The notes beneath the pieces were generated by a model. It was not told the origin of the DNA, made no database searches, and saw nothing but the letters and a program-made list of their open reading frames with translations. The translations under genes and the position numbers were made by a program. DNA of 64,000 nucleotides from an uncultured Chthonomonadaceae bacterium. Lineage in GTDB: Bacteria; Armatimonadota; Chthonomonadetes; Chthonomonadales; Chthonomonadaceae. The stretch spans positions 96,001 through 160,000 of the forward strand of contig CAWIEK010000053.1 in the NCBI GenBank assembly GCA_963835065.1, read 5' to 3'. Below, piece by piece: positions 1 to 64,000 of the stretch (position 1 is its first letter; every line of letters starts with the position of its first letter).

Positions 1-106
1 CTGGCTGCATGGCCGCCCGGAAGTAGCCTTTGTCCATGTGGACGAATTGGAAGATGCGTGGAACCCGGAACCGCGCCAGTATCAGCATATCGTGGACTTG
101 CTTTGA
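1..106 (+). CDS. 3' end of a CDS truncated by the window edge
   Basis: Frame starting at base 2 reads WLHGRPEVAFVHVDELEDAWNPEPRQYQHIVDLL then TGA at 104-106. Confidence 0.55.
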   Translation, partial: WLHGRPEVAFVHVDELEDAWNPEPRQYQHIVDLL

Positions 107-261
107 AGCGACTCGGAACTCAACAAGCCCACGATTGTTATCGTGCCGCCTGCATCCGGCATATACCATCTAAATTCTTTGCCGAATATTAGGCATTCGG
201 CCAATCGTCCTGCGGACGCGAATTATACCAAGTTGAAGAGTTTTGCTTATCAGGAGTTCTC

Positions 262-810
262 ATGTCAACATCAGAAAAAGATAATGATGAAGAACTACAA
301 GATGCTTGTTGGGCATGGGATGAGTCATGGGCTGACAGATGTGAATTCGTAAATAGGGAAACCAAAACCATTCTGCTCATTCCCGCGAACACACTTGGAG
401 TGCATGCCTTCGGCGGCAGTGGCGGACTTGTGCATGACCGGGTGCGGCAGGAGATGTTCCATATCTACACCTCAACGGAAGTGCCAATCTATCTTGACGC
501 CGTTGCCCGTGAATTGCTGGCGGAAGGCCGCGCCAATTTCGCCCGTTACGAACTCGACAGGGAGTTTCTCGTTGAACACGGCAACGACACCATTCTATTC
601 TGCTGGCGCAGCGACCGCGTACTCAACACGATTGCCGCACAATTGCGCATTGCCGAGTATGACGTGGCTTTGGAAGACCACGCGGTGACGATACAAAACG
701 TATCTCCTGAGCAGATTGCTGAGTGGGCAGGCGCCCTTGCCTTGCTCAAAATCGCCGAACGCAGCGGTCTCTGGCAGCAACGCTTTCCACAAGCACAAGC
801 CGTTGTTTAA
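262..810 (+). CDS. hypothetical protein (182 aa)
   Basis: ORF with AGGAG RBS upstream; no recognised motif. Confidence 0.6.
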   Translation: MSTSEKDNDEELQDACWAWDESWADRCEFVNRETKTILLIPANTLGVHAFGGSGGLVHDRVRQEMFHIYTSTEVPIYLDAVARELLAEGRANFARYELDREFLVEHGNDTILFCWRSDRVLNTIAAQLRIAEYDVALEDHAVTIQNVSPEQIAEWAGALALLKIAERSGLWQQRFPQAQAVV

Positions 811-902
811 CTCTCAACAGTTTGGGACAGTAAGAAGAATTTTGTCTTCTTTTCGTTTGGTTCGCGGGTTTCGCGGTTTCTAATGTATTCAGGAGGTGTT
901 CG

Positions 903-1704
903 ATGCGATTTGGCGTGTGCGCCGGGCCGGAAAAGGCCGAGGTTCTGGCCGGGGTGGGCTACGATTTTATTGAATTGTCCGTTGCCGGCGATCTTATGGC
1001 GGCAGCGGAGGACGCGGATTGGCAGGCCGTCCGCGCCCGCCTGCTGGCGCTGCCCCTGCCGCCCGAAACGTTCAATTCGTTTGTGCGCGTGGGCAAAATC
1101 GCCGGCCCGGACGTGGATTTCTCCCTGCTGACGGCGGTATGTGCAGACGGCATTGGCGCGGGCGGCGGAAATCGGCGGCAAAATTATTGTGTTCGGCAGT
1201 GGCGGGGCGCGTAATGTGCCGGAAGGCTTCGACAGGGAACTGGCCGCGCGGCAAATTCGGGAATTTCTCGATTTGTGCGCTGATGTTTCCGAGCAGACCG
1301 GGGTTGTGGTTGCCATTGAACCCTTACGCCGCGCCGAATCCAACATCATCAATCTGGTGAGCGAAGGCGCGCATTTAGCGCGGCAGATCGCGCGTCCGGG
1401 TGTGCGCGATCTGGGCGATACCTACCACATGGAGCAGGAAGGCGAACCGTTGTCCGCGCTGGTGGAAGCGCGGGACGTTCTGGCGCACGTCCATGTGGCG
1501 GATACGGGGCGATTGGCTCCGGGAACGGGCATTTACGATTATGTGTCGCTGTTCGGCGCGCTGCGGGATGCCGGCTACGATGCCCGCGTGTCCATTGAGT
1601 GCGGTTTCGGCCCGGATTTTGCAGGCGAAGTCGCTTACGCGCTGACACACCTGCGCGCCGCGTATGATGCCGCCAACAACGGCGAAGTGGAAGACAGTGC
1701 ATAG
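903..1704 (+). CDS. sugar phosphate isomerase/epimerase (xylose isomerase-like TIM barrel); split by a frameshift near 1130
   Basis: ORFs 903-1214 and 1141-1704 join. Motifs GYDFIEL, IVFGSGGAR, IEPL...E, DTYHM, HVHVAD, SIEC. RBS AGGAGG. Confidence 0.85.
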
Positions 1705-1725
1705 ATTCTTATTGATATAGATTTT

Positions 1726-3332
1726 TTACGGCAGGATGGCCGCGCCCGTGCGCAGCAGCCCGAACTGAAACACTTTCCAGCCGCTCGGACGCTTCACGAG
1801 ATACAATCTGGCTCCCACTTTGTAGTCCTGGCCGTCCTCCTGCCGCGCATCAATCCACGCGAGAACGTTCAGGCCGGGCAGAGTACGGTCAACCTGCCAG
1901 CCGTCCACGCTGAACGGAACCCATCCAGCAGGCGGGGCGCGGCTTCAAACGCGAAGTCTGTTTTCAGCGTGAAGGATTGCCAGCGCGGCTGAGCGCGCAA
2001 GCGCTCCTGCCATGCCTTCTGCCACACGTCCTCACCCGTCAGACCGCTTCGCTTGTCCGGGCGCGTGATTTCCAGCAGCCGCTCCACGTCCACAACGCTT
2101 CGCAATTGCGCGGCATCATGGTGTCGCCACGCCTGAGAAAACGTCCACACGGCTTGCTCAACTTCAGCCTTTTCCGGCTGCGTCATGTCCAGCCAGACCG
2201 GTTTTACAATGCGTTCCGCCGGAAGGGAAGCAGTTTTGGCAGGCAGATTATAGGCCGCAACTACGGGCTTATTTCCAGGCAGGCGCGGGGGATTCACCCA
2301 GGCTGTCGGAAAAGAGGAAGCCGGATTTTGATAGGTGATCGTGCTGTGGCTTCCCCATGGAGAACCATAGCGCGCCCCATGTTCTGCCGCGCTGCTCTGC
2401 AATTTGCCGTTGCGGTCAAACCAGAGTGTAAGCGATTCAGGAGAGTAGTAGTCTGTGAGCTTCCCCGCTCCGGGGGGAAGCTCCCGCTTGAGTTTGCTGA
2501 ACTGCATCCTCAGTATGGTTTCTCCGGCGACCTGTTCTTCAGTATACGAGGCTTCGATTTGCCCCGCTTCCCCACCTTCCAAAACCTCCTTCAGAACACG
2601 GGAAGCCTCGTCCGCCAGCGCTTTGGCCTCATTATTCTCCGGTTGCGCCGGGTCGCAAGGCGTCCAGGTCATCCGCACCCATTTGTTATTATCGCCCAGT
2701 GGTTCCCACTGAAACCACACTCCACCCGGCGTACTGCAAGCGTATGCGGGCACATAATAAGTAGATGGCGTGGCGGCAGACGGTGCGCTCGGGACGGGAA
2801 CCTGGCGTGAAGTTTGCGTGAACGCATAGCCATTTTGCCACCAGGTGTTGGAATAACTCAGGCGTTCCCGATGTGAAGTATCGCTTGCATCCGAGATGGT
2901 GTGTACGATGGAAGGCGCTTCGTTGGGTTGCTCCAGATTGTTGATGGCGGAATACAGCAGCCGTTCCGTCGCGTTATAGGGAAAGAATTTAAGCCAGGCT
3001 GTCCGTCCGGCAATGACAAGCCCCGCCGCGCCCACAGCCAAGCGGGGCAGCAGCCACGCCCACGATACGCGCCCGTTGCTTCGGCCCAAAAACGATCTCC
3101 GCGCCGGGGCTGTGACAAGCCGCTGCTGAAACGCGGCGTACAGGTCGGGCAGGGGAAGTTGGGGCGCGGCAGCGTCGGCTTGCAGCAAGCCCGTGACGCG
3201 CTGCAAGTCCCTGTATTCGGCGTTACAGGCGGGGCAGGCTTTGAGATGCGCCTGTACCTGCGCGTTCGCGGTTGGGGAAAGTTCCCCCTCCGAGTGAAGC
3301 GGAAGCAAGTTGGCGATAGTTTTGCAGTTCAT
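1726..3332 (-). CDS. zinc-finger (HxxxCxxC) anti-sigma factor with TM helix and extracytoplasmic domain; probable frameshift near 1930
   Basis: N-terminus MNC...HLKACPAC, then a hydrophobic segment. Overlaps the stop of the upstream ECF sigma gene (ATGA). C-terminus continues in ORF 1726-1908. Confidence 0.8.
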
Positions 3333-3919
3333 GCGTCTTTTTCCTTTTCACTCCCCCACATCGGCTTGAGCAGGTTTTTCAAAGCGTTCTTGGCGCGGTG
3401 CGCGCGCATTTTGGCCTGTCCGACGTTGCAGCCCAACACTTCGGCGATTTCCTCGCTCGACAGTTGTTCGTAATACTTTAGAATCAGCGTCATGCGCGCG
3501 TCTGCGGGCAACTCCTGCAAGGCTTGCCGAATCAGTATGCTGTCGGCAGGAGGCAGGGCATCGGGCGCGGGCAACTCCTGCAAGGCTGCCGAAGAAGCGG
3601 AAAACTGCCTGCGCCGCGCCCTGCGCCTGGAACGTTCGCCGCATTTGCGAACCAGTATCCGGTACGCCCACGTTTGAAACGCCGCGCCCCGCCGAAAATG
3701 GCGCAGGCCGTGATAAATGTCCACAAACGTTTCCTGCGTGACATCCTCGGCTTCCTCCTCATCCCCCAGGAACCGCCGCGCCACGCTCAGAAAGCGCCCC
3801 TGATACTTGCGAAACAGGGTTTCAAACGCGCCCGCATCGCCCGCAAGAAATTGGAGAATCAAACTATGATCTTCGCTGTCCGGCGAAACATCGAGCGGCA
3901 GCGCCGCCTCATTGGGCAT
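3329..3919 (-). CDS. ECF-type RNA polymerase sigma-70 factor
   Basis: Region 2 (AEDVTQETF, FQTWAYRI) and region 4 (LKYYEQLSSEEIAEVLG...RAHRA). Likely start MPNEAA at 3919. Confidence 0.9.
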   Translation of the reverse strand: MPNEAALPLDVSPDSEDHSLILQFLAGDAGAFETLFRKYQGRFLSVARRFLGDEEEAEDVTQETFVDIYHGLRHFRRGAAFQTWAYRILVRKCGERSRRRARRRQFSASSAALQELPAPDALPPADSILIRQALQELPADARMTLILKYYEQLSSEEIAEVLGCNVGQAKMRAHRAKNALKNLLKPMWGSEKEKDA

Positions 3920-3934
3920 GCAGCACCTCTTGGG

Positions 3935-4032
3935 ATTTTCGATTGATGATTTTCGATTGATGATTAACAATGCAACTTATGCATCTTCCATCTTCCATCT
4001 TCTGCCTTCTGTCTTCTGTCTTCTGTCTTCTT
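3935..4032. repeat. intergenic tandem heptamer and 14-mer tract
   Basis: TTTTCGATTGATGA x2, then (TCTTCCA)2 and (TCTTCTG)n. Confidence 0.8.
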
Positions 4033-4109
4033 CCTACCATTAGTGTGCGCGAGAAGACAAAACGTAACCGGGCAGGAGAAAATCTTTTTCGCGTCGAAAT
4101 AGAGGCGCA

Positions 4110-4952
4110 ATGAAAGCATCGGCCAGGAACGCGGAAGACTCCGCTTTGAACGAACAACACACACAGGCACAGCAGGAGAGGCAGGCGCGGCAGGCGCATA
4201 CGAGCCGCATTGTGGCCCTGCTGGAAGCGGAATATGGCGTCCCGGAATGGCTGCCCCGGCTTGATCCGCTGGAAGAGTTGGTCGCCTGCATCCTGTCGCA
4301 GCACACGTCGGATGTCAACTCGTTTCGGGCGTTTGCGCGACTGCGGGACAGGTATCCCTCGTGGCGCGCGGTTGAAGAAGCGCCGGCCTCGGAACTCGCG
4401 GACACCATTCGCTGCGGCGGGCTGGCGGACAGCAAAGCGCCCCGCATACAGGCCGTGCTGCGCGCCATAGAAGCCAAACACGGCACTTTGGAATTGACGT
4501 TTCTCAACACAATGCCGGATGCCGACGCCCGCGCTTATCTGATGTCGCTTCCCGGCGTCGGTCCCAAAACCGCCGCGATTGTGCTGTGTTTCGCTATGGA
4601 ACGGAATGTGCTGCCGGTAGACACCCATGTGTTTCGCGTCGCATGGCGCTTGGGACTGATTGACAAGAAAATCGGCGAAGCCAAAGCCCACGACGCGCTG
4701 CAAGCCCAAATCGCCCCGGATTTAACATATCGCTTCCACGTCGCTTTAATTCGGCATGGCCGCCAAACCTGCAAAGCGCTCGCGCCGCGCTGTGCCGCGT
4801 GTCCATTGACGGGGATGTGTGAGTATTATCAAAGGGGTCAGGATTCAGGGATCAGGGGTCAGGAACAAGGCGACAGCGTTTCTGCGCAAATGCCTGCCGG
4901 CAATATGCAGGATGGTAACAACAAAGACAGAGTGGCTGTTCCTGACCGCTGA
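4110..4952 (+). CDS. nth: endonuclease III-family HhH-GPD DNA glycosylase with 4Fe-4S motif
   Basis: LVACILSQHTSD, LPGVGPKTA, PVDTHVFRV, CKALAPRCAACPLTGMC. Confidence 0.9.
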   Translation: MKASARNAEDSALNEQHTQAQQERQARQAHTSRIVALLEAEYGVPEWLPRLDPLEELVACILSQHTSDVNSFRAFARLRDRYPSWRAVEEAPASELADTIRCGGLADSKAPRIQAVLRAIEAKHGTLELTFLNTMPDADARAYLMSLPGVGPKTAAIVLCFAMERNVLPVDTHVFRVAWRLGLIDKKIGEAKAHDALQAQIAPDLTYRFHVALIRHGRQTCKALAPRCAACPLTGMCEYYQRGQDSGIRGQEQGDSVSAQMPAGNMQDGNNKDRVAVPDR

Positions 4953-4974
4953 ATCCTGACACTTCGGAGGTTTT

Positions 4975-6666
4975 ATGCTTCTGCACGACATTATAACCGA
5001 AGGCGCGCAAACGCGCCCGCAGGAAATCGCGCTGATTTTTCGGGATCAGCCGCAAACATTCGCGGAATTGGCCGCGATGGTAAGCCGATTCGGGGCAGGA
5101 TTGGCGGCGCTTGGGATTGCAGCGGGCGATAAAATCGGCCTGCTGCTGCCCAATTGCCCGCCGTTCGTGTGGGCGTACTATGCCGCCTCGCAAATCGGCG
5201 CAATTGTCGTACCCGTCAATCCCCTGCTGAAAGCGGCGGAACTGGAATACATCTGGCGGGACGCGGACGTAAAACTCGTGGTTACGGCAGGCCCCCTGCT
5301 GCCCATCGCGCAGGCCGCGCGCCTCAATTTGCCCAACTTCCGCCACATCGTCAGCATCACGCCCCGCGAAGAACTTGCCGACACATCCCTCGCCGCCCTC
5401 CCCGGCCTGACGTTCCTGACTGATGTGCTGACAGGCGGGGAAGAACAGGGAACAGGGAACAGGAGAGCAGGGAACAGAAGGAACATGCTGAACAGGGGAC
5501 AGTGGATCAGTGAATAGAACGAGCATCCGAAGACAGAAGTCAGCATTCAGCAGCTCATCAATCGTCAATCGGCAATCGACTATCAGCAATCGACTAATGA
5601 CTGCGCTGTCATCATCTACACTTCCGGCACTACCGGGCATCCGAAGGGCGCGATGCTGTCACACCGGAATTTGACGCGGAATGTGGAACAGATACAGGCG
5701 CGCTTGCAGTTTCTGCCCGAAGACCGGTTTGTTACCGTGCTGCCGCTGTTTCATGCGTTTGCCGCAACCGTGTGCATGAACACCTGCCTTGCGGCGGGCT
5801 GCGCGTCCCTGCTGCTGGAAAACTTTACCCCGGCGCGCGTTCTGGAAACTATCTCCAGGCATAAGGCGACCATTTTCCCCGCCGTGCCCGCCATATTCAA
5901 TGCCGTGCTGAATCTTCCCGTCGAACACGCTCCCGATACCTCCAGCCTGCGCGTTTTGGTGTCGGGCGGAGCGCCGTTGCCCGCGCCGACATTGGCGGCA
6001 TTGGAGCAGCGGTTCGGCGTACCCGTTCTGGAGGGGGATGGGCCGACGGAGTGCAGCCCGGTCACGTCCGTCAACCCACTGGATGGGCCGCGCAAAATCG
6101 GCAGCGTCGGCCCTGCCCTGCCGGACGTGGAAATCGCTATTTTCGACGCGCAGGACAAGCCTGTGGAAACGGAAGAGGTCGGTGAAATCGTCGTTCGTGG
6201 CGACAACGTGATGCTCGGCTACCTAAATCAGCCCGATGCCACCCGCGAAGCCATGACAAACGGTTGGTATCACACGGGCGATTTGGGTAAACTGGATGCG
6301 GACGGCTATGTGTTCATCGTGGATCGCAAAAAGGACATGATTATCACGGCGGGGCTGAACGTGTACCCGCGTGAAGTCGAAGACGTATTGCTTTCCCATC
6401 CCGGCGTAGCGGACGTGGCTGTCATCGGAACGCCGGACACCCTGCGCGGCGAGGATGTGCTGGCGGTTGTGGTCGCCCGCCCTGATGTTCCTGCCCCCTC
6501 CGAGCGCGACCTGATCCGCTATTGCCGAGAACGGCTGGCAAACTACAAAGTCCCGCGTCAAATTCTGTTCCGCGCAATGCTGCCGCGCGGCGCAACCGGC
6601 AAAGTGGTCAAGCGCCTGCTCAAAAAAGAACTGGAACTCGAATCCAACCCGCCAACGAGCGAGTAA
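4975..6666 (+). CDS. long-chain fatty acid--CoA ligase with a repeat-derived insertion carrying one in-frame TAG (5515-5517)
   Basis: ORFs 4975-5517 and 5653-6666 are in the same frame. IIYTSGTTGHPKGA, YHTGDLG, DRKKDMII, GLNVYPREVE. Confidence 0.85.
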
Positions 6667-6757
6667 CCTGCTATAGCGCTTCTTTATCTAAATGCTCTTT
6701 ACTTGATGCTCTTTACTTGGTCGCTGCTCTTCTCCCTGTTGTGAAAGGACGGTTCTC

Positions 6758-7916
6758 ATGCTCAACGATCCCGCCTACTTTTTGAATGAAGGCATGCGTC
6801 TGCTGCAAGCCGGCGATTTTACAAACGCGCTTGCCGCGCTGCAATCCGCCGTTCAGCAAAACCCGCAGGATGGCCGCGCCTATGGCTATCTTGGCATCGC
6901 TTATGCCCGCCTGGGCGATCTGAGCGCAAGCGTGTACGCGCTGCAGGAAGCCGCGCGCTTGCAGCCGCAGGATTCCAACGCGCAATACAATCTGGCTGTC
7001 GGGCTGATGCAGGCGCAGCGAACCGGGGAAGCCCGAACCGCGCTGGAACAGGCGCTGCGCTTGAATCCGGGCAATCAGCGCGCGCAGGCCGCGCTGCAAA
7101 GCCTGGCGACTGCGCCTGCCCCGCCTGCGTCCTATGCGCCGCTTGCCGCGCCTGTCCCACAGCAAACCCTGTATGCGCCGCAAATGCCTGCGCCGCAAAT
7201 GCCTGCGACATCCGCTCCTTATGGCTACGCGCCCAACATGCCTCCCACCGGATACGCGCCGAATACGCCGCCCGGCGGTTATGCGTCCAATGCGCCACCC
7301 GCGCCCATGCCGCTGAAATCAGCCTGCCATGATGCCGCTTAATGGCGGCGCGATGCCCCCGCCCGCTCCGAACTACGCCAATTACACGGTTCCCACTATG
7401 CAGACCCTGCCGTATGCCGCCCAACCCCCATCGGGCTACGCGCCAGGTTATGCGCCCGGCTACGGACCGGGCGTTCCTCCCGGTCCCGGCGCGGGCGGGA
7501 TGCAGTACGCTCCGAAACCGTTCCGGCAGACCGGGCTGCCACCCGCCGCCGGAACGCGCGTTCTGCGCGGATTGGGATGGGGCGCGCTGTTCGGGCAATG
7601 GTGGACGCTGTGGGTGGTCTTTTGGGATTTGATCGCGCACAGCAGCGGCGAACGCGACACCGGCCTGATGATTTTCGTTGCCCTTGTGTTAGGTGTCTTC
7701 TTCGCGGTGGTCGGCAGCGTCATGGGCCTGATTATCGGCATGATAGACGCGATGGAGGATGTGGGAGCCATTGTCGGCGTCGTGTTCGGCGTCCTGATGC
7801 TGGCGCTTGAGTATTCCATCACGCGCAACAGCATGATCTTTGTCAACATCCTCTTCTGGGGCTTTACGGGCCGCTTCATCGGCAGAAACATCGCCCTGCG
7901 CGTCCAGCAGTTTTAG
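6758..7916 (+). CDS. TPR protein with Pro-rich linker and C-terminal multi-TM domain; frameshift near 7320
   Basis: Three TPR-like repeats in 6758-7342. The Pro/Tyr/Gly-rich linker continues into ORF 7329-7916, which has about four hydrophobic helices. Confidence 0.7.
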
Positions 7917-8169
7917 GAGAGTTCACCACCCGATACGCTAGAGAAAAGAAGAAGAGAAGAGATTAAGAACCGCGAAACACACGAAACACACGAAAAAGGA
8001 CAAAAGGAGAAAAAGTATTGAATACAACCCTGCGAAATGGCTGCTCTTCTTTGCCCTCTTTGCTCCTTTGCGGTTCTTTTTGGTTTTCCTTTTCCGTTTA
8101 TTTCGTATGTTTCGCGGTTTCTATCTCCTCTTCTTCTCGTATTGGTTTTTCCTCTGTGTCTCTGTGTCT

Positions 8170-8799
8170 CTAGCGCAGCGGGTGGTTCACTTTTAGGCGG
8201 CGGGCGAACATGCCTGCGCTGCACAGGCCAAGCGCGGTCAGGAAGGCGATGTTGCCGGGTTCGGGCACGGCGGCGGACGTGAAGAAACGATAGGTGGCGG
8301 TGTAGGGCACGTCACTGGTTTGTCCCAAAGCAGTCGGAGGCGCAGCGGGCGCGATTCCGCCTACGGTGTTCAGCCGCTGAATGTAGGTTACATCGCTGAA
8401 GATACCCGTGCCGCTATGAGAAGCGGCGCTCAACAGCAATTGGGGAATGGAGTTGGGATTGGGGGAGGTTTGGCTTGCAATGCGCAATCCCACGACAGAA
8501 CTGCCATCCGCGTCGGACATCCACGTTGGCCCGGCAAAGTGCGTACCGACCTGCGTGGTTTCCGTCGCATCGGTGAACAGGCGCGCATCGGGCGCGATAA
8601 AATTCCATACGAACGCGCCGGCATTGCTCGGGTCGGAGGCGCTCTGGTAATCCTGAAAGCCGTCTCCGAAAACGGATAGGGACAGGAGGTTGCCCGGCGG
8701 CGGCGCAATCTGCGCGCGGGCTTGTCCTGCCGGTATCAGGAGGACGCTCCCCATCGCGGCGAGTATGAGGGGGGTGAGATTTTCCGAGTTCAGTTTCAT
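8170..8799 (-). CDS. DUF3455-family secreted protein with PEP-CTERM sorting signal
   Basis: Signal peptide; GTHFAGPTW, SIPQLLL, YIQRLNTVGG, VPYTATYRF; C-terminal VPEPG-TM-RR. Confidence 0.85.
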   Translation of the reverse strand: MKLNSENLTPLILAAMGSVLLIPAGQARAQIAPPPGNLLSLSVFGDGFQDYQSASDPSNAGAFVWNFIAPDARLFTDATETTQVGTHFAGPTWMSDADGSSVVGLRIASQTSPNPNSIPQLLLSAASHSGTGIFSDVTYIQRLNTVGGIAPAAPPTALGQTSDVPYTATYRFFTSAAVPEPGNIAFLTALGLCSAGMFARRLKVNHPLR

Positions 8800-8994
8800 G
8801 TTTCATGCCCTTTCCAGGAATTCTGTCTTGATTGGTCAAAACAGGGCAGCCGCGCTGTGTACGTTTGTTGAGGTTCTGACGGATTCGCGCGGCGCGCTGT
8901 TCTAAGAATATACCAGTACCTTAACAGTATAGTGACATTATCGTGATATTTCAGGGCGAAATCATGATAACTCTGTTCCCGACGATCAAAACCT

Positions 8995-10021
8995 TCACGC
9001 CAATTCCGGTTGTGAAGCAAACGAGTTTAGATGCTGCCGCATTTGCTTCCATATAGTGAGAATACGCTCGTCTTCCCTGATGTCGTCGCTGTTTTGCAGT
9101 TTGTTGTGGGTGATCAGCCAGTCATAAATTTCTTTTGCGCCCTCCGCGATGGGGATGGTATAGCGGAAGCCTAAATCCGTTTTGGCCGCTGTGGGATCGA
9201 AGCAATTGTTGTACGCGAAGTTGATGGCGGAGATATAAGCGCGTTTGTCCAGTTGGTACAAAATGTCCGTTGGTATGGCGACAAACTGCGGGGGCGGAGC
9301 GCCAATGCCTTCCGCAACGCGCGCATGGTACTGCTTCCACGTAACGCACTCGTCGCCGGGCAAATGGTAGCTTTTGCCGAACGTGGCCGGGTTGCCAAGC
9401 GCGTTGACAAAGGCGGGTGCGGCGTCGTCCCGATGCACGGAAGACCACAAACTGCTGCCGTCGCCATGCACGATAATCGGCTTGCCCTTTTTCAACCGAT
9501 CCAGATGGTAATTCGCACCCCCGAAACTATGCACTATCGCGCCCTGCTCGCTGTAGGTATGCACAGGACGAATCACGGTAAACGGCTGTTGTTCCCGCGC
9601 CTGCCACTCCCACAACAAGTTTTCGCAGGCCGCTTTCTTTTGCGCGTACTCCCATGCCGTCGGGCGAAACGGCTCCGACTCCTTTACGGGATAAGTGGAC
9701 GCGGGGCGGGCATACACATCCACCGTACTGCAAAACACAAGATGCCCGCATTTGCCGCCGAACGCGCGCAGCAAACTGCTGCACGTCTTCGGGCGCGTAG
9801 CCGATCATATCCACAACGCCGTCGAAGCGGGGCAGTTCGGCCATTTGCGCCTCGAACGCGGCATGGTCGTAGCGGTTGCCCGTCACCGTCGTCACTCGCC
9901 CCGCGAACTCCTGCGAGCGCTGCCCGCGATTATAGTGCGTCACCCTGTCGCCGCGTTCCAGCAGCAAGCGGGTAATCCCCGCGCTAATCAGTCCCGTTCC
10001 CCCGATAATCAGAACGTTCAC
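8995..10021 (-). CDS. NAD-dependent epimerase/dehydratase; frameshift near 9780
   Basis: N-terminal LIIGGTGLIS; CSTVDVY; YAQKK (YxxxK). Confidence 0.85.
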
Positions 10022-10138
10022 GACAACTCCTTTCAGGATAACCCTCTTGCCAATAGCGCGTATATCTAATGCCTGATGCCTAATGCCTAATGCCTATATG
10101 CCTTCCACATCTCACGCCGCGTCTGTAGTATACTGTGT

Positions 10139-12626
10139 ATGTCGAATTTGCAAACACCTTTACCTATGCGTAATCGCCAGTATACAACTCGCCCGCCATT
10201 CCCTTCGTCAGATGATGCGCCTCCCGTTCCCCACGACGAGCAGGCTGCGCCACCCTACGCCTACAGTAAGAAGACAGAAGAGCAGGGAACAGGGAACAGG
10301 GAACAGGGAACAGAAGCAACTCAATCCACAATCCACAATCCACATTCGGCAATCGAAAATTCCCTCAACCCCTTTAGCGATACGCTGACGGGGGTTTTGG
10401 AGCGTGTCACGTACCATAATGAGGATAATGGGTACACGGTGGGGCGTTTAGCCGTCGAGGGCGCGCGGGATTTGATTACGGTTGTCGGTAATTTTACCAA
10501 CCCGGTTGTGGGCGAGCAACTCGTGTGCGAGGGCAAGTGGACGGCGCATAAAGAGTTCGGGCGACAGTTTGCGGTGGAGCGCTACCAGATGACCAAGCCC
10601 GCCACCGCCTTTGCCATTGAAAAGTATTTGGGCAGCGGCCTGATTAAAGGCATCGGGCCAGTCATGGCGAAGCGCATGGTGGATTTGTTCGGACTGGAAA
10701 CCTTGGACGTGATTGAAACCGATCCGCGCAAATTGCTGCGCGTGGGCGGCATCGGCGAAAAGCGGATCGAGAAAATCCAAAAGGCCTGGCACGAGCAGCG
10801 CGAAATTCGCAACGTGATGCTGTTTTTGCAGGGGCATGGCGTGTCGGCAACCTATGCGGTGAAAATCTACAAGACGTATGGCGACAAGGCGATACGAACC
10901 GTTGAAGAAAACCCGTACCGATTGGCGCAGGACATCTGGGGCATCGGGTTCAAAACGGCGGACAAGATCGCGCAGCAGATGGGCATTGCGCTTGAAAGCG
11001 AAAAACGTCTGGAAGCCGGATTGCTATACACCCTTTCGGAAGCGACGGACTTTGGGCATTTGTTCCTTCCCGAACCGAAACTGCTCACGTCGGCAGCCGA
11101 AATTTTGAGCGTGGAACCCGAAATCATCGCGCCCATCATGGAAAACATGGCCGCATCGGAAGCCGTAATCGCCGAGGATGTGGAAGGCGTCGAAATGGCG
11201 GGACGAGCAATGCGCGCCTTCTACCATCCCGCGCTGTATTATACGGAAGTGGGATTGGCCGCGCAAATACGCCGCAGGTTACAGCAGGACGCGGACAGGC
11301 CCGTGAACCGGGAAAAGATCGCCGCATGGATTACGCAGCAGGAAAAGCAGGCCGATATTACGCTGTCCGAGGAGCAGTCCGAGGCTGTAATGCTGGCTCT
11401 GGAAAAGAATTTTCTTGTGCTGACAGGCGGCCCGGGGACGGGTAAGACCAGTGTCACCAATTTGATTGCCCGCGCTTTCGACGCGCAGCATAAAAAGATG
11501 GTGCTGGTATCTCCCACCGGGCGCGCGGCCAAGCGCTTGAGCGAAGTGACGGGGCGGGAAGCGATGACCATTCACCGCCTGCTCAAGTTCGACCCGGCCA
11601 CGCACAGTTTTCAGTACAACGAGCAGAACCCACTTCCCTGTGATGTGCTGATTGCCGACGAGGTTTCCATGCTGGACGCGGTGCTGGCAAACAACCTGCT
11701 CAAAGCCATCCCGGAAACCGCGCAGGTGGTGTTTGTCGGTGACAGCGACCAACTTCCTTCAGTGGGCGCGGGCAACGTGCTGGGCGACCTGCTGAATTCA
11801 GGCGTGGTTCCGTCCATTCGCTTGACGCAGGTGTTCCGGCAGGCGCAGCAGAGTTTGATTGTGACCAACGCGCACAAAATTCGCAAGGGCGAGTTCCCCG
11901 TTCTGGTTCCGCCCAAGGAGCGCGACGGCAAGAACATGCTGTTTGTCGAAGTGGAGGAGGGGGAGGAGGGCGCGGACAAGGTTGTCGCGCTGGCCCGTAA
12001 GTCCCTGCCCGGCTTGGGCTATCGGGGCGATGATGTGCAGGTGTTGTCCGCGCTGAAAAAAGGCTCGTTGGGCGTGGACTATCTGAACCTGCGCCTGCAG
12101 GACGCGCTCAATCCCGCCGACCCGACAGGACGCGCGCCGGAACTGCTGCGGGGTTCGCGCCGGTTCCGCATCGGCGACCGCGTAATTCAGCTTGTCAACA
12201 ACTACGACAAGAACGTGTTCAACGGCGACATCGGCACAGTCGCCGACATCAAGCCGGAAGACCAAATCTTCTTCGTGCGCTTCGGGGAAGAAACCATCGA
12301 GTACGATTATGCCGACTACGATGAGTTGCAACTTGCATATGCGGTTTCAGCATCCATAAAGGCAGGGCAGCGAGTACAAAGCCGTGATTTTAGTGATGCA
12401 CTCCAGCCAGTACATGATGCTGCAGCGCAATTTGCTGTACACGGGCCTGACGCGGGCGCGCGACTTGTGCGTACTCGTCGGCGACAAAAAAGCCATTGCC
12501 CGCGCCGTCAAGAACGACAAAACCACCCGCCGCTATACTCGCCTCGCCGACCGCCTGCGCGAACAAAACAAGACTGATGAAGTACCAGTAAGCACAGTAT
12601 CTGCAAGTGGAAATCAGAGTTCTTGA
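10139..12626 (+). CDS. recD2: RecD2 (RecD/TraA-family) ATP-dependent DNA helicase; frameshift near 12350
   Basis: YLGSGLIKGIGP, GIGFKTADKIA, Walker A GGPGTGKT, DEVSM, GDSDQLPSVG, FRQA. HK...QG.EY and LLYTGLTRA follow the frameshift. Confidence 0.92.
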
Positions 12627-13257
12627 AACAAGTGTAGAATGGCCATATGAAACTGTTTGCCCATGCTGAAGATGAAGCTGTGGATACAAATTGGAGGTAA
12701 CTGCCAAAAGTCATTGCTAATGTACTCCACTGTCCCTTTCATCTTGGTAGTTGCTCGCCGTTTTAAGAACAGCGTCCTGCACGAGCGAAACACTTCCGAC
12801 ATATTTACTGTCAATGACAAAGCCCAACATCGCGGCAACTTCATGTCCGAGGCAATATTTCCCGGTGACGAAATCCATCAGGCCTTTGTCACATACTTCT
12901 TTGCCAAGTTCACTTATCAACACTGGTCACTCTTTTACACTCCAAACCGAAAAATTTTGTTCCGCAGAAGAGTACAAACGTAAAGTCAATGAACCGTCAG
13001 GTTTAAGCTTTACTCATTTCTACTTGCGCGCCTTCATGATTATCAACAGTTGGATGCTTTGCCAAGTCACTTCGCTTCTTCGCGTCAATAATTCCCTAGT
13101 ACAAAGCGCCCGCAATAGCTGGTTCGTCACTTAACGATTTTACAATCGGTTCGTAACGAACGGATTTCCATGCCTCTTCAATAAGTTGAAGCACAGTGGC
13201 AACGATGTTTAATCGCGCGGGTACAGGAGGTGTTTCCTGCTGCATTCGTATCGTCAT
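12614..13257 (-). pseudogene. fragmented PD-(D/E)XK-like nuclease gene translationally coupled to the methylase
   Basis: ATG at 13257 overlaps the methylase stop (ATGA). Fragments read FFGLECKRV, GLMDFVTGKYCLGHEVAAMLGFV and ILHLF across several frameshifts. Confidence 0.55.
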
Positions 13258-16200
13258 CCGGCAGCATTTTGTACCCATGTAGTATCGGACAAGTAATAGT
13301 CGGCGTCATTCAATCCTGCCGAGCGACTCCAAAAACGCTTTTCTGCGGGTTTGACTATGTAAATGTCATTGTCATTGTAAATGCGTAAGTTGCGGCGGGA
13401 GTAGAGACGATCTGCAATGCGGTCAGGAAGTTCACGCGCAATGCTTTCCAGAACGTTTCGCAATTCCTGATGCGGCACGGTTCTCACACTTACATGTCTG
13501 CCTGCTATAGGAACAATGCGGAACTTTACAACTGCTAATGGCGCGTTGCCAACATCAAACACTTCGGCAATGACAGTGTGGGTGTTCATGGCGCGAAAGA
13601 ACGGGCTGAACAATACTGAGAAATCGTTCTCCGTATGCCTCTAATTCTTCATGGTTCGGACGTAGGTAAGCCTGTGAATTCTGACCTCTTCATGTGAAGA
13701 TTAATCGTTAAGTTTGATTGTATCCTCAACCAGGTATCGTTCCGTTACCAGCTTAGACCATAAAGATCAAACACGGCCTCATTCAAATTTTCGCTGCAAT
13801 AGCTGAGATTACCATGTGAAGCTAGTTGCTCGTTCCAGTATTTGAATATCGTTGAAGTGATCACGTTGTTCAATGTGATCAGGAATTGGTATAGGCAGAC
13901 GTAACAAATCGGTAAGTTCAACTTTGCTGCTTTCTACTCCCCACACTAGAACCTGTTAAAAACAAAAGTACGATGCAAATGCGAGTTGAAAATGCCATTT
14001 AGAAAATAGACGTTTATCAGCATTCGATGCCCTACAGGAAAACCAAGATAATCTCTCTGTGTAAAGCACATTAAAATCAACAGTTGAAGCAATAAAATCC
14101 TTTTGTGAGATACCACGAGTAGCTAACAGAACGGCCCGAGTAAATCTTCAGGTCGGCTATGTCCCCGTCGAACATTTAGATTTAGAGTGAGTATCTTCAA
14201 GATCAACGTATCAAAGGTATAAGGAAACATTTCACCAGACGGCAGAAATTTTGTTGGGAATTGGTTGGTTCCTGACCGGTTTCCACTTGCTTCAATCCAC
14301 GCCCTTGCAGGTTTCGCCCATTTCCACTTACCAAGGAGATACCTAACGGAGAAAATAGGGCGTATCGCGCAAACGTTCAATCAAAGCCATATCACGAGCG
14401 TTACCCCATGCTGCCACTTTCAGCATATCGGGGTCAGTGGCAGCGCAATGGACGGGCAAGCGCCTTAACGTTTTCCGGTCCGATTTCGAGAATGCCATTT
14501 TTTCTGAATGCGTCTGACCACTCCACGCTGATGTAGGCGCAGGTATCTTTGTCATTGGCTTTCTGCCCTGTTCCAATATAAACCAATGCAGGGGCAACTG
14601 CATTGGAAACAATTTCTGCTTGTGTAGCTCGGAAAAATTGACAAGTGTATCAGGCTTGAAGCGTTGTAGCAGGGCGCTTTTTGCTGCGTAGGCTTCTTCT
14701 GTATGGCTGAAAAAGGGGGAGGCATGGAGAATCAGGCCGATTCTGTGTCTTCTCAGAAGCAAAATCGCCAACACGCCATAAGAAGGCTTGTGAAAGGTAG
14801 TTTTTGGCTACAGGCCGGTCGGATGACGCTTACAGTATTGACGGCCCGGGCTGCCAATCGGCTCCTGCTTCCAGGGCGGATTGCCAACGATTGCGTCCAG
14901 TTTTTTGCTGAGAAACGGCTCATGTCTGCTAAAATCAGTATCTTTACACTTTCTAAAAAATGAGATAGGAAAACAATACTGCCCATTCGTTTCTCTGTAT
15001 CTCAAAATATGAGAAAGTGCAAAGGCTACTGTCAGTATATGCTTGCTCGTTAAAAACATCGGCAACAAACAGATTACGTCCACGCAAATGCTCGAACTTC
15101 AATGCTTCCGGTGGTTGTGGCACGTCGTCCAATTCCAAAGCGGTCAGGTACAGACTGAAAGCCGCGATTTGAATGGCTTCCGGGCTGATGTCAACGCCGA
15201 ATATCTGATTGTGAAGGGTATCGCGTACCATTTCGCGTGAAATGTTTTCGCCTTCCTCCACGCGCCGCGCTACTAACCGCCGCAATCCCTCCACAAGAAA
15301 CACGCCAGAACCGCAGGATAAATCTGCAATTCTGGCTTTGTTAGGAAGACGCGGGCAAATTTCGGAAAGCACTAAATCCACCAGATTGTACGGCGTGTAG
15401 TGCATGCTTTGCTGCTTTGCTTTATTGGGATTATTTGAGCGAGCGAACATCTCGTAGATAGAACTGATTAGCTCAACCGGAATTACGTCGAACTCATATC
15501 GCCATAAACGTCCCTGCCCCGCTGGATTACCTCGTCCTTCAAGCAGGTTTTGAATTATTTCAAGATGTGCCGATTGAACAATGTTTTCCTCTTGCACAGG
15601 TTGTTTGTTTGATGCCTCATGCGTCAGCGGAAACAAGTCTCCGTTAAAAGTTGTGCGTATCCAGTGAAAGAACTTATAAGCACTGATTTTATCAGCGAGA
15701 ATAGCGGCAACTTCCTCATGACCGAACCGTTCAAACAAGAAGTCAGCAGAAACAATACCCCGATCCTTTAGGTACGCCGCAAAAATGGAACGCCCAAGCA
15801 AAGAGTGTGCCACTGAACTTTTCAGTTCCGGCTCTGCATCCACCTTGATTTCAAGCAGACGCTCTTCGGCAAATTTAAGGTCGCTTAGCAGAGAGTTGTC
15901 AACGCGGTTGTCACGGTTGATGCGTTGGGCTGCTTCCTGTTGCCAGAAACGTCCACTTTCAAATTGAACACGGCCCGCAAAATCATTCAGGCGGCGCAAG
16001 TCCTCTTCTGTCCGTTGAAAAACATCAAGGATAGGTTTGTTGTTCTTGGTATATTTTCCTTTTTGCTGAGGTTTGGCGAAGTTATTATAAATGCGTATTT
16101 CTGTTGGCGTGAAAACCCACATCAAAGGCGCAAGTCCCTGATTCCACGCAGTGTTATGGAGCTTTTCTAATTGATGGGCGGAGGGTTGTGCTTCAAATTC

Positions 16201-16428
16201 TTTGAAGTAAATACAAGGGGAACCTGATAATTCATAAATAGCAGTAGCGCCGATTTTGTTCTCAGCTATAACCGCGCTGTATTTGGCGGCTTTATCTGCA
16301 TAGCCGTTAGCAGGCGTTCGCAAGAAAGCGGCATCAAATACGCCGGGCGTGGGTTTGTCCTCCCGATAAAAACCCGTTCGCTCCATGACTTGCAGGAATG
16401 TTTCGTCAGTAGGCGCTTGTGTACTCAT
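13254..16428 (-). pseudogene. large N6-adenine DNA methyltransferase (HsdM/Type IIG-like, with C-terminal target-recognition region), disrupted
   Basis: IPVELISSIYE, HYTP, motif I DLSCGSGVFL and motif IV IVGNPPW. Interrupted by a 103-bp insertion and many frameshifts. AT-richer than the flanks. Confidence 0.85.
14934..15036. mobile_element. MITE-like 103-bp insertion with imperfect terminal inverted repeats
   Basis: CAGTATCTTTACACTTTCT (from 14936) versus AGAAAGTGCAAAGGCTACTG (to 15031); inner TGAGATA/TATCTCA. Removing it rejoins the methylase frame. Confidence 0.7.
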
Positions 16429-16600
16429 ACTGGCTTCCTTGCGCTTGTGTCTGGCCGGAATCGCAACGAAAGAGACGCAGAATTTGCTTCCGCCTCTCTT
16501 TTCGCCTTATCCTAAAGGTACAAGTATTTGAATTGGGTAGAGTTTAGCACAGAAGCCGACTCTTGTCAACGCAAATTCTACTTATTTTTCCAAATATGTT

Positions 16601-17164
16601 TTAGAACCTTGCGCCGACGTTGAAGGAAAAGCCGCGCAGGTGGTTGTGTTCGCCGTCGTGGTAGGTGAGTTCGAGGAACGGCTGCGTTTGTTTGGGATGC
16701 GACACGCGGAAGTTGTAGCCCAGCAGGTACTCGGTTGCGAAACCGTTGACGTTGCGAAACTCGTGGACGCGCGCCTGCGTGAAGCTATAGCCCAATCCCA
16801 GCCCGCCATACGCGCCCGTGTTGGCGATCCCGTACTTCGCGTTTACCAGAAAGCGGTAGATGTTGCCGTCCGTGTCCGCGCCCGAACGGTTGCTGCCGCC
16901 TAACGTGATGGTCGGCGAAAAGTACACGCAGCCCAGATACTTCACCTTGTGGATAATGGGCAAATCCGCGCCGATTTCAAAGCCTTCCAGATGGTTGCGC
17001 GCGCCGTTGTTGTTGAAGTCGTTGCCCAGATGAAACCCGCCGCGAACGGCAAATTGGGCGGGCAACTCCTGCGCCCGCGCCGCGCTCGTTCCCATCCACA
17101 TCAAGCCGATAAACGCGCATGCCGTTACCCCGGTCACGTTTTTGTTTTTCCATTTACCTTGCAT
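16601..17164 (-). CDS. small outer-membrane beta-barrel protein
   Basis: Signal peptide, amphipathic strands, YGGLGLGYSF, terminal ...FNVGARF. RBS GAGAGGGG. Confidence 0.75.
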   Translation of the reverse strand: MQGKWKNKNVTGVTACAFIGLMWMGTSAARAQELPAQFAVRGGFHLGNDFNNNGARNHLEGFEIGADLPIIHKVKYLGCVYFSPTITLGGSNRSGADTDGNIYRFLVNAKYGIANTGAYGGLGLGYSFTQARVHEFRNVNGFATEYLLGYNFRVSHPKQTQPFLELTYHDGEHNHLRGFSFNVGARF

Positions 17165-17324
17165 GTCGCTGCCCCTCTCGCGTTTCATTACGCCTGTTCT
17201 ATTCTGCCGCGCGCATCATATTCCGCCGCGCTTGTTTGGCAAACCCTCACAAATATACCCGGTTTCTATCCTTTTCATCGGCGCGGGAACGGCGCGGCGA
17301 CAGGTTAAAATTAGGGAATAGACG

Positions 17325-17359
17325 AAAAATGCCCGATGACCGTTAAACGATCATCGGGC
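17325..17359 (-). terminator. intrinsic terminator
   Basis: Stem GCCCGATGA/TCATCGGGC followed by a U5 run on the minus strand. Confidence 0.65.
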
Positions 17360-17462
17360 GATGCGCCTGTCCACGCGAGAACGCACGCAGGTTCCCGGAA
17401 TTCCGGCTCCCGTGTCGAGGGGAAGAACACGGCGCGACAGGAAACGCCAACAAAGAGGTGAT
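17325..17462 (-). ncRNA. candidate structured sRNA or 5' leader (four-way junction), family unassigned
   Basis: Closing stem CCTGT..CGCG/CGCG-ACAGG (17366-17441) encloses three hairpins and is followed by a terminator. Confidence 0.4.
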
Positions 17463-17663
17463 TGAAGCATTTTGTTTATTAGCGCAAGTCTTTTATTTTA
17501 TTCCTTTTCATAGCAACCGGTTTTCGGCTGCCGGCGGCCTTGTTCTCCTCACCCGCAGACGCCGTTGTCTGCCGGGTGAATGAACATGCCTTAGTATGTC
17601 CTAAAAACGCGGTCTTCGCCGTGAAGCCGGGCACACGCCGCTTGTGAACTGTGTCACAGGGGA

Positions 17664-17781
17664 AGGCATTAGGCATTGGGCATTAGGCATTAGCGGCAGG
17701 GCAGAAGGCAGAAAGCAGAAGATAGAAGCTAGAAAAGGATTGTGCCTCTTCTCTAATGCCTAATGCCCAATGCCTAATGCC
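17664..17781. repeat. inverted heptamer-repeat hairpin
   Basis: (AGGCATT)n ... (AATGCCT)n arms. The same unit recurs near 10067, 18751, 27046-27165 and 31590. Confidence 0.85.
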
Positions 17782-17881
17782 TTCCCCCCTGCTTGCAAAA
17801 TAATTGCGGAGGGTTGTAGAAATCGTGAATTTCTAGTATAATAGGCGGGAAGCACATAGCTGCAATTCCGCGGGTCTTGCG

Positions 17882-18643
17882 ATGGATCCACGAAGCCTCA
17901 CATCGCGCCAGACGGTAATCGAAGCAACATATACTCCACGGATCGAGGGCCACAGGGTGATCAGTGACTTGCAGCAACATCTATCCGCCAGCCATATTAA
18001 ATTTTCGGACATGGCGGACCGGGACATAGTCGAGCGGGCGCAGCGCGGCGACGAAACCGCTGCGGAGTACCTGCTCTACAAATATCGTAATCTTGTCCGC
18101 ACCAAAGTCAAGTCGTACTTTCTCGTGGGCGCTGAGAAAGAGGACTTGCTGCAGGTCGGCATGATCGGGCTTTGGCAGGCGATTATAGATTTCCGTTGTG
18201 ACAAGGCGATTTCCTTCCCGGCCTTTGCGAAAGTCTGTATTCAGCGCCACATCATCACGGCTATCAAAACGGCCACGCGCCAAAAACAGATGCCGCTTAA
18301 CTCGTCGCTTTCTCTGGAAAGCCCCGCCGAAGATTCCGGCCCGGACTGGAACCTCTCCGACATCATCCCCGCGACGGAAACACAGGACCCCGAAGACCTC
18401 GTGATTCAGGGCGAAGACACCAAAGTGCTGCACGAAATGCTCCAGCAAGTGCTTTCGGATTTCGAGTGGAGCGTCCTCGCCGGGTATCAAATCGGGAAAT
18501 CCTATCGGGAAATCGCCTGCGAACTGCATTGCAAAACCAAGTCCGTAGACAACGCCCTTGCCCGCATCAAGCGCAAAGTCTCCACCGTGCCGCTCGGCCT
18601 TGCCAACCTGAGCGAACTGCTCGTCAATTCGCCCCTGCGCTGA
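17882..18643 (+). CDS. sigH: RNA polymerase sigma factor SigH (Spo0H-like); true start may be 17957 or 18011
   Basis: KYRNLVRTKVKSYFLVGAEKEDLLQVGMIGL, IITAIKTATRQKQMPLNS, KSVDNALARIKRK. Confidence 0.9.
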   Translation: MDPRSLTSRQTVIEATYTPRIEGHRVISDLQQHLSASHIKFSDMADRDIVERAQRGDETAAEYLLYKYRNLVRTKVKSYFLVGAEKEDLLQVGMIGLWQAIIDFRCDKAISFPAFAKVCIQRHIITAIKTATRQKQMPLNSSLSLESPAEDSGPDWNLSDIIPATETQDPEDLVIQGEDTKVLHEMLQQVLSDFEWSVLAGYQIGKSYREIACELHCKTKSVDNALARIKRKVSTVPLGLANLSELLVNSPLR

Positions 18644-18976
18644 CACAACATTGTCGGTATTCGGTATTCGGTGTTCCGGTGTTCGGGTATTCAGGTGGTG
18701 GATTTTCGATTGCCGATTGTGAATGCGGCTTCTGTCTTCAGTCTTCTTCCCTAATGCCTGATGCCTAATATCTTCTGCCTCTCACATCTTAATTTGCAAA
18801 CAGCAGCGCGCGGAACATCGGTACAGAGTTCCGCGCGTTGTTGTTACGGCTCCCAGCAGGGCTTATTCTTCCTCATTATGCCTTGCTTGCGCAAACAGGT
18901 TACGGCTCGAAAACGTATAAATAGTGAGTGCCATTAGTCCTCACGCAAGCCCGCAGACAGGGGAAGGAGCCGCAAA

Positions 18977-19285
18977 ATGCGCTTTGAAGGCTACGATGAT
19001 GATGTGCCGGATGAAGAGACAGTTCTGGATGAATTTCTGGGCGAAAACCCTCGCGCCCGTGACCTGCGCCTGATGCGCTCCGCCCTGGAGCAGCGCCGCG
19101 CCATGTTTACGCGGGACAAAGCGCGTGGCAGGGACGAGCGCGAACAAGCTGCCATGAGCGTCAAAATCGCCGAGTTGGACAAGCAGATCGCCGCCCTGCG
19201 ACAAGAAGAAGAGATCACCTCGTTCGTGGAAAGTTCGGTGCGCGTCACGCTGCAAAGTGTTCCCCTCAGCGACTCCGGCGAGTAA
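18977..19285 (+). CDS. hypothetical coiled-coil protein
   Basis: ORF with AAGGAG RBS; helical composition. Confidence 0.7.
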   Translation: MRFEGYDDDVPDEETVLDEFLGENPRARDLRLMRSALEQRRAMFTRDKARGRDEREQAAMSVKIAELDKQIAALRQEEEITSFVESSVRVTLQSVPLSDSGE

Positions 19286-19428
19286 GAAGAGAAGAAAAAG
19301 AGAGAAAAGGAGACGGCATGCCCAATTCCTGAACACCCGAACACCTGAACACCGAACACCGAACTCCTGAATACCCTAACCACATAGAACCCTGAAACCC
19401 TGAAACTCTAAAACCTATTACCGGATCA

Positions 19429-19638
19429 ATGACTATGGCAAAAGCAAGAAAACCGAATTGTCACTCGTGCGGGCAGGCGCTGCGGGAGGAAGAAACGCAA
19501 TGTTCGCGCTGCCATGTGGCGCGACGCGGCGACGCTAACCGGCCCATGATGGCCGCGTATGCCCTGTTTCTGCTCATCGCGTTTGTGGCGGGCACAATCA
19601 CCATTAGCTACCTGCGCAACACCCTGCACATTCAATAA
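19429..19638 (+). CDS. small zinc-ribbon membrane protein
   Basis: CHSC...CSRC followed by one TM helix. Confidence 0.65.
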   Translation: MTMAKARKPNCHSCGQALREEETQCSRCHVARRGDANRPMMAAYALFLLIAFVAGTITISYLRNTLHIQ

Positions 19639-19710
19639 ACTGTTTGCTGCTTGAATTCTGCCGATGTTGACCGTTTCTGACAAGCCGTTTTAGACTGTTG
19701 AGCAACCATT

Positions 19711-21133
19711 ATGAGCGAATATGACGCGGTGGTGGTGGGATCGGGACCGAATGGACTGGCGGCGGCGATTGTGATGGCGCAGGCGGGGCGTTCAGTTCTC
19801 GTGCTGGAAGCCGAACACCAGTTGGGCGGCGGCGCGCGCACGTTCGAGCTGACCCTGCCCGGATTTCGGCACGACATTTGCTCCGCCGCGCATCCCCTGG
19901 GCTTCGCTTCTCCCTTTTTTCGCCGACTTGCCGCTTGCCGAACACGGCCTGGAATGGATACATCCGCCATTTTCGCTCGCGCATCCGCTGGATACCGGCG
20001 AAGCGGCCATTTTAGATCGCTCGGTAGACGCTACGGCGGCGCGGTTGGGCGCGGATGGGCGCGCGTACAAGCGCCTAATGACGGATTTCGCCGCGCATTG
20101 GGATGACGTTCTGGAAGACGCGCTTGCGCCGCCGATTCATGTTCCCAAACATCCGCTTCTCATGGCGCGTTTGGGCTGGTACGCGGCGCGTTCGGCGGCA
20201 GGGCTGGCAAAGTCGCTGTTTCGTACCGATCCGGGGCAGGCTTTGCTGGCGGGCATTGCCGCCCATGCCGGTACGCCGCTCACCAATCCCATTTCCGGCG
20301 CGTTCGGCCTGATGCTCGGCGTCACGGGCAATGCGACGGGCTGGCCGATTGCGCGGGGCGGGTCACAGTCCATTTCCGACGCGCTGGCCTCGTACCTGCG
20401 TTCGCTTGGCGGCAAAATCCAGACGGATACCCGCGTCACATCGCTGGACGAACTGCCGGCCAGCAAAACGGTCTTCCTCGATTTAACGCCGCGTCAGGCG
20501 CTCAAAGTGGTTGGCGACAAAATGCCCCTCGAATTCCGGCGTCAGCTTGGCCTCTACCGCTACGGCCCCGCGTCCTTCAAAATAGACTGGGCGCTGGACG
20601 GGCCGATCCCGTGGAAAGCGCCCGAATGTGCCCAGGCGGGAACCGTGCATCTCGGCGGCACGCTGGAAGAACTGATCGACTCGGAAAACAAGCCTATCAA
20701 CGGCGAAATTCCTGACCGCCCGTTCGTGCTTGTGGTGCAGCAAAGCGCGTTCGATTCGACCCGCGCCCCGGAGGGAAAGCATACGGGATGGGCGTGGTGT
20801 CACGTCCCTCTCGGCTGCAAGGAAGACATGACGGGACGCATCGAAGCGCAAATCGAGCGGTTCGCGCCCGGTTTCCGCGACCTGATTCTGGCGCGCGCAA
20901 GCATCAAGGCCACGGAAATGTCCGCCCACAACGCCAATTTAGTCGAGGGCGATATTGGCGGCGGCACGGTAGACATACGGCAATTGTTCCTGCGCCCCAC
21001 GCCGCGCATCAACCCCTACACAACCCCGATGAAGGGCGTCTATCTCTGCTCGTCCTCCACGCCTCCCGGCCCCGGCGTCCATGGCATGTGCGGCTACAAC
21101 GCTGCCCAAACCGCGTTGCATGACGGCTTCTAA
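19711..21133 (+). CDS. phytoene dehydrogenase-like FAD-dependent oxidoreductase; frameshift near 19920
   Basis: [47 protein letters not shown]. Confidence 0.88.
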
Positions 21134-21208
21134 ATATCGGTGTTCAGGTGTTCGGTATTCAGGTGTTCAGGAGGTTGGATTTCCGGCTGCAAAGCATGAA
21201 AGCGAATG

Positions 21209-21237
21209 TTGACAGCCTCCTTTCGTTCTGATATACT
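21209..21237 (+). promoter_or_regulatory. sigma-70 promoter
   Basis: TTGACA-17 bp-TATACT upstream of the 21263 gene. Confidence 0.7.
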
Positions 21238-21262
21238 CCCTGCAACAAGGAGGAATAAGAGT

Positions 21263-21541
21263 ATGACTGTACGCATGCCACGCTACTCCAAAGAGGAGTT
21301 TACGCAACGCGGCAATGACATTTACAACGGAAATATTCGCGCGCAAGTGGAAACGGAGCAGAATAAAGGCAAGTTCGTCGCCATTGACATCGAAACGGGC
21401 ACATGGGAAATGGACGCCGACGCTCTTACTGCTTGTGATCGCCTGGAAGCGCGTATCCCTGATTGTCAAACATGGCTTGTGCGCGTAGGCTACGCTTACC
21501 TGCACCGCATGAGCAGCCTTCGCCGTAAAGTGGCGGCATGA
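21263..21541 (+). CDS. DUF5678-like small protein (antitoxin-like), partner gene missing
   Basis: EEFTQRGNDIY...KGKFVAIDIETG...WLVRVGY. RBS AGGAGG. Paralogous to 39050 and 40850. Confidence 0.75.
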   Translation: MTVRMPRYSKEEFTQRGNDIYNGNIRAQVETEQNKGKFVAIDIETGTWEMDADALTACDRLEARIPDCQTWLVRVGYAYLHRMSSLRRKVAA

Positions 21542-21570
21542 TTACCCGTTGTAAAGAAGGAGAACGTTCT

Positions 21571-22011
21571 ATGTTTCGTTATCGCATGATTGCCGCAATG
21601 GTGGCTGTTCCGCTTGCTGTGTTCGCTGTTGTCGGGGTTGTGGCGCAGGCGAAGCCGCAAAGTGACCCGCCGCCTGCCGAAACGCTTTATGTTCGTACTG
21701 CGGACGGGCAGTTTGTGCCGAAAGTCGCCGGCGTAATTAATGTGAACGCAGGAACGATTGTGGTCAATGTGGGAACGCGGGCCGGGTTCAAGCAGGGCGA
21801 CAAAGTGGTTTTCGCGCATCGGACGAAAGCGGGCTTGCTGTTGAAGGGGTTCGGCACCGTGACCCGCGCCTATGCCACCGACTCGGAGTGCGATCTTGCG
21901 AAGGGCATGGAGGCCGGCAGCATCAAGCCCAACGATGAGGTGTACAACGTCAGCCGCGACGATACGCGCTACAGCCTCGCCAAAGCGGAACTCAAGCCCG
22001 CCGGCGAGTAA
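21571..22011 (+). CDS. secreted hypothetical protein
   Basis: AAGGAG RBS; N-terminal signal peptide. Confidence 0.7.
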   Translation: MFRYRMIAAMVAVPLAVFAVVGVVAQAKPQSDPPPAETLYVRTADGQFVPKVAGVINVNAGTIVVNVGTRAGFKQGDKVVFAHRTKAGLLLKGFGTVTRAYATDSECDLAKGMEAGSIKPNDEVYNVSRDDTRYSLAKAELKPAGE

Positions 22012-22177
22012 AACGGAACCTACACATCTTAGAGCAACAAGAAGCCCTTCTCCCGGCCAGGAACGAGCGGCCAGGAGAGGGTTGCAACAAAATAGCCCCT
22101 CTCCTGGCGCGTTGCGCGGCAAGGAGAGGGTGTCCATAAATGGACGCCCGGGGTGAGGTCAACACAAGGACAACACA

Positions 22178-22684
22178 ATGGACGAAGAAGATGACAAACC
22201 CAAACCCCGCCGTTTCCGCCTTGTCGCCTGGCTGCTGGTGGCGATGCTGGTGGTCGGCATGACCACGCTTTTTCTGTCGCCGCCACCACGCGGCGACAGC
22301 AAGTACGGGTTTGTCACCGACCATCCCATAGAAGTCATGTCGGACAGCACCGGGCGGTGGTTCTTTTATGGGCCGGCGCCGGTCACGGGAGGAACGCCGC
22401 AGATTGCGGCAACCGTTCGCAAAGAATTGCTGCCGCAGGGCTTTACGGAAGACGTTTCCAGCAAGCCCTGGTTCCGCTTTATAAAGGGCAGCCGCGAAGT
22501 GATTGTTTGCAACCACAACGAAATCGCCTGGAATCCCGTGTCTCCCAACATCGGCGTCATCCACGAAAAGCCTCCCAAAACACCCGGCAGTACCCTGTGG
22601 CCGGCCTTATGGGTGCATCAGCCGGGATCGGACACGACTGGCGTTGCCGCATTTCAGGTCAAGAAGCTGGTGATGCGCTGGTAA
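22178..22684 (+). CDS. membrane-anchored hypothetical protein
   Basis: Basic patch followed by a TM helix; AAGGA RBS. Confidence 0.65.
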   Translation: MDEEDDKPKPRRFRLVAWLLVAMLVVGMTTLFLSPPPRGDSKYGFVTDHPIEVMSDSTGRWFFYGPAPVTGGTPQIAATVRKELLPQGFTEDVSSKPWFRFIKGSREVIVCNHNEIAWNPVSPNIGVIHEKPPKTPGSTLWPALWVHQPGSDTTGVAAFQVKKLVMRW

Positions 22685-23900
22685 GGGCTGCGGCATGGCG
22701 GGCTTCCACGCCGTACCAGTCCATCTGCTCGTTTTCTTCCGCTGCGGGTACGCACCGGACGACGAATTGGGGCGCATTTTGCCAGTCGCGCCCGCTTTCC
22801 TGCTCCAGCTTTTGCATCGTCTTCATATCCGCGCCGTGCCACAACACCTGCCCGTCGAACAAAGCGAGATAGCGGCTGCGGTGCGCCTGCGCCAATCGGT
22901 CCTGCTGGTCGCGGTAGCGTTCCACGCAGACGGCTCCCCGCGTTAATTGCTCGTCCCGCTTCGTCTCGCCCTCATGCGGTTCCACTTTGAACGGTTCGCA
23001 AATGGACTCCGGCGCTGGCCCGATGACTTCGATTTCGTCCGTCTGGTTCGGTCCCAATCCGATTTCCGCCGCCAGTTTGATGGCGTTACGGCGGTAAAAG
23101 TAGGGATGGTTGGGGTAATCGTCTTCAGGGTCGAAGCCCATCACGCGCGCTCCAACGCTGTCGGTCGCCACGCAGTTGGTTCCCGCAAGGATAACGCCGG
23201 GGCGCATCGGGGTTCCGTGCCATTCGCTTTTGTTGGCGGCGACAATGCCGTCTACCACGTTCAGGCAGGGGCGCATCCACGCGGCCATGTCTACGAGAAC
23301 GCGGGGCAGGCGTATCAGGTGGTCGTGCAGATACTGGCGGGGCGACCCGTAAACGGACGTGGGCATCCAGCCGAACAGGTTCTTGATGCACAGCGTACAT
23401 CCCAGGCTGACATGCGCCTTCATTTTCGCCAGCGATACAAAGGCATCCGCTTCAGCCAGTTCGCGCGGCATCTGATACTCGCGAAACATCGCCTGCGGGT
23501 GCGGCATGGACACGCTCACCAATTCACTCTGGTTGAAGTCCACAAGCCGGACATTGGCGTACTTCGCCAGCCGCTCCGGGTAGCCCAACTTGGCGTACAG
23601 GCCGAACGAGTCGCCGTCCGTCGTGCCGTCGCCAATGAGAATAGGCGCGTCCGTCACGTCGCGTATGGCGTGAATGGCCCCTTCCACCACTGCCGGGTCG
23701 GTCAGTTCCGTTTGCTTGCCGTCGGTCAGCGTGATGCGGTGAACGCCCGCATTGATCTTCACGGCAATGCAGTTCGCGTTCCGCAAGCCTTTGCCATAAT
23801 CGCCCAATTGCTGTATCGCCGCCTGCGCCTGCCGTACAACGTCGTCATCCGAAGCCGTAGACGCGCACGAAACCAAACTCACCCGTTCCCGTTCTGCCAT
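22659..23900 (-). CDS. DUF362-family protein with C-terminal DUF5678-like extension
   Basis: VKIN, TDPAVV, SLAKMKAH, TLCIKNLFG, VVDGI, VATDSVGARVMG; C-terminal RYLALFDGQVLWHG. Confidence 0.8.
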   Translation of the reverse strand: MAERERVSLVSCASTASDDDVVRQAQAAIQQLGDYGKGLRNANCIAVKINAGVHRITLTDGKQTELTDPAVVEGAIHAIRDVTDAPILIGDGTTDGDSFGLYAKLGYPERLAKYANVRLVDFNQSELVSVSMPHPQAMFREYQMPRELAEADAFVSLAKMKAHVSLGCTLCIKNLFGWMPTSVYGSPRQYLHDHLIRLPRVLVDMAAWMRPCLNVVDGIVAANKSEWHGTPMRPGVILAGTNCVATDSVGARVMGFDPEDDYPNHPYFYRRNAIKLAAEIGLGPNQTDEIEVIGPAPESICEPFKVEPHEGETKRDEQLTRGAVCVERYRDQQDRLAQAHRSRYLALFDGQVLWHGADMKTMQKLEQESGRDWQNAPQFVVRCVPAAEENEQMDWYGVEARHAAALTSASPAS

Positions 23901-23927
23901 TTTACTTTCTCCTTACCAAACTTAACG

Positions 23928-24413
23928 CTATTCCATGTCCCACTCTTGGGCTTGCTCCGCCAACTCGCGCAACGCCTGACGTTGCTCTTCCCGCTTTCGG
24001 TTTTTATAAAGCATCAGATCCTTAAAGTAAATGCGCCGATGCGTACCGACAGAATGGTACGGGATTTCTTTGTTTTCAACCAGGCGGATAAGGTAAGGAC
24101 GCGATACTCCCAACAAATCAGCGGCCTGTTGGGTCGTTAGTTCCGCAAATATGGGAATGACCGTCACGGCATTCCCATCCGCCATTTCCTTCAGCATCCG
24201 CGTGAACATGCGCAGGGCGCGGACGGGAACGCGCAGAACTTCTGTAGTGCCGTCACCGGCAACAATCTGAATTTGGGCTTCACCTTCGCTGGAAAGATGG
24301 GCTGCAAGTTGACTGCTCGATTCGCGCGCAAGTATCTGATCCTGTTCGCTAGGCGAAGTAAGGTCGTCTCGCTCTTCTAGTTCCAGTGGCATAAGGGTCT
24401 CCTTTGATGACAC
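23928..24413 (-). CDS. excisionase-family HTH DNA-binding protein (antitoxin-like), no PIN partner
   Basis: ELTTQQAADLLGVSRPYLIRL...VGTHRRI. Confidence 0.85.
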   Translation of the reverse strand: MSSKETLMPLELEERDDLTSPSEQDQILARESSSQLAAHLSSEGEAQIQIVAGDGTTEVLRVPVRALRMFTRMLKEMADGNAVTVIPIFAELTTQQAADLLGVSRPYLIRLVENKEIPYHSVGTHRRIYFKDLMLYKNRKREEQRQALRELAEQAQEWDME

Positions 24414-24436
24414 GATTGCGCAACCAAGTCAACCCT

Positions 24437-24466
24437 ATTATGCCACACAAACGAATCAGTTGTCAA
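24437..24466 (-). promoter_or_regulatory. sigma-70 promoter with nearby TTCG repeats (possible operator)
   Basis: TTGACA-18 bp-CATAAT on the minus strand upstream of the HTH gene. Confidence 0.6.
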
Positions 24467-24518
24467 TAATCGAAATATCCGAAACGGCGGAATTGAACAC
24501 CTTTGTGCGTTCGCAAAA

Positions 24519-25079
24519 TTACGCCTCAAACGGCCAGCCGGTGATTTGGGCGAGCAGAGCGCCTAATTGCTCTGCCCAGGCGGTACGGTCTGCTTGTTCA
24601 AAATCAGTCAGAAAATGTTTTTGCCCGCCTTTGTGCAGGGTCAGAGCCGCGCTGACATACACGCTTCGTTGGATCATCTGCATTTGCAGCGTCGCGCCTG
24701 CGTACCGCTTTTTCCAGCGCAGGCCCAGGAGGGTATGCGTAATTTCCAGGCTGTCCGGCCCCGCAGTCCATTCCACTTTGCCGACAGTTTTCAGCAGAAA
24801 TTGCGCCAGCAAATACCCGGCCAGGCCAATCACGAAAATGCCCATCAGCAGCAGGGCGGTACGGTCATTGCGCCGCAAAAACGACAACACCGCTCGCCCG
24901 GAGCCAAGCGCAAGCAAGCCGCCAAACACGACCACGCCAAGCGCCAACTCTTCCACAGCCTTGCGCGTTTGTGGCGGCGGTAATACGATCTGCGTTCTCC
25001 CATCCGGCAGGGGCATAATCATCACGCCGGCTGGGGGCACAACCGGCAGGTTGTCGTCAGAGTCAACATTGGTTTCCAA
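24519..25079 (-). CDS. hypothetical two-TM membrane protein
   Basis: TTG start after a GAGGTG RBS; two hydrophobic helices. Confidence 0.65.
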   Translation of the reverse strand: METNVDSDDNLPVVPPAGVMIMPLPDGRTQIVLPPPQTRKAVEELALGVVVFGGLLALGSGRAVLSFLRRNDRTALLLMGIFVIGLAGYLLAQFLLKTVGKVEWTAGPDSLEITHTLLGLRWKKRYAGATLQMQMIQRSVYVSAALTLHKGGQKHFLTDFEQADRTAWAEQLGALLAQITGWPFEA

Positions 25080-25132
25080 AGAACACCTCGCAAGATTCTC
25101 TGAAGGATTTAGAAAAGACAAAAAGACACAGA

Positions 25133-25405
25133 AAAAAGAGCAAAATAACGCGAAAAAAGGCGAACCTTTTGCTCCACACAATCGTCTAAATAGTAGAATA
25201 CAGTCTACTATTCAAATGTTAGACACCGGAAGGGAGGTGCCAGTCCTATGTTTCACCCCTCCCGTTCGCCCTGACGCCGCTGAGGCCCTGATGCCTCTCT
25301 CCTACAACCAGACACAACGAGACATCGGGCTGGAAGCGCTGTATTGCCAAGATTTCGACGATGACTCTACATATCTTTTTTCTACCTGCCGCTTTCCCAA
25401 CGCTT
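25133..25405 (+). ncRNA. duplicated unit, copy 1: ECF-type promoter, SD, 8-codon ORF (25248-25274, MFHPSRSP) and structured RNA
   Basis: High similarity to 48026-48350 (minus strand). GAACC-16 bp-CGTCTA; GGGAGGTG; covarying stem. Confidence 0.6.
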
Positions 25406-25499
25406 CCAAGATTTCCCGTTAGCAAAGGTTGAGTTCCCCGCTGGTTCGAAAACTTAAAGATTTACAAACCCTGAGAGCCTGTCCCAACAGGCGCGGCAT

Positions 25500-25551
25500 T
25501 TGCGTCCGCAGGACGCTTGTACTTTCCTGCCGGGGATTTTCAACCCCCGGC
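25500..25551. repeat. REP-like palindrome (GCCGGGGATTTTCAA.CCCCGGC family)
   Basis: Copies also at about 31665-31690, 44320-44342 and 44389-44479; often paired with GCGTCCG.AGGACGC. Confidence 0.75.
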
Positions 25552-25562
25552 CTGAGATAGAT

Positions 25563-26342
25563 TTACAAACCCTGAGCGCCCTCCGTATTTGTGTAGGGCA
25601 TGAGGAAGCGTATCGCCTCCTGAATGTGTTCGTCCCAATACTCCCAGGTATGCGCGCCGGGAAATTCGTGGTACTCGTGGGCAAATCCCAATTGATTGAG
25701 ATGCGCGTGGAAGGCGCGGTTGGATTCGATGAGAAAATCATCCACGCCGCAGTCAATGCGCAGGCCGGGGCGTTGCGCAGGGGCAAGTTTGGCGGCAAGC
25801 GCGAACAGGTCATGCGGCCCGCCCACCGGGTTTTCCCCGACAATCCGCGCAAACTCCCGATTAAACCCCGGCCTGATTTCCTCCCCGGAAATGGGAAGCG
25901 GAAAATTGCCGAAACTCATGGCTCCCGAATGGCTGACCGCCGCGCAGAACAGATCGGGATATTTCAGGGCGAACTTGGCCGCGCCGTACCCGCCCATAGA
26001 AAGCCCCGCCACCACGCGCCCGGTTCGCTCCGCCCGCGTCTGAAACATCGCGTCCACATAGCCGACCAAATCTTTTACAATGGCCGACTCCCACGCCATG
26101 CCCTGCTCCGCGTCGCTGTAGAACCCCCTGCCGCCGTCCGGCATCACCACAATCAGGGGCAGGCCGGCGACATAGCGCTCGATGCTTGTCCGGCGCTGCC
26201 AGACCGTATTATCATCCGACAGGCCGTGCAGCAGGTACAAAACCGGAAACGGCCCCTGCGTGTGCTGTTCCGGCAGCAGAATATCGGCAGCCGTCGCTTT
26301 TTGCAGCGCGTTGCTGTAAAATTTCAGTTCACAAAATGCCAT
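25563..26342 (-). CDS. alpha/beta-hydrolase esterase (putative esterase family)
   Basis: LYLLHGLSD, GLSMGGYGA, DCGVDDFL, GAHTWEYW. Confidence 0.9.
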   Translation of the reverse strand: MAFCELKFYSNALQKATAADILLPEQHTQGPFPVLYLLHGLSDDNTVWQRRTSIERYVAGLPLIVVMPDGGRGFYSDAEQGMAWESAIVKDLVGYVDAMFQTRAERTGRVVAGLSMGGYGAAKFALKYPDLFCAAVSHSGAMSFGNFPLPISGEEIRPGFNREFARIVGENPVGGPHDLFALAAKLAPAQRPGLRIDCGVDDFLIESNRAFHAHLNQLGFAHEYHEFPGAHTWEYWDEHIQEAIRFLMPYTNTEGAQGL

Positions 26343-26508
26343 GAGGTTAAATTTTCCTTTGCTCTGTGCAGTGTCGTACCAACATTGCGCTCGCGCAAAC
26401 CATGCGTAAACGCGCTATGTCCGCGCAGGCGGACATTAGGCCGCAGGCTCTACAGCAAAGCAATGCATTTCGTTGCTTCCTGCCGCTGCTGCGAAATAGG
26501 CTGGCGTT

Positions 26509-26955
26509 TCAGGGCACAAGGGGGGGCAGGGCTTTGTCTTCCGTCCATCGCTGCTGCAGCGCCACCATAATGCACGGCCCGCCCGACACGACCTGCATGG
26601 AACTGGCGCGCGCCATATTGAACGCCGCCGTAGACTCGCTGCCCGGCTGCATCCAGACATAGGGAACCTTTAAGTGCGCCGCGCTGCGGATGGTTTCTTC
26701 CGTCACTTCGGGCGGCGTCACCGTCACCACGCAGTCAATGGGTTCGGGGATGTTGTCCAGTGAGGGGTAGCACGGTTCGCCGTCAATGGCATCCGTGTTG
26801 GGGTTGACGGCATAGACCGTATACCCGTACTGCTGGGGGGCGTTTTGCAGGGCTTTGAAAACTTTGTAGCCGTACTTGTTCGGGTCGCGGGACACGCCGG
26901 TAACGGCAAACCGCTTTTGATCCAAAATGTGTTCCATCAGAGCGCGCGTAGACAT
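26509..26955 (-). CDS. CoA-binding protein
   Basis: AVTGVSRDPNKYG, YAVNP, VWMQPGSES, GPCIMV. Confidence 0.88.
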   Translation of the reverse strand: MSTRALMEHILDQKRFAVTGVSRDPNKYGYKVFKALQNAPQQYGYTVYAVNPNTDAIDGEPCYPSLDNIPEPIDCVVTVTPPEVTEETIRSAAHLKVPYVWMQPGSESTAAFNMARASSMQVVSGGPCIMVALQQRWTEDKALPPLVP

Positions 26956-27162
26956 AAACAGCCTTTTCTTTCCGCATCCTTATTAAAGCGCTAAATTAAA
27001 GCGCTAAGGCGCGTTGGAGATTGGTTAAAACCTGAGTTTAGTAGGTAGGCATTAGGCATTAGGCATTAGAACAACCCTTGTTCTCTCTTGCTGCACAGCA
27101 AAAGGTACGCAAAGCAGTTCCTAATGCCTGATGCCTAACGCCTAATGCCTGATGCCTGATGC

Positions 27163-29250
27163 CTACTTGTTATTCACCGTGACGCCCGGCCAGGTATCGG
27201 TGCGGAAGGGGGATGCGGGCAGGCCGGCTTTGTTATACAGGTTGGCAACCGGGTTGATGTGCCAGGCGTAGCGGACGGCAACCGGATTGGAAACCTGCGC
27301 GGACGAAACGACGATGCTGTCGCCCTCGATTTTGGCGTCCGCCCACGCGAACTTGTGATCCTCGCCCGCGATGGCAAAGCCTTTGAGCGGTTCGCCGTTC
27401 GGGGTTGTCAGGCCACCACTGTGCGCGAATGTCAGGCGAATACGATTGCCTTCCACCTTCATAGACTTGTACTCCGGGCCGGAATACTCGATCTTTTCGC
27501 CGTATGTTTTCGCAAGGGCGACCAGGGCGAGGCGCTTGCCCACGTCCTGCTTGTTTTTGGGGTGGATGTCGCCCGCGTCGCCGATGTCCGTTGTGACCGC
27601 AATGCCCGCGTTCGGCAAATGCTGCGCCGTCATAGATTGGGCTTCGCGCAGTTCCGCCCACGCATCCTCAACCGGGTTGGGATTGGGCTGCTGCCAGTTC
27701 GCCAGTTGCACGATATAAAACGGGAAATCGCCTTCCTTCCAGCGGCTCCTCCAATCCGTAATCATCGCCGGCAGCAGGGTACGGTACTGGTACGCCTTGC
27801 CCGCGTTGGACTCGCCCTGATACCAGATGGCTCCCTTAATGCCCAGGGGGATGAGGGGCGCAATCATGCCGTTGTACAGCACGGTGGGGGCGTTGGGATT
27901 GTTATCAATGGGAGTCGGGAGCGGCTTGGCTTTGGGCAAGGGTACGCCCACTTTGTATTTCCACGCGCCCGTCAGGGGGATTTTGCGCCCGTCCGTCACT
28001 TCCAGGTACATCTGTTCCGGCTTGCCCGTGAAGCCCCCCGCCCCGCCCGTGTCCAGCACTCGCACGGCGATCTCGTTTTTGCCTGCATGCAGCGCGCCGA
28101 GCGGAAGCGTATAGGTCCGTTCTGCCGTCGCCGCGTCTGTGGCTCCCACCAGCCTGCCGTTGACCCATGTGGTATCGCGGTAATCAATAATTCCCAGGTG
28201 CAGAATGCACTGGCGGCTTTCCTCCCCCTCCGCCAGTTCAAATGTGCGCCGATACCACATCACGCCGTCAAAATTCGCCAGTTCGGGAACGCCGGATTGC
28301 TCCCACGCGCCGGGCAGGTTCATCGTCTGCCAGTTCGCGTCGCTGAAATCCATACCGTTCCAGATTTGCGCCGTGCCAGGATCGTTGGCAATGTACCAGT
28401 CGGTCATCATCGCCAGGTAGGGGCGTTCGCCCCGCGCCATGCGCGTCCGCACTTCCGCCATCCGTTCCACCGCCGGGGCATACTCCGGCACTTTCTGCGC
28501 CAGGGCTTCCCCGCTCGTCCACGCTTCCGCCGGGGTTCCGCCCCACGAGGTATGAATCAGGCCGATAGGCACTTTCAGGTTCTCATACAGATCGCGGCCA
28601 AAGAAATAGCCGACAGCCGAAAAGCCGTTCCAGCCGCCTGCCCGCACCGTTTGCGGGGTACACACGTCCCACTTGCCCGTGGGAACGGCGCGGGGTTCCA
28701 TAGCAATGTCCTTCGTCACCGTGAACAGGCGGATTTGCGGGTAATTGGCGTTTGCCACTTCCTGCGCGGCGTTGTTGACGTTGCCGATGCCCATTTCCAT
28801 ATTGGACTGCCCGGAGCAGACCCACACGTCGCCCATGAGAATGTTGCTCAGTGTCACGGTTTGCGGGCCGGTTATGCTCAGGGTGTACGGCCCGCCGGCG
28901 GGCAGGGGCGGCAGTTTCGCCGTCCATTTGCCGCTGGCGTCCGCTTTGGTTTTGGCTTCGTGGTCGCCAAGCTGCACGGTCACGGCCTGCCCCGTTGTCG
29001 CCCAACCCCAAATCAAAATGGGACGGTCGCGCTGCAGCACCATGTTGTCGCTGAACAGGGGGCTGAGGAAGGGCAGGTTGGCAGGAGCGGCAATGGCGCT
29101 GTTGGGCGCGGCAGCCGTCAGCCCAAGCGTGGCAGCGCCCGTCAGAAAGGGTGCAACGCCCATTGCCAGCGCCAGCCGCAGCAGGGAAGTTCCCGGTTTA
29201 CGGCAAGCGCGAAACGTTGTGGTTTTGCTGGATTGCATCGTGTTCAGCAT
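27163..29250 (-). CDS. sialate/9-O-acetylesterase (SASA domain with inserted sugar-binding domain), secreted
   Basis: LFSDNMVLQR, GDVWVCSGQSNM, WYQGESNA, DIHPKNKQDVG, VRYAW. Confidence 0.92.
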   Translation of the reverse strand: MLNTMQSSKTTTFRACRKPGTSLLRLALAMGVAPFLTGAATLGLTAAAPNSAIAAPANLPFLSPLFSDNMVLQRDRPILIWGWATTGQAVTVQLGDHEAKTKADASGKWTAKLPPLPAGGPYTLSITGPQTVTLSNILMGDVWVCSGQSNMEMGIGNVNNAAQEVANANYPQIRLFTVTKDIAMEPRAVPTGKWDVCTPQTVRAGGWNGFSAVGYFFGRDLYENLKVPIGLIHTSWGGTPAEAWTSGEALAQKVPEYAPAVERMAEVRTRMARGERPYLAMMTDWYIANDPGTAQIWNGMDFSDANWQTMNLPGAWEQSGVPELANFDGVMWYRRTFELAEGEESRQCILHLGIIDYRDTTWVNGRLVGATDAATAERTYTLPLGALHAGKNEIAVRVLDTGGAGGFTGKPEQMYLEVTDGRKIPLTGAWKYKVGVPLPKAKPLPTPIDNNPNAPTVLYNGMIAPLIPLGIKGAIWYQGESNAGKAYQYRTLLPAMITDWRSRWKEGDFPFYIVQLANWQQPNPNPVEDAWAELREAQSMTAQHLPNAGIAVTTDIGDAGDIHPKNKQDVGKRLALVALAKTYGEKIEYSGPEYKSMKVEGNRIRLTFAHSGGLTTPNGEPLKGFAIAGEDHKFAWADAKIEGDSIVVSSAQVSNPVAVRYAWHINPVANLYNKAGLPASPFRTDTWPGVTVNNK

Positions 29251-29506
29251 TAAATCTCCTTGTATTCTGAATAGCTATTTTGAATAGCGGCGGCAAGGCT
29301 CTGTTGGAGCGCGCCGGAAAGGTGTTCAGCATAGCCTAAAGTCCGTATTGCGGGTAGAATTAGTTTCACTTCCGCAACGTCAATTTCCTCTTTAGGGTTT
29401 CAACGTCGTTTCCAATTTAAAGCAGTCTCCTGAGCCGGGATTTTTCAATTCTCAGCGCGGAATGGCGCTTGTGACGTAGTTCACACAATAAATGTGGCGC
29501 ATGGTA

Positions 29507-29535
29507 TTGCAAAATACAAGCGAATATGCTATGTT
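29507..29535 (+). promoter_or_regulatory. probable sigma-70 promoter of the PLD gene
   Basis: TTGCAA-17 bp-TATGTT with extended TG. Confidence 0.45.
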
Positions 29536-29613
29536 CCTTTAGATTATAGCGCGGTGAAAATACCGCGGTGATGCGCGCGCCACGCTAACAAGGCGAGTAT
29601 AAAGGAGAGGGAC

Positions 29614-31513
29614 ATGAGCTTATTTATCCGCGTTTTTCACAACAGCGACCATGCCTGCGTCGTGTGGGGGCCGGACGATCCCCGCGAGGCTTTGCCCGGC
29701 TGTCTGGGTTTCGCGATCCGGCGGCGCAAAGTGGGAGATACCAGTGAGGGAGAAGCGCTGCACAACTTCACCAGCTTCGATCTGGACAATCAGAAGCCGG
29801 GAACGTCGGCGGAAAGCACGGTCTGGCCCGTGCAGCGCTTCAACTGGTGGGACTACGCGCCCAACAGCCAGGACGCGACGGTGGCCTTCGAATATAAAAT
29901 CGTTCCTCTGACCAAAGGGGAAGCGGGGTTTGCGTACGGCGAGAAGCCCCTGCCGACAATGACTAACCTGGCAACGGAATGGAAGGGGCCGCTCAATGTC
30001 AGCCAGGATTGCGGCGACGGCATTTCATGCTACTTCAATCGGGGCATTGTCGCGGCGGAGTGGGTGTCCCGCGCCCTGAAAGCCAAAGAAACGCCCGGTG
30101 AAGCGCCGGGCAAAGCGCTGGCAGAGGCGATCAAAACGCCGGGGGATAAACTGCGCGACGAACTGGGCGGCGTCCTGAAAACCAAACTGCTTGATGTGCT
30201 GAAAGACGTAGATGCGAATGGCGGCACGATTTTCGCCGCGCTGTACGAACTCAACGACCCGGAACTGATGGCGGCCATTCTCAAGTTGGGCATGAAGGCC
30301 AACATCATTCTTGCCAACGGCGCGTTTTCCAAAGAAAAGCCGGACGAGAACAAGGAAGCGCGGGAAGCCCTGCGCGGCAAAGTGAACCTCTTTGACCGCA
30401 TGGTGTCGCAGGGGCATTTCGCGCATAACAAGTTCATGGTTATCTGTGACGCCAAAGGCAAGCCGCAAAGCGTGTGGACGGGCAGCACCAACTGGTCGGT
30501 GACGGGGCTATGCACCCAGGCCAACAACGGCATCCTGCTGCAAGACCCGGCGGTGGCGAATGCGTTTGTGGAGCAGTGGCAGCGCCTGCACGAGGCAGGC
30601 AACGGTTTCCCGGACGCGCTGAAAAGCGCGAACTCGCAGCAAAAGCAGTTTCTCATGGGCGGCAAGGAAGTGAAACGGCAAAACGCAGGGCGGCAGCCTG
30701 GTCACGCCCTGGTTCGTGCCCACGCTGCATCAGGAGGACTTGCAGCACGCGCGCCGCTTGATTAACGGGGCGCAGGACGGCATTCTGTTTCTGATGTTCG
30801 AGCCGGGCAGCTTCGAGGCCGAGCCGGCCAAGTGGACGCTGCTGCAATCCATTCTGAATCGGCATCAGCCCGCGCCCAATCCGTACCTTAACCTCAGCCT
30901 GTATATTCGCGGCGTGGTCAACCAGGATGTGCCGAGCCTGACGGAAGAACCCAAAGTGACGAAGCCAACGGATGCGGCGGCGGCAGGCCAGGCGGGCGAC
31001 GGAACCGCAGCGGAAGCAACCCACCGCGCCATGGGGCATGAACTCGATCCGTCCGCGCCCACGCATACCACCACGCTGTTCAGTTCCGGCAATGCGTCTC
31101 CCGTCCGCACTACCGATGATGTGCTGACGCCCAAAGCCATTAAAGCAGGCTTCGGCCCCTGGGTTCCCGAACTGCTTAATCAGGGCGTGAAGATACACAG
31201 CAAGATGATCGTGATTGATCCATTCGGCGAGCATCCCGTCGTGATGACCGGCTCGCACAACATGGGCTACAAGGCCAGCACGATGAACGACGACAACCTG
31301 GTTATCATCGAAAACAACCCGGCGCTGGCGCAGGCGTATGCGGCCAGCGTGATCGCCGTGTACAACCAGTATCGCACCAACCTGCTGGCGGGACAGCCGG
31401 GCGCGGCGACAGGCTTCGCGCTGAAGAAGGATGACAGTTGGCAAAAGAACCACTTCGTCAATCCCGATCTGGAAGAACTGAACTTCTGGCTGAAGGTGAC
31501 GAAGGAGGTGTAG
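29614..31513 (+). CDS. phospholipase D-superfamily protein with two HKD-like domains; frameshift near 30680
   Basis: HNKFMVICD...WTGSTNW and HSKMIVID...TGSHN. RBS AAGGAG. Confidence 0.85.
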
Positions 31514-31713
31514 GGGGTTAGGCAGTAGGCAGTAGATATTAGATATTAGATGGGAACCCGTATACTGCGCTGAATATCTTAATTTATAATCTGATGCCTA
31601 ATGCCTACTTGAAGAAAGGCCATCTCGTAGAGCGAGATGGTCCTTTTTATGCTTTACTTAGAAGTGCCGGGGGTTGAAAATCCCCGGCATATAAACTATT
31701 TTCGCCATGCCTT

Positions 31714-31740
31714 GAACCCTTTCTGCGCGCAATGGCTCCA
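31714..31740 (+). promoter_or_regulatory. possible autoregulatory ECF promoter
   Basis: GAACC-16 bp-GCTCCA upstream of the ECF sigma gene. Confidence 0.4.
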
Positions 31741-31794
31741 TACTAACAGACACGAAATCCATTTATTGGAAATGCTCTTCGAGGACGGCTATTT

Positions 31795-32529
31795 ATGCCC
31801 TGGAACCCGTTTGAAGCGGTTTGTATGCACAAAAACGCGCGCAAGAAAAACGCGCCTGACCGTGCCTGGGTGCGCCTGCTGTTGAGTAATGACAGGGACG
31901 CCGGGGAACGCTTTGTGACCGCGTATTACCCGCGCATCGAACGGATGCTGCGCTATCTCACGTCGAGCGCCGACATAGCGCATGACCTGACGCAGCAAAC
32001 GTTTGTCAAGGCGTGGCAGGCGCTGCCCGGCTTCCGCAACGAGTCGGGATTGGGAACGTGGCTGCACCGCATCGCTTATCACGAATACACCCACTGGCTG
32101 CGCAGCCGCCGGGATCACGCGCCCCTGGAAGCCGCCGAACATATCCCCGGCCCCTCCATTGATAATGATTGGGGCATGGCGCTGCTTCCCAACGCGCTGG
32201 CGCAGTTGACCGATGATCTGCGCGAAACGTTTCTGCTGCATTATGTACAGGAGTTGTCGGTGCAGGAAGTGGCGGACGTGCTGGCCGTGCCGAAGGGAAC
32301 CGTGAAGTCGCGCTTGTTTACGGCGCGGGCCAAATTGCGCGAGATTTTGCAGGCCGCGGAGCAGGAAGCGCAGGCGCAAATGGCAGAAACGCCACGCTAC
32401 GAAATCCCCGCGCAGTACCGCGTTCAGCCCAACTCCATTCCACAGAAAGCAAGCGATAAGGAAGCGCCAAATCAAATTTTGAACGCGCCCCCCGCGCCGC
32501 CGGAAGTCACGCCGCTCCTGAATACCTGA
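31795..32529 (+). CDS. ECF-type RNA polymerase sigma-70 factor
   Basis: AHDLTQQTFVKAW, TWLHRIA, LSVQEVADVLAVPKGTVKSRLFTAR. Confidence 0.92.
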   Translation: MPWNPFEAVCMHKNARKKNAPDRAWVRLLLSNDRDAGERFVTAYYPRIERMLRYLTSSADIAHDLTQQTFVKAWQALPGFRNESGLGTWLHRIAYHEYTHWLRSRRDHAPLEAAEHIPGPSIDNDWGMALLPNALAQLTDDLRETFLLHYVQELSVQEVADVLAVPKGTVKSRLFTARAKLREILQAAEQEAQAQMAETPRYEIPAQYRVQPNSIPQKASDKEAPNQILNAPPAPPEVTPLLNT

Positions 32530-32554
32530 GCAGGCGGAAGATACAAGAGAACAA

Positions 32555-32637
32555 TGCTGAGTGCTGAGTGCTGAGTGATGAATGATGAATATGATGCAGA
32601 ATCTAATTCATCATTCATCACTCAGCACTCAGCACTC
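32555..32637. repeat. inverted heptamer-repeat hairpin between sigma and anti-sigma
   Basis: (TGCTGAG)3(TGATGAA)2 ... (TTCATCA)2(CTCAGCA)2. Confidence 0.85.
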
Positions 32638-32685
32638 CCCTTAACACCCGACCCCCTACCCTTAGCCGGAGAGGAAACGCCTGAG

Positions 32686-34468
32686 ATGAAATGCCATACG
32701 CTCCATGATCGAAATTTTGCCGCGCGCTGGTGGCATCGGCGGTGGTGCCGGGAGTGCCGAACCGCGCAGTCGGTGGATACCTTTATCCGATTCGGACTGA
32801 TGCAAATGAAGGCGCAGCCGTTGGAATCGCCCGGCTTGGACGGCCTGTTGTCCGCCTTGCCTTTGCGAGTTGGGGGCCGTAATGTGCGCCGCGCGTCCGC
32901 GCGCATGGCGGGCGTTTGGCTGCGGCGCAAGGCGCGTAGCGTGGGTATCGCGCTGGTATTGGGCGGTGTCTGGTGGCAGTACATGAACTATGTTCCGCCC
33001 ATTTCTATTCCCGCCAAAATCGCGCCCGACCATAACGCTTTCGATATCTTCAAGGTGGCGGGCGGCATGATTGTGGCAGACAAAAGTTTGGCCGATGAAC
33101 TCAGCGAAGCGCAGCAGGCGGAAAACGATCCGCCCACGCGGGAACGCCGCGACGCGCGCTTGAAGCAGGCCGGCAAAGCCTTGCCAACCCTGGCGGAACT
33201 GCGAGCAGGCGGTAAAGCCGAACGGCCTGACGGTCACGGCAAACGGGGCAAAACCTCTCACCAGTGCGACGCTTGACAGCCTGCCATACGACAGCAAGAA
33301 CATCAAAATGCAGTACACGCGGGCAGAAAAGCAGGCGCTGTTGAACAGTGGCCGGGACGCGCTGGCGAAACTGCGCGAAGGCTTGAAGTACCCCTATATG
33401 GACGTATACCCGCGCCGTTGGGACGTGATGTTTTCGTATTATGGAGAGTTTCGGACTTTGGCGCGGCTGCTGCGCCTGGAAGCCGAACTGAAAGCGGCAA
33501 AGGGCGACTGGCGCGGCGCAATGCAAAGCAGCCTGGACGCAATTCAAGTAGGCATGGATATGGGGCACGGCAGTACGCTGATCGGGCGCTTGACGGGCAT
33601 TGCCTGCGAAGCCATCGGACAGCAGGAAGCATGGAAAATTGTGGAGCATCTGGACGCGAAGCAGGCGAAAGAAGCGATTGCCCGCCTGCAAGCCATTCGC
33701 GCCTATCATGCGCCGTTTGCGGAAACCATGCAGGAAGAGGGATGGTTTATGCAGGAGGCGCTGGCCTACGCGATGCGCAGCCCGGGCTGGCGTCCAAGTT
33801 TCGTCAATCTGACCGGCAATGACTCAAAAGAGTTTGCGATAGCCATGATGGGCTGGTCGAACCGCGTGATCTTGAAGGACATAACGCAGGTAATAGAGGA
33901 GAACGTTCGGAGGGCGCGGCTGCGGTATGCGCAAAGCAGCAAACTGCCGGAGATTAAGCTGCCGTTGGATCCCATCGTGCAGATGCTATCTCCCGTCTTT
34001 GCGCAGGCGCAGTACAAGGACGTGTACGCCAGCGAAACGCAATCCGCGCTGCTGGTCACGGCTCTGGCCCTGCGCGCGTATCGGCAGGAACACGGTAGCA
34101 AACTGCCGGAACGTCTGGAGCAGTTGACGCCCCGGTATCTGGCGCAGGTTCCCGCCGACCCATTTGCAAGCGACAATGGGACACTGTGTTACCATACTAC
34201 ACCTATCCTGCTAAAAGCGCAGCAGCCGATAATAACCATGCTGCCAGGTGTCAACACGGATTTACCGACGTTGACCCCGTACACACTGTACAGCGTCGGA
34301 CCGGACGGCAGGGACGACGGCGGCAGCCCGGTGGACTTGCTGTGGAAGCGAGGCTCCAATTACGACCCGCATATCATTAGTTGGGAAAGCGGCAACAACG
34401 AGAAAAACCGCTTCAACGTCCAGCCCGACAGTCAGGGCGATATCGTGGCGGGCGTGAACACCAAGTAG
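32686..34468 (+). CDS. probable anti-sigma factor (HxxxCxxC, TM) with large extracytoplasmic domain; frameshift near 33220
   Basis: HRRWCREC, TM segment; C-terminal LRAY...LP..LEQL.P.YL..VP.DPF and LYSVGPDGRDDGG (GspG-like motif). Confidence 0.7.
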
Positions 34469-34502
34469 GAAATAGCGCCCCTGTTTGCGCAAAACGGGGT
34501 CT

Positions 34503-34694
34503 ACCCTCATCCGGCCTTCGGCCACCTTCTCCCTGCAAGGGAGAAGGCTAATGTGGAAGTCAGGTGCGGGAATCAGGAGTTTGTTTCCGGCGTAAGGCTA
34601 CGTTTCAGGCTTCTCCATCCCCTGTTCAACCACCCATTGCATAGTTTAGCCTTCTCCCTTGCAGGGAGAAGGTGGCCGAAGGCCGGATGAGGGT
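34503..34694. repeat. perfect 49-bp inverted pair of REP-like elements
   Basis: ACCCTCATCCGGCCTTCGGCCACCTTCTCCCTGCAAGGGAGAAGGCTAA at 34503-34551 and its exact reverse complement at 34646-34694. Confidence 0.9.
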
Positions 34695-35016
34695 TGAAAC
34701 TACCGTTATTATGAATTCCTCTGTTACAAAATCGCTTCCCCACTGTCTCACCAAACACCAAAACTTTTAGAAAAGCGTTTCCTGTCGTCAAGTTTTTCGG
34801 CAGGTTGGCGTTGCATGCTGTATAATGATTTAAGGCTAAACTGCCGGATACATCGGCATTGAAGGCTTCAGTACGCGGCGGTGAAGGCGCGTAATCTGCC
34901 TGCGCCTCCAAAATTATTTTCAAAAAAGTTGCTTTCAGCCACTTTTCGACCTTCTAAAAAAAGCATACAAGCGTAAATAGTGAGTATAGGGCGACAACAC
35001 ACTGAGGGATAACGGC

Positions 35017-37573
35017 TTGCGACCTTTCAAAACAACAACCCACACGACTTTCGGCGTTCGACGCGCCTTGAGCAACGCTGTTTCGAGCCTGCGCGGGCGG
35101 GCATTGCTGGCCTGCATTTTGCCGGCAAGCGCGCTGCTCGTTGCCGCCGCCAGTCCGAGCCTGAGCGCGCATTCCAAAGGGGGAAGCGGCGCGTCCGGCA
35201 AGAACGTCGTCGGCAAAACGCCGGGCGGCGCGACAACCCCAAGCGCGCAGGCCGGGTTCGCGCATGATGTCTTGCCGATGCTGCAAAAATACTGCGTCAG
35301 TTGCCACACGGGCAAAGCGGCGCAGGCGGGCATTGATCTCGCGCACTACAAAACGGTAGACGGCGTACTCAAAGACCGCGACAACTGGGATCGGGTTGCG
35401 CAGGCCGTTTCGTCCGCGCACATGCCGCCGACAGGACTGCCCGCCCCGACCAAAGCGCAGCGCGATACGCTCGTCAACTGGGTACAGGCCACAACGTCCG
35501 CCGCCGATTGTAAATTGAACGATCCCGGCCACGTAACGCTTCGCCGCCTGAACCGCGCCGAGTACAACAACACCATTCGTGACCTGTGCGGCGTGGACAT
35601 TCATCCCGCCGATGCGTTTCCCAACGATGATGTCGGGTACGGTTTTGACAACATCGGCGACGTGCTTTCCATTTCGCCCCTGCTGATGGAAAAATACGTC
35701 AGCGCGGCGGAACAGGTGGCCCATGCCGCGTTCGAGAACCCGGACAAGTTTATCAAGCCGGAAAGTTTCACGTCCACGCGCCTGAACTATATCAGCCAGA
35801 GCAGCAACTTGGGCGACCATGCCAGCCTGTACACGACCAATTCCGAGGCGGGTGTAGATTACACGTTCCCGACAAACGGCGATTACATGCTGCGCTCCAT
35901 CGCCTGGCAGGACAAAGCCGGCCCCGATGCCGCCAAAATGGAACTGCGGCTGGATGGCAAGCCGCTGAAAGCGTTTGATGTGACCGCCGGAGCGCGTGAC
36001 CCGAAACCTTATGAAATGCGCGTCACGGTTCCCGCCGGGCAGCACCGTTACAGCGTGGTTTTTTTGAACGATTTCTACGATTCGTCCGAACCCAACAACC
36101 GCCGCAAAGGGAACCGGGACCGCAACCTCAACGTCAAGGCGCTGGAGATTGTCGGTCCCCTGCACAGCGACGATTCGGAATCCTTTTTGGCGAAGCAGTT
36201 GGGGCAGTTCGATCCCAACGACGCCACTCGTGACAGCGTGGCCCGCAAGTTCCTGACGGACTTCACCCGCCGCGCGTACCGCCGCCCGGTCACGAAAGAG
36301 GAAGTGGACGCCCTCCTGCGCTACGTAGACCTGGCGCACAAGCAGGGCGAGCCGTTCCGCAAGGGCATCGAGTACGCTATGACAGCCGCGATGTGTTCGC
36401 CCAACTTCCTGTTCCGCGTGGAAACCACGTCGCCCGCGCCCAAAGCCACAACGAAAAGCGCGACGCGAACGGTTAAGAACACGGGTAAATCGCATATCAA
36501 GACCGCCGCGCTGACGACGGCTGCGGACGGCGCGAGCGGCAAGTACCTGCTCGGCGATTACGCTCTGGCTTCGCGCCTGTCCTACTTTTTGTGGTCGTCC
36601 ATGCCGGACGATGAACTGTATGCCCTTGCCGCCAAAGGCAAATTGCAGGACAACACGATCCTGGCCGCGCAGGTGAAGCGGATGCTCAAAGACCCGCGCG
36701 CCCATGCCCTGTCCGACAACTTCGCGGGGCAATGGCTGCAATTGCGCAACCTGGCCGGTCTTTCGCCCGACACGGCCCGCTTCCCGGACTTCAACGACGG
36801 CCTGCGCCGCGCCATGAAAATGGAAACGGAACTTTTCTTCCAGTCCATCGTCGGTGAAGATAGAAGCATACTGGATTTTCTGGACGCCAAGTACACGTTC
36901 CTCAACGAACAGCTTGCGAAGCACTACGGCATTGAGGGCGTACAGGGCGGCAATTTCCGCAAGGTCGCGCTGCAAGGCAACCAGCGCGGCGGCATTCTGA
37001 CGCAGGCCAGCCTGCTCACCGTGACAAGCAACCCGACGCGCACCAGCCCGGTGAAGCGCGGCAAGTGGGTGATGGAAAACCTGTTGGGAACGCCCCTGCC
37101 GCCCGCGCCGCCCAATGTGCCCGCCCTTTCGGATGACAAGAAAGGTCCGCTTGTCGGAACCCTGCGGCAGCGCATGGAACAGCACCGCGCCAATCCCGCC
37201 TGCGCAAGTCTGCCATGCCCGCATGGACCCCATCGGCTTCGGCCTGGAGAACTTCGACGCGGTTGGCGGATGGCGCACCAAGGATGGCGAAACAACCCTG
37301 GATGCCAGCGGCGTTTTGCCTGACGGCGCGAAGTTCAACGGCCCTTCGGAACTGAAGCAGATACTTCTCAGTAAAAAAGGTGAATTTGTGCGCTGCCTGG
37401 CGCAAAAATTAATGACTTATTCGCTAGGACGTGGCGTAGAACGCACCGATAAGTGTACAATAGATACAATCACGCAGACAACCGCGAAGAACGGCTACAA
37501 ATTCTCCGCGCTCGTCACCGCAATCGTACAAAGCGATCCTTTCCGCAAGCAGCGGGGGGATGGAGGACTATAA
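35017..37573 (+). CDS. planctomycete-type cytochrome c protein (DUF1587/1595/1592/1588/1585) with inserted carbohydrate-binding-like domain; frameshift near 37210
   Basis: CVSCH, LRRLNRAEYNNT, GFDNIG, LASRLSYFLWSSMPD, RTSPVKRG, CHARMDPIGFGLENFD. Confidence 0.88.
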
Positions 37574-37577
37574 CGAC

Positions 37578-38923
37578 ATGACTTTTGAACCGCTTTCACG
37601 ACGCACCTTTTTGCGCGGCGTCGGCACGGCAATGGCGCTGCCCATGCTGGAATCCATGCTGCCCCTGAGCGCCCTTGCGCAGTCGGCGGCCAAAGCAGCG
37701 CGCGTCAATCGCATGGCCTTCATCTTCGTGCCCAACGGCGTCAACATTCCCATGTGGACACCGGCTGCGGAAGGCGCGCTGGAATTGTCGCCCACGCTGG
37801 CTTCCATGTCGAGCGTGAAGAACAAACTCAACGTGTCTGACCGGACTGGCGCAGCACAATGCGTTCGCGCTTGGCGACGGCGGCGGCGACCATGCCCGCA
37901 GCGCGGCCACATGGCTGACCGGCTGCCACCCGCGCAAAACCGACGGCGCGGACATCAAGGCGGGTATCTCGGTTGACCAACTGGCGGCGATGAAAGTCGG
38001 GCGGCAGACGCCGTTCGCTTCCCTTGAATTGGGCTGTGAGCGCGGGGCGCAGTCGGGCAACTGCGATTCCGGTTATAGCTGCGCGTATTCGTCCAGCATT
38101 TCGTGGCGCGGCGACAGCACCCCGAACGCGCACGAGGTAGACCCCCGCGCCGTGTTCGAGCGGCTGTTCGGCAACAACGACCCGAACGAAACGGCGGAAA
38201 GCCGCATCCGGCGGCAGGGCTTCAAGCGCTCCATTCTGGACTTCGTGCTGGAAGACGCCAACAAATTGAAGAAGCAGCTAGGCGCGAAAGACCAGACCAA
38301 ACTGGACGAGTATTTCACGGGCGTCCGCGAAATCGAAGACCGGTTGGCCCGCGTGGAAAAAATGAATTCCGGCGCGTCCCTGAGCGCGAAAGCGCCTGCC
38401 GGCGTTCCGCCCGAATTCGGCGAGCATATCCGCCTGATGTTCGACATGATGACGCTTGCATATCCAGGCCGACCTGACCCGCGTCTGCACGTTCATGATC
38501 TGCAACGACGGCAGCAACCGCAACTACAAGGAAGTGGGCGTACCGGAAGGCCACCACGATATGTCGCATCACGGCGGCGACGCGCACAAGCAGGAGCAGG
38601 TTGCCAAAATCAACAAGTTCCACGCGGATCAGGTGGCGTACTTCCTGAACAAACTGGACAGCATCCACGAGCCGAACGGCACGCTGCTGGACAACTCGAT
38701 GGTCATGTACGGCGCGGGCATCAGCGACGGCGACCGCCACAACCACGACAACCTGCCGATTCTGCTGGCGGGCGGCGGCGCGGGCACGTTGAAGACGGGG
38801 CTGCACCAGAAGTTTGCGCCCGACACCCCGCTCAACAACCTGTTCCTGTCCCTGCTCGACCGCATGGGCGTCCACGCCGAAACCATCGGCGACAGCACCG
38901 GAAGACTGACAACCCTGCTCTAA
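37578..38923 (+). CDS. DUF1552 (HXXSHH) protein with Tat signal; frameshifts near 37836 and 38460
   Basis: SRRTFLRG, FVPNG, ISVDQ, SLELG, HHDMSHH, TLLDNS. Confidence 0.88.
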
Positions 38924-38964
38924 GCCGTGTTGGTAAATCAGCGCGTGACAGCGCAGATACATTT

Positions 38965-39010
38965 AACCTTAATGCCGGAATAAGGTAACTCTTGTTCCGG
39001 CATTGGGGTT
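38965..39010. terminator. long hairpin or terminator after the DUF1552 gene
   Basis: AACCTTAATGCCGGAATAAG / CTTGTTCCGGCATTGGGGTT. Confidence 0.6.
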
Positions 39011-39049
39011 TAACCACAAGAATCAGAGTTGCAAAGGGAGATACCGAAT

Positions 39050-39319
39050 ATGCCACGAAAACAATATAGCCGTGAGGAAATCGCGCAACGCGCCAACGAA
39101 ATTTATCAGCGCGACATACGCGATAAGGTAATGCCGCAGCACAAAGGCAAGTTTCTGGTGCTGGACATTGAATCCGGCGATTACGAAATGGATGCTGATG
39201 ATATGAGCGCGGAAGAAACGCTGCAAGCGCGGCGACCTGACGGCGTTCTCTTCGGCCTGCGCATCGGCTACACGTCTGCGTACACGCTGGCGGGGCGCAT
39301 GGTGGAAGAAGCCGCATGA
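39050..39319 (+). CDS. DUF5678-like small protein (antitoxin-like)
   Basis: EEIAQRANEIY...KGKFLVLDIESGDYE...LRIGY. Confidence 0.75.
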   Translation: MPRKQYSREEIAQRANEIYQRDIRDKVMPQHKGKFLVLDIESGDYEMDADDMSAEETLQARRPDGVLFGLRIGYTSAYTLAGRMVEEAA

Positions 39320-39410
39320 TTACCTGAGTCGTCAATGCCAATTGGAACAACAATTCCACTAAAAGTGGTCGGGCAAAGCAGTCAGTCTCAAACTATTGTG
39401 CCGGTTATAA
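39316..39410 (+). pseudogene. 5' remnant of the partner gene (clan AA aspartic protease-like)
   Basis: ATGA overlap. Reads MIT*VVNAN, then after a frameshift TIPLKVVGQSSQSQTIVPVI, and stops before any DTG motif. Confidence 0.55.
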
Positions 39411-39733
39411 CGAGTATACGTATACAGAAGCCTTGGGAAAACGCTTTGTGGATTACGAAAAGTTATTGATATATGATTATTAATACAATGAAATTTAGAG
39501 AGCAGGTAAATTTTCGATTTAATATTCAATTAAGTAATAATAAATTTGTTTTTGGTGACATGCGGCTTAAAAGATATACATAACTGGCCTGATTTCAACT
39601 TCAAGAGTAAGCATTATCTCTGCATGTGTCAGATTGATACAACAAGCCCTTGCTTGTGACAGTGGACAATCAACATACATCACAAATGCCTTTGAGAAAA
39701 TCCGGATGGTCTTAACAAATTAAAAATTACTTC

Positions 39734-39762
39734 TTGACAGGTTGCCCGTCTTGTAGTATAAT
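39734..39762 (+). promoter_or_regulatory. perfect-consensus sigma-70 promoter flanked by 13-bp direct repeats
   Basis: TTGACA-17 bp-TATAAT; CCGGATGG(T/A)CTTA at 39702-39714 and 39764-39776. Confidence 0.75.
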
Positions 39763-39865
39763 CCCGGATGGACTTACGCAAGGAGGGGCATATTATCAAT
39801 TTAATATGGCATATATGATTGGATATATATGAATTTGATAAATTTATTTAAAACAGGAGAAAGAA

Positions 39866-40213
39866 ATGAATAAAACGTATGCATATAGGGTTGGTCAACG
39901 TTTCAGGCTAAACCCTCTTTCGTATGAGCATAGTGAATGCGAAATAATGGTTATCTATTTTAGTGAGCCAGCAAGAACATACACTAATGTTCACGATCCT
40001 TCAGCTTATGTCAACAAAATTATCAGGGAGCGGTTGGAGTATACAGATGCATTTCCAGAATCGGATAATCAAGCAAGGGTTAGTGTTCGTGAAAGTGATA
40101 TAGAAACAATCGTTGTTATTTATGAAAATGCTAAATTTGAAGTGTGGGACTACAAAAAACCATATTCAATAAATTGGATATTGATTGATGATTTTAATGT
40201 TACTTATCATTAA
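39866..40213 (+). CDS. AT-rich hypothetical protein (115 aa)
   Basis: AGGAG RBS; composition differs strongly from flanking genes. Confidence 0.65.
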   Translation: MNKTYAYRVGQRFRLNPLSYEHSECEIMVIYFSEPARTYTNVHDPSAYVNKIIRERLEYTDAFPESDNQARVSVRESDIETIVVIYENAKFEVWDYKKPYSINWILIDDFNVTYH

Positions 40214-40375
40214 ATATCAGAGGAAACGCAAAATACAATTTTAAATATAATTGAGGCAGACTAACTCCTCGTAGAAAACTGTAGCAGGACTGGTGTGTAA
40301 TGAAGGAAGGCACACTTCTTGCGCCTTCCTTTTGTTCTGGCTGTTTTTAAGCACAGGAAAATACAAATAGACATC

Positions 40376-40618
40376 ATGCTTGACGCGGAATTGGAACAAA
40401 GACTTCGGTACAAAGTTGCTCGTGGGGAGTATTCTTCTGTGGAGGCGGCTTTGAATGAAGCCCTGCGCCGCCTTCTGGAACCGGAGGCGGAACTTGCCAA
40501 TCCGCTTCCGTTAGAGGAGATGCGCCACGAAATTATGATTGGCGTGGAGCAGTCAGATAGGGGTGACGTTGTGCGGTTTGATGCCGAAGCCATCAAAGCC
40601 GAAGGACGGCGGTTATAG
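40376..40618 (+). CDS. ParD-like ribbon-helix-helix antitoxin, no ParE partner
   Basis: LEQRLRYKVARGEYSSVEAALNEALRRL...IMIGVEQSDRG. Confidence 0.7.
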   Translation: MLDAELEQRLRYKVARGEYSSVEAALNEALRRLLEPEAELANPLPLEEMRHEIMIGVEQSDRGDVVRFDAEAIKAEGRRL

Positions 40619-40849
40619 CTGTCTCAACACCCGGAAATGTCTGTTGCGGAAGGTAAGACTATGGCGAACTTCCTTAGTGACTTCATCGGGTGCGTTGACA
40701 GCAGCGAGGCTTATCGTGAAGGTTCTTGGCTCTGCGATATTTGCTGAAGGGATGGGAACGCGCGTATGGAGACAACAAGCGGGACAATCGGCTTATGATG
40801 TATTAATGAAATGAAAACACCTGACGATTACTGCATGGAGGAACAAATA

Positions 40850-41245
40850 ATGCTTGTGCGCTCACCCCGCTACTCGAAAGAAGAGTTTGCCCGACGCGGC
40901 GATGAAATTTATAACCGCGATATTCGCTCACAGGTGGATACGGAGCAGAACAAAGGCAAGTTCGTCGCTATTGATATCGAAACCGGCACATGGGAAATGG
41001 ACGCCAGCGAAATTGAGGCAGGCAACCGTTTGTGCCAGCGAATTCCTGACGCGCAAACGTGGATGATACGGGTTGGCTACGGCTACATTCGCCGTTTTCG
41101 GCTTGCACAGAATACGCAACCACAGAAAAGGGTTACTTCCATTTCCGCAGAAGAGGCACAGAAGTGGATGAACGATTTTCCACAAAGAAGAGACAGGTTC
41201 GTTGCCGCTATTCGAGAAGCCAAGAATCGGGACTTACCAAAGTGA
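40850..41245 (+). CDS. DUF5678-like protein with an unrelated ~40-aa C-terminal extension
   Basis: Close paralog of the 21263 protein up to RVGY, then RVTSISAEEAQKWMNDFPQRRDRFVAAIREAKNR. Confidence 0.7.
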   Translation: MLVRSPRYSKEEFARRGDEIYNRDIRSQVDTEQNKGKFVAIDIETGTWEMDASEIEAGNRLCQRIPDAQTWMIRVGYGYIRRFRLAQNTQPQKRVTSISAEEAQKWMNDFPQRRDRFVAAIREAKNRDLPK

Positions 41246-41257
41246 GGGGGCAGAACG

Positions 41258-41467
41258 ATGAGTGACCCTGATAGTCAATCTACGCCGCAAAGCATTAAGT
41301 TAGCCGAACAGGACATTGACGATCCTCTGCCGTTAGAGGAGATGCGCCGCAGACTGATGATTGCTGAGGAACAGGTACAGCAAGGATTGGTCAGTCCGCT
41401 GGACATGGACGCCATCATTGCGGAAGGCCATAAGATACTGGCCGCTCGACACGCTGCCAAGTCGTAA
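41258..41467 (+). CDS. ParD-like C-terminal domain lacking the RHH domain
   Basis: PLPLEEMRRRLMIAEEQVQQG...DAIIAEG aligns with PLPLEEMRHEIMIGVEQSDRG...EAIKAEG of 40376. Confidence 0.6.
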   Translation: MSDPDSQSTPQSIKLAEQDIDDPLPLEEMRRRLMIAEEQVQQGLVSPLDMDAIIAEGHKILAARHAAKS

Positions 41468-41496
41468 AGAATCCGCATAGTTTTTGGAGGTGTGCT

Positions 41497-41915
41497 ATGA
41501 ACCGGGTTTCCATTCTCGCCCATTTTGACGGGGCACATATTCTTCTGGACGAACCCTATTCTTTAGAACCCAATGCGAAACTCCTTGTCACCGTGTTGCC
41601 GGAACAAGATGAAGAACGCGAAGATTGGCTGCGCCTGCCGAGCAAAGGCTTGCAGACGCTTATGGCGACGACGAGCCGGAGTATCCGCTTTCGTGTATTC
41701 GTGAAATGAACAAGGTGGATTTAGCGGCGGCGTATCAGCAGATGGCTCAGGACAAAGCGCGGGAAATGGAAGCGCGGGATTGGGTTGAGGAAACGCAGGA
41801 TCGCGCCGAAGCGGTTGAAGGTATCCGGCGCGGTTGGGAAGCATGTGAGCAGGGGCGGATGCGTCCGTTTCGGGAGTTTGCCGCCGAGCAACGCGCCAAA
41901 TTCAACCTGCCCTAA
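41497..41915 (+). CDS. chimeric antitoxin-like protein; frameshift near 41638
   Basis: GGAGGTG RBS. AHFDG..ILLDEP...LADAYGDDEPEY, then DLAAAYQQMAQD..REMEARDW, then EAVEGIRRGWEACEQGRMRP. Confidence 0.6.
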
Positions 41916-41993
41916 TAACTTAAAACGGGGCTGGTGTATAATGAAGGGAAGCGCAGGCTGTTTGCGCTTCCTTTTTGCATAAAGGAGACTTTT

Positions 41994-43019
41994 ATGAGCC
42001 GATATTTGCGGGCGGCGCTGTTGGGCGCAGCCGCGTTTGCTATTCCTGCCGCCCTTAATCTTGTGCTGGCGCGGCAGCGACGTGACCTTGTCAGCGGTTT
42101 GTCCGGCGAGGGCTGCGAACACTACTGGCCGTTCGGCAACATCTATTATGAGGCGCGGGGCGAGGGAACGCCGGTTGTGCTGATGCACGGCATCGGGGCG
42201 GGCGAGTCGTCGTTCGAGTGGCGGCGTAATTTCGATGCGCTGGCCGAACACCATAAAGTGTATGCTTTCGATCTGCCCGGTTTCGGCAAGTCGGCGCGGC
42301 GCGATATGACCTACACGGCGGATTTGTACGTGACGGCCTTGCAGGACTTTTTGCGGGATGTCGTGGGCGAACCGGCAATGGTAGTCGCCAGCAGTCTGAG
42401 CGGCGCGTATGCCGTACAGTTAGCCGCCATGCGCCCGGAATTAATTACGCGCCTAGTGTTGAATTGCCCGACCGGATTGGAAAAACTGCGCGACCACAAT
42501 CCCCTTGCCGGACGGGCGGCGTATGGCCTGTTCAGCCTGCCCGCTATCGGCGCGTCCCTGTACAATGGCATCGCCTCGTACAATTACATTGAGAGTTACC
42601 TGCGCGAAAACGTGTATGTAGATTCCGTGCAGGTCACGCCTGCGCTTGTGGAGCATTATTACCGGTACGCGCACCAGCCCAACGCGCAATTCGTGCTGCG
42701 CTCCTTCCTGTCCGGCCTGCTCAACTGCGATATTACCGACACGTACCCGCGCCTGACGCAGCCGATACTGGTCTGTTGGGGCCGCTACGCCCGCGAAACC
42801 CCGGTGGAAAACGCGCAGCGCTTCCTCAAAGACAATCCCAACGCCCGCCTGCGCATCTTCGAGAACAGCGGCCTGCTGCCCAATGATGAGGAGTGGGAGG
42901 ATTTCAACGACGCCGTTCTCACCTTCCTGAGCGCGAAGGACCTGCCGCAATTGCTGCCCTCACCTGTGGCTGCAATCCCGTCCGGCACGTCGCAGGAACA
43001 CACATCCAAGAACGTGTAG
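41994..43019 (+). CDS. alpha/beta fold hydrolase
   Basis: VLMHGIGAG, DLPGFGKS, VVASSLSG. RBS AAGGAG. Confidence 0.88.
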   Translation: MSRYLRAALLGAAAFAIPAALNLVLARQRRDLVSGLSGEGCEHYWPFGNIYYEARGEGTPVVLMHGIGAGESSFEWRRNFDALAEHHKVYAFDLPGFGKSARRDMTYTADLYVTALQDFLRDVVGEPAMVVASSLSGAYAVQLAAMRPELITRLVLNCPTGLEKLRDHNPLAGRAAYGLFSLPAIGASLYNGIASYNYIESYLRENVYVDSVQVTPALVEHYYRYAHQPNAQFVLRSFLSGLLNCDITDTYPRLTQPILVCWGRYARETPVENAQRFLKDNPNARLRIFENSGLLPNDEEWEDFNDAVLTFLSAKDLPQLLPSPVAAIPSGTSQEHTSKNV

Positions 43020-43042
43020 GCGCTTCTTAATTGATATGGGCG

Positions 43043-44269
43043 CTAACGCCCCGCTTTTTCCAGCGCGTTCAGCACGGTTTGCGCCACGCGCTGCTGTCCC
43101 TGTAGGCTGAGATGGACCTTATCCTCGACGTACTGGCCGGCTTTTTCTCCCTGCGGAACGGCCTGAAACGCGCGGTACGTGTCGCACAAGCCCGCGTTTT
43201 TGGTTTGTGCCGCCTGCCGACACGCGATTGCCAGTTCCTCAAACGTGGTTCCATTTTCCAGCGACGGACAGGGCGTACAAACCAACACGTCGGCGCGGCC
43301 ACCCGTTGCGCGGCGTACGCGGTCAATGGCATCCTGCTGCGCGGCCTCAAAGTTCTTGCCCCGCATCCCCGCATTCCAGTCGTTGAAGCCGAATAGGATG
43401 GTGACGAGATCGGGCGCAGGCATTTTTTGGTTCCAGCGCGGCAGCACGACGAGATTGTGGCGCAACTCCGTGCCGCCCATCGCCGGGTTGACAAGCGTGA
43501 CTTCCGAGCCGTACTTGCGCTTAATTTCGGCTTTGAGCAGGAGCGGCCAGTTGTGTTCCCGGTTCGTCCAGTGGCTTGCGTCCGTCAGCGAGTCGCCCAT
43601 TGTCACTATTGTGATCGGCTTCCCGGCTTTCAGTTTGGACAACACGCGGGCAAGCGGCGCACCCGCTGGACGGTACTCGCGCATATCGGCATGGATGGTC
43701 GGCTCCAAACGAATATCGTCAATGGCATACGAGTGCGCTCCGTAATCCTTCCAGTACCACCACTTGCCGAATTGAAACGGGCCGAGTTTGGAGGGCGCGT
43801 TGCCGCTTTTCGGGTCAACGCCCGCTTCGGTTTTGCTGAGTTCGGGGATCAGGTCGCGCCAGGGCACGACGATTTTGCGCCATTCCGTACTGTCAATGGG
43901 GAAGGCGTAAGCATAGCGCGTACTGTAATCGCCGTTCCAGATGAACTCGATGCCGCCCAGATGTTCCGAGCCGTCGCCCTTGACCCAAAACGAAAACCCC
44001 GCCGCTTTGTCCCATTCCGGCTTGCCGCTCGCTTTGCCAATCAGCATGGCGTTCATGGAATCGTTGTCAAACGTAAATTTCAGCGCGTTGCCGATTTTGC
44101 CCGGAACCGCTTCCACGCGCCCTTTCTCCTTTGCGCCGACAAAATTCACCGTATCCATCGTGTCAATGACATTCATTCCGTTTTGGAAGAGGATATGTCT
44201 GGCGGAAAGCGCTGTGGCTGCCGATAATAGTAAAGCAAGCAAGCTGAAAACGAGACTGCGCTTGCGCAT
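43043..44269 (-). CDS. SGNH/GDSL hydrolase with N-terminal carbohydrate-binding-like domain, secreted
   Basis: GFSFWVKGDGS; GDSLT, FGFND, DKVH. Confidence 0.85.
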   Translation of the reverse strand: MRKRSLVFSLLALLLSAATALSARHILFQNGMNVIDTMDTVNFVGAKEKGRVEAVPGKIGNALKFTFDNDSMNAMLIGKASGKPEWDKAAGFSFWVKGDGSEHLGGIEFIWNGDYSTRYAYAFPIDSTEWRKIVVPWRDLIPELSKTEAGVDPKSGNAPSKLGPFQFGKWWYWKDYGAHSYAIDDIRLEPTIHADMREYRPAGAPLARVLSKLKAGKPITIVTMGDSLTDASHWTNREHNWPLLLKAEIKRKYGSEVTLVNPAMGGTELRHNLVVLPRWNQKMPAPDLVTILFGFNDWNAGMRGKNFEAAQQDAIDRVRRATGGRADVLVCTPCPSLENGTTFEELAIACRQAAQTKNAGLCDTYRAFQAVPQGEKAGQYVEDKVHLSLQGQQRVAQTVLNALEKAGR

Positions 44270-44319
44270 AGATGTAGTTCCTCTCTTCCGGGAAATGAAA
44301 ATCCCGTCTCGACAAAAGC

Positions 44320-44479
44320 TGCCGGGGATTGAAAATCCCCGTCTTGACAAAACGAGCGTCCTACGGACGCAATGCTATATTTGGATTGTGCGTCCGTAGG
44401 ACGCTTGTACTTTCCTGCCGGGTGTTTTCAACACCCGGCACGTTCTGAACTTTCCTGCCGGGGATTTTCAATCCTCGGC
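44320..44479. repeat. cluster of REP-like palindromes
   Basis: Three GCCGGG..TT.AA..CCCGG-type hairpins plus inverted GCGTCCTACGGACGC/GCGTCCGTAGGACGC. Confidence 0.8.
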
Positions 44480-45031
44480 GCGTTTAGCAACGTATTTTTT
44501 CAAGCCTACCAGCAGTGGCGACTCCGTTTTCATCTGTCGGCTTTTGCGCGCGGCTTCCCGCAGGCGGTGCAGGCTCATCATGTGGCGGTTCATGTGCAGG
44601 TGCAAGGCGAAAGGCGCTTTCCACATCGAAGACGAGATCGCCATGCCCAACCCGCGCATCATGCCGATGACTTCCAGGCTGCGGCTCAACGTAAGAATGT
44701 GCCTGTGCCGCTGTTCGGCCCGCTCCCATGCGGCGGTATAGAGTTTACGCCCCCATCCCTGACCCCGAAATTCGGGCAAAACATACAGCACGGCAATGTC
44801 CGTCCAGCCGAAACGCAGGTCTTTACTGATACACGCGCCTGCCATTTCGCCGTTTTCTTCTGCAATCCAGACGTCGGTAAAACGGGTCAGTTCCGGGACG
44901 GTGTAGCCCAGAATGTTCGGCGTGGTTTTCAATTCCTCGTGCATCCGCGCCGCTTCTACAGCCGTCAGTTGACGATAAACCAACATACCTGCCGTTGTTT
45001 CTGCATATTCAAATTTGGGCTTTGTTGCCAT
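44468..45031 (-). CDS. GNAT-family N-acetyltransferase
   Basis: LYVLPEFRGQGWGRKL acetyl-CoA-binding motif. Confidence 0.85.
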   Translation of the reverse strand: MATKPKFEYAETTAGMLVYRQLTAVEAARMHEELKTTPNILGYTVPELTRFTDVWIAEENGEMAGACISKDLRFGWTDIAVLYVLPEFRGQGWGRKLYTAAWERAEQRHRHILTLSRSLEVIGMMRGLGMAISSSMWKAPFALHLHMNRHMMSLHRLREAARKSRQMKTESPLLVGLKKYVAKRAED

Positions 45032-45287
45032 ACGACCTATTCTCTCTTTGCTGCAGGCTTACCGGTTTCATCATAGCGCAACGTGGGAAATAACAACCGC
45101 GTTCGCGCCAGGTCAGAGGAAATCTTATGACGAAAGCGGTATACGCTCTAACGAGCAGGCAAAAGGACTCTCGCATACTCGTCACGAATTTACGGTAAGA
45201 TTGCGTGTCCTGTCCTTACGAATGGGCATCCTCTGAAAATCCTGATAGGATTCTGACATATCCGAACCGTTCCAGACCTTTTCCATT

Positions 45288-47970
45288 ATGACTGCATACG
45301 AGACAATCGAACAAACGCCGGCCTCGCGCCCTGATGCCGCCGCAAACTTCGCCCAAACCTTTGCTCCCTCGGACTTATCGGCTCGCCCTGTTCGCGCGCC
45401 GGATTACAAGGCGGAAAGTGAAGCGCTTGCGTCCCTGGCCCGCGAACTGGTTACGGCTCCGACGCAGGTTCTGCAGAAACTGTGCGAACTGGCGCTTGAA
45501 CTCTGCGGCGCTCAAGCGGCGGGTATCCGCCTTGAGGAAGAGGAGACGGAAACCGGTGTTTTACATTGGCGCGCGCTGGCGGGCGAGATGGATTCCTGCT
45601 TGCAGGCGATTACGCCCGACGATTTAGCGTCGTATGGCGTCACCGACGATTGCCGCGCGCCCCGGCTTTTCTCCCGGCCCGAAGCGCCTGTCCCGTATGT
45701 CCAGGCCATTTCGCCGCTGATTTCTGAATTCCTGCTTATTCCCTTTTGCCCGGACGACAAACCCGTTGGAACGCTGTGGGTGGTCGGCAGTTGGAATGAC
45801 CGCCGGTTTGACTCGGAAGATGCGCGTCTGCTTACAAACCTCAGCCAATTTGCAGGCGCCGCGTACAAGGTTTTGGGCATACAAGCAGATGTGCAGGCGA
45901 TCAACACCCGGCTTGCCGCAGAAGCCGCGTTGCATAAAGCGGTGGAAGAGGAGCGACGCGCAAGTGAGGCGGAACAGGCGCTGAAAGCAAGCGAACTCAA
46001 GTTCCGCTCCCTGTTTGAAAATGCGCGAGAAGCCATCGGCATCGCCACCAAAGGCCGCGTTGTCTTTGTGAATCCGGCGTATGCCCGGCTGCTGGGGTAT
46101 GCGTCTCCTGATGAAATGATCGGACTTTCGGCACTGGAAACGGTTGCTCCCAAAGATCAGCCTCGCCTGATTGAAATGGCGCACAAGCGCAACGCGGGCG
46201 AAGACGCGCCTTTCACGTATGAGTACCGGGGCCGCAAGAAAGACGGCACGGAGTGTGACCTGGAAAACTATGTTTCCAGTTATGAACAGAACGGGCAAAT
46301 TTATACGGTCGTCACCACCCGCGACATCACCGCGCGCAAGCAGGACGAGATCGCCCGCCAGTTTCTTACTGAAGCCTCAGCGGTGCTGGCCTCGTCCCTT
46401 GACTACGAGCAGACCTTACAACAGGTGGCCGATCTTGCCGTGCCCCACATTGCCGATTGGTGCGGGGTGGATATACGCGAAGAGGACGGCTCCATCAGCC
46501 AGCTTGCCGTCGCGCATGTCAATCCTGAAAAGGTAAGGTGGGGCCATGAACTCAGAAAGCGCTATCCGCCCAATCCGAATGATCCGCGCGGGCTGCCGGG
46601 CGTACTGCGCAGCGGACAGGCCGAGATTTATTCTCACATTCCCGACGAACTTCTTGTTGCGAGCGCGCGCGACCCGGAGCATCTGGAACTGATGCGGCAG
46701 ATCGGGCTGGAACTCGCTGATGATTGTTCCCATTGTGGCGCGGGAACGCATCTTAGGAGCCATTACCTTTGTAGCTACGGACGAGTCGGGGCATCACTAT
46801 ACCGAAGCCGACCTTGAACTTGCGCAGGGACTTGCGTCCCGCGCCGCGCTTGCCATTGACAATGCCCGCCTGTATCGCGCGGCGCAGGACGAACTGACCG
46901 AGCGGCGGCGCGTACAGGCCGCGCTGCTTGCCAGCGAGGAGCGGTTCCGATTCGCCCTCGCCAATTCCAGCATCATCGTTTATACGCAGGACCTCGACCT
47001 CCGCTATACGTGGGTTTATTATGGAGCGCTGAGTGGGGAAGACAGCAATGTGTACGGCAAAACCGACGCCGATCTTCTGCCCGCCGAAGACGCCCTTCCG
47101 CTGATGGAAATCAAGCGCCGGGTGCTGCAAACGGGTATCGAAGAGCGTCATACTGTTCGCGCCACGCTGCCTGGACAGGAACCGCTTTATCTGGAAACGA
47201 GTTTTGCGCCCCTGCGGGATGCGGCAGGAAATCTTATCGGCATTACAGGAACCGCCAATGATATTACGGAGCGGAAAAAGGCGCAGGATATTCTGGCGCA
47301 GCATCAGGCGGAAATCGAAGCCCTCAACGCGCGCCTGCGGCGCTCCATGCGCGAAACCCATCACCGGGTGAAGAACAATCTGCAAGTCATCACGGCGCTG
47401 ATAAACATGCAGCAGATGCAGTATGAGGAGCAGGTTCCCACGTCGGAACTGCAGCGGCTGACGCAGCACATCCGGGCGCTGGCTTCCATTCACGACCTGC
47501 TGACGCATCAAGCGCAGACCAATGCCGAAGTGACGGACATTTCAGTTGAGGACGTGATGGACAAACTGATGCCGGCGGTGCAGAGTATGGCTGTGGGGCG
47601 CAGCATTACCTTTGCCATAGAGGATATGCGCCTGCCCGTCCGCCAGAGTACGACGTTTGCCGTTTTAGTCAACGAAATGGTTTCCAATGCGCTCAAGCAC
47701 GGAGCCGGGGCGATTCACGTCGGCTTTCGGGTCGAGGGCGATACAGCCCTGCTGGAAGTGCTGGACGAGGGGCCGGGGTTCCCGCCGGACTTCAACCCGG
47801 AGCGCGCCGCCAATACCGGCCTTGATTTGATCGGCTCCCTGTCCCGGATGGATATGCGCGGCAGCGCGCGGTATGAGAACCGCGCAGAAGGCGGGGCGCG
47901 CGTGGTGGTCGAATTTCCCGTGCCGTCGCTCCTGAAAACGCCGGGAGAACAGTACGGCGAATCCTCTTGA
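45288..47970 (+). CDS. cytoplasmic sensor histidine kinase GAF-PAS-GAF-PAS-HisKA_2/HATPase; frameshift near 46710
   Basis: SSLDYEQTL..VADLAVP.IADWC; PAS motifs RDITARK and DITERK; ETHHRVKNNLQ, NEMVSNALKHG, DEGPG. Confidence 0.9.
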
Positions 47971-48025
47971 GCAAAACCCCCCGTGGAAAGGATAAAAAGA
48001 CAAGGATGAAGGATGAAGGATGAAG

Positions 48026-48350
48026 AAAGCGTTGGGCAAACGGGTAGGTAGAAAAAAGGATATGTAGAGGCAGCGTCGAAATCTTGGCAATGCAGCGCTT
48101 CCAGCCCGCTGTCTCGTTGTGTCTGGTTGTAGGAGAGAGGCGTCGTGGCCTCCAAAGCGTCAGGGCGAACGGGAGGAGTGGGACATGGGCCTGTACCTCC
48201 TTTCCTGAGTAAGTAGTTGATAGTTGATAGTTGATAGTTGATAGGAACTCGAACTTTCAGCCTTCGTCTCTATGTAGACGGTATTCTAGTGTTTAGACGG
48301 CTGTGGAGGGCGAAGGGTTCACCTTTTTTCGCGTTGTTTGATTCTTTTTT
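48026..48350 (-). ncRNA. duplicated unit, copy 2: ECF-type promoter, SD, 8-codon ORF (48160-48186, MSHSSRSP) and structured RNA
   Basis: GAACC (48316-20)-16 bp-CGTCTA (48294-99); AGGAAAGGAGGT; an extra (CTATCAA)n tract in the leader. Confidence 0.6.
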
Positions 48351-48553
48351 CAATCTTTTTTAGAATAGTTTTTGCGGGAGGGTTGCTGTTGGCGTCGTGT
48401 GTGGGAATGGGGAGGGGTTCGCTTGCTGCGGGTGCGTACATCTATCACTTGTTGGCGGGCGCAACACTCAATGAGGGCACAACATGTTGTGCCCCACGTT
48501 CGGGAAGTTAAAATTCACAGATTCTAAAGTGAAATTTTGAAAGAAAGAAACTT

Positions 48554-49021
48554 ATGCCCATAACTGTAACGCAACTGGCGGCTTCCCGGACCCGGATGGC
48601 CGTCAACGATCTGCTGGCTGCCGCGCGTTCCACGCAGCCGGACAAAATTACGTGGGTTCCCATGGGCGAGGGGCGCACCGTTCTGGATCAACTCACGGAA
48701 TGTGTACTGGCAAACACAAAATGGCGCGACATTCTGCAAACGCGCCACTATGCTAATGTGTCGCCCGAAGTTCGGGAGCGCATCCACGCGCAATGTGACA
48801 CGCTGGACAATACGCTTGCCGCTCTGGAGCAATCGGGAGCCGCGCTGATGGAAGCGATTGCCGCTGTTCCCGACGCGGAAACGGGGGAGGAGATCGAAAC
48901 GCCCTGGGAAGCCTATACGCTGGCCGATTGCTGCCTGCACGCCTATTGGAACATGGTCTACCACGAAGGCCAAATCAACTATATACAAACCCTCTACGGC
49001 GACACGGAAGATCATTACTGA
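48554..49021 (+). CDS. DinB-family protein
   Basis: W.P...GRT..DQL.E; C-terminal YHEGQINYIQ. Confidence 0.8.
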   Translation: MPITVTQLAASRTRMAVNDLLAAARSTQPDKITWVPMGEGRTVLDQLTECVLANTKWRDILQTRHYANVSPEVRERIHAQCDTLDNTLAALEQSGAALMEAIAAVPDAETGEEIETPWEAYTLADCCLHAYWNMVYHEGQINYIQTLYGDTEDHY

Positions 49022-49253
49022 TATGTGGCCTTCTCATAAGTGGCAGCAATACAAGTTGCCGCTCGGTATTGTGAGTGGGCGACGGGTTTTTTATGCTCTT
49101 TTGAGGTACAACAAAGAACTTTTCCGATCCACAGGCTGTCAAGTCAGGAACAAGCAGGTTCCCATCCTGAACACGAACCCGAACACCTGAAACCTGAACT
49201 ACCCTAAAACCATAGAACCCTAAAACCCTAGAACCCGACCAAAGGAGTGCCGT

Positions 49254-50789
49254 ATGGCCGCAGACAATATGGAGCAGATCGTTTCCCTGTGCAAGCGCCG
49301 GGGATTTATCTTTGCCGGCAGTGAGATTTACGGCGGCTTGCAGGGCACGTTCGACTACGGGCCGCTGGGAGTGGAACTCAAAAACAACCTCAAGCGCCTG
49401 TGGTGGCGGCACAACGTGTATGAGCGCGACGACATGGAAGGCATCGAAACCGCCATTCTGATGAACAAATACGTGTGGCGCTATTCCGGGCACGAAGTGA
49501 CGTTTACCGATCCGCTGGTGGACAACAAAACCACGAAAAAGCGCTATCGCTTCGACCATTTATTGCGCGACCAGAAGCCGGAAGTGCTGGCGGCATTGGC
49601 GCAGGCGATTGGCATAGAGCCGACGGACGATGCCGAGGATTTGGTGACGCCGTTGCTGGCCGATCCCGCCCGCGCACAGGCCGCGATGATTGCCGCCAAA
49701 GTGATTGACCCGCTGGACAACAAGCCGGGGGAGTGGACGGAACCCCGCGCCTTTAATCTGATGTTCAAAACGCAGGTCGGGCCGGTTGCGGATGAGGAGA
49801 GTTTTGCCTATTTGCGTCCCGAAACCGCGCAGGGCATGTTCGTCAACTTCAAGAACGTGCTGGATTCCACGAACCGCAAACTGCCGTTCGGGATCGCGCA
49901 AATCGGCAAATCGTTCCGTAATGAGATCACGCCGCGCAACTTTATTTTCCGCGTCCGCGAACTGGAACAGATGGAAATCGAGTATTTCGTGCAGCCAAAC
50001 GACGCGCCAACCGTACATGATGAGTGGATCGAAGATCATGTCAACTGGTGGGTCAACGTGATCGGCTTGAAGCGCGAAAACCTGAAACTGCTGGAGCATC
50101 CCAAAGAAAAGTTGTCGCACTATTCCGCTCGCACGGTGGACATTCTGTACAACTTCCCCTCGCTCGGCTTCGACGAACTGGAAGGCATCGCCAACCGCAC
50201 GGATTGGGATCTGGTGTCCCATTCGCGGGATCAGGCCAATCTGGGCGCGTCCGAAAACACGACGAAGCGGGTGATGAAGAACGAACATTCGACGGAAAAA
50301 CTGACGTACTTCGACCAGCCCAACAACAAGCACATCATTCCTTACGTGGTGGAACCGGCGGCAGGCGTGGACAGGGGCTGTCTTGCCGCGCTGTGCGAAG
50401 CGTATGCCGAAGAAACGCTTGAAAACGGCGAAACGCGAACCGTGCTGCGCCTGCCGCCCGCGCTCGCGCCGATCAAAGTAGCGGTTCTGCCCCTCAAAAA
50501 GAACGAGCCGGAAATCGTCGCAACGGCGAAGCGCATCAAGAACAGCCTGCAGGCAACCGGGGAAATGCGCGCGGTTTACGATGATTCGGCGGGCATCGGC
50601 AAACTGTACCGCCGTCAGGACGAGGTGGGAACGCCGTTCTGCGTCACCGTTGATTTCGACACCATCGGCAGGGGCAAGGACGGCGACACGTCCCTCAAAG
50701 ATACCGTTACCCTGCGAGACCGTGACACAATGGAGCAGATTCGCATCCCCATTGCCGAACTGTTCGCCTACGTGCGCCGGCGCATTTAG
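49254..50789 (+). CDS. glyQS: glycine--tRNA ligase (homodimeric type)
   Basis: [59 protein letters not shown]. Confidence 0.96.
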
Positions 50790-50790
50790 C

Positions 50791-50865
50791 TACCTCACCC
50801 GGCGTCCATTTAGTCTGCTTATGTTTATTAGTGAGGGTGTCCCTAAATGGACGCCGGGTGAGGTA
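50791..50865. repeat. perfect 23-bp inverted repeat between convergent genes
   Basis: TACCTCACCCGGCGTCCATTTAG/CTAAATGGACGCCGGGTGAGGTA; a related half-copy lies at about 22126-22159. Confidence 0.85.
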
Positions 50866-50870
50866 AAAAC

Positions 50871-53461
50871 CTAATCCAGGTACAGGAACTCGTTGGTATT
50901 GAGGAGGACGTGGCACAGGTCGGCAAGCGCGGCCTGTTGCGCGGGTTTGAGGGCCTTGGGCTGTTTATTCGGCGCATCATTTAGATGCAGGCGCGTTTGT
51001 TTCGCAATAAATTCCTGCGCGAGCGCCTGTTGCGCGGTTGTAGGCTGGCGGAGCAAAGCAATTTCATACGCCCGCTGAATCTGCTTGGTCACGTCGTCAC
51101 CGGCTTCTTTTGCAACCCGAACCGCGAAGAAACGCGCTTCGCCCCGGCTGAATTCGCCGTTGAACAATGCCAACGCCTGGGGCGCAATCGTAGTCGTTGC
51201 GCGGCGCGGGCACGTATTTACCATGTCCGGCCCGTCGAACGCTTCCACAATCGGCAGCGCGAGCGAACGCCTCTGGAACACGTACACCGTCCGCCGCCGC
51301 CCGTCCTCGTCCGAAGAATTGCCCCACTTGTGCGTGGAACCCGTTGACAGCACCTCGTCACTGACATGCGGAAACACGCCGGGTCCGCCGCCTGCCGGGT
51401 TCAGCCGCCCGCTCACCGTCAAAATACTGTCCCGCAGCGCTTCGCCTTCCAGCCGTACCCGGTTCATGCGCCAGAACAGTTTATTGGCTGAGTCGAGTTT
51501 CTGCCCCTGCGCATTGGTCTGCGTGGACTGCTGATACGCATTGGACAGCAACATCAGGCGGTGCATCTTCTTCAAGGAAAACGATGAGCGATGAGTGATG
51601 AGTGATGAATGAACTGCATTTTGTTCATCATTCATCCTTCCGCCTTCATCCTTTGCCACGAAGTAGCCCGCCAGCCAATCCAGCAGTTCGGGGTGCGTGG
51701 GCTTGTCGCCGTTTTTGCCGAAGTCGGAGGGCGTACCAACGATGCCCCGGCCAAAATGGTGCTGCCACAGGCGGTTGACCATCACGCGGGCGGTCATGGG
51801 GTTGTTCTTGTCGGCGATCCAGTTGGCGAGGGCGGAGCGTCGGCCTGTCGTGTTGCGCTTGTCGGGGAGTGTGATGGCGGCAGGCTTTTCTGCACTGCCG
51901 GTCAGGGACGCGACAAAGCCGGGCTGCACTTCGGGGCCGGGCGTGAGCAGATTTCCCCGCAGCAGTAGGTGGGTCGGCTTGGCATTGCGCCCCGCGTCCG
52001 TAATCGCGTCGGCAATCGGTTCCAGTGGTTCCGATTCATGCTGCCAGCGCTCTTCTTCGCGCCGCAAATCTTCCCATTCGCGCTCGTTGGCCTTGCGGAT
52101 GCTGTTTTCAATCTCGTCGTTGGAAACGTCTAATTTCGCGCCGGGCGCGGCTTTCTGCTGTTTTGCCGCCAGCAGCAACGCCCGATGCGTGGCCCGCAGT
52201 TCCTCCATCTTTTTGCGGATGGATTGAAGATGGGTTTGCGCGTCGCTGAATTTGGAGGCAAACCCGGCGGGGTCTGTGGTAACGTTCAGCAGGCGCGTAC
52301 TCACCCGCTGCACGGGCGTAAAGAACGCCTGCATCCGGTAGTAATCGGCCTGCGTGATGGGATCGTACTTGTGGTTGTGGCAGCGCGCGCAGCCGACCGT
52401 CAGGCCGAGCATGGCCGAGCCGGTGGTGTCCGTCGCGTCGTTGAGAAAATCCTGCCAGCGCTGCGGCGGGTCGGTACTGAGCGTGTCCCAGGGAGACAGG
52501 CGGATATAGCCCGTTGCCGTAATCGCGTCCGGGTCGTCTGGGGTACAGTTCGTCGCCCGCAATCTGCTCTTTCAAAAAGCGGTCATACGGCTTGTCCTGA
52601 TTGAACGCGCGAATCACGTAATCGCGGAAACGCCACGCCCGGGGCCGTTCGCCATCGCTTTCAAACCCTTCCGAGTCGGCGTAGCGGACGAGATCGAGCC
52701 AGTGACGCCCCCACCGTTCGCCATACCGGGTATCGGCCAGCAGCTTGTCCACAAGGTTTTCATAGGCTTTGGGCGACGGATCGTTGAGAAACGCGCTTGC
52801 TTCCGTGCGGCGTGGGCGGCATGCCAACCAAATCCGCGTACACGCGCCGCAGCAGCGCGATTTTGGAAGCGGGCGGGGAGGGTTTCAAGCCTCTGGCTTC
52901 CAGTTTCGCCAGAATAAAAGCGTCAATCGGGTTCTTCACCCAGGCGGTATTTTTCACTTTGGGCACGGCGGGCATGGCAACGGGCGTGTACGGCCAGCCC
53001 AACTTCACTTCGTCTATTTTCGCGCCCTGATTGATCCACGTTTCGATAAGTTTGATTTGCGCGTCGGGAACGGCCTCGTGGTTCAGGGGCATGCGCGGCT
53101 GCTTTTGCCCGCGAATGTAGGCTACGAGGGCGCTGGACGCGGCGTTGCCGGGCACAATCACCTTTGCGCCCCATTTGCTGCCGCCCTTGAACAGCGCGTC
53201 GCGCGTTTCCAGATTGAGGCCACTGGCAGGCGAACCGGGATTATGGCACTCGGTGCAATGCGCTTTCAGGTAAGGTTCCACCGCTTCCCGGAAACTGACG
53301 AGCGCAAGGGGCGGAGGCTTGCCGATGGACTTGCCCGACGCGGCAGCAATCGGTTTCCCCTGCGGCTTGGAAGCCGGCGAGGCAGGATCAGCCGCAAGCG
53401 CCGTCAGCGCGAAAACGGGAAGCAGGACACCGGAAGCGATCAAAATCAGGGAAACGCGCAT
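50871..53461 (-). CDS. planctomycete cytochrome c plus DUF1549/DUF1553 protein; frameshifts near 52805 and 52545
   Basis: [72 protein letters not shown]. Confidence 0.9.
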
Positions 53462-53709
53462 AAAACAGTAACCTCGCCAAAAATAACAAACCCACGCCAC
53501 TTTATTGTACGATATTGTACGGCGCATTGGCAGATTAGACAAGCAAAGGAGGGCAAAGTTGCGTCTTTGCCTGCGCGTATTTTGCCGCGCGCAGGGAATG
53601 AGCTGCTTAATCATTGAGCAGATTGGGCAGGAGAAACGCGACACGACAGCGAAACACCTCAACAACGAATTATTTTCTGCTATGTTTTCCGTGTGAAGGA
53701 GAGAACCGC

Positions 53710-54729
53710 GTGAGCGAAAGCAAACCCCTGCGCGTGGGTGTGTTGGGAACCGGCAACTGGGGCCGCGTGCACATCGAAGCCTACTGGCGCAACCCCGATA
53801 CCCAACTGGTCGCCATTTGCGGGCAGTCCAATCAGGAGCGCGTACAACGCATGGCCGCGCAGTACGGCGCAATCGGCTATCTGAATTTCGGCGAAATGCT
53901 GGCAAAAGAAAAACTCGATCTGGTGTCGGTTATCACGCCGGACGATCAGCACTACGCGCCCTACAAGCAGGCCCTACACGCCAAAGTAAACTGCTTTTTT
54001 GAAAAGCCGCTCACGATGAACGTGGAAGAAGGCCGGGAACTCGTTGCCCTGGCGCGGCAGCAGGGCGTCCATTGCGGCATCAACTTCAACCATCGCTACG
54101 CCACGCCCTTCCAATTAGTCAAGCAGCACATTGACGAGGGCAAAATCGGGCGGCAGTTGTTTCTGCACTGGCGCTTTACGGGCGGGCACTACCCTGAACG
54201 GCAAACGCTTCCCCTCGCGCACCTGCTCTACATGCAGTCGCACGGCTTTAACATGCTGCAAACGTTCGGCGGCGAAGTGACGAGCATCGTCGGCCACGCC
54301 TACGACCCGCGCGAAACCCGGCAGTTCACGACCTGCACCTTCAGCCTGCAATTTGCCAGTGGCGCAGTCGGCACGTTTGTCGCCAGCGTGGACGGCGATT
54401 ACAAAGACCCCGACATCTACGGCTTTGAACTGCTTGGAGACAGGGGGCGCGTCAAAGTGGACGACGCCATACGCCGCTTCGAGTACGCGCCCCGCCCCAA
54501 CTTCGTGCAAACGCATCAGGAGCAGAAAGGCCCCGAATCGCTGGCGCAAGTGTGGAACAGCCACTTCTTTGACGATGAAAGCCGCGACTTCGGACGCACC
54601 ACAGACCGCCACATCGCCGATTTCGTCCGCGCCATGCGCGAAGACGAACCGGAACCCATTCCCATCGAGGAAGGCCTGGCCGCGCTGGAACTCGGCCAAC
54701 GCGCTATCAACAGCGTAGTGAGGAAGTAA
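53710..54729 (+). CDS. Gfo/Idh/MocA-family oxidoreductase
   Basis: VGVLGTGNWG, TPDDQH, FFEKPL, NFNHRY. Confidence 0.9.
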   Translation: MSESKPLRVGVLGTGNWGRVHIEAYWRNPDTQLVAICGQSNQERVQRMAAQYGAIGYLNFGEMLAKEKLDLVSVITPDDQHYAPYKQALHAKVNCFFEKPLTMNVEEGRELVALARQQGVHCGINFNHRYATPFQLVKQHIDEGKIGRQLFLHWRFTGGHYPERQTLPLAHLLYMQSHGFNMLQTFGGEVTSIVGHAYDPRETRQFTTCTFSLQFASGAVGTFVASVDGDYKDPDIYGFELLGDRGRVKVDDAIRRFEYAPRPNFVQTHQEQKGPESLAQVWNSHFFDDESRDFGRTTDRHIADFVRAMREDEPEPIPIEEGLAALELGQRAINSVVRK

Positions 54730-54770
54730 ACCGCCCTTTAGGAAGGCAGGCAACAGCCGTTGAGAAAAGT

Positions 54771-55856
54771 ATGGATTTGAAGCAAAAACGTATTAGTGGA
54801 AGATATGCTACAGGCGTAATGGTCCTGCTTGCCGTCCTGCTTTGCCTTATGAACCGGCTGCTGTTGGAACAAAGCGCTGATTCGCCCCGGCATGCTGCGC
54901 GTACAGTCGATGCCTCAAATTTTACCGTAACCATCGCGCCAGCAGATTGCCCTGATCCGCGCACACGCCGCGATATGGAAACGGTTGCGCGGGATATAAT
55001 TACCATCGTCAGTCAGCGATTCGTCGGCCCGGCTCCTGAAACTTGTCCTATCCTGCTGTCGCGGGGCGATCATCCACTTACCCATCCGCCCCAGAACGGC
55101 CAGTACCGCATTGAACTTAGTGTGGATTTCCAGCATCGAGACTTTGCGAGAATGGCTTACCAATTAGGCCACGAAATGGGGCATGTGATGATGGGGACAC
55201 ACGGCTTTAACTGCGGTGTTGATGAAGTAATGGCGACAGCGGCTTCCCTACAGGCACTGGATGATCTTGACGCGCGTTGGGCAGTACAGCCTCCCTACCC
55301 GAACTGGCAGTATTTTCATTCCAATTTCTGCGAGTATCGCGCTCTGGTAGAAAAACTTGCTTTAGCCACGTTTCCCGTTCAGGTACAGGAAGCGGCACGG
55401 GAGCGGCGATGGGATTACCTCACTCTCTACTTGCGCTTCCACATCCCTGACATGGAAGCGGATATTCGCAGCAAACGCAGCCGCAATTTGCAGACATTGG
55501 GAGCCATTCTCCTGCGTACGACAACTCTGCCCTGGTCGGAGTTTGCTGGAGCCGGTGTTTACATCAGATACCATTCCGCCGAAGATGCCAAAGCTGCAAG
55601 GGGAGTGCCGGTCCGTCTGCGGCAGGCGCATACGGCCTTGTGGCGGTTAGGCCGGGAACATTCACTTCAGCTCTATGTCGTCCATTTCAGCCATCCGCCC
55701 CGATTACAGGAAGCCTTGTTACACAAAGGATTTTTGTTTCAGGAGGACGGGGAGTGGATATGGCTGATGGAATGTCAGCCGCAGAAGGAACAATCTTCTC
55801 TAAACCAACTGACCGTCGAGAAACCAACCCTCATCGAATCACGTCCTGCGAATTGA
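54771..55856 (+). CDS. membrane-anchored or secreted protein with HEXXH (zincin-like) motif
   Basis: N-terminal hydrophobic segment; YQLGHEMGH...DE. Confidence 0.65.
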   Translation: MDLKQKRISGRYATGVMVLLAVLLCLMNRLLLEQSADSPRHAARTVDASNFTVTIAPADCPDPRTRRDMETVARDIITIVSQRFVGPAPETCPILLSRGDHPLTHPPQNGQYRIELSVDFQHRDFARMAYQLGHEMGHVMMGTHGFNCGVDEVMATAASLQALDDLDARWAVQPPYPNWQYFHSNFCEYRALVEKLALATFPVQVQEAARERRWDYLTLYLRFHIPDMEADIRSKRSRNLQTLGAILLRTTTLPWSEFAGAGVYIRYHSAEDAKAARGVPVRLRQAHTALWRLGREHSLQLYVVHFSHPPRLQEALLHKGFLFQEDGEWIWLMECQPQKEQSSLNQLTVEKPTLIESRPAN

Positions 55857-55876
55857 CGTGCAAAACGGAGTGAAGA

Positions 55877-56458
55877 TTGATACGTTTATGTGTGTTTTGC
55901 GGTTCCAGCTTAGGAGACAAACCTGAGTATGTCGAGGCGGCGCGGCAGATGGGCGAGGCGATTGCGCGGCGTGGGTGGGAGATGGTGTATGGTGGGTCGA
56001 AGTTGGGACTGATGGGCGTTGCGGCGGACGCGGCGCTTGCGGCGGGCGCAAACGTGATTGGCGTCATTCCCGAAATGTTCGTCAACAACGAGGTTCCGCA
56101 TCCCAATCTTACCGAACTGCATGTAGTGCGTTCCATGCACGAGCGCAAAGCCCTGATGGCGGAACTGTCGGACGGGTTTGTCGCGTTGCCGGGGGGATTA
56201 GGCACATTCGAGGAGTATTGCGAAATCGTGACGTGGGCGCAATTGGGGCTGCATGTCAAGCCGTGCGGACTTCTGAACGTGAACGGCTTTTACGATCCCC
56301 TACTCGCATTGGTAGACCGCGCCATTACGGAAGGATTTATTCGCCCACAGCAGCGCGGATTGGTTTTAGCCTCTGCCGACATTGACGATCTGTTCGCGCA
56401 ATTCGACGCTTACAATCCGCCCGTCCTGCCCAAATGGATCACGCCCGACCAGACATAA
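55877..56458 (+). CDS. LOG-family nucleotide phosphoribohydrolase (TIGR00730)
   Basis: CVFCGSS, VYGG, MHERK, PGGLGTFEE. Confidence 0.92.
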   Translation: MIRLCVFCGSSLGDKPEYVEAARQMGEAIARRGWEMVYGGSKLGLMGVAADAALAAGANVIGVIPEMFVNNEVPHPNLTELHVVRSMHERKALMAELSDGFVALPGGLGTFEEYCEIVTWAQLGLHVKPCGLLNVNGFYDPLLALVDRAITEGFIRPQQRGLVLASADIDDLFAQFDAYNPPVLPKWITPDQT

Positions 56459-56479
56459 CACAAATCTATACAACCGTTT

Positions 56480-57502
56480 CTAATTCGGCCTGGGCGCAGA
56501 CGCGGTTCTGGCATGAACAAGGGTCGGCTGCGGGGGCAGAGCCTGCTTCAAAACGGGCAGGACACGCAGGCGCTTGGTTTCGGTCGCCAATTGCAGGAGG
56601 GTGCGTCCGTCGGGCAGTTTTTCGTTCGCGTCGGCTCCCTTGTCCAGCAGGGCGCGGGCGACTTCGGGATCGTCCTGCTCCACGCTCAGGCGCAGGAGGC
56701 TCCAGCCTTTGTACACGGCATCCGGCTTCGCGCCGTGTTCCAGCAGGGCGCGGACATCGGGCACGTCGTCGTCCAGACAAGCGAGGTACAGGGGCGGCAT
56801 ACCGTTGCCGTCCGGCGCATTGGCGTCGGCTTTTTTGTCCAGCAGGGCGCGCGCTATCGGACCCTCGCGCAGCATAATCGCCCACGTCAGCATGGGAATT
56901 TGCGAATCGTTGGGCAGGTTCGGGTCGGCTCCGCGTTCCAGCAGCATCTGTACCATGTCCAGCCGCCCTTCCGCAATCGCCAGGGAAAGCGCCGTGCAGC
57001 CGTACTCATCCTGCGTATTAACCTGCGCCCCCCTGTCCAGCAGCAGGGAAATCATGTAAGCGTGTTTGGACATGACCGCCATCATCAGCGCGCTTGTGCG
57101 CAACTCGCTCCGCTTGCGTATCTCGTTCGGCAGCGTACATTGCAGCAGTTGCCCCACGCTCGGCTTGTTGACGGGTTCCGTCGTAATCAGATTCGGGTCC
57201 ACGCCCGCCGCCAAATACTTCTTTACGCCGTCCGCGTCGCCCGCCTGTATCGCCGCCATAAAGCCGCGCTTGCGGTTGTTGTCCTGAATCTTCTCGTAGC
57301 CAAGCAGCCCGCCAAATCCAAGCACAATCAGCAGGATCAAGGCCACGCCATAACGTTCAAAAAACGACAGGTTCATAATAGCGGCAGGCTGGCGGCGCAT
57401 TGCGCCCCACGCGGGGAAATTCCCGGCAATCCCGGAAGGCGCCGCGGCAACGGCAACAGCAGGAGTGAAAGTTAATCGGGTCGGCATCGGCATAGTTTCC
57501 AT
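56480..57502 (-). CDS. membrane-anchored ankyrin repeat protein
   Basis: TM helix followed by about seven LL..GAD.N repeats. Confidence 0.88.
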   Translation of the reverse strand: METMPMPTRLTFTPAVAVAAAPSGIAGNFPAWGAMRRQPAAIMNLSFFERYGVALILLIVLGFGGLLGYEKIQDNNRKRGFMAAIQAGDADGVKKYLAAGVDPNLITTEPVNKPSVGQLLQCTLPNEIRKRSELRTSALMMAVMSKHAYMISLLLDRGAQVNTQDEYGCTALSLAIAEGRLDMVQMLLERGADPNLPNDSQIPMLTWAIMLREGPIARALLDKKADANAPDGNGMPPLYLACLDDDVPDVRALLEHGAKPDAVYKGWSLLRLSVEQDDPEVARALLDKGADANEKLPDGRTLLQLATETKRLRVLPVLKQALPPQPTLVHARTASAPRPN

Positions 57503-57744
57503 CAGAATGGGAGGACACTTGTGCAGAAAGCCGCCAATACGTTACATACGCAGTGGTTTCGGGCGGCGTTTCATACCCCAATCACGACACGGTTCTCAGA
57601 ATGTGACGCAAACCAAATTGTGCCGTATTGAAGTGGTTTCGGCTATTCCCTCTGTGCCCCCTCTGTGTCTCTGTGTCTCTGTGGTGAACTTGTATTCGCG
57701 TGTATTCACGTTCATTCGCGGCTACTCTATCCTCAATCCAGGCG

Positions 57745-59151
57745 TCAGGCGAAGAAGCGGGCAAGGCCCTGCGGCGGCAGATCGGGAACAACCAGCGTTT
57801 GCGGATTGCCTTCCCGCGCCAGAATGGTTTCCGCCGCCCGGTAGCCGCTGCGAACCGCGCCTTCCATTGTGGACGGCCAGCCGGTCTGCGTCCATTCGCC
57901 GGCCACGTACAGGTTTTCAATGGGGCTGCGCTGATCGGGGCGCAGGCGTTCCACGCCGGGGCGGGGCGACAGGGTGGCTTTGGGCCAGCGTATCACGAGG
58001 GACTTGGTGACAGCCGCGTCCCGCGTATCCGGCAGGCACTCGCGCACTTCTTTCAATACCAGCGCGGTCAGTTCGTCTTTCGGCAGTTGGGCGAACCGCT
58101 GCGACGCGCTGATGACAATGCTCAGGTACGTTCCCTGTTCGGGCGGCAGGTTCCAGTTCTGCGTTTTGTTGAAAATCCATTCGATATTGCGGTCCAGAAT
58201 GGCAAGCGCGGGCGGGCAGTCAATAGGCCGGTCAAACCACAGATGCGCCCCTAAGATCGGTGACAATTCGATCTCGCGCAGGTTTTCCCAATAGGCTATG
58301 CCCTGCGTTATGGCAGGCGGCAGCAGTTTCAGCAGCAGATCGAATTGCAGGGCGCTGACGTACATATCCGCTTCAACGCGCTCACCGTCTTGAAGCGTAA
58401 GCCCGGTGACGGTTGGATTTTCCCCCTCGGAAAAGTGGATTTGTTCGACAATGGTGCGCGTGTGAACGCAACTTCTGCGCTTTTGCAGATAGGCAAGGGT
58501 TGGCTCCGTGTACAGCGTTCCCAACGGCACACGGGGTACGCCAAAGTGGAACGCATGGGCATTGAGCAGAAAACCATCCCGAAACAATTTAAAGGCGTGG
58601 AGGCAACTGATGCGTTCGGGTTCCTCGTTGCAGGCGGAAACCAGAATGGGACGCCAGAAGCGACGCACGGCCTGTTCCGTTTGGGCCTGCACTTGCAGCC
58701 ACGCGCCCATATCCAAATCTTCCCGCGCCTTTTCGGTACGGGTGCGCAGCATAACGGCAAGGGCGCGGGCAATGCCGATTTTATCGCGCAGGTTGAGCGA
58801 AGCAAAGCGCAGAAAGCTGAGGGACGTATGCGCGGGAGCGGGCAGGCCGCAGCCTTCAATCACGGGGCGCTTGCCATCCCGGTCTAAATACTCCAGCCGG
58901 TCAAAGTATTGGATTTGATCCTGTACGCCAAGCCGGGTAAGCAGGTCTTCCAAATTGGTGCAGCAGCGCATGGTTCCGTGCTGGCACTCATCCAGCCGCA
59001 TCCCCGTCGGCGCATCCACAAACGACGAGGCGCGGCCTCCGAGCAGGGGCCGCTTTTCAAACAGTTCCACCCGAAAGCCGTGTTCCGCCAGCCTGACCGC
59101 CGTGGCAATCCCCGCCACGCCGCCCCCGATTATCGCCACCGATTTCGCCAT
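57745..59151 (-). CDS. hpnE: hydroxysqualene dehydroxylase (squalene-associated FAD-dependent desaturase)
   Basis: IIGGGVAG, LGGRASSF, DECQH, FWRPILVSACNE, AGEWTQTGWPSTMEGAVRSG. Confidence 0.85.
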   Translation of the reverse strand: MAKSVAIIGGGVAGIATAVRLAEHGFRVELFEKRPLLGGRASSFVDAPTGMRLDECQHGTMRCCTNLEDLLTRLGVQDQIQYFDRLEYLDRDGKRPVIEGCGLPAPAHTSLSFLRFASLNLRDKIGIARALAVMLRTRTEKAREDLDMGAWLQVQAQTEQAVRRFWRPILVSACNEEPERISCLHAFKLFRDGFLLNAHAFHFGVPRVPLGTLYTEPTLAYLQKRRSCVHTRTIVEQIHFSEGENPTVTGLTLQDGERVEADMYVSALQFDLLLKLLPPAITQGIAYWENLREIELSPILGAHLWFDRPIDCPPALAILDRNIEWIFNKTQNWNLPPEQGTYLSIVISASQRFAQLPKDELTALVLKEVRECLPDTRDAAVTKSLVIRWPKATLSPRPGVERLRPDQRSPIENLYVAGEWTQTGWPSTMEGAVRSGYRAAETILAREGNPQTLVVPDLPPQGLARFFA

Positions 59152-59263
59152 ACGCTGCGACAGTTGATAGTTCGTAGTTGATAGGGATGCAGGAACGACG
59201 CGCTTTCAGCGGAAGGCCAACCACAAAAAGCCGCAAGGCTCAGGGCGTGATGTTCTGCCACCC

Positions 59264-59635
59264 TCACCAAAAATTAACCCTGTTATTCTCGCTCAATCCC
59301 TGTTCGATCTCCTGCCAGAGACGGGTTTCGGCCTCTTGTTCTTCCTTCGTCATATTGGCGTCTTCCTCGGCCCACTTGCGAAACAGTGCTTGCGTCGGCG
59401 TTTCACCGGGCAAGGTGGGAGGAGCGGGGCGAAGTGGTGTGTTGTCTGCAGTCTGCCATCTGGCAAGCAACGCTGCAACATGCGCCTTGGGGTCATGGAC
59501 GGGCGGCGAGGGTAATGGCGTATTGTGCTGCATGGGCGCGAAGGTTTGCGCCAGCAGGTCGTTGACGGAAACGCCTTCCGCCGCCGCGCGTTCCCGCACC
59601 ACGTTTTCAATTTCGGGACTCAATTCTGAAGACAT
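59264..59635 (-). CDS. small antitoxin-like protein (RHH-like N-terminus), no partner toxin
   Basis: ELSPEIENVVRERAAAEGVSVNDLL; acidic helical C-terminus; GGGGAGG RBS; extended -10 TGcTATACT near 59694. Confidence 0.55.
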   Translation of the reverse strand: MSSELSPEIENVVRERAAAEGVSVNDLLAQTFAPMQHNTPLPSPPVHDPKAHVAALLARWQTADNTPLRPAPPTLPGETPTQALFRKWAEEDANMTKEEQEAETRLWQEIEQGLSENNRVNFW

Positions 59636-59780
59636 GGCTTTCCTCCCCGCGTGCGAACGGGAAACGTAGTGGACGCGAAAATGCTATGAATATAGTATAG
59701 CACAGGCTGAGGCAGCTACAATCTTATCATGAGTGGGCTTCTACTTTGTTCGATTGAAAGTGTTTAAGGGCTTGAGTCCG

Positions 59781-62700
59781 TTAAATCGGACGAGTATTCA
59801 CACTTGATTCGTCGTGGAGAGAACATTGGAGAACGCACTCAACAACCTGCTCTAATTCCATCTGGATTCCTTCGTTCCAAACCGCTGCGAATTCTTCGTC
59901 CCCCAGCATTGCTTTTACCACATTTATATCCTCTCTGATCTTCATTTGGTCCTTCGGAGTCAATGGCGCTGGGTACTTCTCTCGCAAAGCCAATGCCCAC
60001 GCTACTAATCGTGCATTATGAAAATTTCGTCGTTGAGTAAAAATCAATAGTGTGTAATCATTAACAACCCCAACAACCCCATTTTTGTTGTTTAAATCTC
60101 TGAGCATTTCCAAACTTTTCCTAAGTAAAGCTAGAGCTGAACCGTAATTTCCTTGTTCTATCTCCAACTTACCAGCGCCTGAGTATGCAACGGCGATGCC
60201 TAATGCTACGTCAATATTCGTGAACATAGACTGACTGATGCTATTGTAACGTTGCGCCTGCACGTAATCACCTCGATCCCTGGCTACATTGCTCAACGAG
60301 TCGTGCAGTCTGGCAATATTAAATCTATCTCCACACTCTGTAAAAATCTTTAGGCTTTCCTGTATCAAGTTCCACGCTCTCGCATTATCACCGAGATAAT
60401 AAGCTACATCGCCGATATTCCCCTTGCAAATAGCGATACCCCTCCTCTGACTTAACTTCTCGAAAAGTTCAAGTCCATTTTGATAATGCCTCTCAGCATG
60501 TTCAAAATCACTTTCATTTAGATATAAATTGCCTATTTCGATGTGCAAATTCGCCAGTCCGTCTAAGTTCTTCAGATTCGTGCGGATTTGCAGGCTCTCC
60601 TCATAGTAACCCCTCGCTAAAGAGTTTAATCCTTGTAGTGAAGCCAAGAGACCGAGAGATTGAAGCAATTGGCTGATAGCCTCATTATTTTTCAAATCTC
60701 TATAAATACTCAAACTCTGCTCGAAATAGTGCTGTGCCATAAGGAGGTCTGCGCGATCTTCAGCAATATCTTTAGCAAGCAATCCTAATTGGTGTAGCGT
60801 ACTTGCAGTGCTGGCTTGGTCATCCAGATTTATGAACCGCTCTAGGTTATCTCTATGCAACTCTATAGCCTGGCGGTAATCGCCCATCTCACGAGTCACT
60901 ATTCCCAGCCAGTACAGCGTTCGGGCCGTGCCTTGATTGTCATTCAACTCCATATAGATGCCCAGACTCTCATTATGTCGTTCCAGAGCCTGCTTATACT
61001 CGCCCTGCAGGTGTGCAAGAGCGCCCGCCATGTTAAGCGCTCTTGCGCGCTGTGTCGTGCGGTTCTTGAAGTTTTCCAACCCATGTGCTAAATGAGTGCG
61101 TCCTTCTGCCAGGTAGCCCCGCGAACGCCAGAAACGATCCAAAGCGCACACAACCTGCAGACCAGTTTCTGCCGATCCACCATTATGCCAACACCATTCC
61201 AGAGCACCATTTACGTTCGCATACTCTTCATCCAGACACTCCAACCACTTTTCCTGTTCCAAGCCTACATCCATGACAGCTTTATTGAACAAATTAAGAA
61301 AATAGTTCCGATGCTGGTTCTTGATTAGATCAGCCTCAACATCTATTTTGAATTTATGGGTCGCGAATTGACGCACCGCCTCAAGTAAGCGATAACGTAC
61401 TTTGCCATTCTCATTTTCCACCTGTACAAGCGCCTGCTCCTCAAGATTTGCCAGTAGATTCATTACTGTCTCAGTGGTGATTCCATCCTCCAATGCTCTT
61501 TCAAAAACGAAAATGTTCTCTGCCGCTTCAAGAGTCCATCCACCCTGAAAGACCGCCAGACGTGACAACAGCGTCTGTTCCGTATCGCTCAACAGATTGT
61601 AACTCCATTCAAGGGTGGCCCACAGAGTTTGTTGCCGCTTCACCGTTCTGCGATCAACCAGTAGGTCAAAAATTTGAACTTTCAGTTTGTCACGAACCTG
61701 ATATACCGAAAGCGTTGAGAGCCGTCCGGCTGCCAACTCAATTGCCAAGGGTATGCCCTCCACATACATGCAAATTTCAGCTATTGCCACCATCTCCTGA
61801 GCCGAGGGACGAGTATTTACCCCCCTGTCTTTTGCTCGTTCTAGAAACAGCTTGATTGCTGTGTATTGCTGTAGACTATCCGCTGCGCTCTGGTCCCCCC
61901 TCTCTGCCTTCTCATATTCGGCTATACGCGGCAGGATCAGTGAACGAACGTTGTAGATAGATTCTACAGCAATCCCCAGGCGGCGGCGACTGGTCGCTAA
62001 TATCCGTAACCCGTTGCATTGAGAGATAAGATATTCAACAAGCTCCGCACAACCTTCTGTTAGATGTTCGCAATTATCAAGAATCAGCAATTGGCGACCA
62101 AAATTAAGCATTTGAACCAAGACTTCTTTTTCGTCTATATTAGATTTTTTTGACAAAAGAGTATTCCGCTTCACGGCCTTCTTCACGGCTTGGAATATCT
62201 GACTCGGCTTTGTGAGTGGCGCTAAGTCAACAAACCACACGCCATCGGGGCACTCCGTTTTCATTTCCTCGGCTACTGCAATGGCAAGACGAGTCTTGCC
62301 CACACCACCCGTCCCCGTAAGCGTCACCAATCGCCGGGTGTCCTGAAACCGATATTGCACTTCCTGTATATTCGCTACGCGACCTATCAAGCGGTTCGCT
62401 TGTGACGGCAGGTAGATCAGCGACGATTCCTGCTGTGGAACAGGGGGACGCTGTTGCGCCTGCTTCCTGAGTTGGTCATAGAGAGTGCGTGTTTCCGCAT
62501 CGGGTAAATTATTTGAGTAGTCTTTCGCCAGCGTCTCGCACAAAGCATGAAAGGCTTCGTCTACCTTTGGATAATCGCCGTTTTTGGCATAAGTTCGCAT
62601 AAGATTCCTGTGGGCAGATTCTCGTAAAGGGTCAACCTGAATCAAGCGACACAGGTAGGGAACAGCACTGGAAGCTCCTCTATCCGTTTCCGCCTTTGCC

Positions 62701-63179
62701 AATTTCTCCAATGCCTGTAGGTAACGCTCTTCTCGGAATCTCCGTTCTTCTTCTATCCACAACTCCCCGCAACTCTCCATGAGAGCGCCACTATACAAAG
62801 TTACTGCCCGCTCTATACCTTCTACTACCCCTTCAGCGATGGCTTTATCAAACTCCAAGACATCCACCCAAACATTGTCTGGAAGCAGTCGAATGTGGGT
62901 CCGATTTGTTTCGAGACCCGGCAAACCTTTCAGTTGCTCATAAAGACATTTCCTCAGAAGAAGGCGTGAGTCATGAGGATGCTTACGTTGTTTGTTAATA
63001 CATTCAGGCTCCGGCCAGAGTTTCTTGGCTACGCTGATACGTTCCACGCTACGTCCAATTTGAAGGGCAAGCAGGCCAACAAGCCACTGAGCTTTTTTCT
63101 CCGCGATATTCAAAAGTTGTCCATCCACACGGACTTCGATATTGCCGAATAAGCGAATTTCAAGATGAGATGTGGTCAT
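59781..63179 (-). CDS. AfsR/SARP-type regulator: HTH-BTAD, STAND NTPase and TPR repeats
   Basis: WVDV.EF, DPLRESAHR.LM, GTGGVGKTRLA, LILDNCEH, GIPLAIELAA, LEWSYNLL and many TPRs. AT-richer than the flanks. Confidence 0.9.
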   Translation of the reverse strand: MTTSHLEIRLFGNIEVRVDGQLLNIAEKKAQWLVGLLALQIGRSVERISVAKKLWPEPECINKQRKHPHDSRLLLRKCLYEQLKGLPGLETNRTHIRLLPDNVWVDVLEFDKAIAEGVVEGIERAVTLYSGALMESCGELWIEEERRFREERYLQALEKLAKAETDRGASSAVPYLCRLIQVDPLRESAHRNLMRTYAKNGDYPKVDEAFHALCETLAKDYSNNLPDAETRTLYDQLRKQAQQRPPVPQQESSLIYLPSQANRLIGRVANIQEVQYRFQDTRRLVTLTGTGGVGKTRLAIAVAEEMKTECPDGVWFVDLAPLTKPSQIFQAVKKAVKRNTLLSKKSNIDEKEVLVQMLNFGRQLLILDNCEHLTEGCAELVEYLISQCNGLRILATSRRRLGIAVESIYNVRSLILPRIAEYEKAERGDQSAADSLQQYTAIKLFLERAKDRGVNTRPSAQEMVAIAEICMYVEGIPLAIELAAGRLSTLSVYQVRDKLKVQIFDLLVDRRTVKRQQTLWATLEWSYNLLSDTEQTLLSRLAVFQGGWTLEAAENIFVFERALEDGITTETVMNLLANLEEQALVQVENENGKVRYRLLEAVRQFATHKFKIDVEADLIKNQHRNYFLNLFNKAVMDVGLEQEKWLECLDEEYANVNGALEWCWHNGGSAETGLQVVCALDRFWRSRGYLAEGRTHLAHGLENFKNRTTQRARALNMAGALAHLQGEYKQALERHNESLGIYMELNDNQGTARTLYWLGIVTREMGDYRQAIELHRDNLERFINLDDQASTASTLHQLGLLAKDIAEDRADLLMAQHYFEQSLSIYRDLKNNEAISQLLQSLGLLASLQGLNSLARGYYEESLQIRTNLKNLDGLANLHIEIGNLYLNESDFEHAERHYQNGLELFEKLSQRRGIAICKGNIGDVAYYLGDNARAWNLIQESLKIFTECGDRFNIARLHDSLSNVARDRGDYVQAQRYNSISQSMFTNIDVALGIAVAYSGAGKLEIEQGNYGSALALLRKSLEMLRDLNNKNGVVGVVNDYTLLIFTQRRNFHNARLVAWALALREKYPAPLTPKDQMKIREDINVVKAMLGDEEFAAVWNEGIQMELEQVVECVLQCSLHDESSVNTRPI

Positions 63180-63422
63180 AGATGAATATTCTCAGATAGT
63201 TGGATTTTTCCTCTTCCAAAGTTGCTTGAGGGGTACGTTCCGGGGTATGCGCGTAGGGCACACTGATTTTGTTAGACGCATCAGGGTGTAACACCCATGT
63301 TCCGCGAACGCTTCTGTAACTTATCGGTGGAGACTCATTCAGGATTTTCGCTGCCAGCAGGCATAAAGAATACGCTCTCGTCACCGATCTACAGAGAACT
63401 GCTCATTCAGAAAGGAAAGCAG

Positions 63423-64000
63423 GTGAATTATTCAAACACAAAATGGTGCTTGGTTGCAACGGCGCTTATCTGTTTGGCTGCGCCAGTTACACGCGCTCAA
63501 GAGCTTCTCATGAATGGTAACTTTGCCACTGGTGACTTTAGCGGATGGACGCTCACAAATCAGAAGAACCCGTTCGACCTTGCCAATGCCAATTCCTTCT
63601 ATATCGGTACGCCAAGCGCTGATACTCCCGCAATCAACGGTATTACGTTCTCGACAGCCGCAAATCCGTTGGGTGGGAGCTACTATGCGGTGTCCACGTC
63701 CGATCTTCCCGGGGCGCATGCGCTACTGCAAAACTTTGGCGTTCCGCTGTCTGCCCAAAAGATCACTCTCTCGTGGCAGATGTTCGTTAACGACCAAAGT
63801 GGCATTGGCCCCGTGATTGACGCCTCCGGGTTAGATTACTTGACTGGCGGCATCACGGATCCGCTGACAGGCGCTCCCTTGGATAATCAACATGCCAGAG
63901 TGGACTTATTACGCATTGGAGCAAGTGATCTTTCGACTAACACCGGCGATGTAATCCACAACTTCTACTTGGGCGTAGATAATCCCGGCAACGCGCCTCC
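63423..64000 (+). CDS. secreted protein (PEP-CTERM-type N-terminus), truncated by the window end
   Basis: GTG start; reads MNYSNTKWCLVATALICLAAPVTRAQELLMNGNFATGDFSGW...; the frame stays open to base 64000. Confidence 0.7.
   Translation, partial: MNYSNTKWCLVATALICLAAPVTRAQELLMNGNFATGDFSGWTLTNQKNPFDLANANSFYIGTPSADTPAINGITFSTAANPLGGSYYAVSTSDLPGAHALLQNFGVPLSAQKITLSWQMFVNDQSGIGPVIDASGLDYLTGGITDPLTGAPLDNQHARVDLLRIGASDLSTNTGDVIHNFYLGVDNPGNAP

Follow-up and report, generated by a model that had tools for sequence, protein, structure and literature searches.

A genus-restricted dispersed repeat with a promoter-like motif, a proline-stop micro-ORF and conserved hairpins in an uncultured Chthonomonadaceae bacterium

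Two copies of a compact unit in one stretch of DNA

We analysed a 64,000-nucleotide (nt) stretch of a contig from an uncultured Chthonomonadaceae bacterium (the window). At positions 25133-25405 lies a unit (copy 1) that combines a promoter-like motif, a strong Shine-Dalgarno (SD) site, an 8-codon open reading frame (ORF) and two hairpins, H1 and H2; a second unit (copy 2) lies on the other strand.

25133-25161 (+): A-rich left border AGAAAAAAGAGCAAAATAACGCGAAAAAAGG, at which similarity among copies begins
25162-25188 (+): ECF-type promoter-like motif, read from sequence: GAACC (25162-25166), 16 nt, CGTCTA (25183-25188)
25191-25210 (+): putative 5' hairpin TAGTAGA/TCTACTA at the predicted transcript start, read from sequence and found in most of the copies listed
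25232-25239 (+): SD site GGGAGGTG, with the ATG 8 nt further on
25248-25274 (+): 8-codon micro-ORF encoding MFHPSRSP and ending in CCC-TGA-C
25275-25281 (+): 7-nt spacer between the stop and H1
25282-25297 (+): hairpin H1 (GAGGC, loop CCTGAT, GCCTC), based on covariation
25298-25318 (+): linker TCTCCTACAACCAGACACAAC, C/A-rich and G-poor
25319-25367 (+): hairpin domain H2, based on covariation, with outer helix GAGACATCG (25319-25327) and CGATGACTC (25359-25367)
25335-25349 (+): H2 loop AGCGCTGTATTGCCA, almost invariant in an alignment of 55 sequences
25368-25383 (+): conserved tail, which forms the right border: TACATA, then a T-run (25376-25381)
48040-48350 (-): copy 2, with a covariance-model match at 48043-48210 (-) of 178.6 bits

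The left border may represent an UP-like element; alternatively, with its reverse complement, CTTTTTTCT, appearing again at the right border, it may be one arm of a 9-nt terminal inverted repeat of A/T. The TACATA of the tail forms the last 6 nt of a conserved motif, CTCTACATA, the first 3 nt of which lie inside H2.

Copy 2 is built from the same parts: a promoter motif at 48320-48294 (GAACC 48320-48316, 16 nt, CGTCTA 48299-48294), an SD site AAAGGAGGT and an ORF encoding MSHSSRSP (48186-48160), followed by H1, H2 and the T-run. Its leader module holds a hairpin and (CAACTAT)n heptad repeats, and its outer H2 stem reads GAGACAGCG/CGCTGCCTC in place of GAGACATCG/CGATGACTC. Over a length of 180 nt the two copies align at 86.7% (E 1e-53), and within the promoter part, of 78 nt, at 80.8%, a likeness that is far beyond chance. 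An initial annotation, made from the letters alone, had described the GAACC-N16-CGTCTA motif, the SD sites and 8-codon ORFs of both copies, the stem change between them and the GAGGC/GCCTC hairpin common to both, and each of these features was recovered at its position. It had also described both copies as running into the 3' end of a convergent gene, which is correct; the gene facing copy 1 is an esterase (25563-26342, -).

The unit belongs to a family confined to one genus

Although first described as duplicated, the two copies are 2 of 162. Using nhmmer, we found the 155-nt core 162 times in the 8.0-Mb genome, with 160 full-length matches (115-173.5 bits) and no decayed core fragments down to E 1e-3. 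Whole units are ~270-330 nt long, and the sole ORF retained is that of 8-11 codons. A covariance model identified 47 and 13 copies in two congeneric genomes, and none in 39 genomes representing 22 other genera of the family. We refer to the 8.0-Mb genome as G000 and to the two congeners as G001 and G002. A pattern scan of metagenomes returned three stretches, none of which belongs to the family (best score 16.9 bits), and a match titled "Sorangium" from a genome scan was rejected for want of a covariance-model match.

The family matches no described one. Within the 64-kb window, Rfam 15 yielded no matches at gathering thresholds, in line with the initial annotation, which had recognised no RNA family; with E up to 10, the five matches in 25000-25600 were all far under threshold (best 19.1 bits versus 57). 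Full-text literature searches found no description of the repeat family. The earlier view of the unit as self-contained is borne out by its ECF-type promoter-like motif, genuine-looking micro-ORF and covarying hairpins. We tentatively read the unit at 25133-25405 as a member of a dispersed, genus-restricted repeat of 162 copies, in which each copy would be a stand-alone small-RNA gene, a reading drawn from sequence to which we give somewhat less than an even chance.

The micro-ORF ends in proline and a stop

The end of the micro-ORF was examined in 192 copies (162 + 30), of which 185 have a short frame that closes with a proline codon and a stop. The last codon specifies proline in all 185 resolved copies and draws on all four proline codons (in G002: CCC 7, CCG 6, CCT 3 and CCA 1), and the stop is TGA in 165, TAA in 19 and TAG in one. 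These counts show a proline-stop that is retained despite free variation in the third codon position and in the type of stop. The C-terminal triplets are RSP (130), RPP (33), LPP (12), HPP (6) and RAP (4), with the stop directly after; a diverged G001 subfamily with different start codons and lengths still keeps an R-P-P-stop end. ORF lengths step by whole codons (8 codons in 107 copies, 9 in 40, 10 in 4 and 11 in 4), and five copies break the frame. Spacing is similarly narrow: the end of GGGAGG lies 9 or 10 nt from the ATG in 142 of 153 copies, and the stop lies exactly 7 nt before H1 in 178 of 185. We read the constraints on the family, namely a proline-stop held through synonymous changes and a fixed distance to the hairpin, as probably translational.

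Pairing between the SD site and CCTCCC inside the ORF, proposed from copies 1 and 2, does exist, with 142 of 154 local folds pairing the SD site, but in 141 of 154 cases composition-matched shuffles fold more strongly than the real ORF. The pairing is therefore what base composition gives, and selection for SD sequestration was rejected. Known type I toxins are hydrophobic peptides of ~20-60 residues with an overlapping antisense RNA. The peptide here has 8-11 residues, a variable N-terminus and a Pro/Arg/Ser-rich composition that is not hydrophobic, so we discarded a type I toxin-antitoxin system, which the initial annotation had entertained.

Covariation supports two hairpins

Across 55 sequences, H1 pairs in 100% of cases, with one pair occurring as AU, UA and CG, and the outer helix of H2 has double changes in five of nine pairs; in all, six pairs show double changes. 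Paired cells amount to 92.7% compared with 89.0% in shuffles, none of 500 shuffles reaching the observed value, and controls with slid positions were 35-56% paired. Covariation among further homologues thus extends to H1 and the H2 outer helix, and it backs two hairpins of the covarying structured RNA proposed at the outset; in contrast, neither copy has a minimum free energy better than that of shuffles (z +0.58 and +0.70), which leaves that proposal with moderate support overall. Folding 25 G000 copies together gives a weak consensus (-12.2 kcal/mol). Hairpin covariation fits RNA and single-stranded DNA alike and cannot separate the two.

In 54 of the 55 sequences, drawn from three species, the H2 loop varies only at a Y position (C or T); the alignment of one G001 copy differs just before the loop. 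A conserved T-run lies 8-9 nt past the H2 stem, and no canonical intrinsic terminator was called after the core. Sites complementary to H1, the linker, the H2 loop or the tail occurred at chance level outside the elements (BLAST-short against the genome, best E 0.005). A soil RNA library (X1) contains a 197-nt contig of a family member, which matches 25311-25359 without differences and carries a linker variant absent from the 162 + 30 copies. This contig shows presence only: a contig is no proof of transcription or of RNA ends, and DNA carry-over would bring up a repeat of 160 copies first.

A promoter-like motif accompanies most copies

The motif AAC(C/T)-N16-18-GTC(T/C)(A/G) was found upstream of 148 of the 162 copies. 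Genome-wide, 134 of 161 strict matches are at elements, and the 27 outside them, against 24 expected, are at chance level. The full promoter profile revealed nothing comparable in the upstream regions of all genes (element median 41.7 bits, best gene 12.6), and no sigma-70-type promoter was found in the unit. Sigma genes are not enriched near elements (5/57 observed, 4.8 expected). In a search for a cognate sigma factor, one strict motif was located 23 nt upstream of a Sigma70_r2 gene (C56:28774-29472); we set this candidate aside since, with 57 sigma-like genes in the genome, the match could be chance. The ECF-type promoter of the initial annotation thus stands as a promoter-like motif that is kept, but ECF regulation was deduced from that motif, which is at chance level elsewhere. 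From its form we infer that an ECF sigma factor may transcribe the family copies.

If the copies are small-RNA genes, transcription of each would start at an ECF-type promoter of its own and yield a small RNA. The strong SD site would recruit a ribosome, which would translate the 8-11 codons and, as predicted, pause at the proline-stop 7 nt ahead of H1, while H2 would present its almost invariant 15-nt loop, a putative binding site, to a partner. Termination after a C-terminal proline is slow, and the proposed pausing on the micro-ORF draws on this property and on analogy with the R-x-P arrest motifs of TnaC and RAPP-type peptides.

The family appears to spread or homogenise as DNA

Like miniature transposable elements (MITEs), the copies are short, numerous and free of an internal transposase gene. 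They are dispersed and form a mosaic with modules of other repeats. At one site whose flanking genes are conserved, the element is present in G002 and absent in G000, and some sites are common to species, but with an occupant from another subfamily (identity rank 6-139). Singleton alleles number only 33 in 152 columns of 162 copies, which is too few to decide on selection acting on single copies. These patterns suggest that the family spreads or is homogenised as DNA, through gene conversion or a MITE-like mobilisation; the idea of a mobile RNA element, raised from copies 1 and 2, fits the 162 dispersed copies, but the mobility looks DNA-level.

The same patterns favour a purely selfish MITE-like or REP-like DNA repeat, in which a trans-acting transposase or recombinase, perhaps working on single-stranded DNA, would recognise the hairpins and loop, and the promoter, SD site and micro-ORF would be cargo inherited from recent master copies. 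Few private mutations and the swapping of subfamilies would be expected if a selfish element had gone through recent bursts or gene conversion, and the unequal copy numbers of the species (162, 47 and 13) and a lone promoterless copy in an unrelated genome of 65-70% GC point the same way. We regard this reading as a serious contender, though an unlikely one. The borders of many copies, AGAAAAAAG and CTTTTTTCT, form a 9-nt inverted repeat, but this consists of a low-complexity A-run and T-run. No target-site duplication could be defined, the empty-site comparison at locus L057 being too diverged. Nor was an autonomous parent with the same ends found in G000, where all 162 core matches are short elements and 101 of 102 BLAST matches to the promoter module pair with short cores. 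An HUH/Y1 transposase was considered as mobiliser and rejected as not specific to the genus, since 17 of 26 related genomes carry one. A DNA-only role predicts neither a proline-stop that persists through synonymous and stop-type changes in subfamilies 60-70% identical, nor a 7-nt distance from stop to hairpin.

Copies lie between genes and tend to face them antisense

Copies are intergenic, with a preference for the strand antisense to neighbouring genes. Of 148 copies, 94 have a convergent gene downstream (p 0.0013), at a median distance of 90 nt from that gene's 3' end, and in tandem regions the element is antisense in 61 cases versus 22 (p 2e-5). Such an arrangement would suit a portable, translation-gated promoter acting in cis, whereby stress-induced transcription would read through into the adjacent gene, mostly antisense into a convergent 3' end, and a paused ribosome would shield the C-rich linker from Rho and so set the level of read-through. 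The absence of a canonical terminator after the core and the C/A-rich, G-poor make-up of the post-H1 linker, with the proline-stop close by, are consistent with this proposal. It also leans on an analogy with tnaC, in which stalling at proline-UGA is reported to block Rho (PMC8450073, PMC3902921). We consider it improbable: the orientation bias is explained equally well if strong promoters that fire into the gene ahead are selected against, 54 of the 148 copies are followed by co-oriented genes whose functions are unrelated, and the invariant H2 loop and conserved T-run are left unexplained.

The unit is not a leader, since its co-oriented downstream genes are unrelated: among the 20 nearest, 16 have Pfam matches, to different families, one VWA gene is duplicated, and Sec and YidC genes are absent. 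In one case an ABC-F gene follows the copy at a distance of 125 nt, but the ABC-F orthologs of four relatives have no element upstream (covariance model, filters off). The initial suggestion of a leader that had lost its gene was dropped on these grounds. The UGA-C stop with its 7-nt spacer and hairpin is reminiscent of recoding signals, and 123 of 155 copies have a +1 frame that stays open through the core. Nevertheless, no frame is consistently open (frames 0, +1 and +2 in 52, 86 and 90 of the 162 cores), the +1 product has no conserved end, the variable positions inspected are all non-synonymous and frame 0 of copy 1 meets a second TGA two codons on. An orphaned leader or attenuator of a regulated gene, or a longer protein made by recoding at CCC-TGA-C (+1 frameshift or H1-stimulated read-through), is therefore very improbable and already largely refuted.

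Discussion

Dispersed bacterial repeats are usually taken as structural or selfish DNA. Here, each of 162 members is a complete unit of promoter-like motif, ribosome-binding site, micro-ORF and hairpins. If the copies are expressed, they would form the largest known bacterial sRNA or micro-ORF gene family, a single system that would couple mobile repeats to ECF stress signalling and to ribosome pausing. If they are silent, they represent a well-defined repeat whose gene-like features persist without host function, and a warning for annotators of sRNAs and small ORFs. A more ambitious extension of the small-RNA-gene reading is a genome-wide "ribosome trap" regulon, multiplied like a transposon, in which one ECF sigma factor simultaneously fires ~160 near-identical mini-genes, each RNA captures a ribosome at R-x-Pro-stop against a hairpin and the loop recruits a partner, yielding a global translation brake or a sensor of termination capacity. 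We think it quite improbable that the family works in this way.

Several known systems share parts of this design. Neisseria Correia elements (CREE) are promoter-carrying MITEs with 26-bp terminal inverted repeats and a TA duplication, and their orientation and position affect neighbouring genes. CREE and the present family are both short, lack a transposase, occur in at least 100 dispersed intergenic copies, carry a promoter (in the family, a motif) and form hairpins. In contrast, the family has no 26-bp terminal inverted repeats, no TA duplication that could be defined and no recognised sequence similarity to CREE; its promoter motif points inward to its own SD site, micro-ORF and hairpins, and these parts are intact in nearly every copy. 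Pneumococcal BOX and REP/BIME elements resemble the family in their mosaic, modular build, optional internal modules, intergenic location and interleaving with other repeats. However, BOX and REP elements are not known to carry a promoter-plus-ORF unit, and the family has no sequence or Rfam match to them.

At the level of the peptide, the closest parallels are nascent chains that act on the ribosome. TnaC is reported to end in R-P-UGA, and the RAPP-type peptides ApdA and ApdP to arrest ribosomes (PMC8450073, PMC10951233, PMC7897499). The family shares with them a C-terminal Arg-x-Pro at the stop or arrest position, a predominance of UGA and a stop-adjacent sequence that a paused ribosome could plausibly mask, and it has the TnaC-type Pro-then-UGA feature (Pro in 185/185, TGA in 165/185). 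Unlike TnaC, which has 24 residues with a conserved Trp/Asp sensor, a rut site and tnaA, the peptides of the family are 8-11 residues long and vary at the N-terminus. They also differ from RAPP- and SecM-type peptides, whose R-A/G-P-P motif arrests before the last Pro and lies upstream of a Sec/YidC pathway gene: here the stop directly follows R-x-P, leaving no A-site Pro-tRNA, and the 20 downstream genes examined include no Sec or YidC gene. The family thus has no regulated gene such as tnaA, sec or yidC downstream, and there are 162 copies rather than one.

Sibling sRNAs such as the csRNAs, Qrr and LhrC provide a further parallel, as homologous genes that each have their own copy of one stress-type promoter and a conserved single-stranded segment. 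Known families of this type have 2 to ~9 members, whereas the family described here has 162, together with a translated-looking ORF and the behaviour of a mobile repeat.

A high-copy family with a fixed architecture

The initial annotation had described a unit duplicated in the window. The observation is real and far larger than reported: BLASTN and nhmmer recovered not two but 162 copies of a 155-nt core in this 8.0-Mb genome of 71 contigs, 160 of them full length, with a lowest score of 115 bits (nhmmer) and no core fragments in this genome down to an E value of 1e-3. The two window copies share 86.7% identity over 180 nt (E = 1e-53), with 80.8% over 78 nt for their promoter parts, and each carries the promoter boxes, Shine-Dalgarno site, 8-codon open reading frame (ORF), GAGGC/GCCTC hairpin and long stem first ascribed to it.

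Features of the two window copies
25133..25405 (+): copy 1
25162-25166 and 25183-25188 (+): GAACC and CGTCTA, 16 nt apart
25248-25274 (+): ORF MFHPSRSP, with Shine-Dalgarno site GGGAGGTG
25319-25327 and 25359-25367 (+): long stem, GAGACATCG / CGATGACTC
48040..48350 (-): copy 2
48320-48316 and 48299-48294 (-): GAACC and CGTCTA, 16 nt apart
48186-48160 (-): ORF MSHSSRSP, with Shine-Dalgarno site AAAGGAGGT
Within copy 2 (-): long stem, GAGACAGCG / CGCTGCCTC

Parts of the element, 5' to 3'
Left border: 5' end of the element, A-rich, AGAAAAAAGAGCMAAAYAACGCGAAAAA
Promoter-like motif: AAC(C/T)-N16-18-GTC(T/C)(A/G), upstream of 148/162 copies (N17 alone, 104)
5' hairpin: AGTAGA..TCTACT, 3' of the promoter-like motif
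Optional leader module: hairpin plus tandem heptads, e.g. (CAACTAT)n, in ~61/162 copies by a rough pattern
Shine-Dalgarno site: GGGAGG, before the micro-ORF
Micro-ORF: ATG start; 8 codons in 107 copies, 9 in 40, 10 in 4, 11 in 4
Spacer: 7 nt between micro-ORF stop and H1
Hairpin H1: GAGGYC-loop-GCCTC
Linker: C/A-rich, between H1 and H2
Hairpin domain H2: almost invariant 15-nt loop AGCGCTGYATTGCCA, sole variable position Y
Tail: CTCTACATAYYC, then a T-run

Among the 162 copies the micro-ORF frame is broken in five and the ATG is absent in two. Beyond both borders, the sequence of the copies gives way to mosaics built from other repeat modules. Tandem heptads occur in the leader that joins promoter to Shine-Dalgarno site as (CAACTAT)n, (CAACTCT)n or (CCCTAAAA)-like units (window 48211-48240, minus strand) and after the T-run as (CATCCTT)n (48005-48030, minus strand); they are present in many other copies, with unit number differing from copy to copy. 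Two near-identical neighbouring copies ~1.1 kb apart (contig C30, 36855-37000 and 37947-38092, minus strand) have ATT in place of ATG at the ORF start, lack the usual promoter and are the lowest-scoring family members (115 and 118 bits).

A second, very abundant repeat lies beside copy 1 (25495-25550, plus strand; flanks 25459-25481 and 25557-25579) and looks REP-like, with two hairpins: GCGTCCGCAGGACGC then TTGTACTTTC (terminator-like), and CCGGGGATTTTCAACCCCCGG. A direct repeat of ~22 nt, AGATTTACAAACCCTGAG(A/C)GCC, brackets it in the window. The REP-like repeat recurs upstream and downstream of many element copies, at 0.55 and 2.4 times the depth of the element core in two DNA runs.

The micro-ORF bears a signature of translation

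We surveyed the micro-ORF in the 162 copies of this genome and 30 from two congeneric genomes, and resolved a frame ending just before H1 in 185 of the 192. Proline is the last codon in every resolved frame and all four proline codons are in use (in congener G002: CCC 7, CCG 6, CCT 3 and CCA 1). Stop codons are TGA (165), TAA (19) and TAG (1), and the C-terminal three residues are RSP (130), RPP (33), LPP (12), HPP (6) or RAP (4), while the N-terminal residues vary freely. Of the 53 copies that do not have 8 codons, 48 differ in ATG-to-stop length by whole codons, although shared descent makes the independent events fewer than 48 (at least five by inspection). In the other congener, G001, a diverged subfamily differs in its upstream region, starts with GTG/TTG/CTG-type codons and has frames 6-25 codons long, and it retains the CGN-CCN-CCN-stop ending. 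Translation predicts unconstrained third positions, stops that can replace one another and indels that keep the frame; a purely structural constraint does not. Exactly 7 nt separate the stop from H1 in 178 of 185 copies; with the stop codon occupying the A site, the usual ribosome geometry would put H1 at the mRNA entrance.

Coding beyond the micro-ORF was rejected. Every frame is interrupted in at least some copies. Of 155 copies, 123 keep the +1 frame (entered at CCC-T-GAC) uninterrupted across the core, and about a fifth carry early stops; this frame lacks a conserved end, and its variable sites are few and all amino-acid-changing (Y/H, L/Q, D/A). The proposed pairing between the Shine-Dalgarno site and the C-rich ORF does exist, but it is an effect of composition, real folds being weaker than ORF-shuffled ones in 141 of 154 cases.

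Two hairpins covary

The initial annotation's structured RNA gained moderate support, from covariation in H1 and the H2 outer helix but not from single-sequence folding, which was unremarkable for copy 1 and copy 2 (z = +0.58 and +0.70). The consensus fold of 25 own copies was weak (-12.2 kcal/mol). We examined a hand-specified structure in 55 cores from three species, whose alignment had been fitted to a related model and thus favours the structure: paired cells reached 92.7% overall versus 89.0% in shuffles (0/500 as high as the real alignment) and 35-56% in slid controls. H1 was paired in 100% of cells, with one pair occurring as AU, UA and CG, and the 9-bp outer helix of H2 showed both-sided changes in five pairs (for example GAGACA/TGTCTC, GAGAAC/GTTCTC, GAGAAG/CTTCTC and GAGAAA/TTTCTC). 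Such covariation fits RNA hairpins and single-stranded-DNA hairpins alike. Rfam gave no match, in line with the earlier failure to recognise an RNA family, and no tRNA or tmRNA is present.

The promoter resembles an ECF type

No sigma-70-type promoter is present at the element. The strict motif GAA(A/C)C-N16-17-(C/T)GTCTA occurs 161 times in the genome, 134 times at elements and 27 times elsewhere, against ~24 expected from composition. With a profile that takes in the flanks, the median score at elements is 41.7 bits and the best upstream region of any other gene reaches 12.6 bits; sigma genes are not enriched near elements (5/57 observed, 4.8 expected). With the motif at chance level elsewhere, no comparable gene promoter and no sigma enrichment, "ECF-type" describes a resemblance only. 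One candidate for an autoregulated, cognate ECF sigma factor, judged by sequence, is a 232-residue ECF-type Sigma70_r2 protein (C56:28774-29472, in region C56:28724-29472, locus L061:125-873): GAAAC-N17-TGTCTA, with the same core motif as element promoters, lies 23 nt upstream of its gene. With 57 sigma-like genes in the genome, this pairing may be chance. The cultured family member Chthonomonas calidirosea is reported to have many ECF sigma factors and dispersed gene order (PMC4959169).

Elements tend to point against their neighbours

A self-trained ORF caller predicted 6138 genes (79% coding sequence), and 6 of 162 cores overlap one.

Orientation of flanking genes relative to the element (148 copies with a called gene on both sides)
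Upstream opposite, downstream opposite: 61 copies
Upstream same, downstream opposite: 33 copies
Upstream opposite, downstream same: 32 copies
Upstream same, downstream same: 22 copies

Of these 148 copies, 94 have a convergent gene downstream (p = 0.0013), its end lying a median of 90 nt away, and opposite/opposite outnumbers same/same within tandem gene pairs (element antisense, 61 versus 22; p = 2e-5). Such a preference is consistent with live promoters being selected against when they fire into a gene, or with antisense use. Both window copies belong to the opposite/opposite class and, as annotated, face the 3' end of a convergent gene. Upstream of copy 1, and transcribed away from it, are an HTH_17 protein (23928-24413, minus strand) and a 220-residue ORF without a Pfam family (24519-25181, minus strand), whose start is over-extended into the repeat's left border.

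The suggestion of a leader that had lost its gene was rejected: the 20 co-oriented genes closest downstream come from unrelated families, and linkage to an ABC-F gene is not conserved, the element being absent upstream of the orthologs in four relatives. The copy concerned (C19:86916-89255, L121) precedes a Uup-like ABC-F gene (686 residues) by 125 nt and, of all copies in this genome, is most similar to several G002 copies.

The family is restricted to one genus and appears to turn over

BLASTN found the core in 3 of 41 related genomes (this genome and two of the same genus). With covariance models, one congener yielded 47 copies and the other 13; 39 genomes representing 22 further genera of the family yielded none. 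Scanning species-representative genomes with a pattern returned at least 28 stretches; among the matches listed, 26 lie in two Chthonomonadaceae (Armatimonadota) records, one is a chance match and one is a true full-length core in a genome titled Solirubrobacteraceae. That single-copy core (G058:C7:46174-46348, minus strand; L094 / L098; 115.8 bits) is internal to a contig of 538 kb in a 65-70% GC genome, its flanks (61-71% GC) being only distantly similar to our genome. It has the micro-ORF MLCLLPLPP and lacks the promoter module, and could be a horizontal transfer of the transcribed part only. Scanning a metagenome collection gave three chance matches and no family member.

Sites common to species are L037 (C3:217470), L058 (C69:17748) and L043 (C48:43642), with G001 locus L052 at C37:72614. 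Positional orthologs at shared sites are not each other's nearest relatives (identity rank 6 to 139); G001 copies cluster together, and G002 copies cluster with one subfamily of our genome. At the L057 site, with conserved flanking genes, the element is present in G002 and absent in our genome, whose copies have a median pairwise identity of 82% and only 33 alleles private to one copy. Taken as a whole, these patterns argue for turnover through repeated insertion or gene conversion rather than quiet vertical descent. Given turnover and few private alleles, selection on each individual copy is unproven. An extra small gene (~150 codons) also distinguishes this site in G002 (L057:1700-2300) from our genome (C68:131134-131289), and GTATAATGAGACACGG in front of the next gene is kept in both.

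We found no target duplication, convincing terminal inverted repeat or, in this genome, autonomous parent element; the borders are only AGAAAAAAG and CTTTTTTCT, and Y1 transposases are not genus-specific.

Discussion

Our best reading is a genus-specific, high-copy, self-contained family of small-RNA and micro-ORF genes that multiplies or homogenises at the DNA level. Element copies would be transcribed and a ribosome brought to the proline-stop 7 nt before H1, where it may pause; the second hairpin downstream, with its invariant loop, may engage a partner. A soil metatranscriptome (an RNA library kept as contigs) contains a 197-nt contig identical to 25311-25359 that continues upstream into an H1 and linker variant absent from all copies examined. 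The contig attests one more family member in that sample, and its presence rather than its transcription.

A full-text literature search, partly under the probably wrong phylum name Planctomycetes, returned no description of such a family, and the repeat passages of the C. calidirosea paper (PMC4959169) do not mention such elements. Known systems that come closest in concept are promoter-bearing MITEs, modular BOX/REP mosaics, sibling sRNAs and the arrest peptides of termination or elongation, TnaC and RAPP.
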